A DNA stretch of 64,000 nucleotides from an uncultured Candidatus Rokubacteria bacterium (GTDB lineage Bacteria > Methylomirabilota > Methylomirabilia > Rokubacteriales > CSP1-6), in contig CAVVEU010000014.1 of assembly GCA_963747235.1 (NCBI GenBank), forward strand, positions 96,001-160,000, in the 5' to 3' direction. A model generated the notes under the pieces. That model ran no database searches. It was not told where the DNA came from and worked only from the letters and a program-made list of their open reading frames with translations. How positions within the stretch are numbered: the first letter of the stretch is position 1; each line of letters starts with the position of its first letter. Made by a program: the position numbers and the translations under genes. Positions 1 to 64,000 of this stretch are shown in pieces.

Positions 1-60
1 GACGCCCAGGGTGTGCGAGCTCGGCCGATCGAAGTTGCGGGTGAAGATCAGCTCGGCCAT
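1..60 (-). CDS. nuoF: NADH-quinone oxidoreductase subunit F, N-terminus (runs off window)
   Basis: ATG at 60 overlaps the nuoE stop (ATGA); reads MAELIFTRNFDRPSSHTLGV; position after nuoE. Confidence 0.75.
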   Translation of the reverse strand, partial: MAELIFTRNFDRPSSHTLGV

Positions 61-545
61 CAGGAGAGCCCGTCCAGGATGCGGTCCACCTTCTCCGGCG
101 TGAGCAGCCCCTCGTAGCGCTCGTCCACCTGCATCATCGGCGCCTGCTCGCACGCGCAGAGGCATTCCACCGTGAGCAGGGTGATGCGGCCGTCCGCCGT
201 CGTCTCGCCGACCTCGACGCCCAGGCGCTGCGTGAGGTGCTCGACGATGGACTTGGACCCGAGCAGGTGGCAGGAGAGGTTGTGGCAGACCGAGACCACG
301 TGACGGCCGGTCGGCTGCTGGAAGAAGAGCGTGTAGAAGGTCACGACCTCGTGGACGTGGGCCGGCGACATCTCGAAGAGGCCGGCCACGTACTCCTCGA
401 TTTCCAGGGATATGTATCCGAAGACCTCCTGGGCCTGGCGCAGCACCGGCAGCAGCGCGCCTTGCTTGTCGGGGTACAGGGCCTGCAGCCGGCGGACTTC
501 TTGTAGCTGTTCTGCCGTGAACTCAGGCCGCTTCGCGTCTGGCAT
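60..545 (-). CDS. nuoE: NADH-quinone oxidoreductase subunit E
   Basis: 2Fe-2S motifs CHNLSC and ECLCACEQAPMMQV; operon context. Confidence 0.95.
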   Translation of the reverse strand: MPDAKRPEFTAEQLQEVRRLQALYPDKQGALLPVLRQAQEVFGYISLEIEEYVAGLFEMSPAHVHEVVTFYTLFFQQPTGRHVVSVCHNLSCHLLGSKSIVEHLTQRLGVEVGETTADGRITLLTVECLCACEQAPMMQVDERYEGLLTPEKVDRILDGLS

Positions 546-548
546 GGG

Positions 549-1921
549 CTAGCGGTCGCAGCTCCCCGCCGATCATGTTGACGGAGCCGAAGGTGGGAAT
601 GATGTCGGCGACCATCTCGCCCTCGATCATGCGCGGGATGGCGGCCACCGGGATTCAAGCACGGCGGGCGGCACCGGACGCGGTACGGGCGGTCGGTGCC
701 GTCGGACACCACGTAGAAGCCCAGCTCGCCGTTGGCCCCCTCCGCCGCGAAGTACGCTTCGCCCGGGGGCGGGCGAATGCCGTAGCCCTCCATGACCAGC
801 ATGAAGTGGTTCATCAGCCCCTCGATCGAGCCGTAGGCCTCCGCCTTCGTCGGCAGGGTCACCCGCTTGTCCTGGGTGTTGACGCGATCGTGAGCGCCGC
901 GGTCCTGGCCCTGCAGGTTGGGCGAGAGCTTGATGGGCAGGAGCAGCAGGCCCTCGGTCTTGCCCTGCTTGCCCATGTCCACGTAGGCCGCGGGATCGAT
1001 GGCCTTCCCCTCCCAGTCCACCTGGATGGCGCCGCCCGGCAGGCCGTCCAGGGCCTGCTCCGCGATGCGCATGGACTGCTCCATCTCGGCCATCCGGACC
1101 AGGTAGCGGTCGAAGTTGTCGCCGTTCTTGCCGAGCGCGATGTCGAACGGGATCCGGTCGTACGCCCAGTAGGGCTGCGTCTTGCGCAGGTCGAACGGCA
1201 CGCCCACCGCGCGCAGCAGGGGCCCGGTGATCCCCCACGCGATGGTCTCCTCCCGGCTGAGCGCGCCCACCCCGACCATCCGGTCCATGAAGATCCGGTT
1301 GCCGGTGACGAGGGTGTGCACCTCCTCGAGCACCTGCCGGGTCTCCGCGAACGCCTTCTTGACCTTGAGATCGAAGCCCGCGGGCAGATCCGCCTTCACG
1401 CCGCCCACGCGCCCGTAGGAGATCGTCAGCCGCGCCCCGGTGACGTCCTCCACCAGCTCCCAGAGGAACTCGCGCGCCTTGATCATGTAGAGGAACACGG
1501 TGAAGGCGCCCAGCTCCATGGAGCCCGCGCCCACGCACGTGAGGTGGTCGCAGATCCGCGAGATCTCGCTCATGATCACGCGGATGTACTTGCAGCGCTC
1601 GGTGATCTCGATGCCGAGCAGCTTCTCGATCGCCGAGCTGTAGCCGAAGTTGTTGATCAGGGGCGAGACGTAGTTGAGGCGGTCCGTGTAGGGGATCGCG
1701 TTGTTGTACGAGCCCGCCTCGCAGTCCTTCTCGAACGCGCGGTGGAGGTAGCCGATCTCCACGTCGGTCTTGACCACCGTCTCGCCGTCCAGCTCCGCGA
1801 AGATGCGGATGATCCCGTGCATGGCCGGGTGCGCCGGCCCCATGTTGACGTAGAGGTGCTGGGTGCCGTCGGCGCTCGATCCCTCGCCCAGGAACAGCTC
1901 GCGCGTCTTCCGCTCGGCCAT
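549..1921 (-). CDS. nuoD: NADH-quinone oxidoreductase subunit D (apparent frameshifts near 655 and 560)
   Basis: NMGPAHPAMHG, IGYLHR, YTDRLNY, EGANGELG; the C-terminus ADIIPTFGSVNMIGGE continues in another frame. Confidence 0.92.
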
Positions 1922-1977
1922 CAGAACCCTGACCCCTTTTTCATATCCGCTCGGCTCGCCTTCGGCTTCACCTCGCA

Positions 1978-2475
1978 CTACACCTTCGGGCCAATCAGAG
2001 GCTGGCGGCGGTTGATCGGGTAGTCCTTGCGCAGGGGATGGCCCTCGAACTCCTCGTACATCAGGAGCCGGCGCAGGTCGGGGTGGCCGGCGAAGCGGAT
2101 GCCGAACATGTCCCACACCTCGCGCTCCTGCCAGTTGGCGATGGGCCAGAGGCCGGAGGCGGTGGGAACCACGGGGTCGTCCTGCTCCACCGGGACCTTC
2201 AGCCGGACGCGATGGTTGTGCGCGACGGAATAGAGATGGTAGACGACCTCGAAACGCGGCCCGTCCTCGCGACCCGGGAAGCGGCTGTAGTCCACCGCGG
2301 TCAGGTCCACGAGCATGTCGAAGGCCAGCGCGGTGTCGTCCCGGCAGAAGGTGAGCGCCGGCACGATCCCCTCGCGGCTCAGCACCGCGGTGTGGTCACC
2401 GCGGTAGTCGTGGGTGGCGAGGATGCGATCGCCGCAGCGCTCGCGCAGCCGGGCGAGAATCGCGTGTCCGTCCAT
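1978..2475 (-). CDS. nuoC: NADH-quinone oxidoreductase subunit C
   Basis: EREVWDMFGIRFAGHPDLRRLL, GHPLRKDYP. Confidence 0.95.
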   Translation of the reverse strand: MDGHAILARLRERCGDRILATHDYRGDHTAVLSREGIVPALTFCRDDTALAFDMLVDLTAVDYSRFPGREDGPRFEVVYHLYSVAHNHRVRLKVPVEQDDPVVPTASGLWPIANWQEREVWDMFGIRFAGHPDLRRLLMYEEFEGHPLRKDYPINRRQPLIGPKV

Positions 2476-2496
2476 GTCGGCGTCCCGGGGCCGGGA

Positions 2497-2955
2497 TCAG
2501 TAGCGCTGGGCGCCCGCCGCGATCTTGTCCTGGAGCTTCATCAGGCCGTCGATGACGCTCTCCGGGCGCGGCGGACAGCCGGGGATGTAGACGTCCACGG
2601 GGATGATGGTGTCGATCCCCTGGACCGTCGCGTAGTTGTCGTAGAAGCCGCCGGTGCAGGTGCAGACGCCGAAGGCGACCACCCACTTGGGCTCGCACAT
2701 CTGGTCGTAGATGCGCTTGAGGACCGGCGCCATCTTGTGGCTGATGGTGCCCACCACGAAGAGCACGTCGGCCTGGCGGGGCGAGAAGCGCGGCAGCCCG
2801 GCCCCGAAGCGATCCACGTCATAGTGCGAGCACGCGGTCGCCATGTACTCCATGCCGCAGCACGCGGTGACGAACGGGTACTGGAAGATGGAGTACTTGC
2901 GGGCCCAGCCGATGGCCTCGTCAAGCTTCGAGGTGAAGAACGCGCCTACTCCCAT
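2497..2955 (-). CDS. nuoB: NADH-quinone oxidoreductase subunit B
   Basis: TACCGME, RFSPRQAD, DVYIPGCPPRPE; start MGVGAFF at 2955. Confidence 0.95.
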   Translation of the reverse strand: MGVGAFFTSKLDEAIGWARKYSIFQYPFVTACCGMEYMATACSHYDVDRFGAGLPRFSPRQADVLFVVGTISHKMAPVLKRIYDQMCEPKWVVAFGVCTCTGGFYDNYATVQGIDTIIPVDVYIPGCPPRPESVIDGLMKLQDKIAAGAQRY

Positions 2956-3296
2956 TCGAGCCCTCGCTTCTTCCAGATGTAGAGAAAGCCCAGCATCAGG
3001 ATGCCCAGGAAGACGAGCATCTCCACGAAGCCGAACCAGCCGAGCTGGCGATACATCGCGGCCCACGGCCAGACGAACACGAGCTCGATATCGAAGATGA
3101 TGAAGAAGATCGCGATGGTGGAGAACTTGATCGCGAAGCGGCCCTCCGGCAGCATCACCGGGTCCTTGCCGCACTCGAACGGCTCCTGCTTGACCGGGAG
3201 GATGCGCTTGGGCGCGATCAGCAGCGGGATGCCGAGCAGCGCCCCCGCCACGACCGCCGCCACCGCGAACACCATCAGGATCGGGACGTAGTCCAT
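2946..3296 (-). CDS. nuoA: NADH-quinone oxidoreductase subunit A
   Basis: PFECG, FIIFDIE, WKKRGLEWE; three TM segments. Confidence 0.95.
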   Translation of the reverse strand: MDYVPILMVFAVAAVVAGALLGIPLLIAPKRILPVKQEPFECGKDPVMLPEGRFAIKFSTIAIFFIIFDIELVFVWPWAAMYRQLGWFGFVEMLVFLGILMLGFLYIWKKRGLEWE

Positions 3297-4201
3297 TTAT
3301 TTGCCGAGCGCGTCGGTCTGTGCTTCTTGGCGTGATAGGAGGAGCGGACGAGGGGGCCGGACTCGACGTGGGCGAAGCCCATCTCGCGACCCCGGACCGC
3401 CAGCTCCGCGAACTCGTCGGGGTGGTAGAAGCGCGAGACCGGCAGGTGCTGGGCGGACGGGCGCAGGTACTGGCCGAGCGTGAGGATCTTCACGTCCACC
3501 GCGCGGAGGTCGGCCATGGTCGCCAGCAGCTCGTCCCGCTCCTCGCCCAGGCCCAGGATGATGCCCGACTTGGTCACGAGCCCGGGCGCGGCCGCCCGGG
3601 CGCGGCGGAAGAGCTCGAGCGTGCGCTCGTAGCGGCCCCCGTGACGCGCCACCTTGTAGAGCCGCGGCACCGTCTCGGTGTTGTGATTGAGCACGTCGGG
3701 CGCCGCCTCGATGACCGTCGCGAGCGCGGGCGCGCCGCCCTGGAAGTCCGGGATGAGCAGCTCGACGCGACAGCCGGGGGCGTGGCGGCGAATCGCCCTT
3801 GTGGTCGCCGCGAAGTGCGCGGCCCCGCCGTCCGCCAGGTCGTCCCGGTTCACGGAGGTGATGACCACGTGCTCGAGCCCCAGCTCACCCACCGCCCGGC
3901 CCACGCGCTCCGGCTCCTCGCGATCCTCCCAGACCGGCCGGCCGTGGGTCACCGCGCAGTACCCGCAATTGCGCGTGCACACGTCGCCCAGGATCATGAA
4001 GGTGGCGGTGAGATCCTCCCAGCACTCGCCGATGTTCGGGCAGTGCGCCTCCTCGCAGACCGAATGGAGGTTCCACTCGCGCATCAGGCCCTTGAGCCGG
4101 ATGTACTGTGGTCCGCCCGGCGCGCGCACCTTGAGCCACGGTGGCTTGGGTGAGTCGGCGGGACGCTTGATGTCGAGAAGTGGTAGGGAAACTCCCATCA
4201 C
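3275..4201 (-). CDS. lipA: Lipoyl synthase
   Basis: VCEEAHCPNIGECW, CTRNCGYC radical-SAM motif, PLVRSSYHA. Confidence 0.96.
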   Translation of the reverse strand: MMGVSLPLLDIKRPADSPKPPWLKVRAPGGPQYIRLKGLMREWNLHSVCEEAHCPNIGECWEDLTATFMILGDVCTRNCGYCAVTHGRPVWEDREEPERVGRAVGELGLEHVVITSVNRDDLADGGAAHFAATTRAIRRHAPGCRVELLIPDFQGGAPALATVIEAAPDVLNHNTETVPRLYKVARHGGRYERTLELFRRARAAAPGLVTKSGIILGLGEERDELLATMADLRAVDVKILTLGQYLRPSAQHLPVSRFYHPDEFAELAVRGREMGFAHVESGPLVRSSYHAKKHRPTRSANKWTTSRS

Positions 4202-4300
4202 TATTGTCCTTTGGCCCCTCGGGCGGCGTCATTATGGCACATCTTTCACAAGCCGCCAACCGAGGGGGCCGCGGGATGCCCTGGCCTGCCTCCGGGCGCC

Positions 4301-5442
4301 TCAGCGCCCGGCCGGGATGGCCGAGTGCACGGCGTTGCTGATCACGTCCATCCGCAGGCTGTGCCACGGATCCGGCCACCCGGCTGTTCGTCAGGTAGGC
4401 GAACGACACGCCGGAGTCCGGGTCCGCCCAGCAGTAGGACGACCCCACGCCCCCGTGGCCGAACGTCCGCGGGGAGGCGATGCTGCCGAGCCCGCGGATG
4501 GACTCGGTCGTCCCCCGCACGTGGGGACCGAGGGCGCGGTGCATCGGCATGCCCATGTAGCCGTCCACCCGATCGCCCGTGACGCTACGCGTGACGTACT
4601 GGACCATGCGGGGCGAGAGGAGCCGCCGGCCGTCGAGCGTCCCGCCGGCCGCCAGCATCTGGTAGAACGCGGCCATGGCGCGCGCGGTGGCGTAGCCGCC
4701 CCCGCCCGGGGTCCCGGCGCGGCGGAACTCGGCGTTGTTCTCCTCCGCCCGCTTCACCTGGCCGGTCCCGCGTCGCGGCGGGCTCGTGCATGTCCACGGC
4801 CCGGTCGTGGCGGGCGTCCGGCAGGCCGACGAAGAGCTCGTCGCCGAGCCCGAGCGGCTCGATGACCTGCTCCCGGATGAACGCCCGGTAGTCGGTCTTG
4901 CTGAGCGCCTCGATCAGCACCGCGGCCACCCAGTGCGCGGCCCGGCCGTGATAGTGCACCCGCGAGCCGGGCGTCCACTCGAGCGTGAAGGCCGAGACCG
5001 TCCGGCGCAGCAGCTCGTGATCCTCCCAGGCGGCCTTCGGCACGTCCGCGTTGGGAAAGCCGCCCTGGTGGCTCAGGAGCTGGACGATCGTGATGTCGCC
5101 CTTGCCGTTGGCCTCGAAGCCCGGCACGTGATCGGCCACCCGATCCGTGAAGCGCAGCGCCCCCTGCTCGGCGAGGATCCACACCGCGCACGCGGTGATG
5201 ACCTTGGTGTTGGAGTAGAGCAGCCAGAGCGAGTCCTCGCGCGCGGGCACGCGGGTGGGGTCGAGGCGCGCGTCGCCGAAGCTCCGCGCCAGGGCCAGCT
5301 TGCCCTCGCGCGCGACCGCGATCTGGGCCGCCGGGTACCGCCCTTCCGCCAGGTGCCGCGTGATCAGCTCCTGCAGGCGCTCGAGCGCGCGGACGTCGAA
5401 GCCCAGGGACGAGGGGGTGGCGGAGGACAGGGGAAAGGCCAT
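4301..5442 (-). CDS. Serine hydrolase, beta-lactamase family (two apparent frameshifts near 4765 and 4380)
   Basis: SNTK (SxxK), LLSHQGG, HYH and FGHGG motifs spread over three frames; ends ...NAVHSAIPAGR*. Confidence 0.85.
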
Positions 5443-5452
5443 GGGGGTCTCC

Positions 5453-5926
5453 TTACGAGGGCTGCCTCAGGGAGTTGACCAGATCCACGACGCGCACCAG
5501 CTCGCTGCCGTCCCGCACCATGTGCCGGTCGCCCGCCTGCCCCCAGCGGAGCACGCCGTCGCGATCGATCACGAAGGTGGACCGGTAGGCCACGTTGCGG
5601 TCGGCGTCGAGGACGCCGTAGGCGGAGATGACGGTGCGGTGCACGTCGCTCAGGAGCGGAAACGGGAACGGGTGCGCCTTGAGGAAGGCGGTGTGACAGA
5701 AGGGGCTGTCGCCGCTGATGCCCAGGAGCACCGCGCCGCGCCGGGCCAGCTCGGCCGCGGCCTGACCCAGGCCGGTGAGCTCAGGGGTTCAGATCCCGCC
5801 GAAGTCATAGCAGTAGAAGCCCAGGACGACGTCGCGGCCCCGGTACTCCCGGAGCGAGATGGGGCGGCCCTCGGTGCTGGGCAGCTCGAAGTCCGGCGCG
5901 GCCTGGCCCCACCGGAGCGGCATCAT
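5453..5926 (-). CDS. Selenocysteine-containing peroxiredoxin (AhpC/TSA-like), 157 aa, Sec46
   Basis: One frame reads APDFELPSTEG...VVLGFYCYDFGGI-UGA-TPE...LLGISGDSPFCH; UGA at 5789-5791 falls at the peroxidatic Cys position. Confidence 0.85.
5755..5775 (-). promoter_or_regulatory. Putative bacterial SECIS hairpin
   Basis: GGCCTG-GGT-CAGGCC stem-loop; its G-initiated loop starts 21 nt 3' of the UGA. Confidence 0.7.
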
Positions 5927-6002
5927 GCCCGGGATTCTCGTGGATACCGGCCCCCGGGTCAAGACCACCCCGCGACCGCCGCCTCGGGATTACAATTGGC
6001 GG

Positions 6003-7061
6003 ATGAAGACGCGCGACCTCCGCATCGACCGCATCCAGCCGTTGTTGCCCCCCGCGATCCTCATCGAGGAGCAGCCCCTCTCCGAGAAGGGGTCGCTCAT
6101 GGTCACGCGCGCGCGCGAGGAAGTGTCCGACATCCTGGCCGGCCGGAGCGACCGTGTGCTCGTGGTGGTCGGCCCGTGCTCGGTCCACGATCCGGCCGCC
6201 GCCCAGGAGTACGCGCTCCGCCTCCGCAAGCTGGCCGAGGAGCTGGCGCCGGATCTCTGCGTCGTGATGCGCGTGTACTTCGAGAAGCCGCGCACCACGG
6301 TGGGCTGGAAGGGGCTCATCAACGACCCGCACCTCGACGGCAGCTTCGCCATCAACGTGGGACTGCGGCGGGGCCGCCGGTTCCTGCTCGACCTCGTCGA
6401 GATCGGGCTGCCCGCGGGCTGCGAGTTCCTCGACCCGATCTCCCCCCAGTTCATCACCGACCTCGTGACCTGGGGCGCCATCGGGGCGCGCACGACGGAA
6501 AGTCAGGTGCATCGCGAGCTGGCGTCGGGCCTCTCGATGCCGGTCGGATTCAAGAACGGCACCGACGGCGGGGTGCAGATCGCCATCGACGCGGTGCGGG
6601 CCGCCGCCCATCCCCACAGCTTCCTGGGCGTCACCGAGCAGGGCCTCGCCGGCATCGTCTCCACCCGCGGCAACGTGGACTGCCACGTGATCCTGCGCGG
6701 CGGGCAGAGCGGCCCGAACTACGACGCGGCGAGCGTCGGGAAGGCGCTCGCCGCCCTCCGCGCCGCGGGGGTGCCGCCGCGGCTGATGATCGACACGAGC
6801 CACGGCAACAGCGAGAAGGACTATCGCCGCCAGCCGAAGGTGGCGCAGGAGATCGCGGCCCAGATCGGCCGGGGCGAGCGCGGGATCATCGGCGTGCTGA
6901 TGGAGAGCTTTCTCGTCGAGGGCCGTCAGGATCTCACCGATCCGGCGCGCCTGGTCTACGGCCAGAGCATCACCGACGCCTGCCTGAGCTGGGAGATGAC
7001 GGTGCCGGTCCTGCAGGAGCTCGCGGCGGCGGTACGCGCCCGCCGGGCGACACCTATCTAG
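6003..7061 (+). CDS. aroG: 3-deoxy-7-phosphoheptulonate (DAHP) synthase, class I
   Basis: GPCSVHD, YFEKPRTTVGWKGLINDP, GARTTESQVHRE, YGQSITDAC. Confidence 0.93.
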   Translation: MKTRDLRIDRIQPLLPPAILIEEQPLSEKGSLMVTRAREEVSDILAGRSDRVLVVVGPCSVHDPAAAQEYALRLRKLAEELAPDLCVVMRVYFEKPRTTVGWKGLINDPHLDGSFAINVGLRRGRRFLLDLVEIGLPAGCEFLDPISPQFITDLVTWGAIGARTTESQVHRELASGLSMPVGFKNGTDGGVQIAIDAVRAAAHPHSFLGVTEQGLAGIVSTRGNVDCHVILRGGQSGPNYDAASVGKALAALRAAGVPPRLMIDTSHGNSEKDYRRQPKVAQEIAAQIGRGERGIIGVLMESFLVEGRQDLTDPARLVYGQSITDACLSWEMTVPVLQELAAAVRARRATPI

Positions 7062-7075
7062 TCGCGTCCATCTAA

Positions 7076-7160
<85 letters not shown>

Positions 7161-7174
7161 GCCAGCGAGCAGAA

Positions 7175-7203
7175 AGTATGCCGTCGGGCTATGCCCCTGT
7201 CAA
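7175..7203 (-). promoter_or_regulatory. Sigma-70 promoter of tRNA-Leu
   Basis: TTGACA-17-CATACT. Confidence 0.7.
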
Positions 7204-7213
7204 TGCGCGGCTC

Positions 7214-9560
7214 TTACTGGGGCGGGGCCGACCGCCCCGGAGCCTGGCGAATGGACTGCTCCAACTCGGGGGTCACGCGGCGCATCTGATCGGTGATTCG
7301 CGCGGCGTCGAGGGCGGTGCCCACGGTGCGCGGGGTGATCAGGAGCAACAGCTCGGTCTTCTCGATCTTGTGCTCGACGGACCCGAAGAGGTAACCCAGG
7401 ATCGGGATCCGGCTGAGCCACGGGATGCCGATGCGGATCAGGGTGCGCTTGTTCTGGATGAGACCGCCCAGGACCAGGGTCTGGTTGTTCAGCAGCACGA
7501 CCGAGGTCTCGGCCTCACGCTTCGTGAACCGCGGGCGAGTTGATCGGCGGCGGCTCGTTCTCGCCGACCTCGTTGACCTCTTGCTTGACGTCGAGGGCCA
7601 CCGTCCCCTGCTCGCCGATCCGCGGGGTCACGGTCAGGATGATGCCGGCGTCGCGGTACTCCACGGTCTGGGTGATCGCGTTGCCGGTGATGCCGCCGGT
7701 GGCCACCGGCACCTGCTGCGAGGTGACGATGGGCACCGAGGTGGACACGTTGATCACGGCCTTGCGGTTCTCGGTGGTCATGATGGACGGGTTCGACAGC
7801 ACGTTGACCCGGTTCTCGCTGGCCAGCGCGTTGAGCGCGGCCAGGAACTTGTCCGCCGCGAAGGCGAAGACGTTGAACCCGACCGGGACCGCGCCGCCCA
7901 GGGGGATGATCGACTGGGCCGGGCGGCCGGGGAGCAGGCCCGACGGCGACGAGCTCACGTCGAAGCGGCCCGATCGGACGGCCCACTCGACGCCCAGCTT
8001 GGTATCGTCGGTCAGCGTGACCTCCGCGGCCAGTACCTCGATGAGGACCTGCCGGGGCATCTTGTCGAGCTTCCGGATCGTGTCCTCGATCTCCCGCCAC
8101 AGACGCGGGTACGTGGTCACGATGATGGCGTTCGTCACCTCGTCGGCGACGAACCGGATCTCCACCGTGGGGGGCGTTCCCTCTCCCGAGACCCCGGGAA
8201 AGCCGATCACGGGCGGACGAGGCGCCGTGGCCGCGATGGGCGCCGGCCCGAGCGCGGGCGGCAGCGCCGCTGGGCCGCCGGGATCGGTCCGCCCGTAGGA
8301 GCCGGAGATGCTGCTGGAGGTCCGCAACGACTGCTGGGTGCCGGTGATCGCCGGACCCCGGTCGCCCCGGCCGTAGATGGCGTCGAGCGTCGTCGCCAGG
8401 TCTCTCGCCTTCGTGTTCTCGGCGAAGTGGATGAACACGCGCTGGCCACCGTAGATGTCCACGTCCAGCTTCTCGATCAGGCGGCGGATCGTCTCCATGT
8501 CCTGCTTCCGCGCGTGGACGACGAGCGAGTTCGAGCGGCGCTCGGGGACGATCAGCGGCCGATCACCGCTCGGCACACCGGCGGCACCCGGGACGGCAGG
8601 AGCCGGTACACCGGTCGGCGGCGGGGCTGGCGGTAGGGCGGGCAGGCCCGGGGCGCCGGCGACCGTCGGCCCCACACCGAGACGGCCACTGCCGAAGAGC
8701 TGCGCGAGCAGCTGGGCCAGCTCCTGCGCATCGGCGTGCTTGAGGGAGATGATCTGGAGCTCGTTGAGCGCCAGCTCCACGTCCACCAGCGTCAGCATGC
8801 CGAGGAGCCGGCGGATGTTGGCGGCGGTGTCGGTCATGATCAGCAGGTTCGTCTCGCGGTGCGCCGTGATGGCCCCCTGGGCCGGGACGAACGGGCGCAG
8901 GAGCGTGACGGCGTCCTGGGCATTGATGTACTGCAGCGGCACGATCTGCGTCACCATCTCGTCGGGCGGCAGGGCGTCCGCGACTTCGCGGCCCACTACG
9001 GTCTTCACCGGCGTCTGGGGTGCGCCTTCCCGCGGGATGATGCGGTAGAGGTTGCCCGAGCGCACCGCGGCCAGCCCGTTGACATCGAGGATCGTCAGCA
9101 GCACCGCGAAGACCTCGTCGCTCGAGATCTTGCCGATGGTCTGGACGGTCACCTTCCGCCCGCGGGCGCCCGGAGCGAGCACGTAGTTGAAGCCGACAAT
9201 CTCGGCGGCGGCCTGCACGACCACCTCGACATCGGCATTGTCGAAGTTGAGCACGAGCTGGCGGGCGGCGGGCTGCCCCGCCGCCGGCGGGGCCGTCTCG
9301 ATCGGCGCGGCGGGTGGAGGTCCGGGCGGCGGCGTGATCGCTTCGGGCTTCGCGGCCGGGCCGACCGATGGGGGTTCGGCCGTCTCGCTGGGGAGCTCGG
9401 CCCGCACGGCGCGCGGCACGGCAACCGGCTCGCTGGAGACCTCGACGCGAGGGCGAACAGGATCGCGGCCGGCCGTCGCGCTCACGGGCGGGGGCGCGGT
9501 GGAGACACAGCCCGGCAGGATGACGCTGACGAGCAGCCAGGACGCGATCGCCGCCCTCAT
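7214..9560 (-). CDS. gspD: Type II secretion secretin GspD (frameshift near 7530), lipoprotein-type signal
   Basis: LNFDNADV N0 domain, RQVLIEVLAAEV, VLSNPSIMTTENRKA; IPWLSRIPILGYLF...KTELLLLITP in the second frame; lipobox-like LPGC. Confidence 0.9.
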
Positions 9561-9642
9561 CGCGTATTGGTTTCCGGCACCGAGGACAGCTGCACGCGAG
9601 GAGCCGGCACGCCCGGAGCGGGCGCGGCGGCGGGCGGGCCAT

Positions 9643-9963
9643 TCACGGTCGGTGCCGACCTGCGAGCCGGCGCGCCCGCCCTTCTGGGCGGGCGATGACA
9701 ACACGATCCGCACTGATGGACTGCAGGCGGCCACCCGAGACGGTATCGCCGATGGCGTAGCCGAAGGGGCGTTTGGCCACCGGATCCTCCGGGTAGGCGC
9801 GGCTCGTCCGGCCATCCATCGCGATGCCGGGCAGGAGCGGCTTGGGCCCCTTGCTCACCGTCCCCCCGACCGGAGCCTCGGAGCGGCTGGGGCTGAAGAG
9901 GTTCTTGGCCGTGATGACACCATATGTTGCCGCCCCGGCGGCCACGGGATCCGGGGCGGGCAC
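9643..9963 (-). pseudogene. Degenerate GspC-like fragment
   Basis: ITAKNLFSPSR...GYAIGDTVSGGRLQSISADRVVIARPEG resembles a GspC HR domain; no N-terminal TM anchor; lies directly upstream of gspD. Confidence 0.5.
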
Positions 9964-10338
9964 CGGGCCAGCTCGGCCGCCAGGCCCTCGACGACCTTCA
10001 CGTCCGGGTCGAGTCGGGCCCAGGACCGCTCCTGCCTCGGGAGGAAGCTCAGGACGGGACTCCGGGGCGTCTTCGGGACAAGAGACCGGCGCACGCAGGA
10101 TCTCCGCCAGTCCGGAGACCCAGGCCTCCGCGTCGTCGCCGGAGAGCCAGACGGCATCGTAGCGTCTTCCAGCGGACCAGCGGCATCATGATTCCGGGAG
10201 AAGTCGTGACCTCGGGGGCACTTAGAGAGCAGTGGGCGTCCTTACTGGCCTTCGTGGTTCCGATCTAGCCGCCACCCGGCCGGCATCACCGCCCGCCGTC
10301 CCCATCGACGTACCCAGGCCTCCGGGCAATCCGGGCGC

Positions 10339-13300
10339 CTATTGCAGCCTGACGAAGGCGGCCACCGACGGGACGCCGTTGGTGTCGACGATGAAGAGCA
10401 TGTAGTCGCCGGGCGGGGCCATGTTGGCGTTGGCCGGGGCCTGGACATCGAGCGCGCCCGTCGTCGGGTTGAACGTCAGGCTCAGATAGCGCTGGCTGGT
10501 GTCGAAACCGTGAGTCACGGAGCCGAGCCGCAGGAGCGAGACGGTCGCGATCTCCGACCCGTTCGGCGTCGTCACCGGGAACGTGGCGCCATAGGCCACC
10601 TGGGCGGGCGCGGCGGTGATCACCGGCCGCGCTCCCTTGAAGAGATAGGGCGGTGAGTAGAACTCCGCGGTCAGCTGATCCTCCGTCGCGCCACCTCCGA
10701 AGCGGCCGCCGCCCGCCAGCAGGACCCGCCCGTCGGGAAGGAGGAGGGCCGTCGAGTGATAGAGACGTGGGACCTGGTTCGCGGCCATCGTCGTCCACGT
10801 CTCGCTCTCGGGAGACCAGAGCTCGGCCGGGAACACCGCCTGGCTCGAAGCGTACGGGTCGGTGTTCCGGCCGCCGCCGGTCGCCAGCACGTTCCCGTCG
10901 GGCAGCAGCGTGAGGTTGTGATAGGCGCGGCCAAACGCCATCGGCGCCGTCTGCCGCCAGGCGGGCGACGGCAGATTCATGTCGAGCACGTAGGTGTTGG
11001 GGCTGGACGAGAAGTAGGGCGGGTCGGAGTTCGCCGACGTTCCGGACTTCACGATCCGACCCAGGCGATACATGGCCGCGCTGTGCGCGTCCCGCGCCAC
11101 TGGGTCCACGACCGTCCACGTCTGCGTGCCGACGTTGAGGGTCCGGGTGACGGTCGGATCGTCGAACGCGCTCGTGAGGAGGACGCGCCCATCCGGTAGC
11201 ACGAACAGATGGGGATACTCGGGCAAGGCCAGCGCGGCCGCGTTCAGTGCGGTCCACTGGTTCGTCGCCGGGTTGTAGATCTCGGGAATCTCGGCGCTGC
11301 ACCGGTAGCAGTCCACTTCTCCGGAGACGACCAGCGCGCGCCCGTCGGGCAGCGTGATCACGGTCGGGTACCAGCGGCCTTGCGTCATGGACGGAAGCGC
11401 GGACCAGGTGCCGGTCGTCGGCGAGAACACGTTCGCGTCGCGAATCCCTTCGAAGTTGGCGAAGTGGCCTCCCGCGACGAACACCCGACCGTCCGCGAGC
11501 AGGGTCTGGCCCGCGCAGAAGATATTGTCGGGCTGCGAGGCCAGGGTGAACACGTTGGTGCTCGGGTTCCAGACGTACGCCCGGCCGTTCTGGTCGGCGC
11601 CGTCCCAGACGAGGAGCCGCCCATTCGGCAGGAGGGTCGCGTGCACCGCGACCAGCGGCCACGAAGAGACCCCCGACCACTGCCCGATCGCGGATGCGGT
11701 CGTGCTCGTGACGGTCACCGGGACCGGGCTGGAGGTCGTCATGTTCCCCGCGGCATCTCGGGCCCGCGCCGTCACCACGTGCGGGCCGGGCACGACCGTG
11801 GTGGTGTTCCACTGCCGCGAGTACGGCGGCGCGGTGACCTCGGCGCCCAGCGCGACGCCGTCGATGAAGAACTGCACCCCGGCCACGCCGGTGTCGTCGG
11901 AGGCAGTGGCTGTCACCGTGATCGTGCTCGCCACGGTGGCGTTCGCCGCCGGCGCGATGATCGCGACGGTGGGCGGAGTGGTGTCGCCACTGGACGCGTA
12001 GGTGAGGGACACGGTCCGGCTCCCGGTATTTCCGGCTGCGTCGCGCGCCGTCACCGTCAGCACGTTGACCCCGGCCTGCAGGACGATGCCCGCGGCCGAC
12101 CATGTCGTCATCCCGGTCGCCGACCCGCTCCCGCCCCGGTCGTTACTCCACGTCACCTGCGTCACCCCGACGTTGTCCGCCGCGGTGCCGGTGAGGGTGA
12201 GCGGACTGACGATGGCGGCCGGCGTCGTGATCACCACCGTCGGCGGGGTGGTATCACCCCCCGACGGGGTGTAGGTCACGGTGAGGACGTCGGTCGCCGT
12301 GTTGCCCGCCGCGTCCCGCGCCGTCACCGTCAGCACGTTCGCCCCCGCCTGCAGCGCGATCCCGCTCGCCGTCCACGCCGTCGTCCCCGCCGCCGTCCCG
12401 CTCCCCCCCCGGTCATTGCTCCACGTCACCTGCGTCACCCCGACGTTGTCCGCCGCCGTCCCCGTCAGCGTCAGCGGACTCGCCGGCGCCGTGTACGTCG
12501 TCTCCGTCGTCGGCGTCGTGATCACCACCGTCGGCGCCGTCGTGTCCGGTGTCGGCGGCGTCCCCACCGGTGTCGCCCCGTCCGCCTGGACCTCCGCCTG
12601 GCTCAACGCCCGGTTGTAGATCCGGATCTCGTCCAGCCGCCCCAGGAAGAACTCCCCGTAGGGCACGTTCCCCCCGATCTGCAGCGTCGTCGTCACGCTC
12701 TCCAGCACCCCGCCCCGCGCCGCCGTCGCCACCTGCGCCCCGTTCGCGTACACCCGCAGCTGCGCCCCGTCCCACGTCAGCGCCACGTGCGTCCACACGT
12801 TCAGCGGCACCGCCGTCGGCCCGCTGATGTAGTTCATGGTCCCGTTGAACGTCCCGCCCCCCGTCGGCCGCCGGTTCCCCGACGACGTGCCGGCAGTCAG
12901 GAAGTACACGTCCTGTTCCCGGAACAGGATCGTCCGCCACCCCGTCTGATTCGCCGTCGGCATCACCCACGCCGACAGCGTCATCGCGGTCGTCAGGTTC
13001 AGCGACGCGGAATTCGCCACCACCACCATGTTGCTCGTCCCGTTAAAACTCAGCGCGCTCCCATACCGCCCCTGCGTCGTCCACGTCGCCCCCGAGATCA
13101 CCCCCGTGTTGTTGTTCCCCGACGCGTCCGCCGTCGTCGTCCCCGCCCCTTCGTTGAACCCCCACGCCGCCACCAGCCCGGGGATCGTGGACGGGGAGTA
13201 GGTGACGGTGAGCAGATCGGTGGCCGTGTTGCCCGCCGCGTCCCGCGCCGTCACCGTCAGCACGTTGGCTCCGGCCTGCAGGACGATGCCGGCCGCGGAC

Positions 13301-15073
13301 CACGTCGTGGTTCCCGTCGCCGTGCCACTCCCACCTCGATCGTTGCTCCACGTCACCTGCGTCACTCCGACGTTGTCCGCGGCGGTGCCCCCCATCGTCA
13401 GCGGACTCGCCGGCGCGGTGTACGTCGTCTCGGTGGTCGGTGTGGTGATCACCACCGTCGGCCCGGTGGTGTCCGGCGCGTACGTCACGGTGAGGACATC
13501 GCTGCCGGTGTTGCCGGCCGCATCCCGGGCCGTGATCGTCAGCACGTTGGCGCCGGGCTGGAGCGCGATGCCCGCGGCCGACCACGTGGCGGTGCCCGCC
13601 GCCACCCCACTCGCCGCCCCGGTCATTGGTCCACGAGACCTGCGTCACGCCGACCGCGTCGGCCGCCGTCCCGCCCACGGTCAGCGGGCTCGCGGGCGCG
13701 GTGTAGGTCGTCCCGCTCGTCGGCGTCGTGATCACCACCGTCGGCGCCGTCGTGTCCACCGGGGTGTAGGTCACGGTGAGGACGTCGGTCGCCGTGTTGC
13801 CCGCCGCGTCCCGCGCCGTCACCGTCAGCACGTTCGCCCCCGCCTGCAGCGCGATCCCGCTCGCCGTCCACGCCGTCGTCCCCGCCGCCGTCCCGCTGCC
13901 GCCCCGGTCATTGCTCCACGAGACCTGCGTCACGCCGACCGCGTCGGCCGCCGTCCCGCCCACGGTCAGCGGGCTCGCGGGCGCGGTGTAGGTCGTCCCG
14001 CTCGTCGGCGTCGTGATCACCACCGTCGGCGGGGTGGTATCACCCCCCGACGGGGTGTAGGTCACGGTGAGGACGTCGGTCGCCGTGTTGCCCGCCGCGT
14101 CCCGCGCCGTCACCGTCAGCACGTTCGCCCCCGCCTGCAGCGCGATCCCGCTCGCCGTCCACGCCGTCGTCCCCGTCGCCGTCCCGCTCCCCCCCCGGTC
14201 ATTGCTCCACGTCACCTGCGTCACCCCGACGTTGTCCGCCGCCGTCCCCGTCAGCGTCAGCGGACTCGCCGGCGCCGTGTACGTCGTCTCCGTCGTCGGC
14301 GTCGTGATCACCACCGTCGGCGCCGTCGTGTCCGGTGTCGGCGGCGTCCCCACCGGTGTCGCCCCGTCCGCCTGGACCTCCGCCTGGCTCAGCGCCCGGT
14401 TGTAGATCCGGATCTCGTCCAGCCGCCCCAGGAAGAACTCCCCGTAGGGCACGTTCCCCCCGATCTGCAGCGTCGTCGTCACGCTCTCCAGCACCCCGCC
14501 CCGCGCCGCCGTCGCCACCTGCGCCCCGTTCGCGTACACCCGCAGCTGCGCCCCGTCCCACGTCAGCGCCACGTGCGTCCACACGTTCAGCGGCACCGCC
14601 GTCGGCCCGCTGATGTAGTTCATGGTCCCGTTGAACGTCCCGCCCCCCGTCGGCCGCCGGTTCCCCGACGACGTGCCGGCAGTCAGGAAGTACACGTCCT
14701 GTTCCCGGAACAGGATCGTCCGCCACCCCGTCTGATTCGCCGTCGGCATCACCCACGCCGACAGCGTCATCGCGGTCGTCAGGTTCAGCGACGCGGAATT
14801 CGCCACCACCACCATGTTGCTCGTCCCGTTAAAACTCAGCGCGCTCCCATACCGCCCCTGCGTCGTCCACGTCGCCCCCGAGATCACCCCCGTGTTGTTG
14901 TTCCCCGACGCGTCCGCCGTCGTCGTCCCCGCCCCTTCGTTGAACCCCCACGCCGCCACCAGCCCGGGGATCGACTGGGCGATCGCGCGTGCCGGCATCA
15001 TCACCGCGAGTACCATCGCCAGGAAGACGAGGAACAGCACCGTGCGGTGGCTCCGTGTCGCCGTACACGGCAT
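10339..15073 (-). CDS. Giant secreted protein (~1570 aa): two LamG-like domains, multiple Ig-like repeats, C-terminal galactose/glyoxal oxidase-like kelch and DUF1929 domains (frameshift near 13612)
   Basis: Signal peptide ...ARAIA/QS; LamG WTHVALTWDG and GRLDEIRIYNRALS; DTTxPTVVITTP...TVTARDAAGN repeats; FCAG, EYP, RLYHS and VTHG copper-radical-oxidase motifs. Confidence 0.85.
12220..14973. repeat. Near-identical ~965 bp internal duplication (about 12220-13187 and 14006-14973) of a LamG+Ig module
   Basis: Offset 1786 bp; only a couple of substitutions visible by eye. Confidence 0.9.
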
Positions 15074-15422
15074 CGCGTCCCCTCGCGCGGCATACCGCGC
15101 CGGTCTTGCGAGTGCCCTGCGAGCTGTCGTCAAACGTGAACGTCGAGTGGCGGGCAGCGAGCGGAGATGCGACCGGCGAAAGCGAGTAGCGGGCAGGAGC
15201 GTGCTCGATAGCATCGTGCGACCTCGAGAATCGGGCAGGCACCGCAACAAGGTTGGCTAGATATGGAGCCGCGGGTGATCTTTGTCAAGAGTGCACGGCG
15301 GAATTCCTGTCGAGCCGCGGAATTTCTTTCCCCGGTGGGTATGCAGATCTTTCTCGGTGGGTAGTGCGCTTCCGTATTCGAGTGCCGGTGGTACTATCGG
15401 ACCCCTTTTTCGGGCGGCCTGC

Positions 15423-15833
15423 TCAGCGCTCGACCGGGTAGCCGCGCCCCTGCCACGCCTCGAACCCATTCTCGAGGACCAGGAGGTTACGGTACCCGTT
15501 GCTGCGGAGCAGCTCGTAGAGCGGGGTCACGTCGTCGATGGGACAGGCGCAGTAGAGCACGACGATGATCCCCGGGGGAAGCTCGACGAAGCGATGCTCG
15601 ATCTCGTCCAGGGGGATGGAGCGAGCGCCGGGCAGCCGGCCGGCCCGGTAGGCGTCCGCGGGACGGAGGTCGACCGGGAGCACCGGAGCCCGGCCGCTCT
15701 CGATGAGATTTCGGAGGGCGTCCGCGGTGATCGTCACGACCGACCGGGACGTCGGATGGCCGGACCACGCCAGAGCGGTCGGCCCGATCAGGGCCCAGGA
15801 GGCCAGCGCGAGCAGTCGGCGTCGCGTGTGCAC
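15423..15833 (-). CDS. Rhodanese-like domain protein with RR-containing signal peptide
   Basis: VDLRPADAYRAGRLPGARSIP, VVLYCACP, LENGFEAW; N-terminus TRRRLLALAS. Confidence 0.8.
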   Translation of the reverse strand: MHTRRRLLALASWALIGPTALAWSGHPTSRSVVTITADALRNLIESGRAPVLPVDLRPADAYRAGRLPGARSIPLDEIEHRFVELPPGIIVVLYCACPIDDVTPLYELLRSNGYRNLLVLENGFEAWQGRGYPVER

Positions 15834-15838
15834 CGGGA

Positions 15839-16732
15839 TCAGCGGCCGAGGCGCAGGATGCGTCCCACCCGCGACTGGCGCAGGCGCGGATCGAGCGCGT
15901 CGCGGATCCCCTCTCCCACGAGGTTGTAGGAGAGCACCGTGACGAGGATGGCGAGGCCCGGGTAGAGCGTCATCCACCACGCGATCTCGATGTAGTCACG
16001 CCCGTCGTTGAGGATGTTGCCCCACGTGGCGTAGGGCGGCTGGACGCCCAGCCCCAGGAACGACAGGCCGGCCTCGGTGAGGATCGCGGCGGGGATGCCG
16101 AGGGTCATGGCGACCAGGATGGGCGCGATGGCGTTCGGCAGGATGTGGCGGAAGATGATGCGCATCGCTCCCGCCCCCACCGACTCCGACCAGATCACGA
16201 ACTCGCGCTCCCGCAGGGTCAGGAACTCCGCGCGCACGAGCCGGGCCACGCCCATCCAGCCGGTGAGGCCGATCACGGTCATGATCGTCCAGATCGACGG
16301 TTTGAGGAACGCGAGCACGGCGAGCAGCAGGAAGAAGCGCGGGAAGACCAGCATCAGGTCCACCAGGCGCATCACGATGTTGTCCACCATGCCGCCGTGG
16401 TAGCCGGCGGCCGCGCCGAGCAGCACCCCGATGAGGGCCGCGATGCCCACCGAGACGAAGCCCACCGCGAGCGAGATCCGCGAGCCGTAGAGCACGCGCG
16501 AGAGCACGTCGCGGCCGAGGGGATCGGTGCCGAGCCAGTGGCTGCTCGACGGCGAGGTCAGGATCTTCTTGGTGTCGGGCCGGTTGGGGTCCCACGGGGC
16601 GAGCACCGGGGCCAGCACCGCGAGGGTCACCAGCACCAGCACCACCGCGCCGCCACACACCGCGAGCTGGTTGCGGGAGAACGTGCGCCAGAACTGGCGC
16701 ATCTCTCCGCGCGAGCGACTCGTGGGCGCCAC
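15839..16732 (-). CDS. Peptide/nickel ABC transporter permease (OppC/DppC-like)
   Basis: HWLGTDPLGRDVLSRVLYGSRISL, HILPN. Confidence 0.93.
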   Translation of the reverse strand: MAPTSRSRGEMRQFWRTFSRNQLAVCGGAVVLVLVTLAVLAPVLAPWDPNRPDTKKILTSPSSSHWLGTDPLGRDVLSRVLYGSRISLAVGFVSVGIAALIGVLLGAAAGYHGGMVDNIVMRLVDLMLVFPRFFLLLAVLAFLKPSIWTIMTVIGLTGWMGVARLVRAEFLTLREREFVIWSESVGAGAMRIIFRHILPNAIAPILVAMTLGIPAAILTEAGLSFLGLGVQPPYATWGNILNDGRDYIEIAWWMTLYPGLAILVTVLSYNLVGEGIRDALDPRLRQSRVGRILRLGR

Positions 16733-16733
16733 G

Positions 16734-17726
16734 TCAGCGGCTCCGCCGCCGCCCGCCGAAGCGGATGCGCGGGTCCACGAGGCCGTAGGTGATGTCGGCG
16801 ACGAGGTTCGCCACCAGGGTCAGCGTCGCCACGATCACGAGGTTCCCCATCACCACCGGGTAGTCGCGGGAGAAGACCGATTGCACCATGAGCTGGCCCA
16901 TCCCCGGGATGGCGAAGATGGACTCGATGATCACGCTGCCGCCGATGAGCCCGGGCAGGGCCAGGGCCAGGATGGTGACCACCGGCAGCAGCGCGTTCCG
17001 CAGGGCGTGCTTGCTGATCACCACCCGCTCCGACAGCCCCTTGGCCCGCGCGGTCTGCACGTAGTCCTGGCGCACCACCTCGAGCATGCTCTGCCGCATG
17101 TAGCGCGAGAAGCCGGCGAGCCCGCCGAAGGTGGCCACCACGATGGGCAGGACCAGGTGCGAGAAGAAGTCCCACTGCTGCTGCCAGAAGGACAGGTATT
17201 CCCAGTTCAGCGAGCGCAGGCCCGAGATGGGCAGCCAGCCGAGCTGCACCCCGAAGAGGATCATCAGGAGGAGGGCCAGCCAGAAGTCCGGGGTCGCGAA
17301 GCCCACGAACACGAAGATCGTGGTGATCTTGTCGTAGAGCGAATACTGCCGGGTGGCCGAGAGCACCCCGATGGGGACCGCGAGCCCCACGATGATCGCC
17401 ATCTCGATCAGGTTCAGGAACAGCGTGACCGGCAGGCGCTCGCCGATCTTGGTGAGAACCGGGCGGCCGTCGGGCAGGAAGGAGCGGCCGAAGTCGAGGC
17501 GGACCGCGCGCTTGAGCCACTGCCAGTACTGCACGTGGATGGGCTGGTCCAGCCCGAACTCCTTGATGAGCCGCTCCTTGACCTCGACCGAGGCGTTCGG
17601 GTCCTCCGGGGTCAGGAAGTCCAGCGGGCCGCCGGGCGCCAGGCTGATGACCACGTAGGAGACGAAGGTGATGCCGAGCAGCAGCGGGATCGCGAGGAGG
17701 AGCCGGCGGAGGGCGAAGAGCGCCAT
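16734..17726 (-). CDS. Peptide/nickel ABC transporter permease (OppB/DppB-like)
   Basis: DFGRSF, TARAKGLSE, HALRNALLP, RDYP. Confidence 0.94.
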   Translation of the reverse strand: MALFALRRLLLAIPLLLGITFVSYVVISLAPGGPLDFLTPEDPNASVEVKERLIKEFGLDQPIHVQYWQWLKRAVRLDFGRSFLPDGRPVLTKIGERLPVTLFLNLIEMAIIVGLAVPIGVLSATRQYSLYDKITTIFVFVGFATPDFWLALLLMILFGVQLGWLPISGLRSLNWEYLSFWQQQWDFFSHLVLPIVVATFGGLAGFSRYMRQSMLEVVRQDYVQTARAKGLSERVVISKHALRNALLPVVTILALALPGLIGGSVIIESIFAIPGMGQLMVQSVFSRDYPVVMGNLVIVATLTLVANLVADITYGLVDPRIRFGGRRRSR

Positions 17727-19391
17727 CTAGCCGGACGTATAGCGCTGTTGTTGCTTCGGGACGAACCACTCCGTGAAGTTGTGGAGGATGCCCGACGGGG
17801 CCGGGCTCACGCCGCGGATCCGCGCGGCGACCACCGGCAGCGCGTCCGCGGTGTAGAGGAAGATCATCGGCAGGTCCTCGGCGAGGATCTGCTGGATCCG
17901 GTGATAGGACTGCACGCGCTCCGCCTGGACGCAGGAGGAGCGCCCGAGCTCCAGGAGCCGGTCCACTTCCGGGTTGGCGTACCCGGTCCGGTTCATCTGG
18001 TCCGGGCCCCGCTGCGAGGAGTGCCACACCACGTACTGATCCGGGTCGGTGCCGCTGCCCAGGCCCAGCACCACCACCTCGAAGCGCCGCGGCTTCACGA
18101 ACTCCTTGATGAAGGCGGCCCATTCGATGAGCTGGATGTCCACCTGGATGCCGATCTCCTTGAGGCGCTGCTGGATGAGCTCGGCGATCTTCTTCCGCTC
18201 GTCGTTGCCCTGGTTGGTCCGGATCGTGAGGGTGAACGGCTTGCCGTCCCGGTCCTCGATGAGCCCGTCCCCGTCGCGGTCCTTCCAGCCCGCCTCCGCC
18301 AGCAGGGCCTTGGCCTTCTCCGGGTCGAACGGGAATCGCTTCACGTCGTCGGTGTAGGCCCAGGTGCCGGGACGGATGGGGCCGGTCGCCTCTCGGGCCA
18401 GGCCCAGCCGTACGCCGTCGATGAGCTCCTGCTTGTTGATCGCGTGGGCGAACGCCTGGCGAACCCGCAAGTCCGCGAACCGCGGATCCTTGAGGTTGAA
18501 GCCCACGAAGGTGTAGCCGCTCCCCGGATAGCGGAACTTGTGGTACGCCTTCCGGAACGCGGGGTACTCGGTCTGCCGCGCGTACTGGATGCCGGTGAGG
18601 CTGCTCGCGTAGTCGACGCCCTGGGCCTTCAGCTCGAGAAAGATGGTGGCCTGGCTCGGAATGACGCGGTAGACGATGCGGCTCAGGTACGGCCGGCCCT
18701 CGAAGTAGTCCGGGTTGGCGACCAGCACCACCTTCTCGCCCGCCTTCCACTCCTGGAACCGGTAGGGGCCGGTGCCGACCGGATGGCTGTTCTGGGGCGA
18801 CTCGCGCAGCGTGCCCGCCTCCGCGAACGACTGCAGGACGTGCTTGGGCAGCATGTAGGTGTTCCACGTCTCCAGCGCCCGCGCGTACGGCTTGTCGTAG
18901 GTCACCCGCACCGTGTAGGGATCGGGGGCCTGCACGTCCTTCACGAGCATGAAGCCTTCCTTGAAGGGCGCCGGGGTCTTCGGATTGATCATGGTCTGGT
19001 AGGTGAAGAGCACGTCGTCGGCCGTGAACGGCCGGCCGTCGTGCCACTTCACGTCCCGTCGCAGCTTGAAGGTCAGCTCGAGACAGTCGCGGCTGTAGGT
19101 CCACGATTCCGCCATCGACGGGACCATCTTGAGGTCCCGGTCGAGCTTGACCAGCCCGTCGTAGATCATCCCGCCGACCTCGTGCGAGGACTGGTCGGAG
19201 GTGAGGCTCGGGATCAGGCCGCCGATGTCGCCGATCGACGCCTGGATGAACGTGTCGCCGTAGGCGGGGGCGCTACCCATGACCGGCACGTCCTCGGATC
19301 GGCTCTCGATCGGCCCATTGCAGGCCGCCACGAGCAGACCGCCGGCGGCCCAGGCCAGCAGGGAGCGACCGGGCGCCCGATGTCTCGGCAT
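17727..19391 (-). CDS. Peptide ABC transporter substrate-binding lipoprotein (family 5)
   Basis: Lipobox LVAAC, KWHDGRPFTADDV, GTGPYRF. Confidence 0.92.
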   Translation of the reverse strand: MPRHRAPGRSLLAWAAGGLLVAACNGPIESRSEDVPVMGSAPAYGDTFIQASIGDIGGLIPSLTSDQSSHEVGGMIYDGLVKLDRDLKMVPSMAESWTYSRDCLELTFKLRRDVKWHDGRPFTADDVLFTYQTMINPKTPAPFKEGFMLVKDVQAPDPYTVRVTYDKPYARALETWNTYMLPKHVLQSFAEAGTLRESPQNSHPVGTGPYRFQEWKAGEKVVLVANPDYFEGRPYLSRIVYRVIPSQATIFLELKAQGVDYASSLTGIQYARQTEYPAFRKAYHKFRYPGSGYTFVGFNLKDPRFADLRVRQAFAHAINKQELIDGVRLGLAREATGPIRPGTWAYTDDVKRFPFDPEKAKALLAEAGWKDRDGDGLIEDRDGKPFTLTIRTNQGNDERKKIAELIQQRLKEIGIQVDIQLIEWAAFIKEFVKPRRFEVVVLGLGSGTDPDQYVVWHSSQRGPDQMNRTGYANPEVDRLLELGRSSCVQAERVQSYHRIQQILAEDLPMIFLYTADALPVVAARIRGVSPAPSGILHNFTEWFVPKQQQRYTSG

Positions 19392-19402
19392 TGGGCCGGC
19401 GG

Positions 19403-19732
19403 CTACTTCTGCGGAGCGGGCGAAGGCGTCGGGACGGCCGCGGGAGCGCCGGGCGTGGTCGCGGGCGCCGCGGGCCCCGACGCGGGCATGATGGAGACCG
19501 CCCGGCGATGCGACATGATCGAGAGCCCGAACGAGGTGATCATGAAGACGGCCGCGACCACCGCGGTGGCCTTGCCCAGCACGGTGGGCGTGCCCATCGA
19601 GCCGAACACCGCCTGGCTGCCGCTGCCGCCGAAGGCGGAGCCGATGTCGGCGCCCTTGCCGGCCTGGAGCAGCACGAGCCCGACGATCACCAGGCTCACG
19701 ATGATGTGGATGGTGACGACGAGAATGAACAT
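19403..19732 (-). CDS. secG: Preprotein translocase subunit SecG
   Basis: LVLLQAGKGADIGSAFGGSGSQAVFGS; follows tpiA. Confidence 0.93.
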   Translation of the reverse strand: MFILVVTIHIIVSLVIVGLVLLQAGKGADIGSAFGGSGSQAVFGSMGTPTVLGKATAVVAAVFMITSFGLSIMSHRRAVSIMPASGPAAPATTPGAPAAVPTPSPAPQK

Positions 19733-19740
19733 GGTCAGGC

Positions 19741-20520
19741 CTACTCCTTCGAAGCGCCGCTGCGGGCGGCCGACTTCTTGGCGATGGTGATGAATCCGGG
19801 CCCCTGCAGGCTGGCGCCGCCCACGAGGACGCCGTCGATGTCCGGCTGCTCGGTGAGGGCCTGGGCATTGTCGGGCTTGACGCTGCCGCCGTAGAGGATG
19901 CGCATCGACTGCGCGAGCTCCTTGGACGCGACCTCGGAGACGAGCCCGCGAAGGTAGCCGTGCACCTCGGCGGCTTGGCCCGGCGTGGCGTTGACCCCGG
20001 TGCCGATGGCCCAGACCGGCTCGTAGGCGAGCACGCAGCGCGCGAGATCCTCGGGCGAGAGCCCGGCGCAGCCGGCGCGGAGCTGGCCCTCCACCACCGT
20101 GAAGGTGAGCCCCTGGCGCCGCTCGGCTTCCGTCTCGCCGACGCAGAGCACCGGGCGCATGCCGTGACGCAGGACCGCGCCCACCTTGCGGTTGATCTCC
20201 TCGTCGGTCTCCCGGAAGACGTGGCGCCGCTCGGAATGCCCGATCAGGACCCAGCGACAACCCAGCTCCGCGAGCATCGCGGGCGAGATCTCGCCGGTGA
20301 AGGCGCCCTGCTCCTCCCAGTGGCAGTTCTGGGCCCCGAGCGCCACCGCGGCGCCCTTGAGCACCTCGGCCACCGCGGGCAGCGCGGTGAAGGGCGGGCA
20401 CACCACCACCTCCACGCCGCGGGGCCGCTTGAGCCCGTCGCGGATGGTCTGGGCGAGCTCGCGCGCGACGGCCTGCGTGCCGTGCATCTTCCAGTTGCCG
20501 ACCACGAGCGGGGTGCGCAT
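19741..20520 (-). CDS. tpiA: Triosephosphate isomerase
   Basis: GNWKM, GHSERR, AYEPVWAIGTG, YGGSV. Confidence 0.97.
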   Translation of the reverse strand: MRTPLVVGNWKMHGTQAVARELAQTIRDGLKRPRGVEVVVCPPFTALPAVAEVLKGAAVALGAQNCHWEEQGAFTGEISPAMLAELGCRWVLIGHSERRHVFRETDEEINRKVGAVLRHGMRPVLCVGETEAERRQGLTFTVVEGQLRAGCAGLSPEDLARCVLAYEPVWAIGTGVNATPGQAAEVHGYLRGLVSEVASKELAQSMRILYGGSVKPDNAQALTEQPDIDGVLVGGASLQGPGFITIAKKSAARSGASKE

Positions 20521-21707
20521 CAGGACGCCTCGTCGAGCGCGGCCACGCCCGGGAGCACGCGGCCCTCGAGGAACTCGAGGAACGCGCCGCCCGCGGTGGA
20601 GACGTAGCCGATCCGGTCCATGACGCCCGCCTGCTGCACCGCCGCGATCGTGTCGCCCCCGCCGATCACCGAGAACGCACCGGAGTTCGCGACCGCGCGC
20701 CCCACCCCGAGGGTGCCCGCCGCGAACGGCTCCTTCTCGAAGACGCCCATGGGGCCGTTCCAGATGATGGTCCGGGCGCCCTTCAGCGCGGTGGCGAACT
20801 GGGTGACCGTGGCGGGGCCGATGTCGAGGCCCATGAGGTCGTCCGGGATCTCGCGGATGGCGACGGTGCGGAGCCCGCTCACCGCGTCCACCCCCGCCGC
20901 GGCCACCACGTCGACCGGCAGCCGGAGCGGAACGCCGCGAGTGCGCGCCCGCTCCAGGATGGCGCGCGCGGCGTCCAGGCGGTCGGGCTCGAGCAGCGAG
21001 CGCCCGACGCCGTGGCCCATCGCCTTGAGGAAGGTGAACGCCATGCCGCCGCCGATCGCGAGGCCGTCCACGCGGTCGAGCAGGTGCTCGACCAGGCCCA
21101 GCTTGTCGGACACCTTGGCCCCGCCGAGCAGGGCCCAGAGCGGACGCTCGGGCCGCTCGAAGATGCGCTCGAGCGCGGCCAGCTCGCGCGCCATGAGCAA
21201 CCCCGCGGCCGCCGGCTTGAGATGGCGGGCGATGCCCTCGGTGGAGGCGTGGGCGCGATGGGCCGCCGCGAAGGCGTCGTTGACGTAGACGTCCGCCAGG
21301 CCGGCGAGCGACCGCGCGAAGGCATCGTCGTTGGCTTCCTCCTCCGCGTGAAAGCGCAGGTTCTCGAGGAGCACCACCTCACCCGGCCGGAGGGCGCGCA
21401 CGCGCTCCTCCACCTCCGGCCCCACGCAGTCCGGGAGCAGGGGCACCGGGAGGCCCAGCAGCGCTTCGATTCGCTCGGCCACCGGGCGCAGCGAGTACTT
21501 CGGATCGGGCTTGCCCTTGGGGCGCCCGAGATGGGAGGCGAGGATCAGCGCGGCGCCGCCCTTGAGGCAGCAGTCGATGGTCGGCCGCACCGCGGTGATC
21601 CGCGTGTCGTCGGTCACCCGCGCGCCCTCCAGGGGCACGTTGAAATCGGCCCGCAGGAAGACGCGCTTCCCGGACAGATCGAGCTGATCGACGACGAGCT
21701 TCGCCAC
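20520..21707 (-). CDS. pgk: Phosphoglycerate kinase
   Basis: RADFNVP, SHLGRPKG, LLENLRF, WNGPMGVFE. Confidence 0.97.
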   Translation of the reverse strand: MAKLVVDQLDLSGKRVFLRADFNVPLEGARVTDDTRITAVRPTIDCCLKGGAALILASHLGRPKGKPDPKYSLRPVAERIEALLGLPVPLLPDCVGPEVEERVRALRPGEVVLLENLRFHAEEEANDDAFARSLAGLADVYVNDAFAAAHRAHASTEGIARHLKPAAAGLLMARELAALERIFERPERPLWALLGGAKVSDKLGLVEHLLDRVDGLAIGGGMAFTFLKAMGHGVGRSLLEPDRLDAARAILERARTRGVPLRLPVDVVAAAGVDAVSGLRTVAIREIPDDLMGLDIGPATVTQFATALKGARTIIWNGPMGVFEKEPFAAGTLGVGRAVANSGAFSVIGGGDTIAAVQQAGVMDRIGYVSTAGGAFLEFLEGRVLPGVAALDEAS

Positions 21708-21735
21708 GGATGGGGCGGCGCGGCAGCGGGCCCGG

Positions 21736-23694
<1,959 letters not shown>

Positions 23695-23716
<22 letters not shown>

Positions 23717-24729
23717 CGACGGCAGGTGGGACAACGGTCGATCCAGCGGGCGTGGGCGGCGCCGCACGTCGCGCAGCGATGCGGCCATTCGATGCGATCG
23801 CTCTCCCGGAGCGCGCGCCGATACTCCTCCATCGCGTCCCGGAACTGTCCGCGCCGCTCGAGGATCGCCCCGAGGTAGGCGTGGATGAGGGGCAGCTCGG
23901 GCGCGCGCACCTCCATCTTCTGGAACTGCTCCGCGGCCTCGTCGAGCATCGCGAGCTCGAAGTAGACGCGGCCCAGCCCGAAGGCCAGCGCCAGGTTGTC
24001 GGGCTGGCGGGCGAGTGCGTCCTGGTAGAGCGAGATCATCCGCGTGGGGCGGCCCTCGGCGCGGTGGAGCTGCTCGATCCGCGACAGCACCGGCAGGGCC
24101 GGCTGCGGGCCCTCGGCCGCCCGCTCCCAGACGCGCAGCGCCTCACGCGGCTCGCCCGCCTTGAGGTGCGCCTCGCCCAGGAGCAGGGCGGCGGGCACGA
24201 AGTCGGGCTGGGCGCGCAGCGCGTCCTTCAGGTGCGAGATCGCGCCGGCGCGGTCCTCCTTCGCGAGCCGCTCCCGGCCGATCTCGTAGTGCAGGCCGGC
24301 CAGCACGGTGCCCTCCGCCGCCCGCTCCTCTCGCGGGGCCGCCTGCACCACGCGCGCCTGGATCTCGAGCGCCTCGGCGAAGCGCCCGCGCTCGATCAGC
24401 GCATCGCGTCCCGCCTGGGCGGCCCCGGGACTCGCGGGCTCGCGCGGAGCGTCGGCCAGCCCGCGGACGGGAGGGACGGGCGCACCGCGCGGCGCCGCCT
24501 CGAACGGGTCGCGCCGCGCGTAGGAGCGCGTGACGTCGCGCAGGATGCCGAGCACCAGGGCCAGGCCCGCGCCCGCGCCGAACACGACCGCGATCAGCGC
24601 CATCAGGGGGATGTCGAAGGCCCAGTCGCCGCCCAGGGCGACGTGCGCGTGACTGGGATTGATGGACGTCAGGTAGGTGACGACAATGGCGAAGAGAAGG
24701 CCGACGACGAGCCCGAAACGGATCGACAC
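23695..24729 (-). CDS. LapA-like membrane domain fused to TPR and C-terminal rubredoxin-like domains (LapB-like)
   Basis: Two N-terminal TM helices, TPR repeats, CATC...CPTC. Confidence 0.7.
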
Positions 24730-24750
24730 GGACGGAATGGAGCGGCGGCG

Positions 24751-25116
24751 CTAACGGGCCGCGGTACGCTCTTCCTCTTCGATCGCGCGCTGGCACTCGA
24801 TGCAGTAGCGCGCGTCCGGCACCGCGTCCAGGCGCTTGTCGGCGATGGGCTCGCCGCAGCGCTCGCAGTCGCCGAACCCGCCCTCGGTGATCTTCTGCAG
24901 CGCGAGCGCGACTTCCTTCAGCCTCCGTCGCTCACCGTTGCCCAGCTCGAACAGGAACTCGCGATTGTAGGCGGAAGAGGCCTGGTCGCCCAGGTCCTTG
25001 ATCGAATCGTCTTCGGGGCCCTTCCCATAGAGGATGTTCCGGCCCACCTCCTCCTCGAGCTGGCGATGCTTCTCCTCCAGCTTCTTGCGGAGCTGAACCA
25101 AACGATCTTTCTTCAT
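24751..25116 (-). CDS. DksA/TraR C4 zinc-finger protein
   Basis: Coiled coil with DLGD, CERC...RLDAVPDARYCIEC. Confidence 0.88.
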   Translation of the reverse strand: MKKDRLVQLRKKLEEKHRQLEEEVGRNILYGKGPEDDSIKDLGDQASSAYNREFLFELGNGERRRLKEVALALQKITEGGFGDCERCGEPIADKRLDAVPDARYCIECQRAIEEEERTAAR

Positions 25117-25185
25117 CTCTGGCCTCCTGTCGCTTCACGCGGCGTCGCCGCTAGTCGCGCAGGCTACCATGGGGTCCCAGCCAAA

Positions 25186-25554
25186 TCAATCCCGGGCGCC
25201 CGCTCCCTCGACCGAAACGAGCGGCGCGTCACCCCACAGCCGCTCCAGCGAGTAGAAGCCGCGCGTCTCCTCGAGGAACACGTGCACCACCACGTCTCCG
25301 TAGTCGAGCAGGAGCCAGCCGCTCTCCGCGCTGCCCTCGTTGTGGCGCGGCCGCACACCCTCGGCGCGCAGCGCGCCGCGGACCGCGTCCGCGATCGTGT
25401 CGGCCTGGGGGGTGGACCGGGCGCTGCAGACGAGGAAGAAGTCGGCCACGCTCGACAGCCCCTCCAGATTCAGCACCACCAGATCGATCGCCTTCTTCTC
25501 CAGGGCCGCGCGGGCGGCCACGCGCACGACGGCGTCGGCGGACAGGATGGCCAT
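25186..25554 (-). CDS. rsfS: Ribosome silencing factor
   Basis: WLLLDYGDVVVHVF..R.FYSLERLWGDA. Confidence 0.95.
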   Translation of the reverse strand: MAILSADAVVRVAARAALEKKAIDLVVLNLEGLSSVADFFLVCSARSTPQADTIADAVRGALRAEGVRPRHNEGSAESGWLLLDYGDVVVHVFLEETRGFYSLERLWGDAPLVSVEGAGARD

Positions 25555-26201
25555 CAGGCCTCCGGGCGGTAGAGCCGCTGGTCTCGGATGTAGGACACCA
25601 CCGCCTCGGGCATGCGGAAGGCGAGGCTCCGGCCCTCGCGGGCGCGCCGGCGCAGGTCCGAGCCCGAGATGGGCAGGGACGCCGCGTGCAGCAGGATCGG
25701 CGCGGGGTCGTCCGACAGCTCGGCCCCCGCGGGCACGAAGCCGGCCAGGCCCAGCTCCCGCATCACCTTGAGCGCGGCGGGGGTCTCGGGGTCGAATCCC
25801 ATCCCATTGCGCGGAATCACCACCAGGCGCGCGAGGGCCGCGACGCGCCGCGGCTCGCGCCAGCTCAGCAGGTCCAGGAACGTCTCGGATCCGATGACGA
25901 GGTGCAGCCGCCCCCGATCCTGCAGCGCGGCCAGGGTGTCCACCGTGTAGGACGGGCCGCTCCGCCTGATCTCGACGTCGGAGACCTCGAAGCGCGGGTG
26001 CTCGCGGACCGCGAGCGCGGTCATCCGGTAACGATGGGCGGCGGGCGCCAGCTCGGCCGCCGGCTTGTGAGGCGGCTGCGCCGCCGGCACCAGCAGCAGG
26101 CGATCGAGGCGAAGGGCTTCGCAGACCTCGTCGGCCACGAGGAGGTGGCCGAAATGGATCGGGTTGAACGATCCCCCGAAGACGCCGACGCGCGGCTGCA
26201 G
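25554..26201 (-). CDS. nadD: Nicotinate-nucleotide adenylyltransferase (likely CTG start)
   Basis: Frame extends upstream of the listed ORF to RVGVFGGSFNPIHFGH; PPHK, SYTVDTL. Confidence 0.9.
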   Translation of the reverse strand: MQPRVGVFGGSFNPIHFGHLLVADEVCEALRLDRLLLVPAAQPPHKPAAELAPAAHRYRMTALAVREHPRFEVSDVEIRRSGPSYTVDTLAALQDRGRLHLVIGSETFLDLLSWREPRRVAALARLVVIPRNGMGFDPETPAALKVMRELGLAGFVPAGAELSDDPAPILLHAASLPISGSDLRRRAREGRSLAFRMPEAVVSYIRDQRLYRPEA

Positions 26202-26205
26202 GCGG

Positions 26206-27462
26206 CTACTCCCGGATATGCCCGTCGCCCCAGACCACGAACTTGGTGGTCGTCAGCTCGCGCACCCCGACCGGGCCCCGGGCGTGAACGCGGGACGTGG
26301 AGATGCCCATCTCGGCGCCCATCCCGAACTGGCTGCCGTCCACGAGCCGCGTCGACGCGTTGACGAGGACCGCCGCCGCATCCACCTCCTGGGTGAAGCG
26401 CCGGGCGCGCCGCAGGTCGCGCGTCACGATCGACTCGGCCAGCCCCGAGCCGTGCCGCCGGATGTGGGCGACCGCGTCCTCGAAGCTCTCGACCACCCGA
26501 ACCGCCAGGATGTAGTCGAGATACTCCGTGTCCCAGTCCGCGGGCTCGGCCGCGCGGGCGCCCGGCATCAGGGCGCGGGCCCGCTCATCCGCGCGCGTCT
26601 CCACGCCCGCCTCCGCGAGCCGGGCGGCCAGCCGCGGGAGGAAGGCGGGCGCGACGGCCGCGTGCACCAGCAGCGTCTCGAGCGAGTTGCAGACGCTGAC
26701 CCGCTGGGCCTTGGCGTTGACCGCCACCGCCACCGCCATGTCGAGATCCGCACCCTCGTCCACGTACAGGTGGCAGAGCCCCTTGTCGTGCTTGAGCACC
26801 GGGACCGTCGAGCGCTCCGCCACGAGCCGCACGAACTCCTCGCCCCCGCGCGGGATGATGAGGTCGAGGTAGCGGTCCAGCGTGAGCATCGCGAGCACCG
26901 CGGCACGGTCCGCCGTCTCCACCGCCTGGATGATCTCGGGGGGCAGGCCCGCCTTCTCGGCGGCCCGGGCCAGGATCTGGGCCAGCATGGTGTTGGACTC
27001 CAGCGCCTCGCTCCCGCCACGCAGCAACACCGCGTTGCCCGACTTGAGACAGAGGCCGGCCGCGTCCGCGGTCACGTTCGGTCGCGACTCGTAGATGAAG
27101 CCGATGACGCCCAGGGGGACGCGCACGCGCGCGATCTCGAGCCCGGAGGGCCGGCGCGAGGTCTCGACGGTCTCGCCCACCGGATCGGGGAGGCCGGCCA
27201 CGTGGCGCAGGCCCGCCGCCATCTCCTCGATGCGGCTCTCGGTGAGCGTGAGGCGATCCACGAAGGCGCGCGGGTGGCCCGCGGTGCGGGCGCGCTCCAG
27301 ATCCTGCCGGTTGGCCTCGAGGATCGCGCCCGACTTCTCCTCGAGCCCACGCGCCATCTGGGCGAGGGCCTCGTTCTTGGTCCGGCTCGGAGCCAGCGCG
27401 AGCACGCGCGCCGCCTCCTTGGCCGCCCGCGCCTTCGCCTCGACATGTGCCGCCGCGTCCAT
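26206..27462 (-). CDS. proA: Gamma-glutamyl phosphate reductase
   Basis: IYESRPNVT, IIPRGG, VCNSLE, GAEMGIST..HARGP. Confidence 0.96.
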   Translation of the reverse strand: MDAAAHVEAKARAAKEAARVLALAPSRTKNEALAQMARGLEEKSGAILEANRQDLERARTAGHPRAFVDRLTLTESRIEEMAAGLRHVAGLPDPVGETVETSRRPSGLEIARVRVPLGVIGFIYESRPNVTADAAGLCLKSGNAVLLRGGSEALESNTMLAQILARAAEKAGLPPEIIQAVETADRAAVLAMLTLDRYLDLIIPRGGEEFVRLVAERSTVPVLKHDKGLCHLYVDEGADLDMAVAVAVNAKAQRVSVCNSLETLLVHAAVAPAFLPRLAARLAEAGVETRADERARALMPGARAAEPADWDTEYLDYILAVRVVESFEDAVAHIRRHGSGLAESIVTRDLRRARRFTQEVDAAAVLVNASTRLVDGSQFGMGAEMGISTSRVHARGPVGVRELTTTKFVVWGDGHIRE

Positions 27463-27485
27463 GCTTGCCCCTCTCCTCGCTTCCA

Positions 27486-29641
<2,156 letters not shown>

Positions 29642-29902
29642 TCAGGCGGTCTGCTGCTGGGCGATGCTGATGTACTTGTCGTCGCCCTTGCGCTCGAACT
29701 TCACGTAGCCGTCGGCCTTGGCGAACAGCGTGTGGTCCACGCCCAGGCCCACGTTGGTGCCCGGCTTGAAGCGGGTCCCGCGCTGGCGGACGAGGATGCT
29801 GCCGGCGGTGACGAACTGCCCGCCGAAGCGCTTCACCCCCAGCATCTGGGGATTGGAGTCGCGACCGTTTCTCGAGCTGCCGACACCCTTCTTGTGCGCC
29901 AT
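29642..29902 (-). CDS. rpmA: 50S ribosomal protein L27
   Basis: [16 protein letters not shown]. Confidence 0.98.
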
Positions 29903-29905
29903 GGC

Positions 29906-30217
29906 CTAGACCTCGATCTTGGTGATGCGCACCGCGGTCATGGTCTGCCGATGCCCGCGGTGACGCCGGTAGTTCTTCCGCCGCTTGAACTTCACGACCA
30001 GGACCTTGGCGCCCCGACGCTCGGCCACCACCTCGCCGGTCACCTTGGCGGAGGCGAGAGCCTTCGAGTCGATCGTCACCTGCCCGTCCTGGTTGACCAG
30101 GAGGACCTCGGTGAACTCCACCGCGGCGCCCTTGTCCTTGCCCAGCCGCTCGACCCGGATGACCTGCCCCGGAGCGACGCGATACTGCTTGCCCCCTGTC
30201 GCGATCACCGCTTCCAT
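29906..30217 (-). CDS. rplU: 50S ribosomal protein L21
   Basis: [22 protein letters not shown]. Confidence 0.98.
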
Positions 30218-30328
30218 GCCGACGACCTTTCCATTTCGAGAGACCAGTTTGTGAATGCCGCCCGTGGGAGCGACTATCTGACCACAAGCTCCGGCCGAAA
30301 GTCAAGCCGGACGGGGCTTTAGGCGCCC

Positions 30329-30970
30329 TCAGGCCGTCTTCATGTAGTCGCCCAGCTTCTGGCGGAGGAACAGCCGCGAGCGGTGCACGCGCGACTTCAC
30401 GGCGGGCAGGCTGATGTGCAGCGTCTCGGCGATCTCCGGGTTGGAGAGCCCCTCCACGTCGTGCAGCAGGAACGCGGTCCGGTAGTCTCCCGGCAGATCG
30501 TCGATGGCGGTGGTCAGCAGCTTGCGCAGCTCGGTCTGGAGCGCCGGCTCCTCGGTGCGCCCCGACCAGTCGCGGACCGGCTCCGCGTGCTGGCCGAGCT
30601 CGTCGAAGCCGGGCGTGAGCGCGTCCCAGGAGATCTCGTTGCGCTGGCCATGCCGGCTGCGGAGCTTCTGGTACGCCGCGTTGGCGGTGATGCGGTAGAC
30701 CCAGCTCCCGAAGGCGGACTCGCCCTTGAAGGTGTCGATCTTGCGGGCGGCCGTCCAGAGCGCGTCCTGCACCACTTCCTCCGCGTCCTGCTCGTTGCTC
30801 GTGATGCGGATGGCCAGCCGGTAGACCCGGTCGCCGTAGGTGGCGATCAGCTCTTCCGGCGCGCCGGGCTCCTGCGCGCGCAGGCGCGCCACCAGCTCGG
30901 CGTCCCGATCCACCTTCTTCGGGCCTCCCGCGGTGTCCTGATGTCCGTTCGGTGCGTGCAGCGTCGTCAT
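30329..30970 (-). CDS. ECF sigma-70 factor
   Basis: DAEEVVQD, FKGESAFGSWVYRI, EIAETL...VKSRVHRSR. Confidence 0.92.
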   Translation of the reverse strand: MTTLHAPNGHQDTAGGPKKVDRDAELVARLRAQEPGAPEELIATYGDRVYRLAIRITSNEQDAEEVVQDALWTAARKIDTFKGESAFGSWVYRITANAAYQKLRSRHGQRNEISWDALTPGFDELGQHAEPVRDWSGRTEEPALQTELRKLLTTAIDDLPGDYRTAFLLHDVEGLSNPEIAETLHISLPAVKSRVHRSRLFLRQKLGDYMKTA

Positions 30971-31623
30971 GCTCGGTTCCTGTAGAGCGTGAGGTGCGCC
31001 TTCAGCTCCTCGACGCATCGTTCGATGACCGTGATGTCCCGGGTGACCTTGCCCAGGAGAATGGCGCCCTCGAGTCCGCCCACGAGGAACTGGGCCACCC
31101 GCGCGGCGTCCGCGTCCGCGCGAAGCCGGCCGCTCCGCTGGCCGCGCCGGATCGCCTCCGCGAGATGGTCGCGGTAGACGTCGAAGATGCCGGCGAGCTG
31201 CTGGCGGAAGCCCTCGTGCACGTCCGAGAGCTCGGACGCGAGATTGCCCATCGCGCAGCCGCCCACGCAGTTGCGCTGCCGCTGCGAGTCGAGCACGCGA
31301 TCGAAGAAGGCGTGGAGCTGGTCGACCGGATCGGCATCCGTGTCCGCGAAGGCGGGCCCGAGGCCCCGCTCGACAAAGGCGCGCCTGATCCGATCGATGA
31401 TCGCGTAGCCGAGGTCTTCCTTGCTCTTGAAGTAGTAGTAGAAGTTGCCCTTGCCGACCCCGCTCTCGCGCAGCACGTCGTCGAGCGAGGTGGACTGGTA
31501 GCCCTGCACGTGGATGAGACGGGACGCCGCGTTGAGGATCTGATCGCGCGTCGCGGCGCCCTTTTGGCTCTTGGTCTCGGGCTGGGCCTTGGTCTCGCTG
31601 ACTACCACGCTCTCGCTCGCCAT
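30967..31623 (-). CDS. TetR family regulator (NemR/LmrA-like)
   Basis: HTH GVGKGNFYYYFKSKEDL; GGCAMGNLASELS. Confidence 0.92.
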   Translation of the reverse strand: MASESVVVSETKAQPETKSQKGAATRDQILNAASRLIHVQGYQSTSLDDVLRESGVGKGNFYYYFKSKEDLGYAIIDRIRRAFVERGLGPAFADTDADPVDQLHAFFDRVLDSQRQRNCVGGCAMGNLASELSDVHEGFRQQLAGIFDVYRDHLAEAIRRGQRSGRLRADADAARVAQFLVGGLEGAILLGKVTRDITVIERCVEELKAHLTLYRNRA

Positions 31624-31645
31624 CGTCTCGCTCCTGTTTGGGCAA

Positions 31646-31694
31646 TACCGACCAGTCGGTACAGAATAGTAGCGGGCGAGACCCGCCTTGTCAA
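31646..31694 (-). promoter_or_regulatory. Sigma-70 promoter with palindromic TetR operator
   Basis: TTGACA-17-TACTAT (31694-31666); palindrome TACCGAC-CA-GTCGGTA at 31646-31661. Confidence 0.75.
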
Positions 31695-31734
31695 AGAATG
31701 TATCCAGTTGTTCAGAATTAGACAGTGCTACCAG

Positions 31735-32628
31735 CTACTTACAGTCCGGCAGGGACAGCAGCTTGAGCAGGTCGGCGGTCAGGTCGTAGAGCTGAGCGCA
31801 ACCCGAGCTCCCCCCGAGCGAGGTCTGGATCCGCTTGCGGAGCAGCGCGTCAGCCGGCTGGTCGAGCAGCGACCGGATCTTGCCCTGGGGCTCGCTGCAG
31901 ATTCCCGCGTAGGGCAGCCGCGAGGTGACCGAGTCGGCGGCCACCACGGTGCCCCGGTCCAGGTCGAGCTCGTAGTGCAGGTCGAAGCCGTGCACGTTGT
32001 CGTGCATCGAGTGGAAGAGATGGAGGCGCCGGCCGGTGAGCACCAGCCGCGCGACCTTCTTCCTCGTGAAGACCTTCCGGGCCCCGGGGGGTGGGCTGTA
32101 GAGCGCGGCCACCATCGGGGTGGTGACCGGCCGGATCCCGAAGAGGGCATGCCCGGCGTCGCTGTACGTGAAGCAGGAGTCGGGGAGGTCCGCCCAGCCC
32201 GTCGTGTCGAGCCGCCAGCACGCGAGCGCGTCCCCCGGGTCGAGCCCCTTGGTGGTGGCCACGGGCAGCTTGGTGACCTGGCGGGCCAGCCGGGCCACCT
32301 CGATGCCCGCGTCGACGAACAGGCCCGCGCCCGATCGGCTCCCGCAGAGCTCGGCCAGGCGCTTGGTGAATCCGCCCACCATCCGCGTGCCGGCCAGCCC
32401 CGGAAAATCCGCCGCGATGGCCGCGTCGGCCCCCACCAGCGCGCGGGCGCTCGCGGCCTGGACCTCGTACCCGGGCGACGGGGTCGCGACCAGGCTGACC
32501 TCGACCGCGCGGTCCGGGTCGGTGATCCGCACGGTGTGGGTGAACGCCGCGTCGTGGGTGTTGTCCACCCACCCCTCCATCACCCGCTCGTAGCGGTCGC
32601 GGCCGATGAGGAAGGGCGACCCGATCAC
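31735..32628 (-). CDS. DUF2889-like protein
   Basis: HSMHDNVHGF, LPYAGIC, LGGSSGCAQLYDL. Confidence 0.6.
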   Translation of the reverse strand: MIGSPFLIGRDRYERVMEGWVDNTHDAAFTHTVRITDPDRAVEVSLVATPSPGYEVQAASARALVGADAAIAADFPGLAGTRMVGGFTKRLAELCGSRSGAGLFVDAGIEVARLARQVTKLPVATTKGLDPGDALACWRLDTTGWADLPDSCFTYSDAGHALFGIRPVTTPMVAALYSPPPGARKVFTRKKVARLVLTGRRLHLFHSMHDNVHGFDLHYELDLDRGTVVAADSVTSRLPYAGICSEPQGKIRSLLDQPADALLRKRIQTSLGGSSGCAQLYDLTADLLKLLSLPDCK

Positions 32629-32777
32629 TTGCGGAGATATTTCCCGGGATCGGCGTCGAACCTGGTCTTGCAGCCGACCGCGCAGAAGTAATAGGTCTGC
32701 CCCTGGTACTGCGACTGCGCGGCCGCGTGCTTCGGCTCCACGTCCATCTGACACACCGGATCCTTGGCCATCGTCAT
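32625..32777 (-). CDS. YHS domain protein (not in ORF track)
   Basis: MTMAKDPVCQMDV...YQGQTYYFCAVGCKTRFDADPGKY. Confidence 0.9.
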   Translation of the reverse strand: MTMAKDPVCQMDVEPKHAAAQSQYQGQTYYFCAVGCKTRFDADPGKYLRK

Positions 32778-32822
32778 CGCTCCTTTCGACAGGTCTGGGT
32801 GACGGGATCGAGCATACCGCTC

Positions 32823-33101
32823 CTAGCGTCCGGAGAACCGCGAGAAGACGTCGAGCAGCTCGTCCATCTTCCGCTGGCGATCGCGCGTGCTCGGCGCGCG
32901 AACCGCCTCCGCGACGCACGCCTCGAGGTGCTGGCCCAGCAGGAGCTTCTGCACCTGCTCGACCGCCCCCTGGACCGCGGCGAGCTGCAGGAGGATGTCC
33001 ACGCAGGACTTGTCCTCCTCGACCATGCGCTGGATCCCCTGCACCTGGCCTTCGATCCGGCGCAGCCGGCCCAGCGCCTTCGTCGTCGTCTGGCTCTCCA
33101 T
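32823..33101 (-). CDS. CsoR/RcnR family metal-sensing repressor
   Basis: RLRRIEGQVQGIQRMVE...C.DILLQ...HLEAC. Confidence 0.92.
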   Translation of the reverse strand: MESQTTTKALGRLRRIEGQVQGIQRMVEEDKSCVDILLQLAAVQGAVEQVQKLLLGQHLEACVAEAVRAPSTRDRQRKMDELLDVFSRFSGR

Positions 33102-33111
33102 CGTCGTGTCC

Positions 33112-33879
33112 TCAGGCCGGCCGGCGGTGCCGGAGCATGCGCAGCACCCAGTACCCCGCGAGCGCGGCCAGCAGATGTTTGAGCGTGTGCCCGCTGACCA
33201 CGCGGGTCGCCGAGAGAATCCACCCGTCCAGGAGCTCCGGCACCTTGGCCGCCGCGTAGGTCACCGCGGCGGCCAGGAGCTCGCCCCCGCGCGTATAGCG
33301 GGGCGGCAGCCACCACAGCATGAGCGGGATCGCGACGACCGGATAGAACTGGACCAGGGCGTAGAGCCGCAGATCGCCCGTGCCCCGCTGCTCGGTCCAG
33401 TGCCAGTAGATGACGGAGCCCACCGCGATCACGATGAGGGGGCCCAGCAGCCACAAGCCCACCCTCACCCCGATCCGCTCCGCGATGGTGGCGGCCAGGA
33501 GACCCATCAGGGTGATCGCCAGCGGCAGCCGGTCCCAGGCCAGCCGGGCGTTGCCCGGCTCCCAGTGATAGTACGCAGAACCGAATCCGGTCAGCAGCAG
33601 GCCGCCGAAGAAGACCGCGTACGGCCACCGCTCGCCCGGCTCCCGGAAGGCGCAGCCTCCGCCCCCGCCGCCCGCCACGAAGGCCAGACCCAGCGCGCCG
33701 ACCAGGAGAAACCCGGCATTGGACAGCACGTTCAGGACATTTGGGATGCCGAGCCACGGGCGGGAGTCCGCCAGGCGGTGGTACGCGGGATCTTGGGGAA
33801 TCGGCGGGACCAGCAGGAAGGCCGCGGCGGCCAGCACCGCGAGCCCCCCGATCAGCCCGATCGCGCTCCGCCGTCCCAT
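33112..33879 (-). CDS. Ceramidase-like (CREST) membrane hydrolase
   Basis: PQDPAYH, NVLSN, GSAYYH, WDRLP, SGHTLKH. Confidence 0.75.
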   Translation of the reverse strand: MGRRSAIGLIGGLAVLAAAAFLLVPPIPQDPAYHRLADSRPWLGIPNVLNVLSNAGFLLVGALGLAFVAGGGGGGCAFREPGERWPYAVFFGGLLLTGFGSAYYHWEPGNARLAWDRLPLAITLMGLLAATIAERIGVRVGLWLLGPLIVIAVGSVIYWHWTEQRGTGDLRLYALVQFYPVVAIPLMLWWLPPRYTRGGELLAAAVTYAAAKVPELLDGWILSATRVVSGHTLKHLLAALAGYWVLRMLRHRRPA

Positions 33880-33943
33880 CCGGCTTCCCAGCTTATACCC
33901 TACCCGGGTAGGTGCAGGCGAGCCGAGATCGGCCCGGGCGCGG

Positions 33944-34297
33944 TCAGAGCTCGGGGAAGAGAGACGGCTGAGCGGTGGCGGCCGCGGGGCGCGGGCGGCG
34001 GACGCCGGCGCGGCGCTCGGCGCCCCGCTTGGGCTTCGGTTTGCGCGGCTCGCGCGGCAGCTTCACCCACCCCTTCTGGTGCGCGATCTTGTCGCCCTGC
34101 TTGATCACGGTCAGGTCCACGAGGCGCGCCAGGGGATGCGTCAGGAGCTGCATGTACTTCTGCCAGTACCGGGGCGAGTACGCCCACGTCTTCATCTGGT
34201 CCACCGCGAGGGTCAGCGCGGCGCGGTCCCCCTTCGTGGCGGCGAGCCGGAGCTGTCCGACGATGACGCCGCGGCTGATACGCGAGGGTCGAGTCAC
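33944..34297 (-). CDS. Hypothetical protein
   Basis: Co-oriented ORF starting 3 nt after the rng stop; plausible composition. Confidence 0.6.
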   Translation of the reverse strand: MTRPSRISRGVIVGQLRLAATKGDRAALTLAVDQMKTWAYSPRYWQKYMQLLTHPLARLVDLTVIKQGDKIAHQKGWVKLPREPRKPKPKRGAERRAGVRRPRPAAATAQPSLFPEL

Positions 34298-34300
34298 GGG

Positions 34301-35845
34301 CTACTTGACGGTCAGCTCGTACTGCTCGCGATGATAGGACCCCATCGCCTGGATCACGATCTTCCGCCCGATCAGGGCCTGCAGCTTCTCGAGGCCCTCC
34401 CGCTGGCTCGACTCGAGGTGATGGGCCATCTCGGGGTGGACGCGGATCACCACGTCCCGCCCGACGCCCTCCTTGTGCTGCGCCTGGATCTTGCGGAAGA
34501 TCTCGGCGGACAGGGTCACGTCCGACTTGACCACGCCGCTGCCCTTGCAGGTCGGACACGGGGCGCAGAAGAGCGACTGCAGGCTCTGCCGGACCCGCTT
34601 GCGGGTCATCTCGACCAGGCCGAGCTCCGAGATCTCGAGCACGTTGGTGCGGGCCTTGTCGTCGGCGAGCGCGTGCGTGAGCGCCTTGAACACCTGGTCG
34701 CGGTGCTCGGCCCGTTCCATGTCGATGAGGTCGATGATGATGATCCCGCCAAGGTCCCGCAATCGGATCTGGCGCACCACCTCGGTGGCCGCTTCCAGGT
34801 TGATCTTGAGCACCGTCTCCTCGAAGTCGCGCTTGCCCACGTACTTGCCGGTGTTGACGTCGATGGCGACCAGGGCCTCGGTGTGGTCGATGACGATGTA
34901 GCCGCCCGACTTGAGCCAGACCCGACGCCGGAGCGCCTTCTCGATCTCGCGCTCGATGCCGGTGGCCTCGAAGATCGGCTGGTCCTTGTCCCACTGCTTG
35001 ACCCGGTCGGCGAGCTGGGGCACGAGCTGGCTGGCGAACTCGAGGCACTTCTCGTAGGCGGCGGGGCTGTCGACCAGGAATTCCTCGATCTCGGGGGAGA
35101 AGAGGTCGCGCACCACCCGGAACGTGACGTCCATCTCCGCGTGGAGCACGGACGGGGCCTTGGCCGACTCGAACCGCGTGAGAACCTGGGCCCAGAGCCG
35201 GCTCAGGAACTGGATGTCGGCGGCGAGCTCCTCCTCACCCTTGCCCTCCGCGACGGTCCGGACGATGAATCCTCCCGTCTGCGCGGGCAACCCCTTGACG
35301 ATGGCGCGAAGCCGATCCCGCTCGGCATCGTCGTGGATCCGGCGCGACACCCCGACGTGGTGCGACTGGGGCATCAAGACGATCGAGCGGCCCGGGATGG
35401 ACACGAAGGAGGTCACCCGCGCCCCCTTGGTGCCGAGCGGCTCCTTCGAGACCTGCACCAGAACCTCCTGGCCCTTGCGCAGCATCTCCTCGATGGGCGC
35501 GACCGCCTGCCGGCGCGGCTCGACCTCCCCGTCGCCGTCCGCCTCGCCCTCGTCCACCACGTCGGCGGACTCCTCCTCCACGGGCGGCGCGGCCTGGTCG
35601 TCCGCGCTGAGCTTGGCGGTGTAGTCGCCCGCGTAGAGAAAGGCGTCCTTGGCGAGCCCGATGTCGACGAACGCGGCCTGCATGCCGGGCAGCACGTTGG
35701 TGACCACGCCCTTGTAGATGTTCCCGACGATGGAGCGCCGGTCGGCGCGCTCGATGTACAGCTCGGTGAGGAGATTTCCATCCTGGACGGCGAGACGAGT
35801 TTCCGTCACACCGGCGTTGACGACGATGCGCTTTCCCACGGCCAA
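34301..35845 (-). CDS. rng: Ribonuclease G (Rne/Rng family)
   Basis: GNIYKG...PGMQAAFVDIG, AIDVNTG, RLRDLGGIIIID. Confidence 0.93.
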   Translation of the reverse strand: MAVGKRIVVNAGVTETRLAVQDGNLLTELYIERADRRSIVGNIYKGVVTNVLPGMQAAFVDIGLAKDAFLYAGDYTAKLSADDQAAPPVEEESADVVDEGEADGDGEVEPRRQAVAPIEEMLRKGQEVLVQVSKEPLGTKGARVTSFVSIPGRSIVLMPQSHHVGVSRRIHDDAERDRLRAIVKGLPAQTGGFIVRTVAEGKGEEELAADIQFLSRLWAQVLTRFESAKAPSVLHAEMDVTFRVVRDLFSPEIEEFLVDSPAAYEKCLEFASQLVPQLADRVKQWDKDQPIFEATGIEREIEKALRRRVWLKSGGYIVIDHTEALVAIDVNTGKYVGKRDFEETVLKINLEAATEVVRQIRLRDLGGIIIIDLIDMERAEHRDQVFKALTHALADDKARTNVLEISELGLVEMTRKRVRQSLQSLFCAPCPTCKGSGVVKSDVTLSAEIFRKIQAQHKEGVGRDVVIRVHPEMAHHLESSQREGLEKLQALIGRKIVIQAMGSYHREQYELTVK

Positions 35846-35891
35846 CCTCGATCCGGGGTCCCGGCGGGGGACCCGGCCAGCAATAATGCGG

Positions 35892-36983
35892 TTAGTGGAA
35901 CTGCCGCATTCGGATCGAGATCAGGAGACCCAGCGCTGTCAACGAGACCACCATGGACGATCCGCCGTAGCTCATCAGCGGCAGCGGAATCCCCACGATG
36001 GGGAGCAGGCCCGTCACCATCCCGATGTTGATCAGGATCTGGACCGCGAACACGCTCGTCACGCCGAGGGCCAGGATGCGCCCCCGCGTTTCCCGCGTGC
36101 CGGCCGCGATCTCGAACCCCCGCAACACCAGGAGCGCGTAGGCCACGATCAGCACGAGACAACCCAGAAACCCCCACATCTCCGCGAACACGGCAAAAAT
36201 GAAATCAGTGTGCCGCTCGGGGAGAAAGGCCAGGCGGCTCTGCGTCGCGCCGCCGATGCCCTTCCCCAGGAGCTGGCCCGAACCAATGGCGATCTTCGCC
36301 TGAATGACATTGTAGGCCGTTCCGAGCGGATCGCGGAACGGATCGAGATAGACCAGGAGCCGGTCGCGCTGGTAGGGCTTGAGCACGAACCAGGCAAGCG
36401 GCATGAGGGCCACCGACCCCAGCGCGAGCCCCCCCAGCACCTTCATGCGCAGGCCGAGGCCCACCAGGGTGGCTCCCAGCACCGGGACCAGCACCAGCGC
36501 GGTGCCCAGGTCCGGCTGCTTGACGACCAGGAAAAACGGTACGCCGAGCAGCACGAAGGTGCCCACCAGGGCCGCCCGGCTCAATCGCTCCCCGCGGGCC
36601 GAGGTCAGCGCCCAGGCCAGGGTGATGATGAAGATCAGCTTGAAGAGCTCCGAGGGCTGCACCGTCAAGGGCCCCACGTGGATCCAGCGCCGCGCGCCCG
36701 AGACGGTGCGGCCCAGGATGAACACCGAGAGCAGGAGCCCGAGGCCGATCACGTAGAACACGGGGGCAAATCGCACCAGGTTCCGGTAGTCCACGCTGAC
36801 CACCACCAGCAACCCGATCATCCCGACGCCCACCCAGGAGAGCTGGCGCCACATCAGGGCCGAGATTCCGCGCCCCGGGTTGAGGCTCCAGAGACAGGTG
36901 AGGCTGAGCCCGATGATGAACAGCGCGGCGCCCAGCAACAGCCAATCGACGTTCTGGAGCAGCCGCCGGTCCATCTTCAGCAT
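35892..36983 (-). CDS. rodA: Rod shape-determining protein RodA
   Basis: QPSELFK, KQPDLGT, FLPERHTDFIF, SYGGSS. Confidence 0.95.
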   Translation of the reverse strand: MLKMDRRLLQNVDWLLLGAALFIIGLSLTCLWSLNPGRGISALMWRQLSWVGVGMIGLLVVVSVDYRNLVRFAPVFYVIGLGLLLSVFILGRTVSGARRWIHVGPLTVQPSELFKLIFIITLAWALTSARGERLSRAALVGTFVLLGVPFFLVVKQPDLGTALVLVPVLGATLVGLGLRMKVLGGLALGSVALMPLAWFVLKPYQRDRLLVYLDPFRDPLGTAYNVIQAKIAIGSGQLLGKGIGGATQSRLAFLPERHTDFIFAVFAEMWGFLGCLVLIVAYALLVLRGFEIAAGTRETRGRILALGVTSVFAVQILINIGMVTGLLPIVGIPLPLMSYGGSSMVVSLTALGLLISIRMRQFH

Positions 36984-38786
36984 CAGCCGGACTCGCCGAG
37001 CGTCACCTGGGCCACCTTCTGGAGGAAGATGGCTTCGTAGATCTGCCGCGCGATCGGAGCCGCAACCTGGCCTCCCTTGCCGCCCCGCTCCACCAGCACC
37101 ACCACGACGTACTGGGGATCGTCGACCGGGGCGAACGAGGCGAACCACGCGTGGTCCTGCCCCTTGGAGGAGTCGCTCTTCGAGATGGTCTGGGCGGTCC
37201 CGGTCTTCCCCGCGATCTCGAACCCGGGCACGCGGGCCAATGCCCCGGTGCCGTCCTTGACCACCGCGGCGAGCGCGTGGCGCAGGAAGCCCCAGACGAC
37301 CGGGGAGAGGTCCACCCGCTCCGTCATCTGGCTCGACGAGCCGTAGGCGAGGGTCCCGTCCGCGCGCTCGACGCGCTGGACCAGCCGCGGCTTCCACATC
37401 ACGCCGCCGTTGGCCACCGCGGCCATCATCCGCGCGATCTGGAGCGGCGTCACCAGGAGCTGCCCCTGGCCGATCGACATGTTCACGGTGTCGCCCGGCA
37501 GCCAGGCCCTCTTGGTGCGCAGGCGCTGGGCGGGCGTGAACGGCACCAGCCCGAAGCGCTCGCCGCCCAGGTCGATGCCGGTGGGCGACCCCAGGCCGAA
37601 GGCCTGCGCGTACTTCGCCATCATGTCGCCGCCCACCTTGAGCCCGGCCTGGTAGAAGAAGATGTCGCACGACTGCGCGATGGACTGGTGCAGGTTCACG
37701 TGGCCGTGCCCGCCCGGCTTCCAGTCCTTGAAGGTCCAGTTGCCCAGGGTGAACTCGCCGTTGCAGTAGATGTTGTCCATCGGGGTCAGCGAGCCTTCCT
37801 GGAGCCCGGCGGCCGCGACGATGATCTTGAAGACCGACGCGGGCGGGTACATGCCCTGCAGCGCGCGGTTCATGAGCGGAGACATGGGATCGCGCACGAG
37901 GCGCACCCACTCGTCCCGGTCCAGGTTTCCGGTGAGCCGATCGAGCGGGAAGGCGGGGCTCGAGGTGAGCGCCAGCACGTCGCCGTTGCGCGGATCCATC
38001 ACCACCACCGAGCCGGCCTTGCCGACCATCGCGCGCTCCGCCGCTTCCTGGATGCGGCGGTCGATCGTGGTGATGACCTGGGCGCCCGGATCGGGCTCCT
38101 CGCGCCGCATGATCTGCACCGGCCGGCCGAGCGCGTCCACCTCGATGCGCTCGCCGCCGTCGCGCCCGCGCAGGTGCTCGTCGAGGAGCCGCTCGAGGCC
38201 GGACTGCCCGATCATGTCGCCGCGGCGGTAGCGGCCGCCGCTTCATCTGCTCGTCGCTGACTTCCCGGACGTAGCCCAGGAGGTGGGCCGCGAACGTGCT
38301 GGTGGGATAGGTGCGCTGGGGCTCGACCTCGACGATGACGCCCGGGAGCTCGAGCTTGCGCTCCTCCACCATCGTGACGTCCTCCAGCGACAGGCCGCGC
38401 CGCACCCGCACCGGGCGGATCGAATCCGCGGGCACCTTCTCCAGCGCCTCCATCAGCTCGCCCACCGGCATCTTGAGCAGGACGGCCAGCCGCGCCAGCA
38501 CCTGGTTCCGGTCCTCCATCTCGCGCGGGATCAGCGAGAGGGTGAAGGCCGGGCGGTTGTCCACCAGCGCGAGCCCGTTCCGGTCGAAGAGGATGCCCCG
38601 GGGCGCCGCGACCGGACGGATGCGGATCCGGTTCCTCTCCGACAGCTCCTGCATGCGGCCGCCTTCCAGCACCTGGAGGTACCAGAGCTGGCCGACCAGC
38701 GCGACGAAGCCGATGGAGCTGACCACCGCGAGCGCGAGGACGCGCCGGCCCCAGGCCTCCCGACGATTGGAGAGCGCCGCGCTCAC
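36983..38786 (-). CDS. mrdA: Penicillin-binding protein 2 (frameshift near 38240)
   Basis: APRGILFDRNG in one frame; SVFK, SCD and KTG motifs in the other. Confidence 0.92.
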
Positions 38787-39283
38787 GACTGCCACGAGCG
38801 CCTCCGCATCAGCTCGTAGCCGGCCTCGGCCAGGATGCACAGGGTGCCGATCAAGCCGTTGTAGAGCGCCTGCGGCAGGATCACGTGGAGCATCAGCTCA
38901 CCGAAGGCCGCCGGGTAGTGGAACATCTGCAGGAGGAGGAATCGCGCGAGCCCCTCGGTCACGCTCAGCAGCACGAGGCCGGGCACCTGCACGAGCGGAT
39001 TCGTGACCCAGAAACGGCCCACCAGCAGGCCCATGCCGAAGCCGGCCAGTCCCTTGGTGAGCGCCTGCACGCCCACGAGCCCGCCCCCGGTGGCGTCCTG
39101 GAGCAGCCCCGCCACGAAGCCGGCGAGACAGCCGGACTCCGGCCCATTGCGGAGCGCGATCAGCACGGTGAGGATGAGCGGCACGTCGGGCGTGACCCCG
39201 CCCACGCCCCGCGCCGCGACCACGGTGGACTGCAGGACGCCGCCGCCCACGGTGACGAGGAGCAGGAGCAGACGCAGGCCCAT
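38783..39283 (-). CDS. mreD: Rod shape-determining protein MreD
   Basis: TPDVPLIL, GFVAGLLQD; position in the mre operon. Confidence 0.88.
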   Translation of the reverse strand: MGLRLLLLLVTVGGGVLQSTVVAARGVGGVTPDVPLILTVLIALRNGPESGCLAGFVAGLLQDATGGGLVGVQALTKGLAGFGMGLLVGRFWVTNPLVQVPGLVLLSVTEGLARFLLLQMFHYPAAFGELMLHVILPQALYNGLIGTLCILAEAGYELMRRRSWQS

Positions 39284-39285
39284 GG

Positions 39286-40126
39286 CTAGCCATCCGACGG
39301 GAACAGCGCCGCCACGTCCTGGGTCGTTTGCCCGGTGAGGAGCAGCACCTCCTCGACGCGGGAGACGTCCACGGCGGGCGTGAGGACCGCGAAGTGGAAC
39401 AGGGCCGAGCCCTTGTCCTCGATCTTGACGACGCGGCCGACCGGCAGACCCTTGGGGAAGAGCGTGCCCAGGCCCGAGGTGACCACGAGGTCGCCCGGCG
39501 CGACGCTCGCCGCCGTCGCGCGCCATGAACTTGAAGCGCACCGCGCCGCCCGCGTCCCCTTCGACGAGCCCGGCGGTGCGGGTGCGCTGCACCACCGCGC
39601 CCACCGTGGAGGCCGGATCGTTCAGGAGCTGGATGACCGCGGCGCTCCGGTGCACCTGGACGACGCGCCCCACCAGCCCGTCCGGCACGATGACCGGCGT
39701 CTGCTGGGCGATGCCGTCGCCGCGCCCGCGATTGACGGTCAGGGAGCGCACCCAGCCCCCCGCCTCGCGCCCGATGACCTCGCCCGCCACGGTGGCCAGG
39801 GGCAGCCGGTCCCGCAGCACGAGGAGCCGGCGGAGCCGCGTGTTCTCCTCGCGCGTCTCGCCGGCCTGGAGCGCCTGGACGCGGAGCTGCTCGTTCTCGC
39901 CGCGGAGCGTGACCACCTCCCGGCGCACCACCTTCCAGTCGACGTAGTTGGCCCAGAAGCCGAGGGCGCCGCGATGGACGCGCACCAGCAGGCTCTGGAC
40001 CGGGGTGAGCACGACGGCCAGCAGCTCGCCCGCCCGCCCGGTGCCGCCCCCGCGTGTCTGCACCGTCAGGAGCAGGAACGACACGAGTAGCACCGCGAGA
40101 AGGATCCCGTATCTGCGAACTCTCAC
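39286..40126 (-). CDS. mreC: Rod shape-determining protein MreC (frameshift near 39510)
   Basis: ENTRLRRLL, GLVGRV; VTSGLGTLFPKGLPVG in the second frame. Confidence 0.9.
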
Positions 40127-40186
40127 CGCTCCGTCACCCCGCGGTCGCGATCGTCCTGGCCAAGGCCGCGCGCCGAGGCCGTGCGC

Positions 40187-41227
<1,041 letters not shown>

Positions 41228-41405
41228 TTATCAAATAGGTCGTTTGAGACGGGGTCGAGCTCACGGCTGAGTCTAGCACCCTGATTTTTTCGCAACAAGG
41301 AAATCGTAGGCTTTTCGGCAAGATGGACAGCACGCGCGACCGCCGCTCGGGATCTCCAGGCGGTCCCGCGGAGGCGGTCGGTAAAACGGGCGGGATTTCG
41401 GTCAG

Positions 41406-41966
41406 TTAGGGTGACTCGACCCTCGGCCGGGCCAGGGTCGGCGCGATGCGGTCCCGGTAGAGCTGGACCGCGTCGCGGATCACCTGCTCGGCCGCGGCCC
41501 GCCCGCGGATGCGGTCGACGTCGACCGCCTTGTTCTCGAGGACCTTGTAGTCCAGGAAGAACCGCTGCATCTCCTTGAGGCGGTGCGGGGGCAGCTCCGC
41601 GACGTCCCGGTAGTGGGCGTACTCCGGGTCGTCCACGTGGACCGCGATGATCTTGTCGTCCTGCCCCTTGTCATCGCTCATGGTGAGGACGCCGATGGCC
41701 CGGGCCCGCAGAATGCACAACGGCACCACCGGCTCCTGGCCGAGCACGAGCACGTCGAGCGGGTCGCCGTCGTCACAGTAGGTCCGGGGCAGGAAGCCGT
41801 AGTTGGCCGGGTAGTGGACGGCCGAGTGGAGCACGCGGTCGAGCCAGAGCAGGCCCGTCTGCTTGTCGAGCTCGTACTTCACCTTGGAGCCCTTCGGGAT
41901 CTCGATCACGCAGCGAAAGTCGCGCGTGATGTCCGGCCCGAGATCCACGTCGTGCCACGCGTTCAC
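41406..41966 (-). CDS. ppa: Inorganic pyrophosphatase
   Basis: EIPKGS..KYE, YPANYGF, DDGDPLD, QDDKI. Confidence 0.95.
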
Positions 41967-42015
41967 GACCCGAGTATAGCGCCCCGGTTGGATCTGCCGG
42001 CTTCGCTGTGGCACC

Positions 42016-43080
42016 ATGCCGGCGCCGGCGAAAGGACACGATCGTGGACGATCTCGAGGTCTGGTTCGACAAGGGCGTGACGGACGGCCTGCCCGTGATC
42101 CCGCCGTCGCGGGAGCGCGTAGAGCGGATGCTGCGCGGCACCACGCGCGATCGCGCAGGAGCTGGTGGGCGAGGTCGCGCCCAACTACGGCCGCGCGACG
42201 GTCGAGAAGGTCGCGGTCAACGCGGTGATGGCCGGCTGCCGGCCGGAGTACCTGCCGGTGGTGCTCGCGGCGGTGCAGGCGGTCACCGATCCCGCCTTCA
42301 ACCTGCACGGCGTCTCGACGTCCACCCACTTCTCCGCTCCGCTGCATCGTGGTGCACGGCCCGATCCGGGAGCGGATCGCGCTCAATTGCTCGTTCGGCG
42401 TGTTCGGTCCCGGGCACCGGGCCAACGCCACCATCGGCCGCGCCCTCCGCCTCGTGATGATCAACCTGGGCGGCGCGAAACCGGGCGAGACGTCCATGTC
42501 CACCTTCGGCCATCCCGGCCGCTACACCTACTGCATCGGCGAGCACGAGGAGGCGAGCCCGTGGCCGCCCTATCACGCGGACCGCGGGCTCGCGGCCGGA
42601 GCGACAGCGCGGTGACCGCGTTCGCGGGCGAGGCGCCCCACGGCATCTCCGATCACGCCAGCCGCACCGCCCGCGCGCTGGCCGGCTCGCTCGGCTGGTC
42701 CATGGCCTCCCTGTGGAACGCCAAGCACTTCCCGCTCTACTCGCACACCATGCTGGTGGTCGGGCCGGAGCACGCGCGCACCTTCGGCGACGAGGGCTGG
42801 AGCAAGCGCGATCTCATGCGTCATCTCTTCGAGACGATCCGCGCCCCGTACGCGAGCCTCCAGCCTGCCGAGGACAACGGGGAGGGCACCAACCTGCGCT
42901 TCGCGAAGGGAGCCGCGCCCGCGCCCGGACCAGATGATCCCCAAGTTCCCCTCGCCCGAGGAGCTGCACGTGGTGGTGGCCGGCGGCACCGCCGGGCGCT
43001 TCTCGATGGCCATCCCCGGCTGGCTGGGGACCCGCAACGGCTCGCGGCCGATCACCGTTCCCATCCGGGATATCGCTTGA
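42016..43080 (+). CDS. Conserved hypothetical protein of the TDGLP family (several frameshifts)
   Basis: [39 protein letters not shown] reconstructed across frames. Confidence 0.7.
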
Positions 43081-43105
43081 CAGGCCCAGGACGCTCGGCT
43101 AGGCT
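43077..43105 (+). promoter_or_regulatory. Promoter of csp1
   Basis: TTGACA-17-TAGGCT. Confidence 0.7.
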
Positions 43106-43278
43106 GCGGGGCAGGTTACGGGTCACTCGGTAGTCGGATTCAGAAGCTCGATACCAACGCCGCGAGGACCTCAAGTCCGCGTGGCGTTTTTGTTTGCCCT
43201 CCGCTTCAGGAGGGCACCCCCGTCATGGTGACGGGGAATCACCGAGGCGTTCAACGTCTCACGGAAAGAGGACAGTAG

Positions 43279-43479
43279 ATGGCTCAGGGCAACGTGAAGT
43301 GGTTCAACGACGCGAAGGGGTACGGGTTCATTTCCCAGGAGGATGGCGAGGACGTGTTCGTGCATTTCAGCGCCATTCAGGCCCAGGGCTTCAAGAGCCT
43401 GGCCGAGGGCGATCGAGTCGAGTTCGAGGTCACCCGGGGGCCGAAGGGTCTCCAGGCCGCGAACGTCCGCAAGGTCTAA
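43279..43479 (+). CDS. Cold-shock protein
   Basis: [22 protein letters not shown]. Confidence 0.97.
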
Positions 43480-43540
43480 GCGTCGCATCCCCGGGCCCCG
43501 GACCTCTCCGGGGCCCGGCTTCCCCCCTGCAGAAACAGTC

Positions 43541-43570
43541 TTGACAGTGGTTCCGCCCCTTTGCTAACCT
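43541..43570 (+). promoter_or_regulatory. Promoter of csp2
   Basis: TTGACA-18-TAACCT with a TGn extension. Confidence 0.65.
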
Positions 43571-43769
43571 GCGCGCGATTTCAGGACCCTGAAGTGTTGT
43601 TCTCTCGTACGTGAACGAAACTCGGTTCCAGGGAACGGTGGCGCCATGAGGACCTCGGTCCTCAGTGGCGCTTTTTTTGTTCCCCCCGCTTCCGGGGGGA
43701 AACCCCAGCCATGGTGGCGCGGGGCCTAGCGGGCGGTCCATCCCCGCCCAAGAGAGAGGGAACAGACGT

Positions 43770-43973
43770 ATGGCACAGGGCACGGTCAAGTGGTTCAACG
43801 ACGCAAAGGGGTACGGGTTCATCCAGGTCGAGGGCGGAGAGGATGTCTTCGTCCACTACAGCGCCATCCAGGCCCAGGGCTTCAAGAGCTTGGCCGAGGG
43901 CGACAAGGTCGAGTTCGAAGTGACGAAGGGGCCCAAGGGGCTACAAGCTTCCAACGTTCGGAAGTCGGCGTAA
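43770..43973 (+). CDS. Cold-shock protein
   Basis: [22 protein letters not shown]. Confidence 0.97.
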
Positions 43974-43991
43974 GCGTCGCCGACCACTTGA

Positions 43992-44030
43992 CGGCCCGCC
44001 GGGGAGATCCGGCGGGCCGTTTCTTTCTCT
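43992..44030 (+). terminator. Intrinsic terminator after csp2
   Basis: GGCCCGCCGG...CCGGCGGGCC followed by TTTCTTT. Confidence 0.75.
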
Positions 44031-44054
44031 CGCCCCGTCCCGACAGATCCCGAC

Positions 44055-44260
44055 AGAAAAAAGAACCCCGACGGATGCTGCGGCGGCAGTCTTGCGCTTC
44101 CGCTGCCGTGCCGCCCCGCTGGTGAAGAGCGGGTCCGTCGGGGCCGGTGGTTCCTGGGTCCTCCAGGGCCACCTGCAACTGCTACTTCGGGGCCTTAGGA
44201 GGCGACCACCTCACAGATCACCGTAGGGGTACACATCGGCTGGATCACCTCCCTTTCTCG
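44055..44260 (-). ncRNA. Putative structured RNA / micro-mRNA antisense to the 16S rRNA 3' end
   Basis: Plus strand ACCGTAGGGGTACACATCGGCTGGATCACCTCCCTTTCT resembles 16S helix 45 plus anti-SD; multi-hairpin 3' domain closed by CCCCGACGGA/TCCGTCGGGG and a U-tract. Confidence 0.6.
44195..44236 (-). CDS. 13-aa micro-ORF MCTPTVICEVVAS behind an extremely long SD
   Basis: AGAAAGGGAGGTGATCCAGCCG directly precedes the ATG; TAA at 44195-44197. Confidence 0.5.
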   Translation of the reverse strand: MCTPTVICEVVAS

Positions 44261-44441
44261 GCGCGGCCCATCCTGGGCCCAGGACCCGCTCACCTCGCTC
44301 CGGACGCCGACTCCCGGCGGGAGGCTCGGTCACGTTGCTTCCGGCGAAATTGCCGGAAAGGAACGCTCAAAGGAGCCTGTGTTCGCTCCGACCGATTTCG
44401 GGGTCATCGTACATGAGGCCGACGCGGCGGGAAAGCATTTT

Positions 44442-44738
44442 TCACTTCACGACGATCCGCCCCGCGTTCTTCTCGATCACGCCCTTGCCGACGCCGTCGA
44501 CCTTCTCCAGATCCTGCGCCTTCTTGAACGGCCCATGGGCATCCCGGTACTCGATGATCTTCTGCGCGCCGCCCGGGCCGACGCCCGCGAGCTTCATGAG
44601 GTCCGCCTTCGACGCCTCGTTGATGTTGACCTTGCCCTCCGCCTTGGCCTTGGCGGGCTTGTCGTCCGCCATCACCGCGCCCCCGCCGAGACACCACATC
44701 GCCAGCACCACCGCCCCCAGCCATCGCGTCGTCTTCAT
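44442..44738 (-). CDS. ComEA-like helix-hairpin-helix DNA-binding protein
   Basis: Signal peptide; VNINEAS..L..L.GVG..A.KIIEYR..GPF. Confidence 0.9.
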   Translation of the reverse strand: MKTTRWLGAVVLAMWCLGGGAVMADDKPAKAKAEGKVNINEASKADLMKLAGVGPGGAQKIIEYRDAHGPFKKAQDLEKVDGVGKGVIEKNAGRIVVK

Positions 44739-44840
44739 TACCCACTCTCCTCCTGGAATTGAGATGAGCTGCTGACGCGATTCCACGCCGCGGGACGCGG
44801 GCGGTCAATGCGGACAATTTCAGACGGGCGGGTGTATCTA

Positions 44841-45145
44841 CTATTCGGCGGAGGGGTCGAGCGTATCGAGGTAGGCCTGCCACTCCCAGACGAGCAGCGA
44901 TTGCTTCCTGGTGTTGCAGTCCTTGCACGCGGGCACCATGTTGGCGCGGATCGAGCGGCCGCCCCGCACGAGCGGCACCACGTGGTCGAGGGTCAGGGCC
45001 TTCGCGCCGACCGCGCGCCGGCAGTAGTGGCAGAGGCCCGGCGCGACGCGCCGCCGCCACCACGACGTCTGGCGGAGCTCGCGCGCCCGCGCCTTCTCGC
45101 GGCGCAGCGTGTCGTCGTCGACCTCGCGCGTGTAGCGATCCTCGC

Positions 45146-45149
<4 letters not shown>
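44841..45149 (-). CDS. Small HNH endonuclease
   Basis: CHYC...LTLDHVVPLVRGG...NMVPACKDCN. Confidence 0.88.
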
Positions 45150-47247
<2,098 letters not shown>

Positions 47248-47284
47248 CGTCGTTCGCTCCGCAAGATCCCCTATCCCCCCGCCG

Positions 47285-47680
47285 CTATCCCATGACCTGG
47301 ACGCGCTCGGGCGCGATCTTGTAGATGACGCGCACCTCGCCCGGCTTGCGGTAGGGATACTTGTCCTGCCCGAGGTACTTCTTGGCGAGCGAGTCGATGT
47401 GGGCGTCGGCCCCCGACTCGGTGACGTCGGTGACGCGGCCGCGCACCTGCAGGTACCGGTACGGGTTGTCCGGATCCAGGATCGAGAGCGCCACCACCGG
47501 ATTGCGCCGCAGGTTCTTGTCCTTCAGCCGGCCCTTGGCGGTATTGAAGCGGACGTGGGTGCCGTCGAAATCCACCCACACCGGCGTCACCTGCGGCGTG
47601 CCGTCGCTGTTCACGGTGGCCAGGTTGGCGAACGCCTTCTTCTGCAGGATGTCCTTGTAGCCGTCGGGAATGCTTGCCAT
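47285..47680 (-). CDS. PPOX class F420-dependent oxidoreductase-like protein
   Basis: LATVNSDGTPQVTPVW, KDKNLRRNP.VAL. Confidence 0.88.
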   Translation of the reverse strand: MASIPDGYKDILQKKAFANLATVNSDGTPQVTPVWVDFDGTHVRFNTAKGRLKDKNLRRNPVVALSILDPDNPYRYLQVRGRVTDVTESGADAHIDSLAKKYLGQDKYPYRKPGEVRVIYKIAPERVQVMG

Positions 47681-47704
47681 GGCTCTTCTCCTTTTCGGTC
47701 GATC

Positions 47705-48250
47705 TCAGCTTCGGTCGATCTCGGGCGGTCCAACCGGCCCGCCGTCGGTGAGGGCCCGCGCGCGCTCCTCCGCGAGCCCACGGACCGCGAGCAGCAGGCG
47801 CACGAGGCATTGCTGCACGAGCTGCGAATCCTGGGCGGTCGGATCCGCCATCCAGTCCTGCGCCCACTCGCGCTTCTCGGCCTGGAACCCGAGCGTGGGC
47901 GACAGGGCCTTCAGGCGAAGCAGCATGTCGTCGGCCGGCAGGCCCGAGGCCCGCAGCCGCGCCACCACCGCTCCCCGCACCGCCGCGTTCCAGATCCCGG
48001 TCAGCGCCTCCAGCAGCGCCGCGTAGCAGGTGCCGGCCGGTCGCTCCTTGAGATGCTCGATGACCATCCCGAGTAGCGGGTGGGCGGCCGGTTCCCCCTG
48101 CTCGTCCACCCCGAGCAGCCCGGCCAGCAGGGGCTCCTTCGAGAGATCGGGAATCCCCTCCAGCAGGCGGATCAGCTCCGAGACCGGGACGGCCGGCAGG
48201 CCGGCGAGCCGATCGAGCAGGGGAATGTCCGCACCGCCCGGGCCGCTCAC
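47705..48250 (-). CDS. Hypothetical protein
   Basis: Overlaps the MFS stop; co-oriented; helical composition. Confidence 0.6.
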   Translation of the reverse strand: MSGPGGADIPLLDRLAGLPAVPVSELIRLLEGIPDLSKEPLLAGLLGVDEQGEPAAHPLLGMVIEHLKERPAGTCYAALLEALTGIWNAAVRGAVVARLRASGLPADDMLLRLKALSPTLGFQAEKREWAQDWMADPTAQDSQLVQQCLVRLLLAVRGLAEERARALTDGGPVGPPEIDRS

Positions 48251-49803
48251 GCGTTGGTGCCCGATGGGCTGACCGGCTCGCGGCTGACGGCCAGGTCACG
48301 CACCTGCCCCCGAGGCACCAGGAAGGCGGACAGCAGCGCGGCCACCGCGATCAGCAGGCCGACCACGAACACCCCGCCGATCGCGTGGGCCAGCACCGGC
48401 CGCATCTGGCCCAGGAGGGCCTCCCCGAGCGTCGCCCGGGTGATCGGATTCACCGCGAGATCGGGATGGGCGGCCAGCCACCGCAGGGGCTCCTGGAGCT
48501 GGGCGGGCGCGGTCGCGACCAGGCCGTCGAGGGCGCGCTCGAGCCGGTGCGTCATCGCCGCCCCCATGACCGAGACGCCCACCGCGCCGCCCACCGTCCG
48601 GAAGAACCCGGTCAGCGAGGTGGCCGACCCCAGCAGGGACCGCGGCACCGAGTTCTGCACCGCGATCAGCATGGGCACGAAGACCAGCCCCATGCCGACG
48701 CCGGCGAGCGTGATGTCACGGGCCGCGGTCAGCCGCGTGAGCGACTCGTCCCAGCCCGCGAGCAGGACGAAGGCGAGCACGAGCGCGCTCATCCCCGCCA
48801 CGACGACCCGACGGTACCCCACGCGCATCACGAGCCGGGCGCCCACCACCGAGAAGACCACCCAGCCCAGCACGAACGGCGTCAGCACCCAGCCGGCCTG
48901 CGTCGCGGTGCTCCCGGTGACGGCCTGCAGGTAGAGCGGCACGTAGGTGATGGCGCCGAACATGGCCATCCCGGAGAGCAGGCCGGTGGCCGCGGCCGCC
49001 CGCAGCATGGGATTGCCGAAGAGACGGAGCGGAATCACCGGCTCGGCCACCCGGCGCTCCACGAGGACGAACACCACGAGCAGGACGGCCGAGAGCACGA
49101 GCAGCCCGACCCCGCCCGGCCGGCGGGCCTCGCCCGCTCCGATCTCGACCATGCCCACCAGCAGCGCCGAGATCGCGGCCGCGAACACGCCCATGCCGAG
49201 CAGGTCGAACGAGGCGCGGGGCCGGTCGCGGCGCTCGTCGCGCAGCCCGATCGCGATGGCCGCCGCGGCGAGCAGGCCGAACGGCAGGTTGATGTAGAAG
49301 ACCCAGCGCCAGGACACGCGATCGGTGAGGAGCCCGCCCACGAGCGGGCCGACCAGGGACGCCACGCCCCAGACGCTCGAGAAATAGCCCTGCATCTTCG
49401 CCCGCTTCTCCACCCCGTAGAGGTCGCCGACGATGGTCATGCCGATCGAGATCAGGGAGCCCGCGCCCAGTCCCTGCAGCGCGCGGAACGCGATGAGCTG
49501 CTCCATGCTGCGTGACAATCCCGCGAGCGCCGAGCCCAGGAGGAAGAGCGCGAGCCCGGCCAGGTAGGCGGGCCGTCGGCCCAGCTGGTCCGCGAGCCGG
49601 CCCCAGATCGGCATCGTCACGGTCGAGGTCAGGAGATAGGCGGAGAACGTCCATGAGTAGATCCGGATGCCGCCCAGGCTCGCGATCACGGTGGGCATCG
49701 CGGTGGCCACCACCGTCGATTCCATCGCGGCCAGGAACACGGCGGCCATCACGCCGCTCAGCACGAGCCGGCGGCGCGCCGCGGCGTCCAGCTCCCCGCC
49801 CAT
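48247..49803 (-). CDS. MDR-type MFS transporter (DHA2)
   Basis: STVVATAMPTV, GRLADQLGRR, WRWVFYINLP. Confidence 0.92.
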   Translation of the reverse strand: MGGELDAAARRRLVLSGVMAAVFLAAMESTVVATAMPTVIASLGGIRIYSWTFSAYLLTSTVTMPIWGRLADQLGRRPAYLAGLALFLLGSALAGLSRSMEQLIAFRALQGLGAGSLISIGMTIVGDLYGVEKRAKMQGYFSSVWGVASLVGPLVGGLLTDRVSWRWVFYINLPFGLLAAAAIAIGLRDERRDRPRASFDLLGMGVFAAAISALLVGMVEIGAGEARRPGGVGLLVLSAVLLVVFVLVERRVAEPVIPLRLFGNPMLRAAAATGLLSGMAMFGAITYVPLYLQAVTGSTATQAGWVLTPFVLGWVVFSVVGARLVMRVGYRRVVVAGMSALVLAFVLLAGWDESLTRLTAARDITLAGVGMGLVFVPMLIAVQNSVPRSLLGSATSLTGFFRTVGGAVGVSVMGAAMTHRLERALDGLVATAPAQLQEPLRWLAAHPDLAVNPITRATLGEALLGQMRPVLAHAIGGVFVVGLLIAVAALLSAFLVPRGQVRDLAVSREPVSPSGTNA

Positions 49804-50135
49804 CAGTGGCCCCCGGTGCAGCCCGCGCACCGGCAGAGCGCGCGGAGCGTGGAATACGGATAGAGGCTCTCGCGGCCGTCCAGCCACACCACCCGCAGCG
49901 TATCCGGGAGCTTCTTGATCTCCTTCGGCCACGTCATCTCCTGCGTGAGGGCGGCCGCCTGATCCGCCTCGCCGCCCGCGGGATCGTCCAGCCGGAGCCG
50001 GTCGAACGGATAGATGCTGCCGTGATCGTCCGCCCAGGTCACGCCCACCGCGTAGCGGCCGACCAGGTGCACGTCCTTCGGCTGGGCCGGATCGGGCTGG
50101 CCCACGATGGGGAGGAACTTCCCGAGCGGCGTCAC
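49803..50135 (-). CDS. DUF971 / GBBH-N-like protein (duplicated domain)
   Basis: VGRYAVGVTWADDHGSIYPF, W.DGRESLY...LRALCRCAGC. Confidence 0.7.
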   Translation of the reverse strand: MTPLGKFLPIVGQPDPAQPKDVHLVGRYAVGVTWADDHGSIYPFDRLRLDDPAGGEADQAAALTQEMTWPKEIKKLPDTLRVVWLDGRESLYPYSTLRALCRCAGCTGGH

Positions 50136-51055
50136 GCCCCACCTCCCGCGGCGGCCCGCGCCTCGAGCCGGCGACCGGCGAGCAGATAGTGGACGGCCAC
50201 GTTCTGATGGGCGCGCCACGTGGCGGCGCGGCGGCGGACCGCCGGCTCACTCATCGCGCGGCCTCGACCGTAGAAATGCTCGAAGGCGCGCCGCACCGCC
50301 AGGTCGCCGGCCGGACACACGTCGCCCCGGCCGAGACAGCGGGCCAGGAACCACTCGGCGCTCCAGCGCCCGAATCCACGCACCGCAGTCACTCGCTCGA
50401 TCACCTCGTCGTTGGGCAGGCCGGCCAGGGCGTCGAGGTCGAGCGCCCCCGAGGCCACCTGCCGAGCCAGTCCGACGACATACTCCGCTTTCATCGTGGT
50501 GAGCTGCATTCGCCGCAGGTCCGCCACCCGCGCGCCGGCCAGCACCGCCGGCTCCGGAAACGCATAGAGCGCCTGGCCGCCCGCGGCGATGGGCTCGCCG
50601 AAGCGCCGCACCAGCCGCGCCCGCACCGTGAAGGCGAAGCGCAGGTTGACCTGCTGCGCGCACACCGAGCCCACCAGCATCTCGAACGGTCCGGGCGACA
50701 GGGTCGGGCGGAGCCCGTAGAGCCGTGACGCGAGTCCGCTCAGGACCGCATCGCCGGCGGCCGCCGCATAGAAGGACGGCAGGTCCAGGTCCAGCCCGCA
50801 GATCCGCCGCACGTCGGCGACCGCCGCGTCCACCGCCCCCGCGCGCCGCACTCCGGGAACCGAGACGCAGAGCCGCGGAGCGTCGGGGCCGCCGTGAGAC
50901 CGCAGCTCGTATCCACGCCACCGCCCGTCCCACTTGACGGCCCGCCGGAATACACCGTCGGCGAAGCGGTTGGCCGGGTCTTCACCCCAGAGGTGGAACC
51001 GGGAGAGCGTCCCGGCCACGTCCAGGGGACCCGGGACGACGAAGCTTGCCTCCAT
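50132..51055 (-). CDS. alkA: DNA-3-methyladenine glycosylase II (AlkA family)
   Basis: QQVNL, HhH RGFGRWSAE, PAGDLAV. Confidence 0.85.
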   Translation of the reverse strand: MEASFVVPGPLDVAGTLSRFHLWGEDPANRFADGVFRRAVKWDGRWRGYELRSHGGPDAPRLCVSVPGVRRAGAVDAAVADVRRICGLDLDLPSFYAAAAGDAVLSGLASRLYGLRPTLSPGPFEMLVGSVCAQQVNLRFAFTVRARLVRRFGEPIAAGGQALYAFPEPAVLAGARVADLRRMQLTTMKAEYVVGLARQVASGALDLDALAGLPNDEVIERVTAVRGFGRWSAEWFLARCLGRGDVCPAGDLAVRRAFEHFYGRGRAMSEPAVRRRAATWRAHQNVAVHYLLAGRRLEARAAAGGGA

Positions 51056-51100
51056 GACGGCGCCTCAGTGTACCAGAGGCGCCCGGAGAGCGGAACGCGA

Positions 51101-51147
51101 CGCCCGGCTCAGTGTCGCCCGGCTCAGTGTCGCCCGGCTCAGTGTCG
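51101..51147. repeat. Three perfect 15-bp tandem copies of CGCCCGGCTCAGTGT spanning the GNAT stop codon
   Basis: Directly visible in the sequence. Confidence 0.9.
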
Positions 51148-52110
51148 GATGTCGAAGTAGATGGGCCCGGGGGGGAGCGGCCCCGCGCCGTTGAGGCGCT
51201 TGATGACGAAGTTGAACTCCAGGATCTCCGCGGCGTAGGGCTCGAGCACCGTCCGCATGGCGGGATCGTGCGGGAGCGGCATCAGGACATGGTCGAGGCC
51301 CGCCTCCCGGAGGGTGTTGGCGATACCCGAGAAGGCGCGGAAGCCCCCCGCCCCCTTGAGGGTCACGTCATAGGCCTTGACCGCCCGGACCACGTCGGGG
51401 TCCAGGCCGCGCCGGACCCGGTCGTCCCAGAGGGACACCCAGGCGCTGCCCCCGGGGCCGAACGCGGTCAGGCTCCCCATGTAGGCACCCTTGGGGTATG
51501 GCGTGAAGAGCTCGGAGACCAGGTACCGGGGCACGAAGTGGTGGAGCGAGACCTCCCCGAACCGCCACGCGGCATGGGCCGGGTCGCCGAGGGCATCCAC
51601 CTTCCGGATCCGTACCGCGGGGTCGGGCTCGAACCGGGCCAGGTCCAGGATCAGATAGTCGAAGCGGGCCGCGGTCTCCCAGCCCAGCGCCCCGACCATC
51701 TTCATTGACGCGGTGTTGGAGACGCCGATCAGGCCCGTGACATACCGGCAGCCCTGGCGCTCGAGCCACTCGGCTCCCGCCTTCATGAGCCGGGTGCCCA
51801 GGCCCCGGGCCTGGTGGCCCGGCGCGACGCGGGTATTGAACGAGTAGCCGGCCGCGCAGGGCTGACCGGCCACGCGGACGGGGGTCAGGGCCAGGCACTG
51901 CACGCCGACCACCTGGCGCTCCACCTCGGCCACCAGGACGTGGGTACGGTCGTAGGCGGCCATGCGGGAGAAGAAGTTCCGGCGGGCCTGGAGCATCCTG
52001 GCGCGCGAGTCCGGGGCGGCGCCCTCGAGGGCCTGCAGCGCGTCATGATCGGCTGCGGTCGCGGTCCGGATCGTGACGAGGGGCGCCTGCAGGGCCGGGA
52101 ACGAGGTCAT
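51139..52110 (-). CDS. GNAT family acetyltransferase
   Basis: RVAPGHQARGLGTRL motif A, NTASMKM. Confidence 0.82.
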   Translation of the reverse strand: MTSFPALQAPLVTIRTATAADHDALQALEGAAPDSRARMLQARRNFFSRMAAYDRTHVLVAEVERQVVGVQCLALTPVRVAGQPCAAGYSFNTRVAPGHQARGLGTRLMKAGAEWLERQGCRYVTGLIGVSNTASMKMVGALGWETAARFDYLILDLARFEPDPAVRIRKVDALGDPAHAAWRFGEVSLHHFVPRYLVSELFTPYPKGAYMGSLTAFGPGGSAWVSLWDDRVRRGLDPDVVRAVKAYDVTLKGAGGFRAFSGIANTLREAGLDHVLMPLPHDPAMRTVLEPYAAEILEFNFVIKRLNGAGPLPPGPIYFDIRH

Positions 52111-52202
52111 GTCGGCCCAAGAATACTCATCTGAATTCCTTCAGCAAGCCCGACCAAGGCCCCACGCCAAAGGGGTACCCGCGGACATCCGACGCCTTAT
52201 GT

Positions 52203-52288
52203 CCGTCTACTTCTTCAAGCTCTCCATATGCGGGGGCCCAGACATGGCCCCCGCACTCCCCCAGGCCGCGGACAGTCGCGGACATCCG
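52203..52288 (+). repeat. Palindromic repeat, copy 3, intergenic
   Basis: CCGTCTACTTCTTCAAGCTCTCCATATGCGGGGGCCCAGACATGGCCCCCGCACTCCCCCAGGCCGCGGAC. Confidence 0.88.
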
Positions 52289-52291
52289 GCA

Positions 52292-54115
52292 CTACCGGCG
52301 CAGGTGATAGGGCACGTCGGTCACGACCACGTTTCTCCGGAACAGGAGCGCGCCCTTGATGACCAGCGCGGTCTGGTTGTGGAGGAGCTGCTGCCACCAC
52401 TTGGCCGGGATGAACTCGGGGATGACGATGGTCACCATGTGGTTCTCGCCGAGCGCGAGGAGATGGTCCACGTACTCGAGCAGCGGCGACAGCAGCAGCC
52501 GATAGGGTGAGGTCAGCACCACGAGCGGCACGCCGAAGCCCCACTTGCCCCACTTCTCCTCGAGCCGCCGCGTCTTCTCCGGATCCATCTCCACGTAGAC
52601 CGCCTTGGCCGACGGCGAGAGCGTGCGCGCGTACTGCAGCGCCTGCACGACCCCCTTGTGCAGGTCGCCCACCAGGACGAGCACGGTGTGCTGCATGGGA
52701 GGCGGGCCCGCGTAGCCGTCGAGCGAGAGCTGACCGGCGACCTCGCGATAGTGGCGGTTGATGCTCACGAAGCCCGCGATGAGGGCGCCCGCGATCACCA
52801 CCACGATCCACGCGCCGTCCGCGAACTTGGCGAGCGCGGTGACCACCATCACCAGCCCGGTGGTGGTGGCGCCCAGCCCGCTGATCAGCGCCTTCGGCCG
52901 CCATCCCACGGGCCGGCGCGTGAGCCAGCGGCGCACCATGCCCACCTGCGACAGCGTGAACGACGTGAAGACGCCGAGGGCGTAGAGCGGGATCAGGGAA
53001 TGCGTGCTCCCGTCGAAGAGCGCGATCAGGGCGGACGCGGCGACCGCCAGGATGATGACGCCGTTCGAGAACACGAGCCGGTCGCCCCGGCTCGCGAACT
53101 GCCGGGGCAGGAACCCGTCGCGCGCCATGAACGACGCGAGCCGGGGGAAGTCGGCGAACGCGGTGTTGGCGGCCAGCGCCAGGATCACCATCGAGACGCC
53201 CTGGATGAAGTAGTAGAGCAGGCCGCCCCCGAAGACCTCGCGGGCGAGCTGGGAGACCACCGTCTCCTGGTCGTGCGGCACGATCTGGTAGCTGGCCGCC
53301 AGCACCGTGATGCCGAGGAACAGGGTGATCATGATCAGTCCGAGGATCGCGAGCACGGCCTGGGCGTTCTTCACCTCCGGCGGCCGGAACGCGGGGGTGC
53401 CGTCCGAGACCGCCTCGATCCCGGTGAGGGCGACCGCGCCGGAGGCGAAGGCGCGCAGGAGCAGGAACACCCCGAGCTCGGCGAGGGGCGGCGGCGGGGG
53501 CGCGACCGACTCGACCGGAGGGCGGCCCCAGATCGCGAGCGCCGCGAACCCGTAGATCATGAGCAGGGCGTACCCGGCGATGAACAGATAGCTCCACACC
53601 GCGAACACCCGCCCGGACTCGCGGAGGCCCCGCAGGTTCGCCACCGCGACGAGCACCACGAGGCCGACGCCGAGCAGGACGCGGTACGGATAGAGCACGG
53701 GAAAGGCGGAGGTGAGCGCGGCGACTCCCGCGGAGACGCTGACCGCCACCGTCAGGGTGTAGTCGATGAGGAGGGCGGCGCCCGCGGTCAGGCCCGGGAA
53801 CACTCCCAGGTTGTCCTTGGCCACGATGTAGTCGCTGGCGCCCTGCGGGTAGGCCGCGATGTTCTGACGGTACGACAGGATCACGATGCCGATCACCGCG
53901 CCGATGCAGACCCCGATGGGCACCGAGAACGCGAGCGCGCCCACGCCCGCGAGGAGGAGCACACGAAGAATCTCCTCGGTGGCGTACGCGACCGAGGAGA
54001 GGTTGTCGGAGGCGAAGACGGCGAGGCCGGTGACGGGGCCGAGCCGCTCGTGGTGGGCCTGGGCCGTGGCGATCGGCGTGCCCACGAACCATCGTTTGAG
54101 CTTGGAGAGATTCAC
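52292..54115 (-). CDS. APC family permease, KimA/YdaO-like, paralog 2
   Basis: ASDNLSSVAYATEEIL, TGIEAVSDG, C-terminal IPEFIPAKWWQQLLHNQ. Confidence 0.9.
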   Translation of the reverse strand: MNLSKLKRWFVGTPIATAQAHHERLGPVTGLAVFASDNLSSVAYATEEILRVLLLAGVGALAFSVPIGVCIGAVIGIVILSYRQNIAAYPQGASDYIVAKDNLGVFPGLTAGAALLIDYTLTVAVSVSAGVAALTSAFPVLYPYRVLLGVGLVVLVAVANLRGLRESGRVFAVWSYLFIAGYALLMIYGFAALAIWGRPPVESVAPPPPPLAELGVFLLLRAFASGAVALTGIEAVSDGTPAFRPPEVKNAQAVLAILGLIMITLFLGITVLAASYQIVPHDQETVVSQLAREVFGGGLLYYFIQGVSMVILALAANTAFADFPRLASFMARDGFLPRQFASRGDRLVFSNGVIILAVAASALIALFDGSTHSLIPLYALGVFTSFTLSQVGMVRRWLTRRPVGWRPKALISGLGATTTGLVMVVTALAKFADGAWIVVVIAGALIAGFVSINRHYREVAGQLSLDGYAGPPPMQHTVLVLVGDLHKGVVQALQYARTLSPSAKAVYVEMDPEKTRRLEEKWGKWGFGVPLVVLTSPYRLLLSPLLEYVDHLLALGENHMVTIVIPEFIPAKWWQQLLHNQTALVIKGALLFRRNVVVTDVPYHLRR

Positions 54116-55929
54116 CGGAGATGGAAGGGGACGTCGACGACCACGACGCCCTTGCGGAACAGCAGCGCTCCCTTGATGAGCAGGGCGGTCTGGTTGTGGA
54201 GGAGGTGCTGCCACCAGCGGGCCGGCACGAACTCGGGGATCACGATCGTGACCACCTGGCGCTCGCTCAGCGCGAGGAGGTGGTTGACGTAGTCGAGGAA
54301 CGGGGTGAGCAGCGACCGGTAGGGCGACGTCAGCACCACCAGGGGGATGCCGAGCCCCCACTTGCCCCACTTCTCCTCGAGCTTCTGGGTCCGCTCCGGA
54401 TCCATCTCCACGTAGACCGCCTTCACCGACGCGGAGAGAGTCTGCGCGTAGCGCAGCGCGGACGCCACGCCGCGGTGCAGGTCCCCCACCAGCACGAGCA
54501 CGGTGTGGTCGATCGGGGGCGGCCCGCCGTAGTCGTCGAGCGAGAGCTGGCCCGCCACGTCCGCGTAGTGGCGGTGGATCATCATGAAGAGCGCCACCAG
54601 CATGGGGATCAACAGCACGACCATCCAGGCCCCGTGGCTGAACTTGGTGACCGCGATCACCAGCATCACGAGCCCGGTGGTGGCCGCCCCCACCGCGTTG
54701 AGGACCCAGCGCCACCGCCAGCCCGGCTCGCGCCGCGTGAGCCAGCGCCGCACCATGCTCGCCTGCGAGAGCGTGAAGGAGAGGAACACACCGACCGCGT
54801 AGAGCGGGATGAGGGCGTGGGTGGCCCCGCCGAACAGCGCGATGAGGAGCGCGGCGAGGCCGCCCAGGATCAGGATCCCGTTCGAGAAGACGAGCCGATC
54901 CCCGCGGGTCGCGAACTGGCGGGGGATGAAGCCGTCGCGGGCCAGGAAGTAGGCCAGCCGCGGGAAGTCGGCGAAGGCGGTGTTGGCCGCGAAGACCAGG
55001 ATGAACATGGTGACGACCTGGATCTCGTAGTACAGGAGCCCGTCCCCGAAGATGAGACGGGCGAGCTGCGAGATCACCGTCTCCTCCGCCCGCGGCACCA
55101 CGTGAAGGTGGCGGGCCAGGAACGTGATGCCGACGAACAGGGTGATCAGGATGATGCCGAGCCACGCGAGGACGGCGCGGGCGTTGCGCGCCTCCGGGGG
55201 CCGGAAGGCGGGCACCCCGTCGGACACCGCCTCCACGCCGGTGAGGGCCGCGCAGCCGGAGGAGAAGGCGCGCAGCACCAGGAAGAGCGACAGGTCCTGG
55301 GTCGTCGCGAGATCGCCGGCCGGCGGCGGCGGCGTCTCCCATCCCGCGACCCAGCGGACGAACCCGTAGGCGAGCATGCCCGCGAAGCTCACCACGAAGA
55401 GGTAGGTGGGGACCGCGAAGAGATTGCTCGACTCCCGCAGGCCGCGCAGGTTCATGGTCGCGATGCCCGCGATGAAGAGCACGCCGAGCGGGATGCGATA
55501 GTCGTACAGCGCGGGGAACGCGGAGGTGATCGCGGCCACGCCCGCGGCCACGCTCACCGCCACCGTCAGCACGTAGTCGATGAGCAGCGCCGCTCCGGAG
55601 ACGAGCCCGGGCACCTGGCCCAGGTTGTCCTTGGTGACGATGTAGGAGCCGCCGCCCAGGGGATAGGCCAGGATGGTCTGCCGGTACGAGCTCACCACCA
55701 CCGCGATGAGCACCGCGATCGCGAGGCCGATCGGAATCGAGTAGACGAGCGCGGCGGTGCCCGCGATCACCAGGACGAGCAGGATCTCCTCGGTGGCGTA
55801 GGCGACGGAGGAGAGCGCGTCGGACGAGAACACCGCGAGCGCGGACGTCTTCGAGAGCCGCTCGTGCCGGGCCTGCGCCGTGGCGAGCGGTGATCCCACG
55901 AACAGCCTCTTCACGGCGCTGATCTTCAT
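54112..55929 (-). CDS. APC family permease, KimA/YdaO-like, paralog 1
   Basis: SSDALSSVAYATEEIL, TGVEAVSDG, IPEFVPARWWQHLLHNQ. Confidence 0.92.
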   Translation of the reverse strand: MKISAVKRLFVGSPLATAQARHERLSKTSALAVFSSDALSSVAYATEEILLVLVIAGTAALVYSIPIGLAIAVLIAVVVSSYRQTILAYPLGGGSYIVTKDNLGQVPGLVSGAALLIDYVLTVAVSVAAGVAAITSAFPALYDYRIPLGVLFIAGIATMNLRGLRESSNLFAVPTYLFVVSFAGMLAYGFVRWVAGWETPPPPAGDLATTQDLSLFLVLRAFSSGCAALTGVEAVSDGVPAFRPPEARNARAVLAWLGIILITLFVGITFLARHLHVVPRAEETVISQLARLIFGDGLLYYEIQVVTMFILVFAANTAFADFPRLAYFLARDGFIPRQFATRGDRLVFSNGILILGGLAALLIALFGGATHALIPLYAVGVFLSFTLSQASMVRRWLTRREPGWRWRWVLNAVGAATTGLVMLVIAVTKFSHGAWMVVLLIPMLVALFMMIHRHYADVAGQLSLDDYGGPPPIDHTVLVLVGDLHRGVASALRYAQTLSASVKAVYVEMDPERTQKLEEKWGKWGLGIPLVVLTSPYRSLLTPFLDYVNHLLALSERQVVTIVIPEFVPARWWQHLLHNQTALLIKGALLFRKGVVVVDVPFHLR

Positions 55930-56003
55930 CGTCCCTGAGGCACCTACGCTAGAGGCGGGGGCGCCCGGGTGTCAAGCATTCGCGTCTCCCGAGACGGCCC
56001 GCG

Positions 56004-56204
56004 TCACGCCGACTTCGGTCCGTCCGGCCCCGGGCCGCTGCCCGGCTTCGGCTCGGGGGGCGCGTCCGGCGTCTCCACGCCGCGCTTGAACTCGCGGATC
56101 GCCTGCCCCAGCGAGCGGCCGAGCTCCGGGATCTTCGCACCACCGAACAGCACCAGCGCGATCAGCAGGATCAGCATCAGCTCCTGAGCACCCAGACCGA
56201 ACAT
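56004..56204 (-). CDS. tatA: Twin-arginine translocase TatA/E
   Basis: MFGLGAQEL...LFGGAKIPELGRSLGQAIREFK. Confidence 0.94.
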   Translation of the reverse strand: MFGLGAQELMLILLIALVLFGGAKIPELGRSLGQAIREFKRGVETPDAPPEPKPGSGPGPDGPKSA

Positions 56205-56282
56205 GCGCATCCTCCTCGACGGTAGGATCTCGACCACGATGCGGGCGGAGACACCGCCCGGGAACGGCGCGTGGAGAGGAGA

Positions 56283-56576
56283 CTAGGCGAGAGGTGGAGC
56301 GCGGAAGCGGACGCGGGCGGGCGCGACACCGCGCGGGCCCGCGGGCGGGCCCGGCGCGACCATCGCGAGCGCGGCCAGGAGCGGGATCACCCCGCCCGCC
56401 GCCGCGGCCAGCGCGGGCAGCCGCTCGGAGAGCGGGAGCGGTCCCGCGTCGCCGTCGTCGCCGTCGAAGTAGCTCGGGGCCCACGCGACGTCGGCGGTCT
56501 CGAGGGTCACCGTCGCGGCGAGCGCCAGGTGCAGCAGCGCCAGCCCCAGCACCACGAGCGTCCGTCGCTCCCACAT
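56283..56576 (-). CDS. Putative leader/arrest peptide: hydrophobic N-terminus, acidic YFDGDDGD, C-terminal RAPP
   Basis: MWERRTLVVLGLALLHLALAA...RVRFRAPPLA*; promoter TTGACA-17-TAGGCT ends 7 nt before the ATG. Confidence 0.7.
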   Translation of the reverse strand: MWERRTLVVLGLALLHLALAATVTLETADVAWAPSYFDGDDGDAGPLPLSERLPALAAAAGGVIPLLAALAMVAPGPPAGPRGVAPARVRFRAPPLA

Positions 56577-56662
56577 GCCGCCGAGCCTACGGCCGTGGTG
56601 CCCGCGTGTCAAATTCGGCCCCGATCCGTCTCGACGGGTGCGATGCTGAAGGCCGAAGCCTC

Positions 56663-57145
56663 ATGAACATCCTGGTCCCCGACATCACCATCGTCGAGAA
56701 GGTGCTGCGCGCGGGGGTGGTGTACGCGTTCCTGCTCGTGGCCTTCCGTCTCTGCGGCAAGCGGCAGCTCGGCCAGCTCAGCGCCTTCGATCTCGTCGTC
56801 CTGCTCCTGATCAGCAACGTGCTGCAGAACGCGATGATCGGGGACGACAACTCGCTCACCGGCGGGATCATCGGCGCGGTGACCATCCTCGTCCTGAACT
56901 CGGTGGTGGCCTATCTGACCTTCCGCTTCAAGCGGGTCGACCGCGTGGTGGAGCACTCCCCCACCGTGCTCGTCCGCCACGGCCGCATCATCCGCGACAA
57001 CCTGCGGCGGGAGCGGCTCGGTCCCCGCGATCTGCGCGCGGCCCTGCGTCACCACGGGGTCGTCTCGCTGCGGGACATCCGGTACGCCTTCCTGGAGGAG
57101 GACGGCCACGTGAGCGTCGTCACCCGCCGGCCCGCCGGCGAGTGA
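56663..57145 (+). CDS. DUF421 (YetF-like) membrane protein
   Basis: GKRQLGQLSAFDLV, LEEDGHVSV. Confidence 0.9.
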   Translation: MNILVPDITIVEKVLRAGVVYAFLLVAFRLCGKRQLGQLSAFDLVVLLLISNVLQNAMIGDDNSLTGGIIGAVTILVLNSVVAYLTFRFKRVDRVVEHSPTVLVRHGRIIRDNLRRERLGPRDLRAALRHHGVVSLRDIRYAFLEEDGHVSVVTRRPAGE

Positions 57146-57167
57146 GTCCCCGCGTCGGCGAGGGTTC

Positions 57168-57785
57168 GTGAGCGATCTCCACGAGTTCGTCGGGCACTGG
57201 GGTTACCTCGCCATCTTCGTGGTCGTGGTGCTGGGCAACGTGGGCCTCCCGGTGCCGGAGGAGACCATCCTGGCCCTCGCCGGCTACCTGGTCTGGCGTG
57301 GCAAGCTCCGCCTCTCCCTGGTGCTCGCGGTCGGCATCGTGAGCGCGGTGGTGGGCGACAACATCGGCTACTGGCTCGGGCGTCGCTACGGGCAGACCGC
57401 GATGCCGCGTTACGCGCGCTGGGTGCTCGGCCACCCCGAGCGCCTCGAGACCATGAAGGCGTTCGTGGGCCGCCGCGGGCCGCTGGCGGTGTTCGTCGCC
57501 CGGTTCGTCCCCGGCGTCCGCTTCACCGCGGGGCCGCTCGCGGGGGCTCTCGGGATGCGGTTCGCGGCGTTCCTCATCGCCAACGTGGCGGGCGCCCTCG
57601 TCTACGTGCCGGTGGTGGTGGGCGCCGGCTACGCGGTGGGCTACGGCTTCGGGGACTACGTGGAGCGCCTGCGCTACGTGGTGGGGGAAGTGGAGCGGAT
57701 CGTGCTGATCGTCGTGCTGGTCGGCATTCTCGCCCTCGTGGCGGTGCGCATCGTGCAGGCGATGCGCCGGCGCGACGCGGTCTGA
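57168..57785 (+). CDS. DedA family protein
   Basis: GLPVPEE, GDNIGYWLGR, ARFVPGVR. Confidence 0.92.
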   Translation: MSDLHEFVGHWGYLAIFVVVVLGNVGLPVPEETILALAGYLVWRGKLRLSLVLAVGIVSAVVGDNIGYWLGRRYGQTAMPRYARWVLGHPERLETMKAFVGRRGPLAVFVARFVPGVRFTAGPLAGALGMRFAAFLIANVAGALVYVPVVVGAGYAVGYGFGDYVERLRYVVGEVERIVLIVVLVGILALVAVRIVQAMRRRDAV

Positions 57786-57835
57786 ATCGCCGCGGCGACC
57801 GGACGCGCGGCGCGCCCGATCGCCGCGGCCCCGGC

Positions 57836-58807
57836 TCAGTGCCCCCTGGCCTCCCCGAAGCCGTCGGAGCCCTGCAGGCGCTCCGCGGTGCCCGGGATGA
57901 ACCGGCGCTCCAGCTCCTGGAAATGTGAGACCCGGGCCATCACGTGGTGGCTCTCGGTGGGATGGCCCGCCTTCAGCCGCTCGAGCGTCCACTGGGCCTG
58001 CTCCTCGTTCTTCACCAGCTCCTGCATGAAGTTCCACACCGAGTGCATCGCGGCGTGGGCCCCGAACAGCGTGATGAAGATGAAGCGATAGCCGAGCTCG
58101 CCGAGCTCCCGGAAGGTGAGCGGATTGTCGTCCTTGTGCCAGCGGAACGACGAGGAGTAGTTGAAGGCGAGCGGCAGGTTCGGATGGGTCTCCTTCATGG
58201 CGCGCGCGAACTCGATCGCGGGCCCCCGGTCCGAGTTCGACAGCTCGGCCCAGACGAGATCCACGCCCGCGTCGGCGTAGGCCCGGCCGCGCCAGATCGC
58301 CTCCTCCATGCTCCCGCCCACCGCCCCGTAGGCGTCGGTGCGCGCGATGACCACGAAGTCGCGGTCGAGCCGGTCGCGCTCCGCGAGGGCGGACCGGTAC
58401 TTGCCGAGCGCTTCCTCGCGCGACACGATCGTCTTCCCCGCGATGTGGCCGCAGCGCTTCGGGAAGCGCTGGTCCTCGAGGTGGATGCCCGCCACCCCGG
58501 TCTTCACGAACTCCTGCACCGTGCGCATCGTCGAGAGCGCGTTGCCGTAGCCGTCGTCGGCGTCCGCGATGATCGGCACCTCGACCGCGCTGGCCACCAT
58601 CGACGCCGCCTTCGTCACCTCGGTCATGGTGAGGAAGCCCATGTCGGGCCAGCCGTTGAGCATGGCCAGCGAGTAGCCGCTCAGGTAGATGGACTTCATG
58701 CCGGCCTGCTCGGCGATCTGGGCGTCGAGCGGCGAGTAGATGCCGCCGGTGAAGAGATAGGGCTCATCCTGCAGCAGCCGGCGGAACGTCTTTCCCTTGG
58801 ACTCCAT
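57836..58807 (-). CDS. Isocitrate lyase / PEP mutase family enzyme (short ICL-like)
   Basis: IADADDGYG, HLEDQ..KRCGH, ARTD, AFNYSSSFRW, LGYRFIFITL. Confidence 0.88.
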   Translation of the reverse strand: MESKGKTFRRLLQDEPYLFTGGIYSPLDAQIAEQAGMKSIYLSGYSLAMLNGWPDMGFLTMTEVTKAASMVASAVEVPIIADADDGYGNALSTMRTVQEFVKTGVAGIHLEDQRFPKRCGHIAGKTIVSREEALGKYRSALAERDRLDRDFVVIARTDAYGAVGGSMEEAIWRGRAYADAGVDLVWAELSNSDRGPAIEFARAMKETHPNLPLAFNYSSSFRWHKDDNPLTFRELGELGYRFIFITLFGAHAAMHSVWNFMQELVKNEEQAQWTLERLKAGHPTESHHVMARVSHFQELERRFIPGTAERLQGSDGFGEARGH

Positions 58808-58882
58808 CGTGACGCCTCCCTCGGAGCGATCGCGCCGGCGCCATGGCGAGCGCGCGCCGGCGGCAATAGGTGTCGGAACGGA

Positions 58883-59056
58883 TCAGGCCTGGGCGGCCCA
58901 GGGCAATTCCAGCAAGCTCTCGGCGCAGGCCGAGCAGTAGCTGGCGGACTCGAGCTCATACGAGCACGCGGGGCAGCACGCGGCCCCACACGCGATACAG
59001 CCTAGGTGGTTGAACGAGAACTGGACGTCGGTTCCGCAGCGGCACTGAGCCCCCAT
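58883..59056 (-). CDS. Small Cys-rich (zinc-finger-like) protein
   Basis: CRC, CIAC, CCPAC and CSAC in 57 aa; AGGAGG SD upstream. Confidence 0.75.
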   Translation of the reverse strand: MGAQCRCGTDVQFSFNHLGCIACGAACCPACSYELESASYCSACAESLLELPWAAQA

Positions 59057-59093
59057 TGGCTCCTCCTTGAGCACGAGATGCTCTCGGATGGAG

Positions 59094-59108
59094 ACAAGAA
59101 GCGTTCCA
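59094..59108 (-). promoter_or_regulatory. Putative sigma-54 (-24/-12) promoter
   Basis: TGGAAC-N5-TTGT versus consensus TGGCAC-N5-TTGC. Confidence 0.45.
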
Positions 59109-59264
59109 GGGCTCAGAACGACCGGAACTAGCTGATTAGGCTACCTGTATGCAAAGCGACGACACAGCAAAAGAGACACGTATGACTCACTCCAAGTGGG
59201 GATATTTCTGCGTAGTCTAGCTGTAAGAGATTGATCTGGATGGAGTTTTCGTACATGATCCAGA

Positions 59265-59295
59265 ATGAGTCTTCAATGACTCATATATGAGTCAT
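59265..59295. promoter_or_regulatory. Overlapping palindromes, putative enhancer (UAS)
   Basis: Perfect 20-bp ATGACTCATATATGAGTCAT plus ATGAGTC-N6-GACTCAT in an AT-rich spacer. Confidence 0.6.
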
Positions 59296-60648
<1,353 letters not shown>

Positions 60649-60656
60649 CTGCCCGG

Positions 60657-62018
60657 CTAGAAGGGCTGGGCCTCCGGGCGCTTGGCGAGGCGCTCGAAGG
60701 AGGCGTACTCGGGGATGAACGTGACCTGGACCTTGCCGGTGGGCCCGTTGCGCTGCTTGCCGATGATCACGTCGGCCACCCGGTCCCCGTCCTCCGACTG
60801 CAGGCCGTACCGCTCGGGCCGGTAGAGGAAGAGGATGACGTCGGCGTCCTGCTCCAGCGCGCCCGACTCGCGCAGGTCCGAGAGCTGCGGCTCCTTGCGC
60901 TCGCGGGTCTCCACCGCGCGGGAGAGCTGCGACAGCGCGACCACCGGCACGTACAGCTCCTTGGCGAGGGCCTTGAGCGAGCGCGAGATGTCCGAGATCT
61001 CCTGCTGGCGGTTCTCCTGCTGGTGGCGGCCGCGCATGAGCTGGAGATAGTCGATGACGATCAGGTCGAGGCCGTGCTCCGCCTTCATGCGCCGCGCCTT
61101 GGCGCGCGCTTCGAGCACGGTGAGCGCGGGCGAGTCGTCGATGTAGACCGGCGCCTCCGCGAGCCGCCCCGCCGCATTGGTGAGGCGCGTCCAGTCGCGC
61201 GGGTCGAGATAGCCGGTGCGCACCTTGTGGGAATCCACCTTGGCCTCCGCGCACAGCAGCCGCTGCACGAGCTGCTCCTTGGACATCTCGAGGCTCAGCA
61301 CCAGCACCCGCTTGTGGTCCTCGACCCCCGCGAACTTGGCGATGTTCAGCGCGAAGGCGGTCTTGCCCATGGAGGGCCGGCCCGCGATGATGATGAAGTC
61401 GCTGGGCTGGAAGCCCGAGGTCATGCGGTCGAGGTCGTCGAAGCCGGTGGCGAGCCCGGTGATGTGCTCCTTGCGGTCGTACAGCTTCTCGATGTGCTCG
61501 AAGGTGTCCTTCAGGATGGCCCGCACCGGGAAGGCCGAGCCCTGCATGCGCCGCTCGGAGATCTGGAAGATCAGCCGCTCCGCGTCGTCGAGCAGCTTGT
61601 CCACGTCGTCGCGGGCCTCGTAGCTCTGCCCGATGATCTCGGTGGCGATGCGGATGAGGTCGCGCAGGAGCGCCTTCTCCCGCACGATCGCCCCGTAGGA
61701 CAGCAGGTGGGCCGCGGTCGCCGCCTCCTCGACCAGGCTCGCGAGGGCGGCCGCGCCGCCCACCTCTTCCAGGGTCGCGCGACGCTTCAGCTCCTCCGAC
61801 ACGGTGAGCAGGTCCACCGGCTCGTTGCGCTCGAAGAGCGCGAGGGTGGCGTCGAAGATCTTGCGGTGCCCTTCCTTGTAGAAGTCGGCGGGCTTGAGGA
61901 GCTCGATGGCCTTGGGCAGGCTCTCCCGCTCCAGCAGAATCGCCCCCAGCACGGCCCGCTCGGCCTCCAGGCTGTGGGGCGGGATCTTGGAGGTCAGCAG
62001 GTCGGTGAGGGTGGCCAC
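60657..62018 (-). CDS. dnaB: Replicative DNA helicase
   Basis: GRPSMGKT, IDYLQL, SQLSR, LRESGALEQDAD, KQRNGP. Confidence 0.97.
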   Translation of the reverse strand: MATLTDLLTSKIPPHSLEAERAVLGAILLERESLPKAIELLKPADFYKEGHRKIFDATLALFERNEPVDLLTVSEELKRRATLEEVGGAAALASLVEEAATAAHLLSYGAIVREKALLRDLIRIATEIIGQSYEARDDVDKLLDDAERLIFQISERRMQGSAFPVRAILKDTFEHIEKLYDRKEHITGLATGFDDLDRMTSGFQPSDFIIIAGRPSMGKTAFALNIAKFAGVEDHKRVLVLSLEMSKEQLVQRLLCAEAKVDSHKVRTGYLDPRDWTRLTNAAGRLAEAPVYIDDSPALTVLEARAKARRMKAEHGLDLIVIDYLQLMRGRHQQENRQQEISDISRSLKALAKELYVPVVALSQLSRAVETRERKEPQLSDLRESGALEQDADVILFLYRPERYGLQSEDGDRVADVIIGKQRNGPTGKVQVTFIPEYASFERLAKRPEAQPF

Positions 62019-62020
62019 CG

Positions 62021-62464
62021 CTACTCCCGGGTCACGGACACCTTCAACTGGGCGGTGACGTCGTGATGCAGGCGCACCGGCACCGAGAACTCGCCGAGCG
62101 TCTTGATCGGCTCGTCGAGCGCGATGCGGCGTCGCTCGACCTCGATGCCGTGCTGCGAGAGGAAGCTCGCGAGATCGGCGCGACCCACCGAGCCGAAGAG
62201 CCGGCCCTCGTCGGAGGCCTGCCGGCGCTGGGCGAAGTGCAGGGCCTCGATGGCCTGGGCCTGGCTCTGCGCGTCCGCGTGGAGCTTCGCCGCCTGCGCG
62301 TTCTGGCGCGCCTTGATCTGCTCGATGTTCTTGAGGTTCGCCGGGGTGGCGTGCAGGGCGAGCTTCTGGGGCAGCAGGAAGTTGCGCGCGTAGCCGTCGG
62401 AGACGTCGCGGACCTCGCCGCGTCGGCCCAGGGTCGGCACGTCGTCCATCAAGATGATCTTCAT
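62021..62464 (-). CDS. rplI: 50S ribosomal protein L9
   Basis: LGRRGEVRDVSDGYARNFLLP, GRLFGSV. Confidence 0.97.
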   Translation of the reverse strand: MKIILMDDVPTLGRRGEVRDVSDGYARNFLLPQKLALHATPANLKNIEQIKARQNAQAAKLHADAQSQAQAIEALHFAQRRQASDEGRLFGSVGRADLASFLSQHGIEVERRRIALDEPIKTLGEFSVPVRLHHDVTAQLKVSVTRE

Positions 62465-62485
62465 GGCAAGATGATCTTCATGGCG

Positions 62486-62731
62486 TCACTCGGCGGTCTG
62501 GGCGAGCAGGGCCACCGTGCGCGCGCGGCGGACGGCGCGGGTGAGCTGCCGCTGATGGCGGGCGCAGCTCCCCGAGATGCGACGCGGGGTGATCTTGCCG
62601 CGCTCCGAGACGAAGTTGCGGAGCCGGCGAATATCCTTGTAGTCGACGAGGCTGACCCGGTCGACGCAGAACTTGCAAACCTTGCGGCGACCGAACCGAC
62701 GCCGCTTGACGGGCTTTCCACCTGGCGGAAT
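62486..62731 (-). CDS. rpsR: 30S ribosomal protein S18 (ATT start; missed by the ORF track)
   Basis: [19 protein letters not shown]...[20 protein letters not shown]; AGGAGG-8 nt-ATT. Confidence 0.93.
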
Positions 62732-62776
62732 GGCTTGTTCCTCCTCTCGGAACGGGACTGCTTGGAACGGGACTGG

Positions 62777-63193
62777 CTAGAACGGCACCTCGTCGTCGGC
62801 TTCACCGGCGCCCGCCTCGACCGGCTCGGGCACCCCGCCGGGCGCGGAGGCGGCGGCGGACTTGCTGCGTCCCATGAACTGCACCCGCTCCGCGACGACC
62901 TCGACGACGCTGCGCTTCTGGCCGTCCTTCGTTTCCCAGTCGCGAGTCTGCAGCCGTCCCTCGACCATGATCGGGCTGCCCTTGTCGAGGTACTCGCCGC
63001 AGCTCTCGGCCTGCTTGCCCCACACGACCACGGTGAGGAAGCAGGTCTCTTCGCGCTTCTCCCCACCCTGCGTGGTGTAGTTCCGGTTGACGGCGAGCCG
63101 GAGATCGGCCACCGCGGTGCCGCTCGGCGTGTACCGCAGCTCCGGAGTCCGCGTCAGATTGCCGATCAGGAATACTCGGTTCAGGTTCGCCAT
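62777..63193 (-). CDS. ssb: Single-stranded DNA-binding protein
   Basis: LNRVFLIGNLTRTPELRYTP, C-terminal DDEVPF. Confidence 0.97.
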   Translation of the reverse strand: MANLNRVFLIGNLTRTPELRYTPSGTAVADLRLAVNRNYTTQGGEKREETCFLTVVVWGKQAESCGEYLDKGSPIMVEGRLQTRDWETKDGQKRSVVEVVAERVQFMGRSKSAAASAPGGVPEPVEAGAGEADDEVPF

Positions 63194-63537
63194 CAGACGA
63201 CCTCCTCCACTGCCGGAGCCGGCGGCTTCGGCGCCGTCCGGACCCGCTTGGGCGCCGGAACGCGGGTCGTGAAATACCGGAGGACCTGCTCGTTGAGCTT
63301 CAGCTGGCGTTCGAACTCCTTGATGGTGGCCGGCTCCGCCTTGGACTCGAGGACCGCGTAGGTGCCCTCGCGCTGCTTGCGCATGTCGTAGGCCAGCCGC
63401 CGCTTGCCCCAGCTCTCCGCCTTGCCGATTTCACCGCCGAGCGTCTTGAGCGTCTCCTGCACCTTGGTGAGGAGCGCGGCCACTTCTTCCTCGTTCAGCC
63501 GGGGATCCAGGATCAGTAGGGTCTCGTACGGGTACAA
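63193..63537 (-). CDS. rpsF: 30S ribosomal protein S6
   Basis: YETLLILDP, WGKRRLAY; TTG start with strong SD. Confidence 0.95.
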   Translation of the reverse strand: MYPYETLLILDPRLNEEEVAALLTKVQETLKTLGGEIGKAESWGKRRLAYDMRKQREGTYAVLESKAEPATIKEFERQLKLNEQVLRYFTTRVPAPKRVRTAPKPPAPAVEEVV

Positions 63538-63587
63538 ATACTCACCTCCTCGCCAGTTTCGCTAAGTTTCGCTATTTGAAGCGCTTA

Positions 63588-63616
63588 ACGTTACCAGAGC
63601 CTGCCGTGAAAGACAA
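63588..63616 (-). promoter_or_regulatory. Promoter of the rpsF operon
   Basis: TTGTCT-17-TAACGT with a TGn extension. Confidence 0.55.
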
Positions 63617-63644
63617 CCTCGGTCAAGAGTGCACAAAAGAGTAC

Positions 63645-63670
63645 GGCCCTTGCCGTCGCCGGCAAGGGCC
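63645..63670 (-). terminator. Terminator hairpin after groL
   Basis: GGCCCTTGCCG...CGGCAAGGGCC followed by a T-rich tract on the minus strand. Confidence 0.65.
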
Positions 63671-63701
63671 GCCCTCCCGCACCCGGCCGCTCTCGCCGGG
63701 T

Positions 63702-64000
63702 CTAGAAGTCCCCGTGAGGCATCGGCGGGGCCGACGCCGGCTTGTCCTCGGGCAGGTCGGTGATCAGCGCCTCCGTCGTCAGCAGCAGCGAGGCCACCGA
63801 CGCCGCGTTCTGCAGCGCCACCCGCTCCACCTTGGTGGGGTCGATGATACCGGCCTGGATCATGTCCACGAACTCGAGCGACTCCGCGTCGAAGCCGCGG
63901 GTCACCACCTTCTCGGCCTTGACCTTCTCCACGATCACGCTGCCCTCGAGCCCCGCGTTCTCCACGATCTGGCGGATGGGCTCCTCGAGCGCGCGCTTGA
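63702..64000 (-). CDS. groL: Chaperonin GroEL, C-terminal part
   Basis: [33 protein letters not shown]. Confidence 0.96.

Follow-up and report, generated by a model that had tools for sequence, protein, structure and literature searches.

The window analysed here, a 64,000-nucleotide stretch of a Candidatus Rokubacteria genome, raises the question of why a sequence resembling the 3' end of 16S rRNA should stand by itself, facing two cold-shock genes. The letters of the plus strand at 44213-44258 are as quoted in an earlier note made from the sequence, and the resemblance reported there was borne out by BLAST against the genome's own SSU rRNA gene (87% identity over 38 nt). No other rRNA-like sequence is present in the window. 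The sole SSU rRNA gene of this genome, C14:58059-59619 (minus strand), and the element, C14:140055-140400, are separated by about 82 kb. Comparison with its 3' end, which the earlier note had proposed as a check, identified positions 44237-44258 of the minus strand as a 22-nt complement of the 16S tail.

Judging from sequence comparison, the minus-strand element from about 44400 to 44056 is a discrete structured RNA gene of about 345 nt, most likely related to the sRNA family Ms_IGR-5 (Rfam RF02471), of which it would be a long form from outside the actinobacteria. It seems moderately probable that this RNA carries a translated mini-ORF and that its two SD-like boxes alternate between the anti-SD of the ribosome and internal anti-SD mimics. 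The features of the RNA are as follows.

44406-44411, minus strand: -10-like hexamer, TACGAT here and TAGGAT in relatives, recognised from conserved columns; putative promoter element
44056-44400, minus strand: whole RNA gene, about 345 nt, with approximate ends taken from the conservation block in relatives and the covarying structure, the 3' end being placed at the U-tract
44260-44399, minus strand: 5' domain that marks the long form; GGAGC-loop-GCUCC (44371-44388) is one of its hairpins; defined by covariation and profile search
44237-44258, minus strand: SD1 (super-SD), the 22-nt complement of the 16S 3' tail with one bulged G, defined by sequence and duplex energy
44195-44236, minus strand: mini-ORF MCTPTVICEVVAS, 13 codons and a TAA stop, its geometry kept in 49/49 relatives and in 119/121 matches elsewhere
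44216-44222, minus strand: GGUGAUC box within the frame, the second complement of the anti-SD and confined to certain lineages, predicted at -13.2 kcal/mol with the 16S tail
44206-44215, minus strand: SD2, the invariant UGUGAGGUGG, codons Cys-Glu-Val-G.., part of the search pattern
44198-44203, minus strand: GCCUCC, anti-SD-like box made up of the two final codons, able to pair with SD1 according to the MFE fold
44146-44151, minus strand: 3' box ACCACC, able to pair with GGUGGU of SD2 (helix 219-224/296-301)
44121-44125, minus strand: UCACC in a hairpin loop, candidate partner of GGUGA in SD1 (column-pair scan: five stacked pairs, one compensatory)
44064-44145, minus strand: terminal multibranch with an 11-bp closing stem (44135-44145 with 44064-44074) and two hairpins inside, 100% paired, three compensatory pairs
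44056-44065, minus strand: U-tract after the closing stem, seen in the sequence and in the alignment of relatives

A discrete, structured minus-strand RNA, as suggested earlier, is supported by conservation, covarying helices and the closing stem with its U-tract. Its bounds had been drawn at 44055-44300, but conservation and structure extend to about 44400, and the closing stem of the multibranch lies one or two bases off the coordinates first given. Between the -10-like hexamer and the conserved start of the RNA, AAAUCGG, there are 6-8 nt; a strict consensus scan found no sigma-70 promoter at the locus. A simple terminator scan detected only the terminator of the cold-shock genes and left the 3' end of the RNA itself unscored, because the closing stem encloses a multibranch.

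The locus is kept as a single copy in 58/61 related genomes (72-97% identity; the unpublished genome G029 is counted). The core motif occurs in 168/251 genomes of the phylum (including the unpublished G029, G094, G135 and G243) and also outside it, in MAGs and isolates that carry the labels of several further phyla; the exact motif was absent in the phylum's families f6 (0/2), f7 (0/21), f10 (0/6), f11 (0/2), f12 (0/1) and f13 (0/20). Carriers of the element include lineages from soil and groundwater, with the labels of at least five phyla, as well as cultured actinobacteria. The sequences of the 49 relatives and the 120 contig loci overlap in part (L046 and L066 are one contig) and were counted separately, and alignment A1 was made without L060 (G040), whose sequence was cut in its 3' part on extraction and which has a large insertion.

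A structure of 60 pairs was 98.6% paired in the alignment, where shuffles gave 94.2% and slid versions of the structure 34-52%, and 15 of these pairs were compensatory, a number that 0/500 shuffles reached. Many of the pairs are G-U, which fixes the strand as minus. The 5' domain is closed by UCGGUC (44390-44395) with GACCGA (44326-44331) and has three compensatory pairs in helix 14-19/82-87; its profile matched 41/80 other loci.

The 16S complement has no equal in the genome: the exact 16-mer that it shares is the longest exact tail complement in the 5.57 Mb outside the rRNA gene. Other complements of 13-15 nt (on C4, C11 and C3) appear to lie inside coding sequence, as judged by reading their flanks without an ORF call, and look like chance occurrences. 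SD1 is invariant in 49/49 relatives except for one A/G position, and adjoins an ATG at 44234-44236, in agreement with the 22-nt super-SD touching an ATG that had been described. The predicted duplex of SD1 with the 16S tail has an energy of -38.5 kcal/mol, compared with -11 to -17 for the upstream regions of five neighbouring genes, and pairing of all 48 nt of the stretch with the final 47 nt of 16S rRNA is predicted at -65.3 kcal/mol. Three separate anti-SD complements lie within 50 nt; the additional GAGGUG/GGUGAU boxes mentioned in the earlier note were located at 44206-44215, 44216-44222 and 44289-44296.

Pairing of this extent might suit a sponge for the 30S subunit or the 16S tail, or an antisense RNA, that sequesters, protects or checks 30S or pre-30S particles, translation being incidental. 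A complement of the 5' strand of helix 45, found at the matching offset in family f1 and in Binatia/Delta-labelled types, is in line with such a role, which we nevertheless regard as unlikely: a sponge needs neither a start codon at SD spacing, nor a frame resistant to indels, nor a stop that keeps its distance while using all three codons, and the helix-45 complement is missing in family f4, actinobacteria and acidobacteria. The helix-45-complementary bases would, moreover, be expected to occupy the mRNA channel at initiation. The complement of helix 45 reported in the earlier note therefore stands for some lineages, but invasion of this helix as a general feature is not supported, and in f1 the conserved CGG(U) is explained as well by an intramolecular helix with GCCG. 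What holds of the ribosome-trapping, 30S-sequestering or micro-mRNA function suggested there is a ribosome-related role, which is the natural reading because the SD is extraordinary and the mini-ORF is real and conserved.

The translated mini-ORF that we favour finds evidence in the geometry of the frame. The 13-residue ORF claimed earlier is present after the ATG, ends with a stop at 44195-44197 and is conserved as a mini-ORF. In 119/121 motif matches from public genomes the start codon lies 5-11 nt past the SD core and the stop lies exactly six codons past the invariant box; this box was included in the search pattern, whereas the start, the stop and the distance from box to stop were outside it. 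The 119 matches start with ATG (68), GTG (41) or TTG (10) and end with TAG (99), TAA (11) or TGA (9), all three stops being in use. Here the GAGGUG of SD2 ends 9 nt ahead of the stop. The frame comprises 12-17 codons, residues before the Cys are free, and 83 distinct peptides were counted among the motif matches; indels within the frame were multiples of three in the sequences inspected by eye, of which no systematic count was made. Cys is invariably encoded by UGU, which makes up 8% of the Cys codons of this genome, UGC accounting for 92%; the constraint therefore acts on the RNA and not only on the peptide.

Another explanation could be that the peptide itself, 12-17 residues with a conserved Cys-Glu-Val and highly expressed by virtue of the strong SD, is the product and serves as a signal, a cofactor precursor or a ribosome-arrest peptide. 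The ORF and the Cys-Glu-Val are indeed conserved in 119/121 matches, and the fixed distance from these residues to the stop would suit an arrest peptide in the exit tunnel. The freedom of the residues ahead of the Cys, the lack of synonymous change in the three conserved codons although UGU is rare here, and the fact that modifying or export genes are not conserved beside the element make this product quite unlikely. A type I toxin mRNA, which would have a hydrophobic ORF of about 20-60 residues and a cognate antisense RNA, was rejected in view of the 12-17 codons, the free N-terminal residues and the conserved Glu.

A translated mini-ORF whose SD-like boxes alternate between partners also calls for internal pairing, and candidates exist for both boxes. 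The SD1/GCCUCC helix (166-171/226-231) was 99.7% paired with zero compensatory changes, and the SD2/ACCACC helix of the window type has one compensatory pair within the order; both helices hardly vary there, giving little covariation test. The helix of SD2 and the end of the ORF with the 3' box was better tested by 17 actinobacterial and similar copies: the first 10 pairs were paired in 169/170 cells, two of these pairs were compensatory, each in 8/17 sequences, and the covariation score was 0.246 against 0.087 in shuffles, of which 0/500 reached it, while two extension pairs added to the helix were poorly paired. The energy of SD2 pairing with the downstream region beat shuffles (≤5/100 as good) in 8/54 sequences, namely acidobacterial 5/6, actinobacterial 2/15, Nitrospira-labelled 1/2 and others 0/31, so the SD2/3'-box pairing rests on covariation and not on energies. 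The minimum-energy fold leaves no part of SD1 unpaired, and this may just as well point to an ORF that normally stays silent; the purine-rich flank is unpaired in this single-sequence fold, yet lies beside a conserved long-range helix.

The conserved core can be described as a mini-mRNA consisting of SD1, a start codon, a frame of 12-17 codons with mostly free amino acids and a second SD-like box so placed that the stop comes 9 nt later. By its sequence, SD1 is able to pair with essentially the whole single-stranded 16S 3' tail, and CCUCC, ACCACC and UCACC may act as internal, anti-SD-like partners of the two boxes. At rest the RNA would be self-paired; a 30S subunit, possibly starting at the purine-rich flank, would displace the internal partner through pairing of its 16S tail with SD1. 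The ribosome would then translate the short frame and, at the stop, unwind the SD2/3'-box helix, and in this way the shape of the RNA might switch with ribosome loading and termination. The switched state may act on the stability of the RNA itself, on a target in trans or on the ribosome pool. A bolder and rather doubtful extension is that an ancient RNA of several phyla, possibly derived from the antisense of the 16S 3' end, captures small subunits by their entire tail (in some lineages also by the 5' strand of helix 45) and takes them round and round a dummy frame, with the second SD holding its stop; it could gauge or throttle the pool of translation-competent 30S subunits, for example when cells grow slowly or lie dormant, or check whether the 3' end of 16S rRNA is mature.

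The surroundings of the RNA are given by the following features.

43279-43973, plus strand: two CSD (cold-shock domain) genes, 43279-43479 and 43770-43973; context only, convergent with the RNA
43990-44021, plus strand: terminator of these csp genes, found by terminator scan
44442-45197, minus strand: HhH (ComEA-like) gene, 44442-44786, and a small HNH gene, 44841-45197; context only, upstream of the RNA

The HhH gene is on the same strand with no terminator between, the RNA beginning about 40 nt downstream of it, and the order ABC-F, HNH, HhH, RNA recurs in Rokubacteria-type loci, which would fit a cis-acting element of a neighbouring transcript, serving the ABC-F/HNH/HhH genes as a 3' UTR or working as a leader-peptide attenuator. 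This appears highly improbable given that no gene follows on the same strand, the csp genes being convergent, that the neighbours differ across other families and phyla, that a conserved -10-like box precedes the RNA, and that homologues are independent transcription units in the portion of the source available (PMC8780764). The two cold-shock genes do face the element, as had been noted, but they are local synteny only and a general link to cold shock is not supported; downstream neighbours in other families are convergent too. Linkage to the small HNH gene, which lies directly upstream in family f4, was likewise rejected, since HNH/HhH synteny is confined to Rokubacteria-type loci. In other phyla, the ORF lists in high-GC DNA were too noisy to name neighbours. 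Next to no weight is left for a decayed piece of rRNA, a chimeric assembly or a decoy of helix 45 on the plus strand, in spite of the 38 nt that match the 16S 3' end at 87%. The rRNA piece and the chimera, put forward earlier as what would refute a functional RNA, are ruled out by the presence of the same single-copy locus in 58/61 relatives, its helices covarying and bearing no relation to rRNA. The SSU model finds the true gene alone and nothing in the window, the flanks are unrelated to ITS, and the decoy is contradicted by the orientation of the Rfam matches and by the many G-U pairs, which would become A-C mismatches on that strand.

The actinobacterial copies of the proposed mini-ORF RNA belong to Ms_IGR-5, which was reportedly described first by Li et al. 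(RNA, 2013). Against RF02471, whose gathering score is 45 bits, five of them reach 90-111 bits and a Binatia-labelled copy reaches 46.7 bits. The window copy lies below this score: RF02471 gave no match at 43900-44500 with E up to 10, and a search of the whole genome with this model gave five weak matches elsewhere, none at this locus. At the gathering threshold an Rfam scan of the window returned only a tRNA, and a scan of 43900-44500 with E up to 10 returned weak unrelated matches only, the best being a generic terminator-like hairpin. The core blocks of the RF02471 consensus nevertheless occur in order on the minus strand at 44206-44258, namely the purine-rich flank with GGAGGUG.UCC, about 20-30 nt, and UGUGAGGUGG. 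The purine-rich flank and GGAGGUGGUCC are common to both; in the actinobacterial copies examined the start codon follows 8-9 nt later, and a 12-codon frame with UGUGAGGUGG and a stop six codons past the UGU repeats the layout of the window copy. Both also seem to have a box of the CACC type further downstream and a long hairpin at the end, and to stand alone: the terminal stem of the window copy is strongly supported, and its ACCACC may pair with GGUGGU, with one compensatory pair within the order, where the actinobacterial equivalent covaries. The window copy differs in its extra 5' domain of about 140 nt, in its 3' box (ACCACC versus CAGUCACC) and in its Methylomirabilota/Rokubacteria-labelled lineage. 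The case for its homology to Ms_IGR-5 is therefore made by the core and the architecture that the two have in common, and they could conceivably have converged on the universal 16S tail.

In the available parts of the literature, Ms_IGR-5 is treated as a non-coding sRNA without an assigned function. The same partial sources report significant ribosome footprints on MS_IGR-5 homologues in M. abscessus and M. smegmatis (PMC4974804), RNA-seq validation in S. lividans (PMC8079986), an sRNA transcription unit in S. avermitilis (PMC8780764) and an M. smegmatis homologue with a +1A start that is "validated but yet uncharacterized" (bioRxiv 10.1101/2021.12.14.472595). A literature search found no paper on the long SD, the mini-ORF or a function of Ms_IGR-5. 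The earlier note's statement that no system of this layout had been described thus agrees with this search for the SD and ORF arrangement but is not quite right for the RNA, the actinobacterial homologues being already in Rfam.

Several known systems resemble the proposed mini-ORF RNA in part. In leader-peptide attenuators the occupancy of a short translated frame decides between alternative RNA helices, and in programmed frameshift sites an internal SD-like box lies in frame at a fixed distance from the stop. The element would combine a short frame and alternative helices with an SD-like box fixed to the stop, but has no downstream gene and no evident terminator/antiterminator alternative, and neither a slippery site nor an extended frame; a leader-peptide transcription attenuator was rejected, as no same-strand gene follows immediately and the CSD genes are convergent. 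In the STAB-SD of B. thuringiensis cry mRNA and the strong-SD protection of B. subtilis hbs mRNA, an extended complement of the 16S 3' end holds the ribosome or the 30S subunit (PMC4113751, PMC5737220, as far as the available text goes). Such stabilisers protect a downstream protein-coding message, whereas the element here has no downstream gene, a complement about twice as long and a second SD fixed relative to the stop. A 5' stabiliser of this kind, whose SD-like box would be near the 5' end and not serve initiation, was rejected because SD1 lies about 140 nt from the putative 5' end and is followed by a conserved start and no downstream message. In the 5'-3' UTR pairing of S. aureus icaR, a distal C-rich box pairs with the SD region of the same RNA (PMC3868564, in the part available); icaR is a normal regulator mRNA, while the RNA of the window stands alone and has a 13-codon frame between its pairing partners.

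The 16S rRNA 3' tail is among the most conserved functional sequences in biology, and this stand-alone RNA is built on its near-complete complement, with a dummy frame in which the spacing of start and stop from two SD boxes is fixed. Expression and association with ribosomes have already been reported for actinobacterial members, and the layout, which would extend the Ms_IGR-5 family far beyond its annotated range, gives it a concrete, testable hypothesis. Part of the stretch is contained in 20/24 listed sequencing runs, a sharing of words from which nothing is concluded on expression or habitat; in the six metatranscriptome runs among them, the shares were 0.28-0.50 of the sampled words.

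The genome contains a single SSU rRNA gene (C14:58059-59619, minus strand), about 82 kb from the element on the same contig, C14, of which the window covers 96001-160000. The plus-strand sequence quoted at 44213-44258 by the earlier note, in whose reading the minus strand is antisense to helix 45 and the anti-SD of 16S rRNA, is exact on direct reading, and the genome's own 16S 3' end shows 87% identity to the element across a 38-nt alignment. Outside the rRNA gene itself, nowhere in the 5.57-Mb genome is the 16S tail complemented exactly over a greater length than in the 16-mer that the two share, and no further rRNA-like sequence was found elsewhere in the window, as the note had held for the surroundings of the element. 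The features discussed below are as follows:

44237-44258, minus strand: complement of the 16S tail (SD1), 22 nt with one bulged G
44234-44236, minus strand: ATG start
44195-44197, minus strand: TAA stop of the 13-codon frame
44135-44145 paired with 44064-44074, minus strand: 3'-end stem of 11 bp, enclosing two hairpins and followed by a U-tract
43990-44021: strong intrinsic terminator after the second CSD gene
43279-43973, plus strand: two CSD genes in tandem, of 66 and 67 aa and with separate upstream regions, convergent with the RNA
upstream of the RNA, minus strand (the same strand): genes for a ComEA-like HhH protein, a small HNH protein (44841-45197) and an ABC-F protein

The 13-aa ORF proposed earlier proved to be real. 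An ATG or GTG start lies 8-9 nt past GGAGGUG in 49/49 relatives, whose frames of 13-15 codons encode a C-terminal CEVV[A/T/I/P]S (one locus, L036, has Asp for the second Val) and use all of TAA, TAG and TGA as stops. A public collection, one genome per species, was scanned for a motif in which nothing but the SD core and the UGUGAGGUGG box is fixed, giving at least 120 loci, with 121 matches within the loci listed. The start lies 5-11 nt past the SD core and the stop exactly six codons past UGU in 119 of these 121; the two exceptions (L062, L063) share nothing else with the family, and their number is close to the chance yield estimated for this motif. Among the listed matches the start is ATG in 68, GTG in 41 and TTG in 10, and frames of 12-17 codons encode 83 distinct peptides. 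The two anti-SD complements have the same spacing, one to the start and the other to the stop. What is selected is thus a frame with fixed start and stop positions and, as RNA, the sequence of the second box.

Stop codons among the listed matches are TAG (99), TAA (11) and TGA (9), so that TAG or TAA ends 110/119, and the few TGA cases come mainly from the acidobacterial and Nitrospira types. The family may favour stops that release factor 1 reads.

In the window's order, both SD boxes have predicted partners within the RNA. SD1 can pair with GCCUCC, made by the last two codons, its GGUGA with UCACC in the loop of a 3' hairpin, and its 5' flank with UCGGCG in the 5' domain, while GGUGGU of SD2, the GAGGUG-bearing box of the mini-ORF (44206-44215), can pair with ACCACC (the 3' box, 44146-44151) just 5' of the terminal stem. 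The segments concerned are near-invariant and compatible with all four pairings. In 17 actinobacterial and similar copies, the first 10 pairs of the helix between SD2/ORF end and the 3' box are paired in 169/170 cells, and two of them show compensatory change (8/17 sequences each); two extension pairs added to the helix end pair poorly (5/17 and 11/17). Rfam draws a different helix, of SD1 with the ORF end; it is 96% paired with one-sided changes only, and the two helices are mutually exclusive. In an energy test against shuffles, the downstream partner was supported in only 8/54 sequences, and clearly only in the acidobacterial type.

The data establish a conserved structured RNA with selected start and stop, internal anti-SD-like partners and one covarying helix. 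We consider it probable that this is a translated mini-ORF RNA whose conformation reports ribosome loading and termination. Pairing of the 30S subunit with SD1 would displace the competing internal helix, translation up to the stop would open the SD2/3'-box helix, and the state of the RNA would thereby report both events.

Predicted pairing energy with the 16S tail is -38.5 kcal/mol for SD1, -18.3 kcal/mol for the second box, within the frame, and -13.2 kcal/mol for a third box; for comparison, the upstream regions of five neighbouring genes gave -11 to -17 kcal/mol. The SD core and GRUCCAG, being fixed by the search pattern, are present in all retrieved subtypes by construction, and the purine-rich flank of SD1, not required by the search, was seen in all subtypes by inspection only. 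The complement of the helix-45 5' strand is present in family f1 of the window's phylum and in the Binatia- and Delta-labelled types, partial in the Nitrospira type, and absent from family f4, actinobacteria and acidobacteria; in f1 its conserved CGG(U) is engaged in a helix with GCCG around the start codon as well. Complementarity reaching into helix 45 is therefore lineage-specific, and helix 45 invasion, suggested earlier, falls as the general mechanism of the family. That the element is purely a 30S sponge or an antisense RNA appears unlikely. In the lineages carrying the complement, the helix-45 match at the right offset is too good for chance, so the element may have begun as a copy of the rRNA 3' end in antisense.

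A functional peptide as the product would accord with the conserved C-terminus, but the residues upstream of Cys vary freely among the 83 peptides, and the invariant codons are constrained at the RNA level. The three invariant codons never show a synonymous change, and the invariant Cys codon is UGU in a genome of 70.7% GC where 92% of Cys codons are UGC, which argues that no particular peptide is under selection; a functional peptide is quite improbable. Frame indels were multiples of three in the sequences inspected by eye. The window's mini-ORF ends in TAA, which accounts for only 6% of stops in this genome (TGA for 59%, long ORFs).

The order of genes around the RNA recurs only in Rokubacteria-type loci, so the neighbouring csp genes are no evidence of function and the suggested cold-shock link is not borne out; that the RNA is a cis element of a neighbouring operon is very unlikely. 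In many Rokubacteria-type loci the order is ABC-F, small HNH endonuclease, (HhH/ComEA-like) and RNA, a linkage not seen outside this lineage; f4 lacks the HhH gene here, and the RNA follows immediately on the end of the HNH gene. ABC-F proteins are factors that bind the ribosome. The window's ABC-F gene (45202-47247, minus strand) is apparently split between two reading frames: good matches to ABC_tran and ABC_tran_Xtn are confined to the second half of a 681-aa ORF, and an overlapping 582-aa ORF (45437-47185) in another frame carries the apparent Walker B region of the first domain. Relatives have the gene as a single ORF, and the split may stem from two frameshifts or from misassembly.

When 61 genomes, that of the window plus 60 relatives drawn from five families of its order, were searched at the DNA level, 58 of them (including the unpublished G029) proved to carry the element in non-coding DNA; the matching block spans about 220-290 nt at 72-97% identity. 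The extent first proposed (44055-44300) is conserved but too short, conservation reaching about 44400 in an extended alignment. A TACGAT/TAGGAT hexamer is conserved near 44400, upstream of a conserved AAAUCGG; a strict scan called no promoter, and the 5' end at about 44400 is putative. RNAalifold on the 49-sequence alignment gave 74 pairs, 21 with compensatory changes. A curated 60-pair structure had 98.6% of cells paired, versus 94.2% when shuffled and 34-52% with partners slid, and 0/500 shuffles matched its count of 15 pairs altered on both sides. Folding of single sequences beat shuffles by a modest margin whichever strand was used (z about -2.2), so that covariation is what carries the argument for structure. 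At several pairs, most or all aligned sequences have G-U, which would become an A-C mismatch on the plus strand; this places the RNA on the minus strand, in agreement with the discrete minus-strand transcript first suggested, and contradicts a plus-strand helix-45 decoy; this decoy, or rRNA debris, can practically be dismissed. Copy number is one per genome among the rows listed, except for two inverted copies about 2.4 kb apart in G013 (C9:872221-872488 and 874875-875097; also L156).

The exact motif occurs in 168/251 genomes of the window's phylum, four of those counted being unpublished, and in 81/104 high-quality ones (reversed-motif control, 0). It was found in families f1 (132/158), f4 (18/21) and f8 (13/15), and not in f6 (0/2), f7 (0/21), f10 (0/6), f11 (0/2), f12 (0/1) or f13 (0/20). 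Record titles of the listed loci name six groups: Rokubacteria/Methylomirabilota; Binatia; Acidobacteriota; Nitrospirota; Deltaproteobacteria together with Thermodesulfobacteriota and Myxococcales; and Actinomycetota, among them the cultured genera Pseudonocardia, Jiangella, Nocardioides and Aestuariimicrobium. Each group has a distinct sequence subtype. Subtypes were counted instead of labels, since some MAG labels are clearly unreliable (an archaeal label on the window's own subtype). Six loci (L171, L097, L087, L114, L105, L149) bear doubtful titles such as Nitrosocosmicus (archaeal), Deferrimicrobiaceae, Gemmatimonadales and Enterobacteriaceae; the RNA subtype, and sometimes the gene neighbourhood, is that of Rokubacteria or Binatia, which suggests mis-binned or wrongly labelled contigs. 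Profiles from the window's order, built on the 5' or the 3' domain only with the motif excluded, found 41/80 and 50/80 loci respectively, including Binatia- and Delta-labelled types; they missed every actinobacterial, acidobacterial and Nitrospira-type locus as well as L104 and L117. On this evidence a long form, that of the window, exists alongside shorter forms.

Actinobacterial copies match the Rfam family RF02471 (Ms_IGR-5) at 90-111 bits, and one Binatia-labelled short-form copy scores 46.7 bits (cut-off 45). The Ms_IGR-5 consensus has the same core as the window's element; the model gave no match at the window copy, in the window region or in a whole-genome scan, so this copy is filed as a variant related to Ms_IGR-5 and not a scored member. 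At the gathering threshold, Rfam models detect nothing in the window but a tRNA gene (7079-7160, minus strand). IGR-5 of M. smegmatis, between MSMEG_5794 and MSMEG_5795, is NAD-capped with A as first base, and is termed 'validated but yet uncharacterized' (bioRxiv 10.1101/2021.12.14.472595). Significant ribosome footprints are reported on the homologues of M. abscessus and M. smegmatis (PMC4974804), the S. lividans homologue was validated by RNA-seq (PMC8079986), and that of S. avermitilis is an sRNA transcription unit (PMC8780764). Ms_IGR-5 was also detected in a cold-stress study whose main text is silent on its regulation (PMC10454040). A literature search found no account of the long SD, the frame or a function for Ms_IGR-5. 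The short actinobacterial form (L078, L084, L137, L140 and others) has a TAnnnT -10-like box and a predicted RNA start at ACAC, about 12 nt before SD1, in agreement with the published +1A; in the long form, ACACAG sits instead in the loop of the first hairpin.
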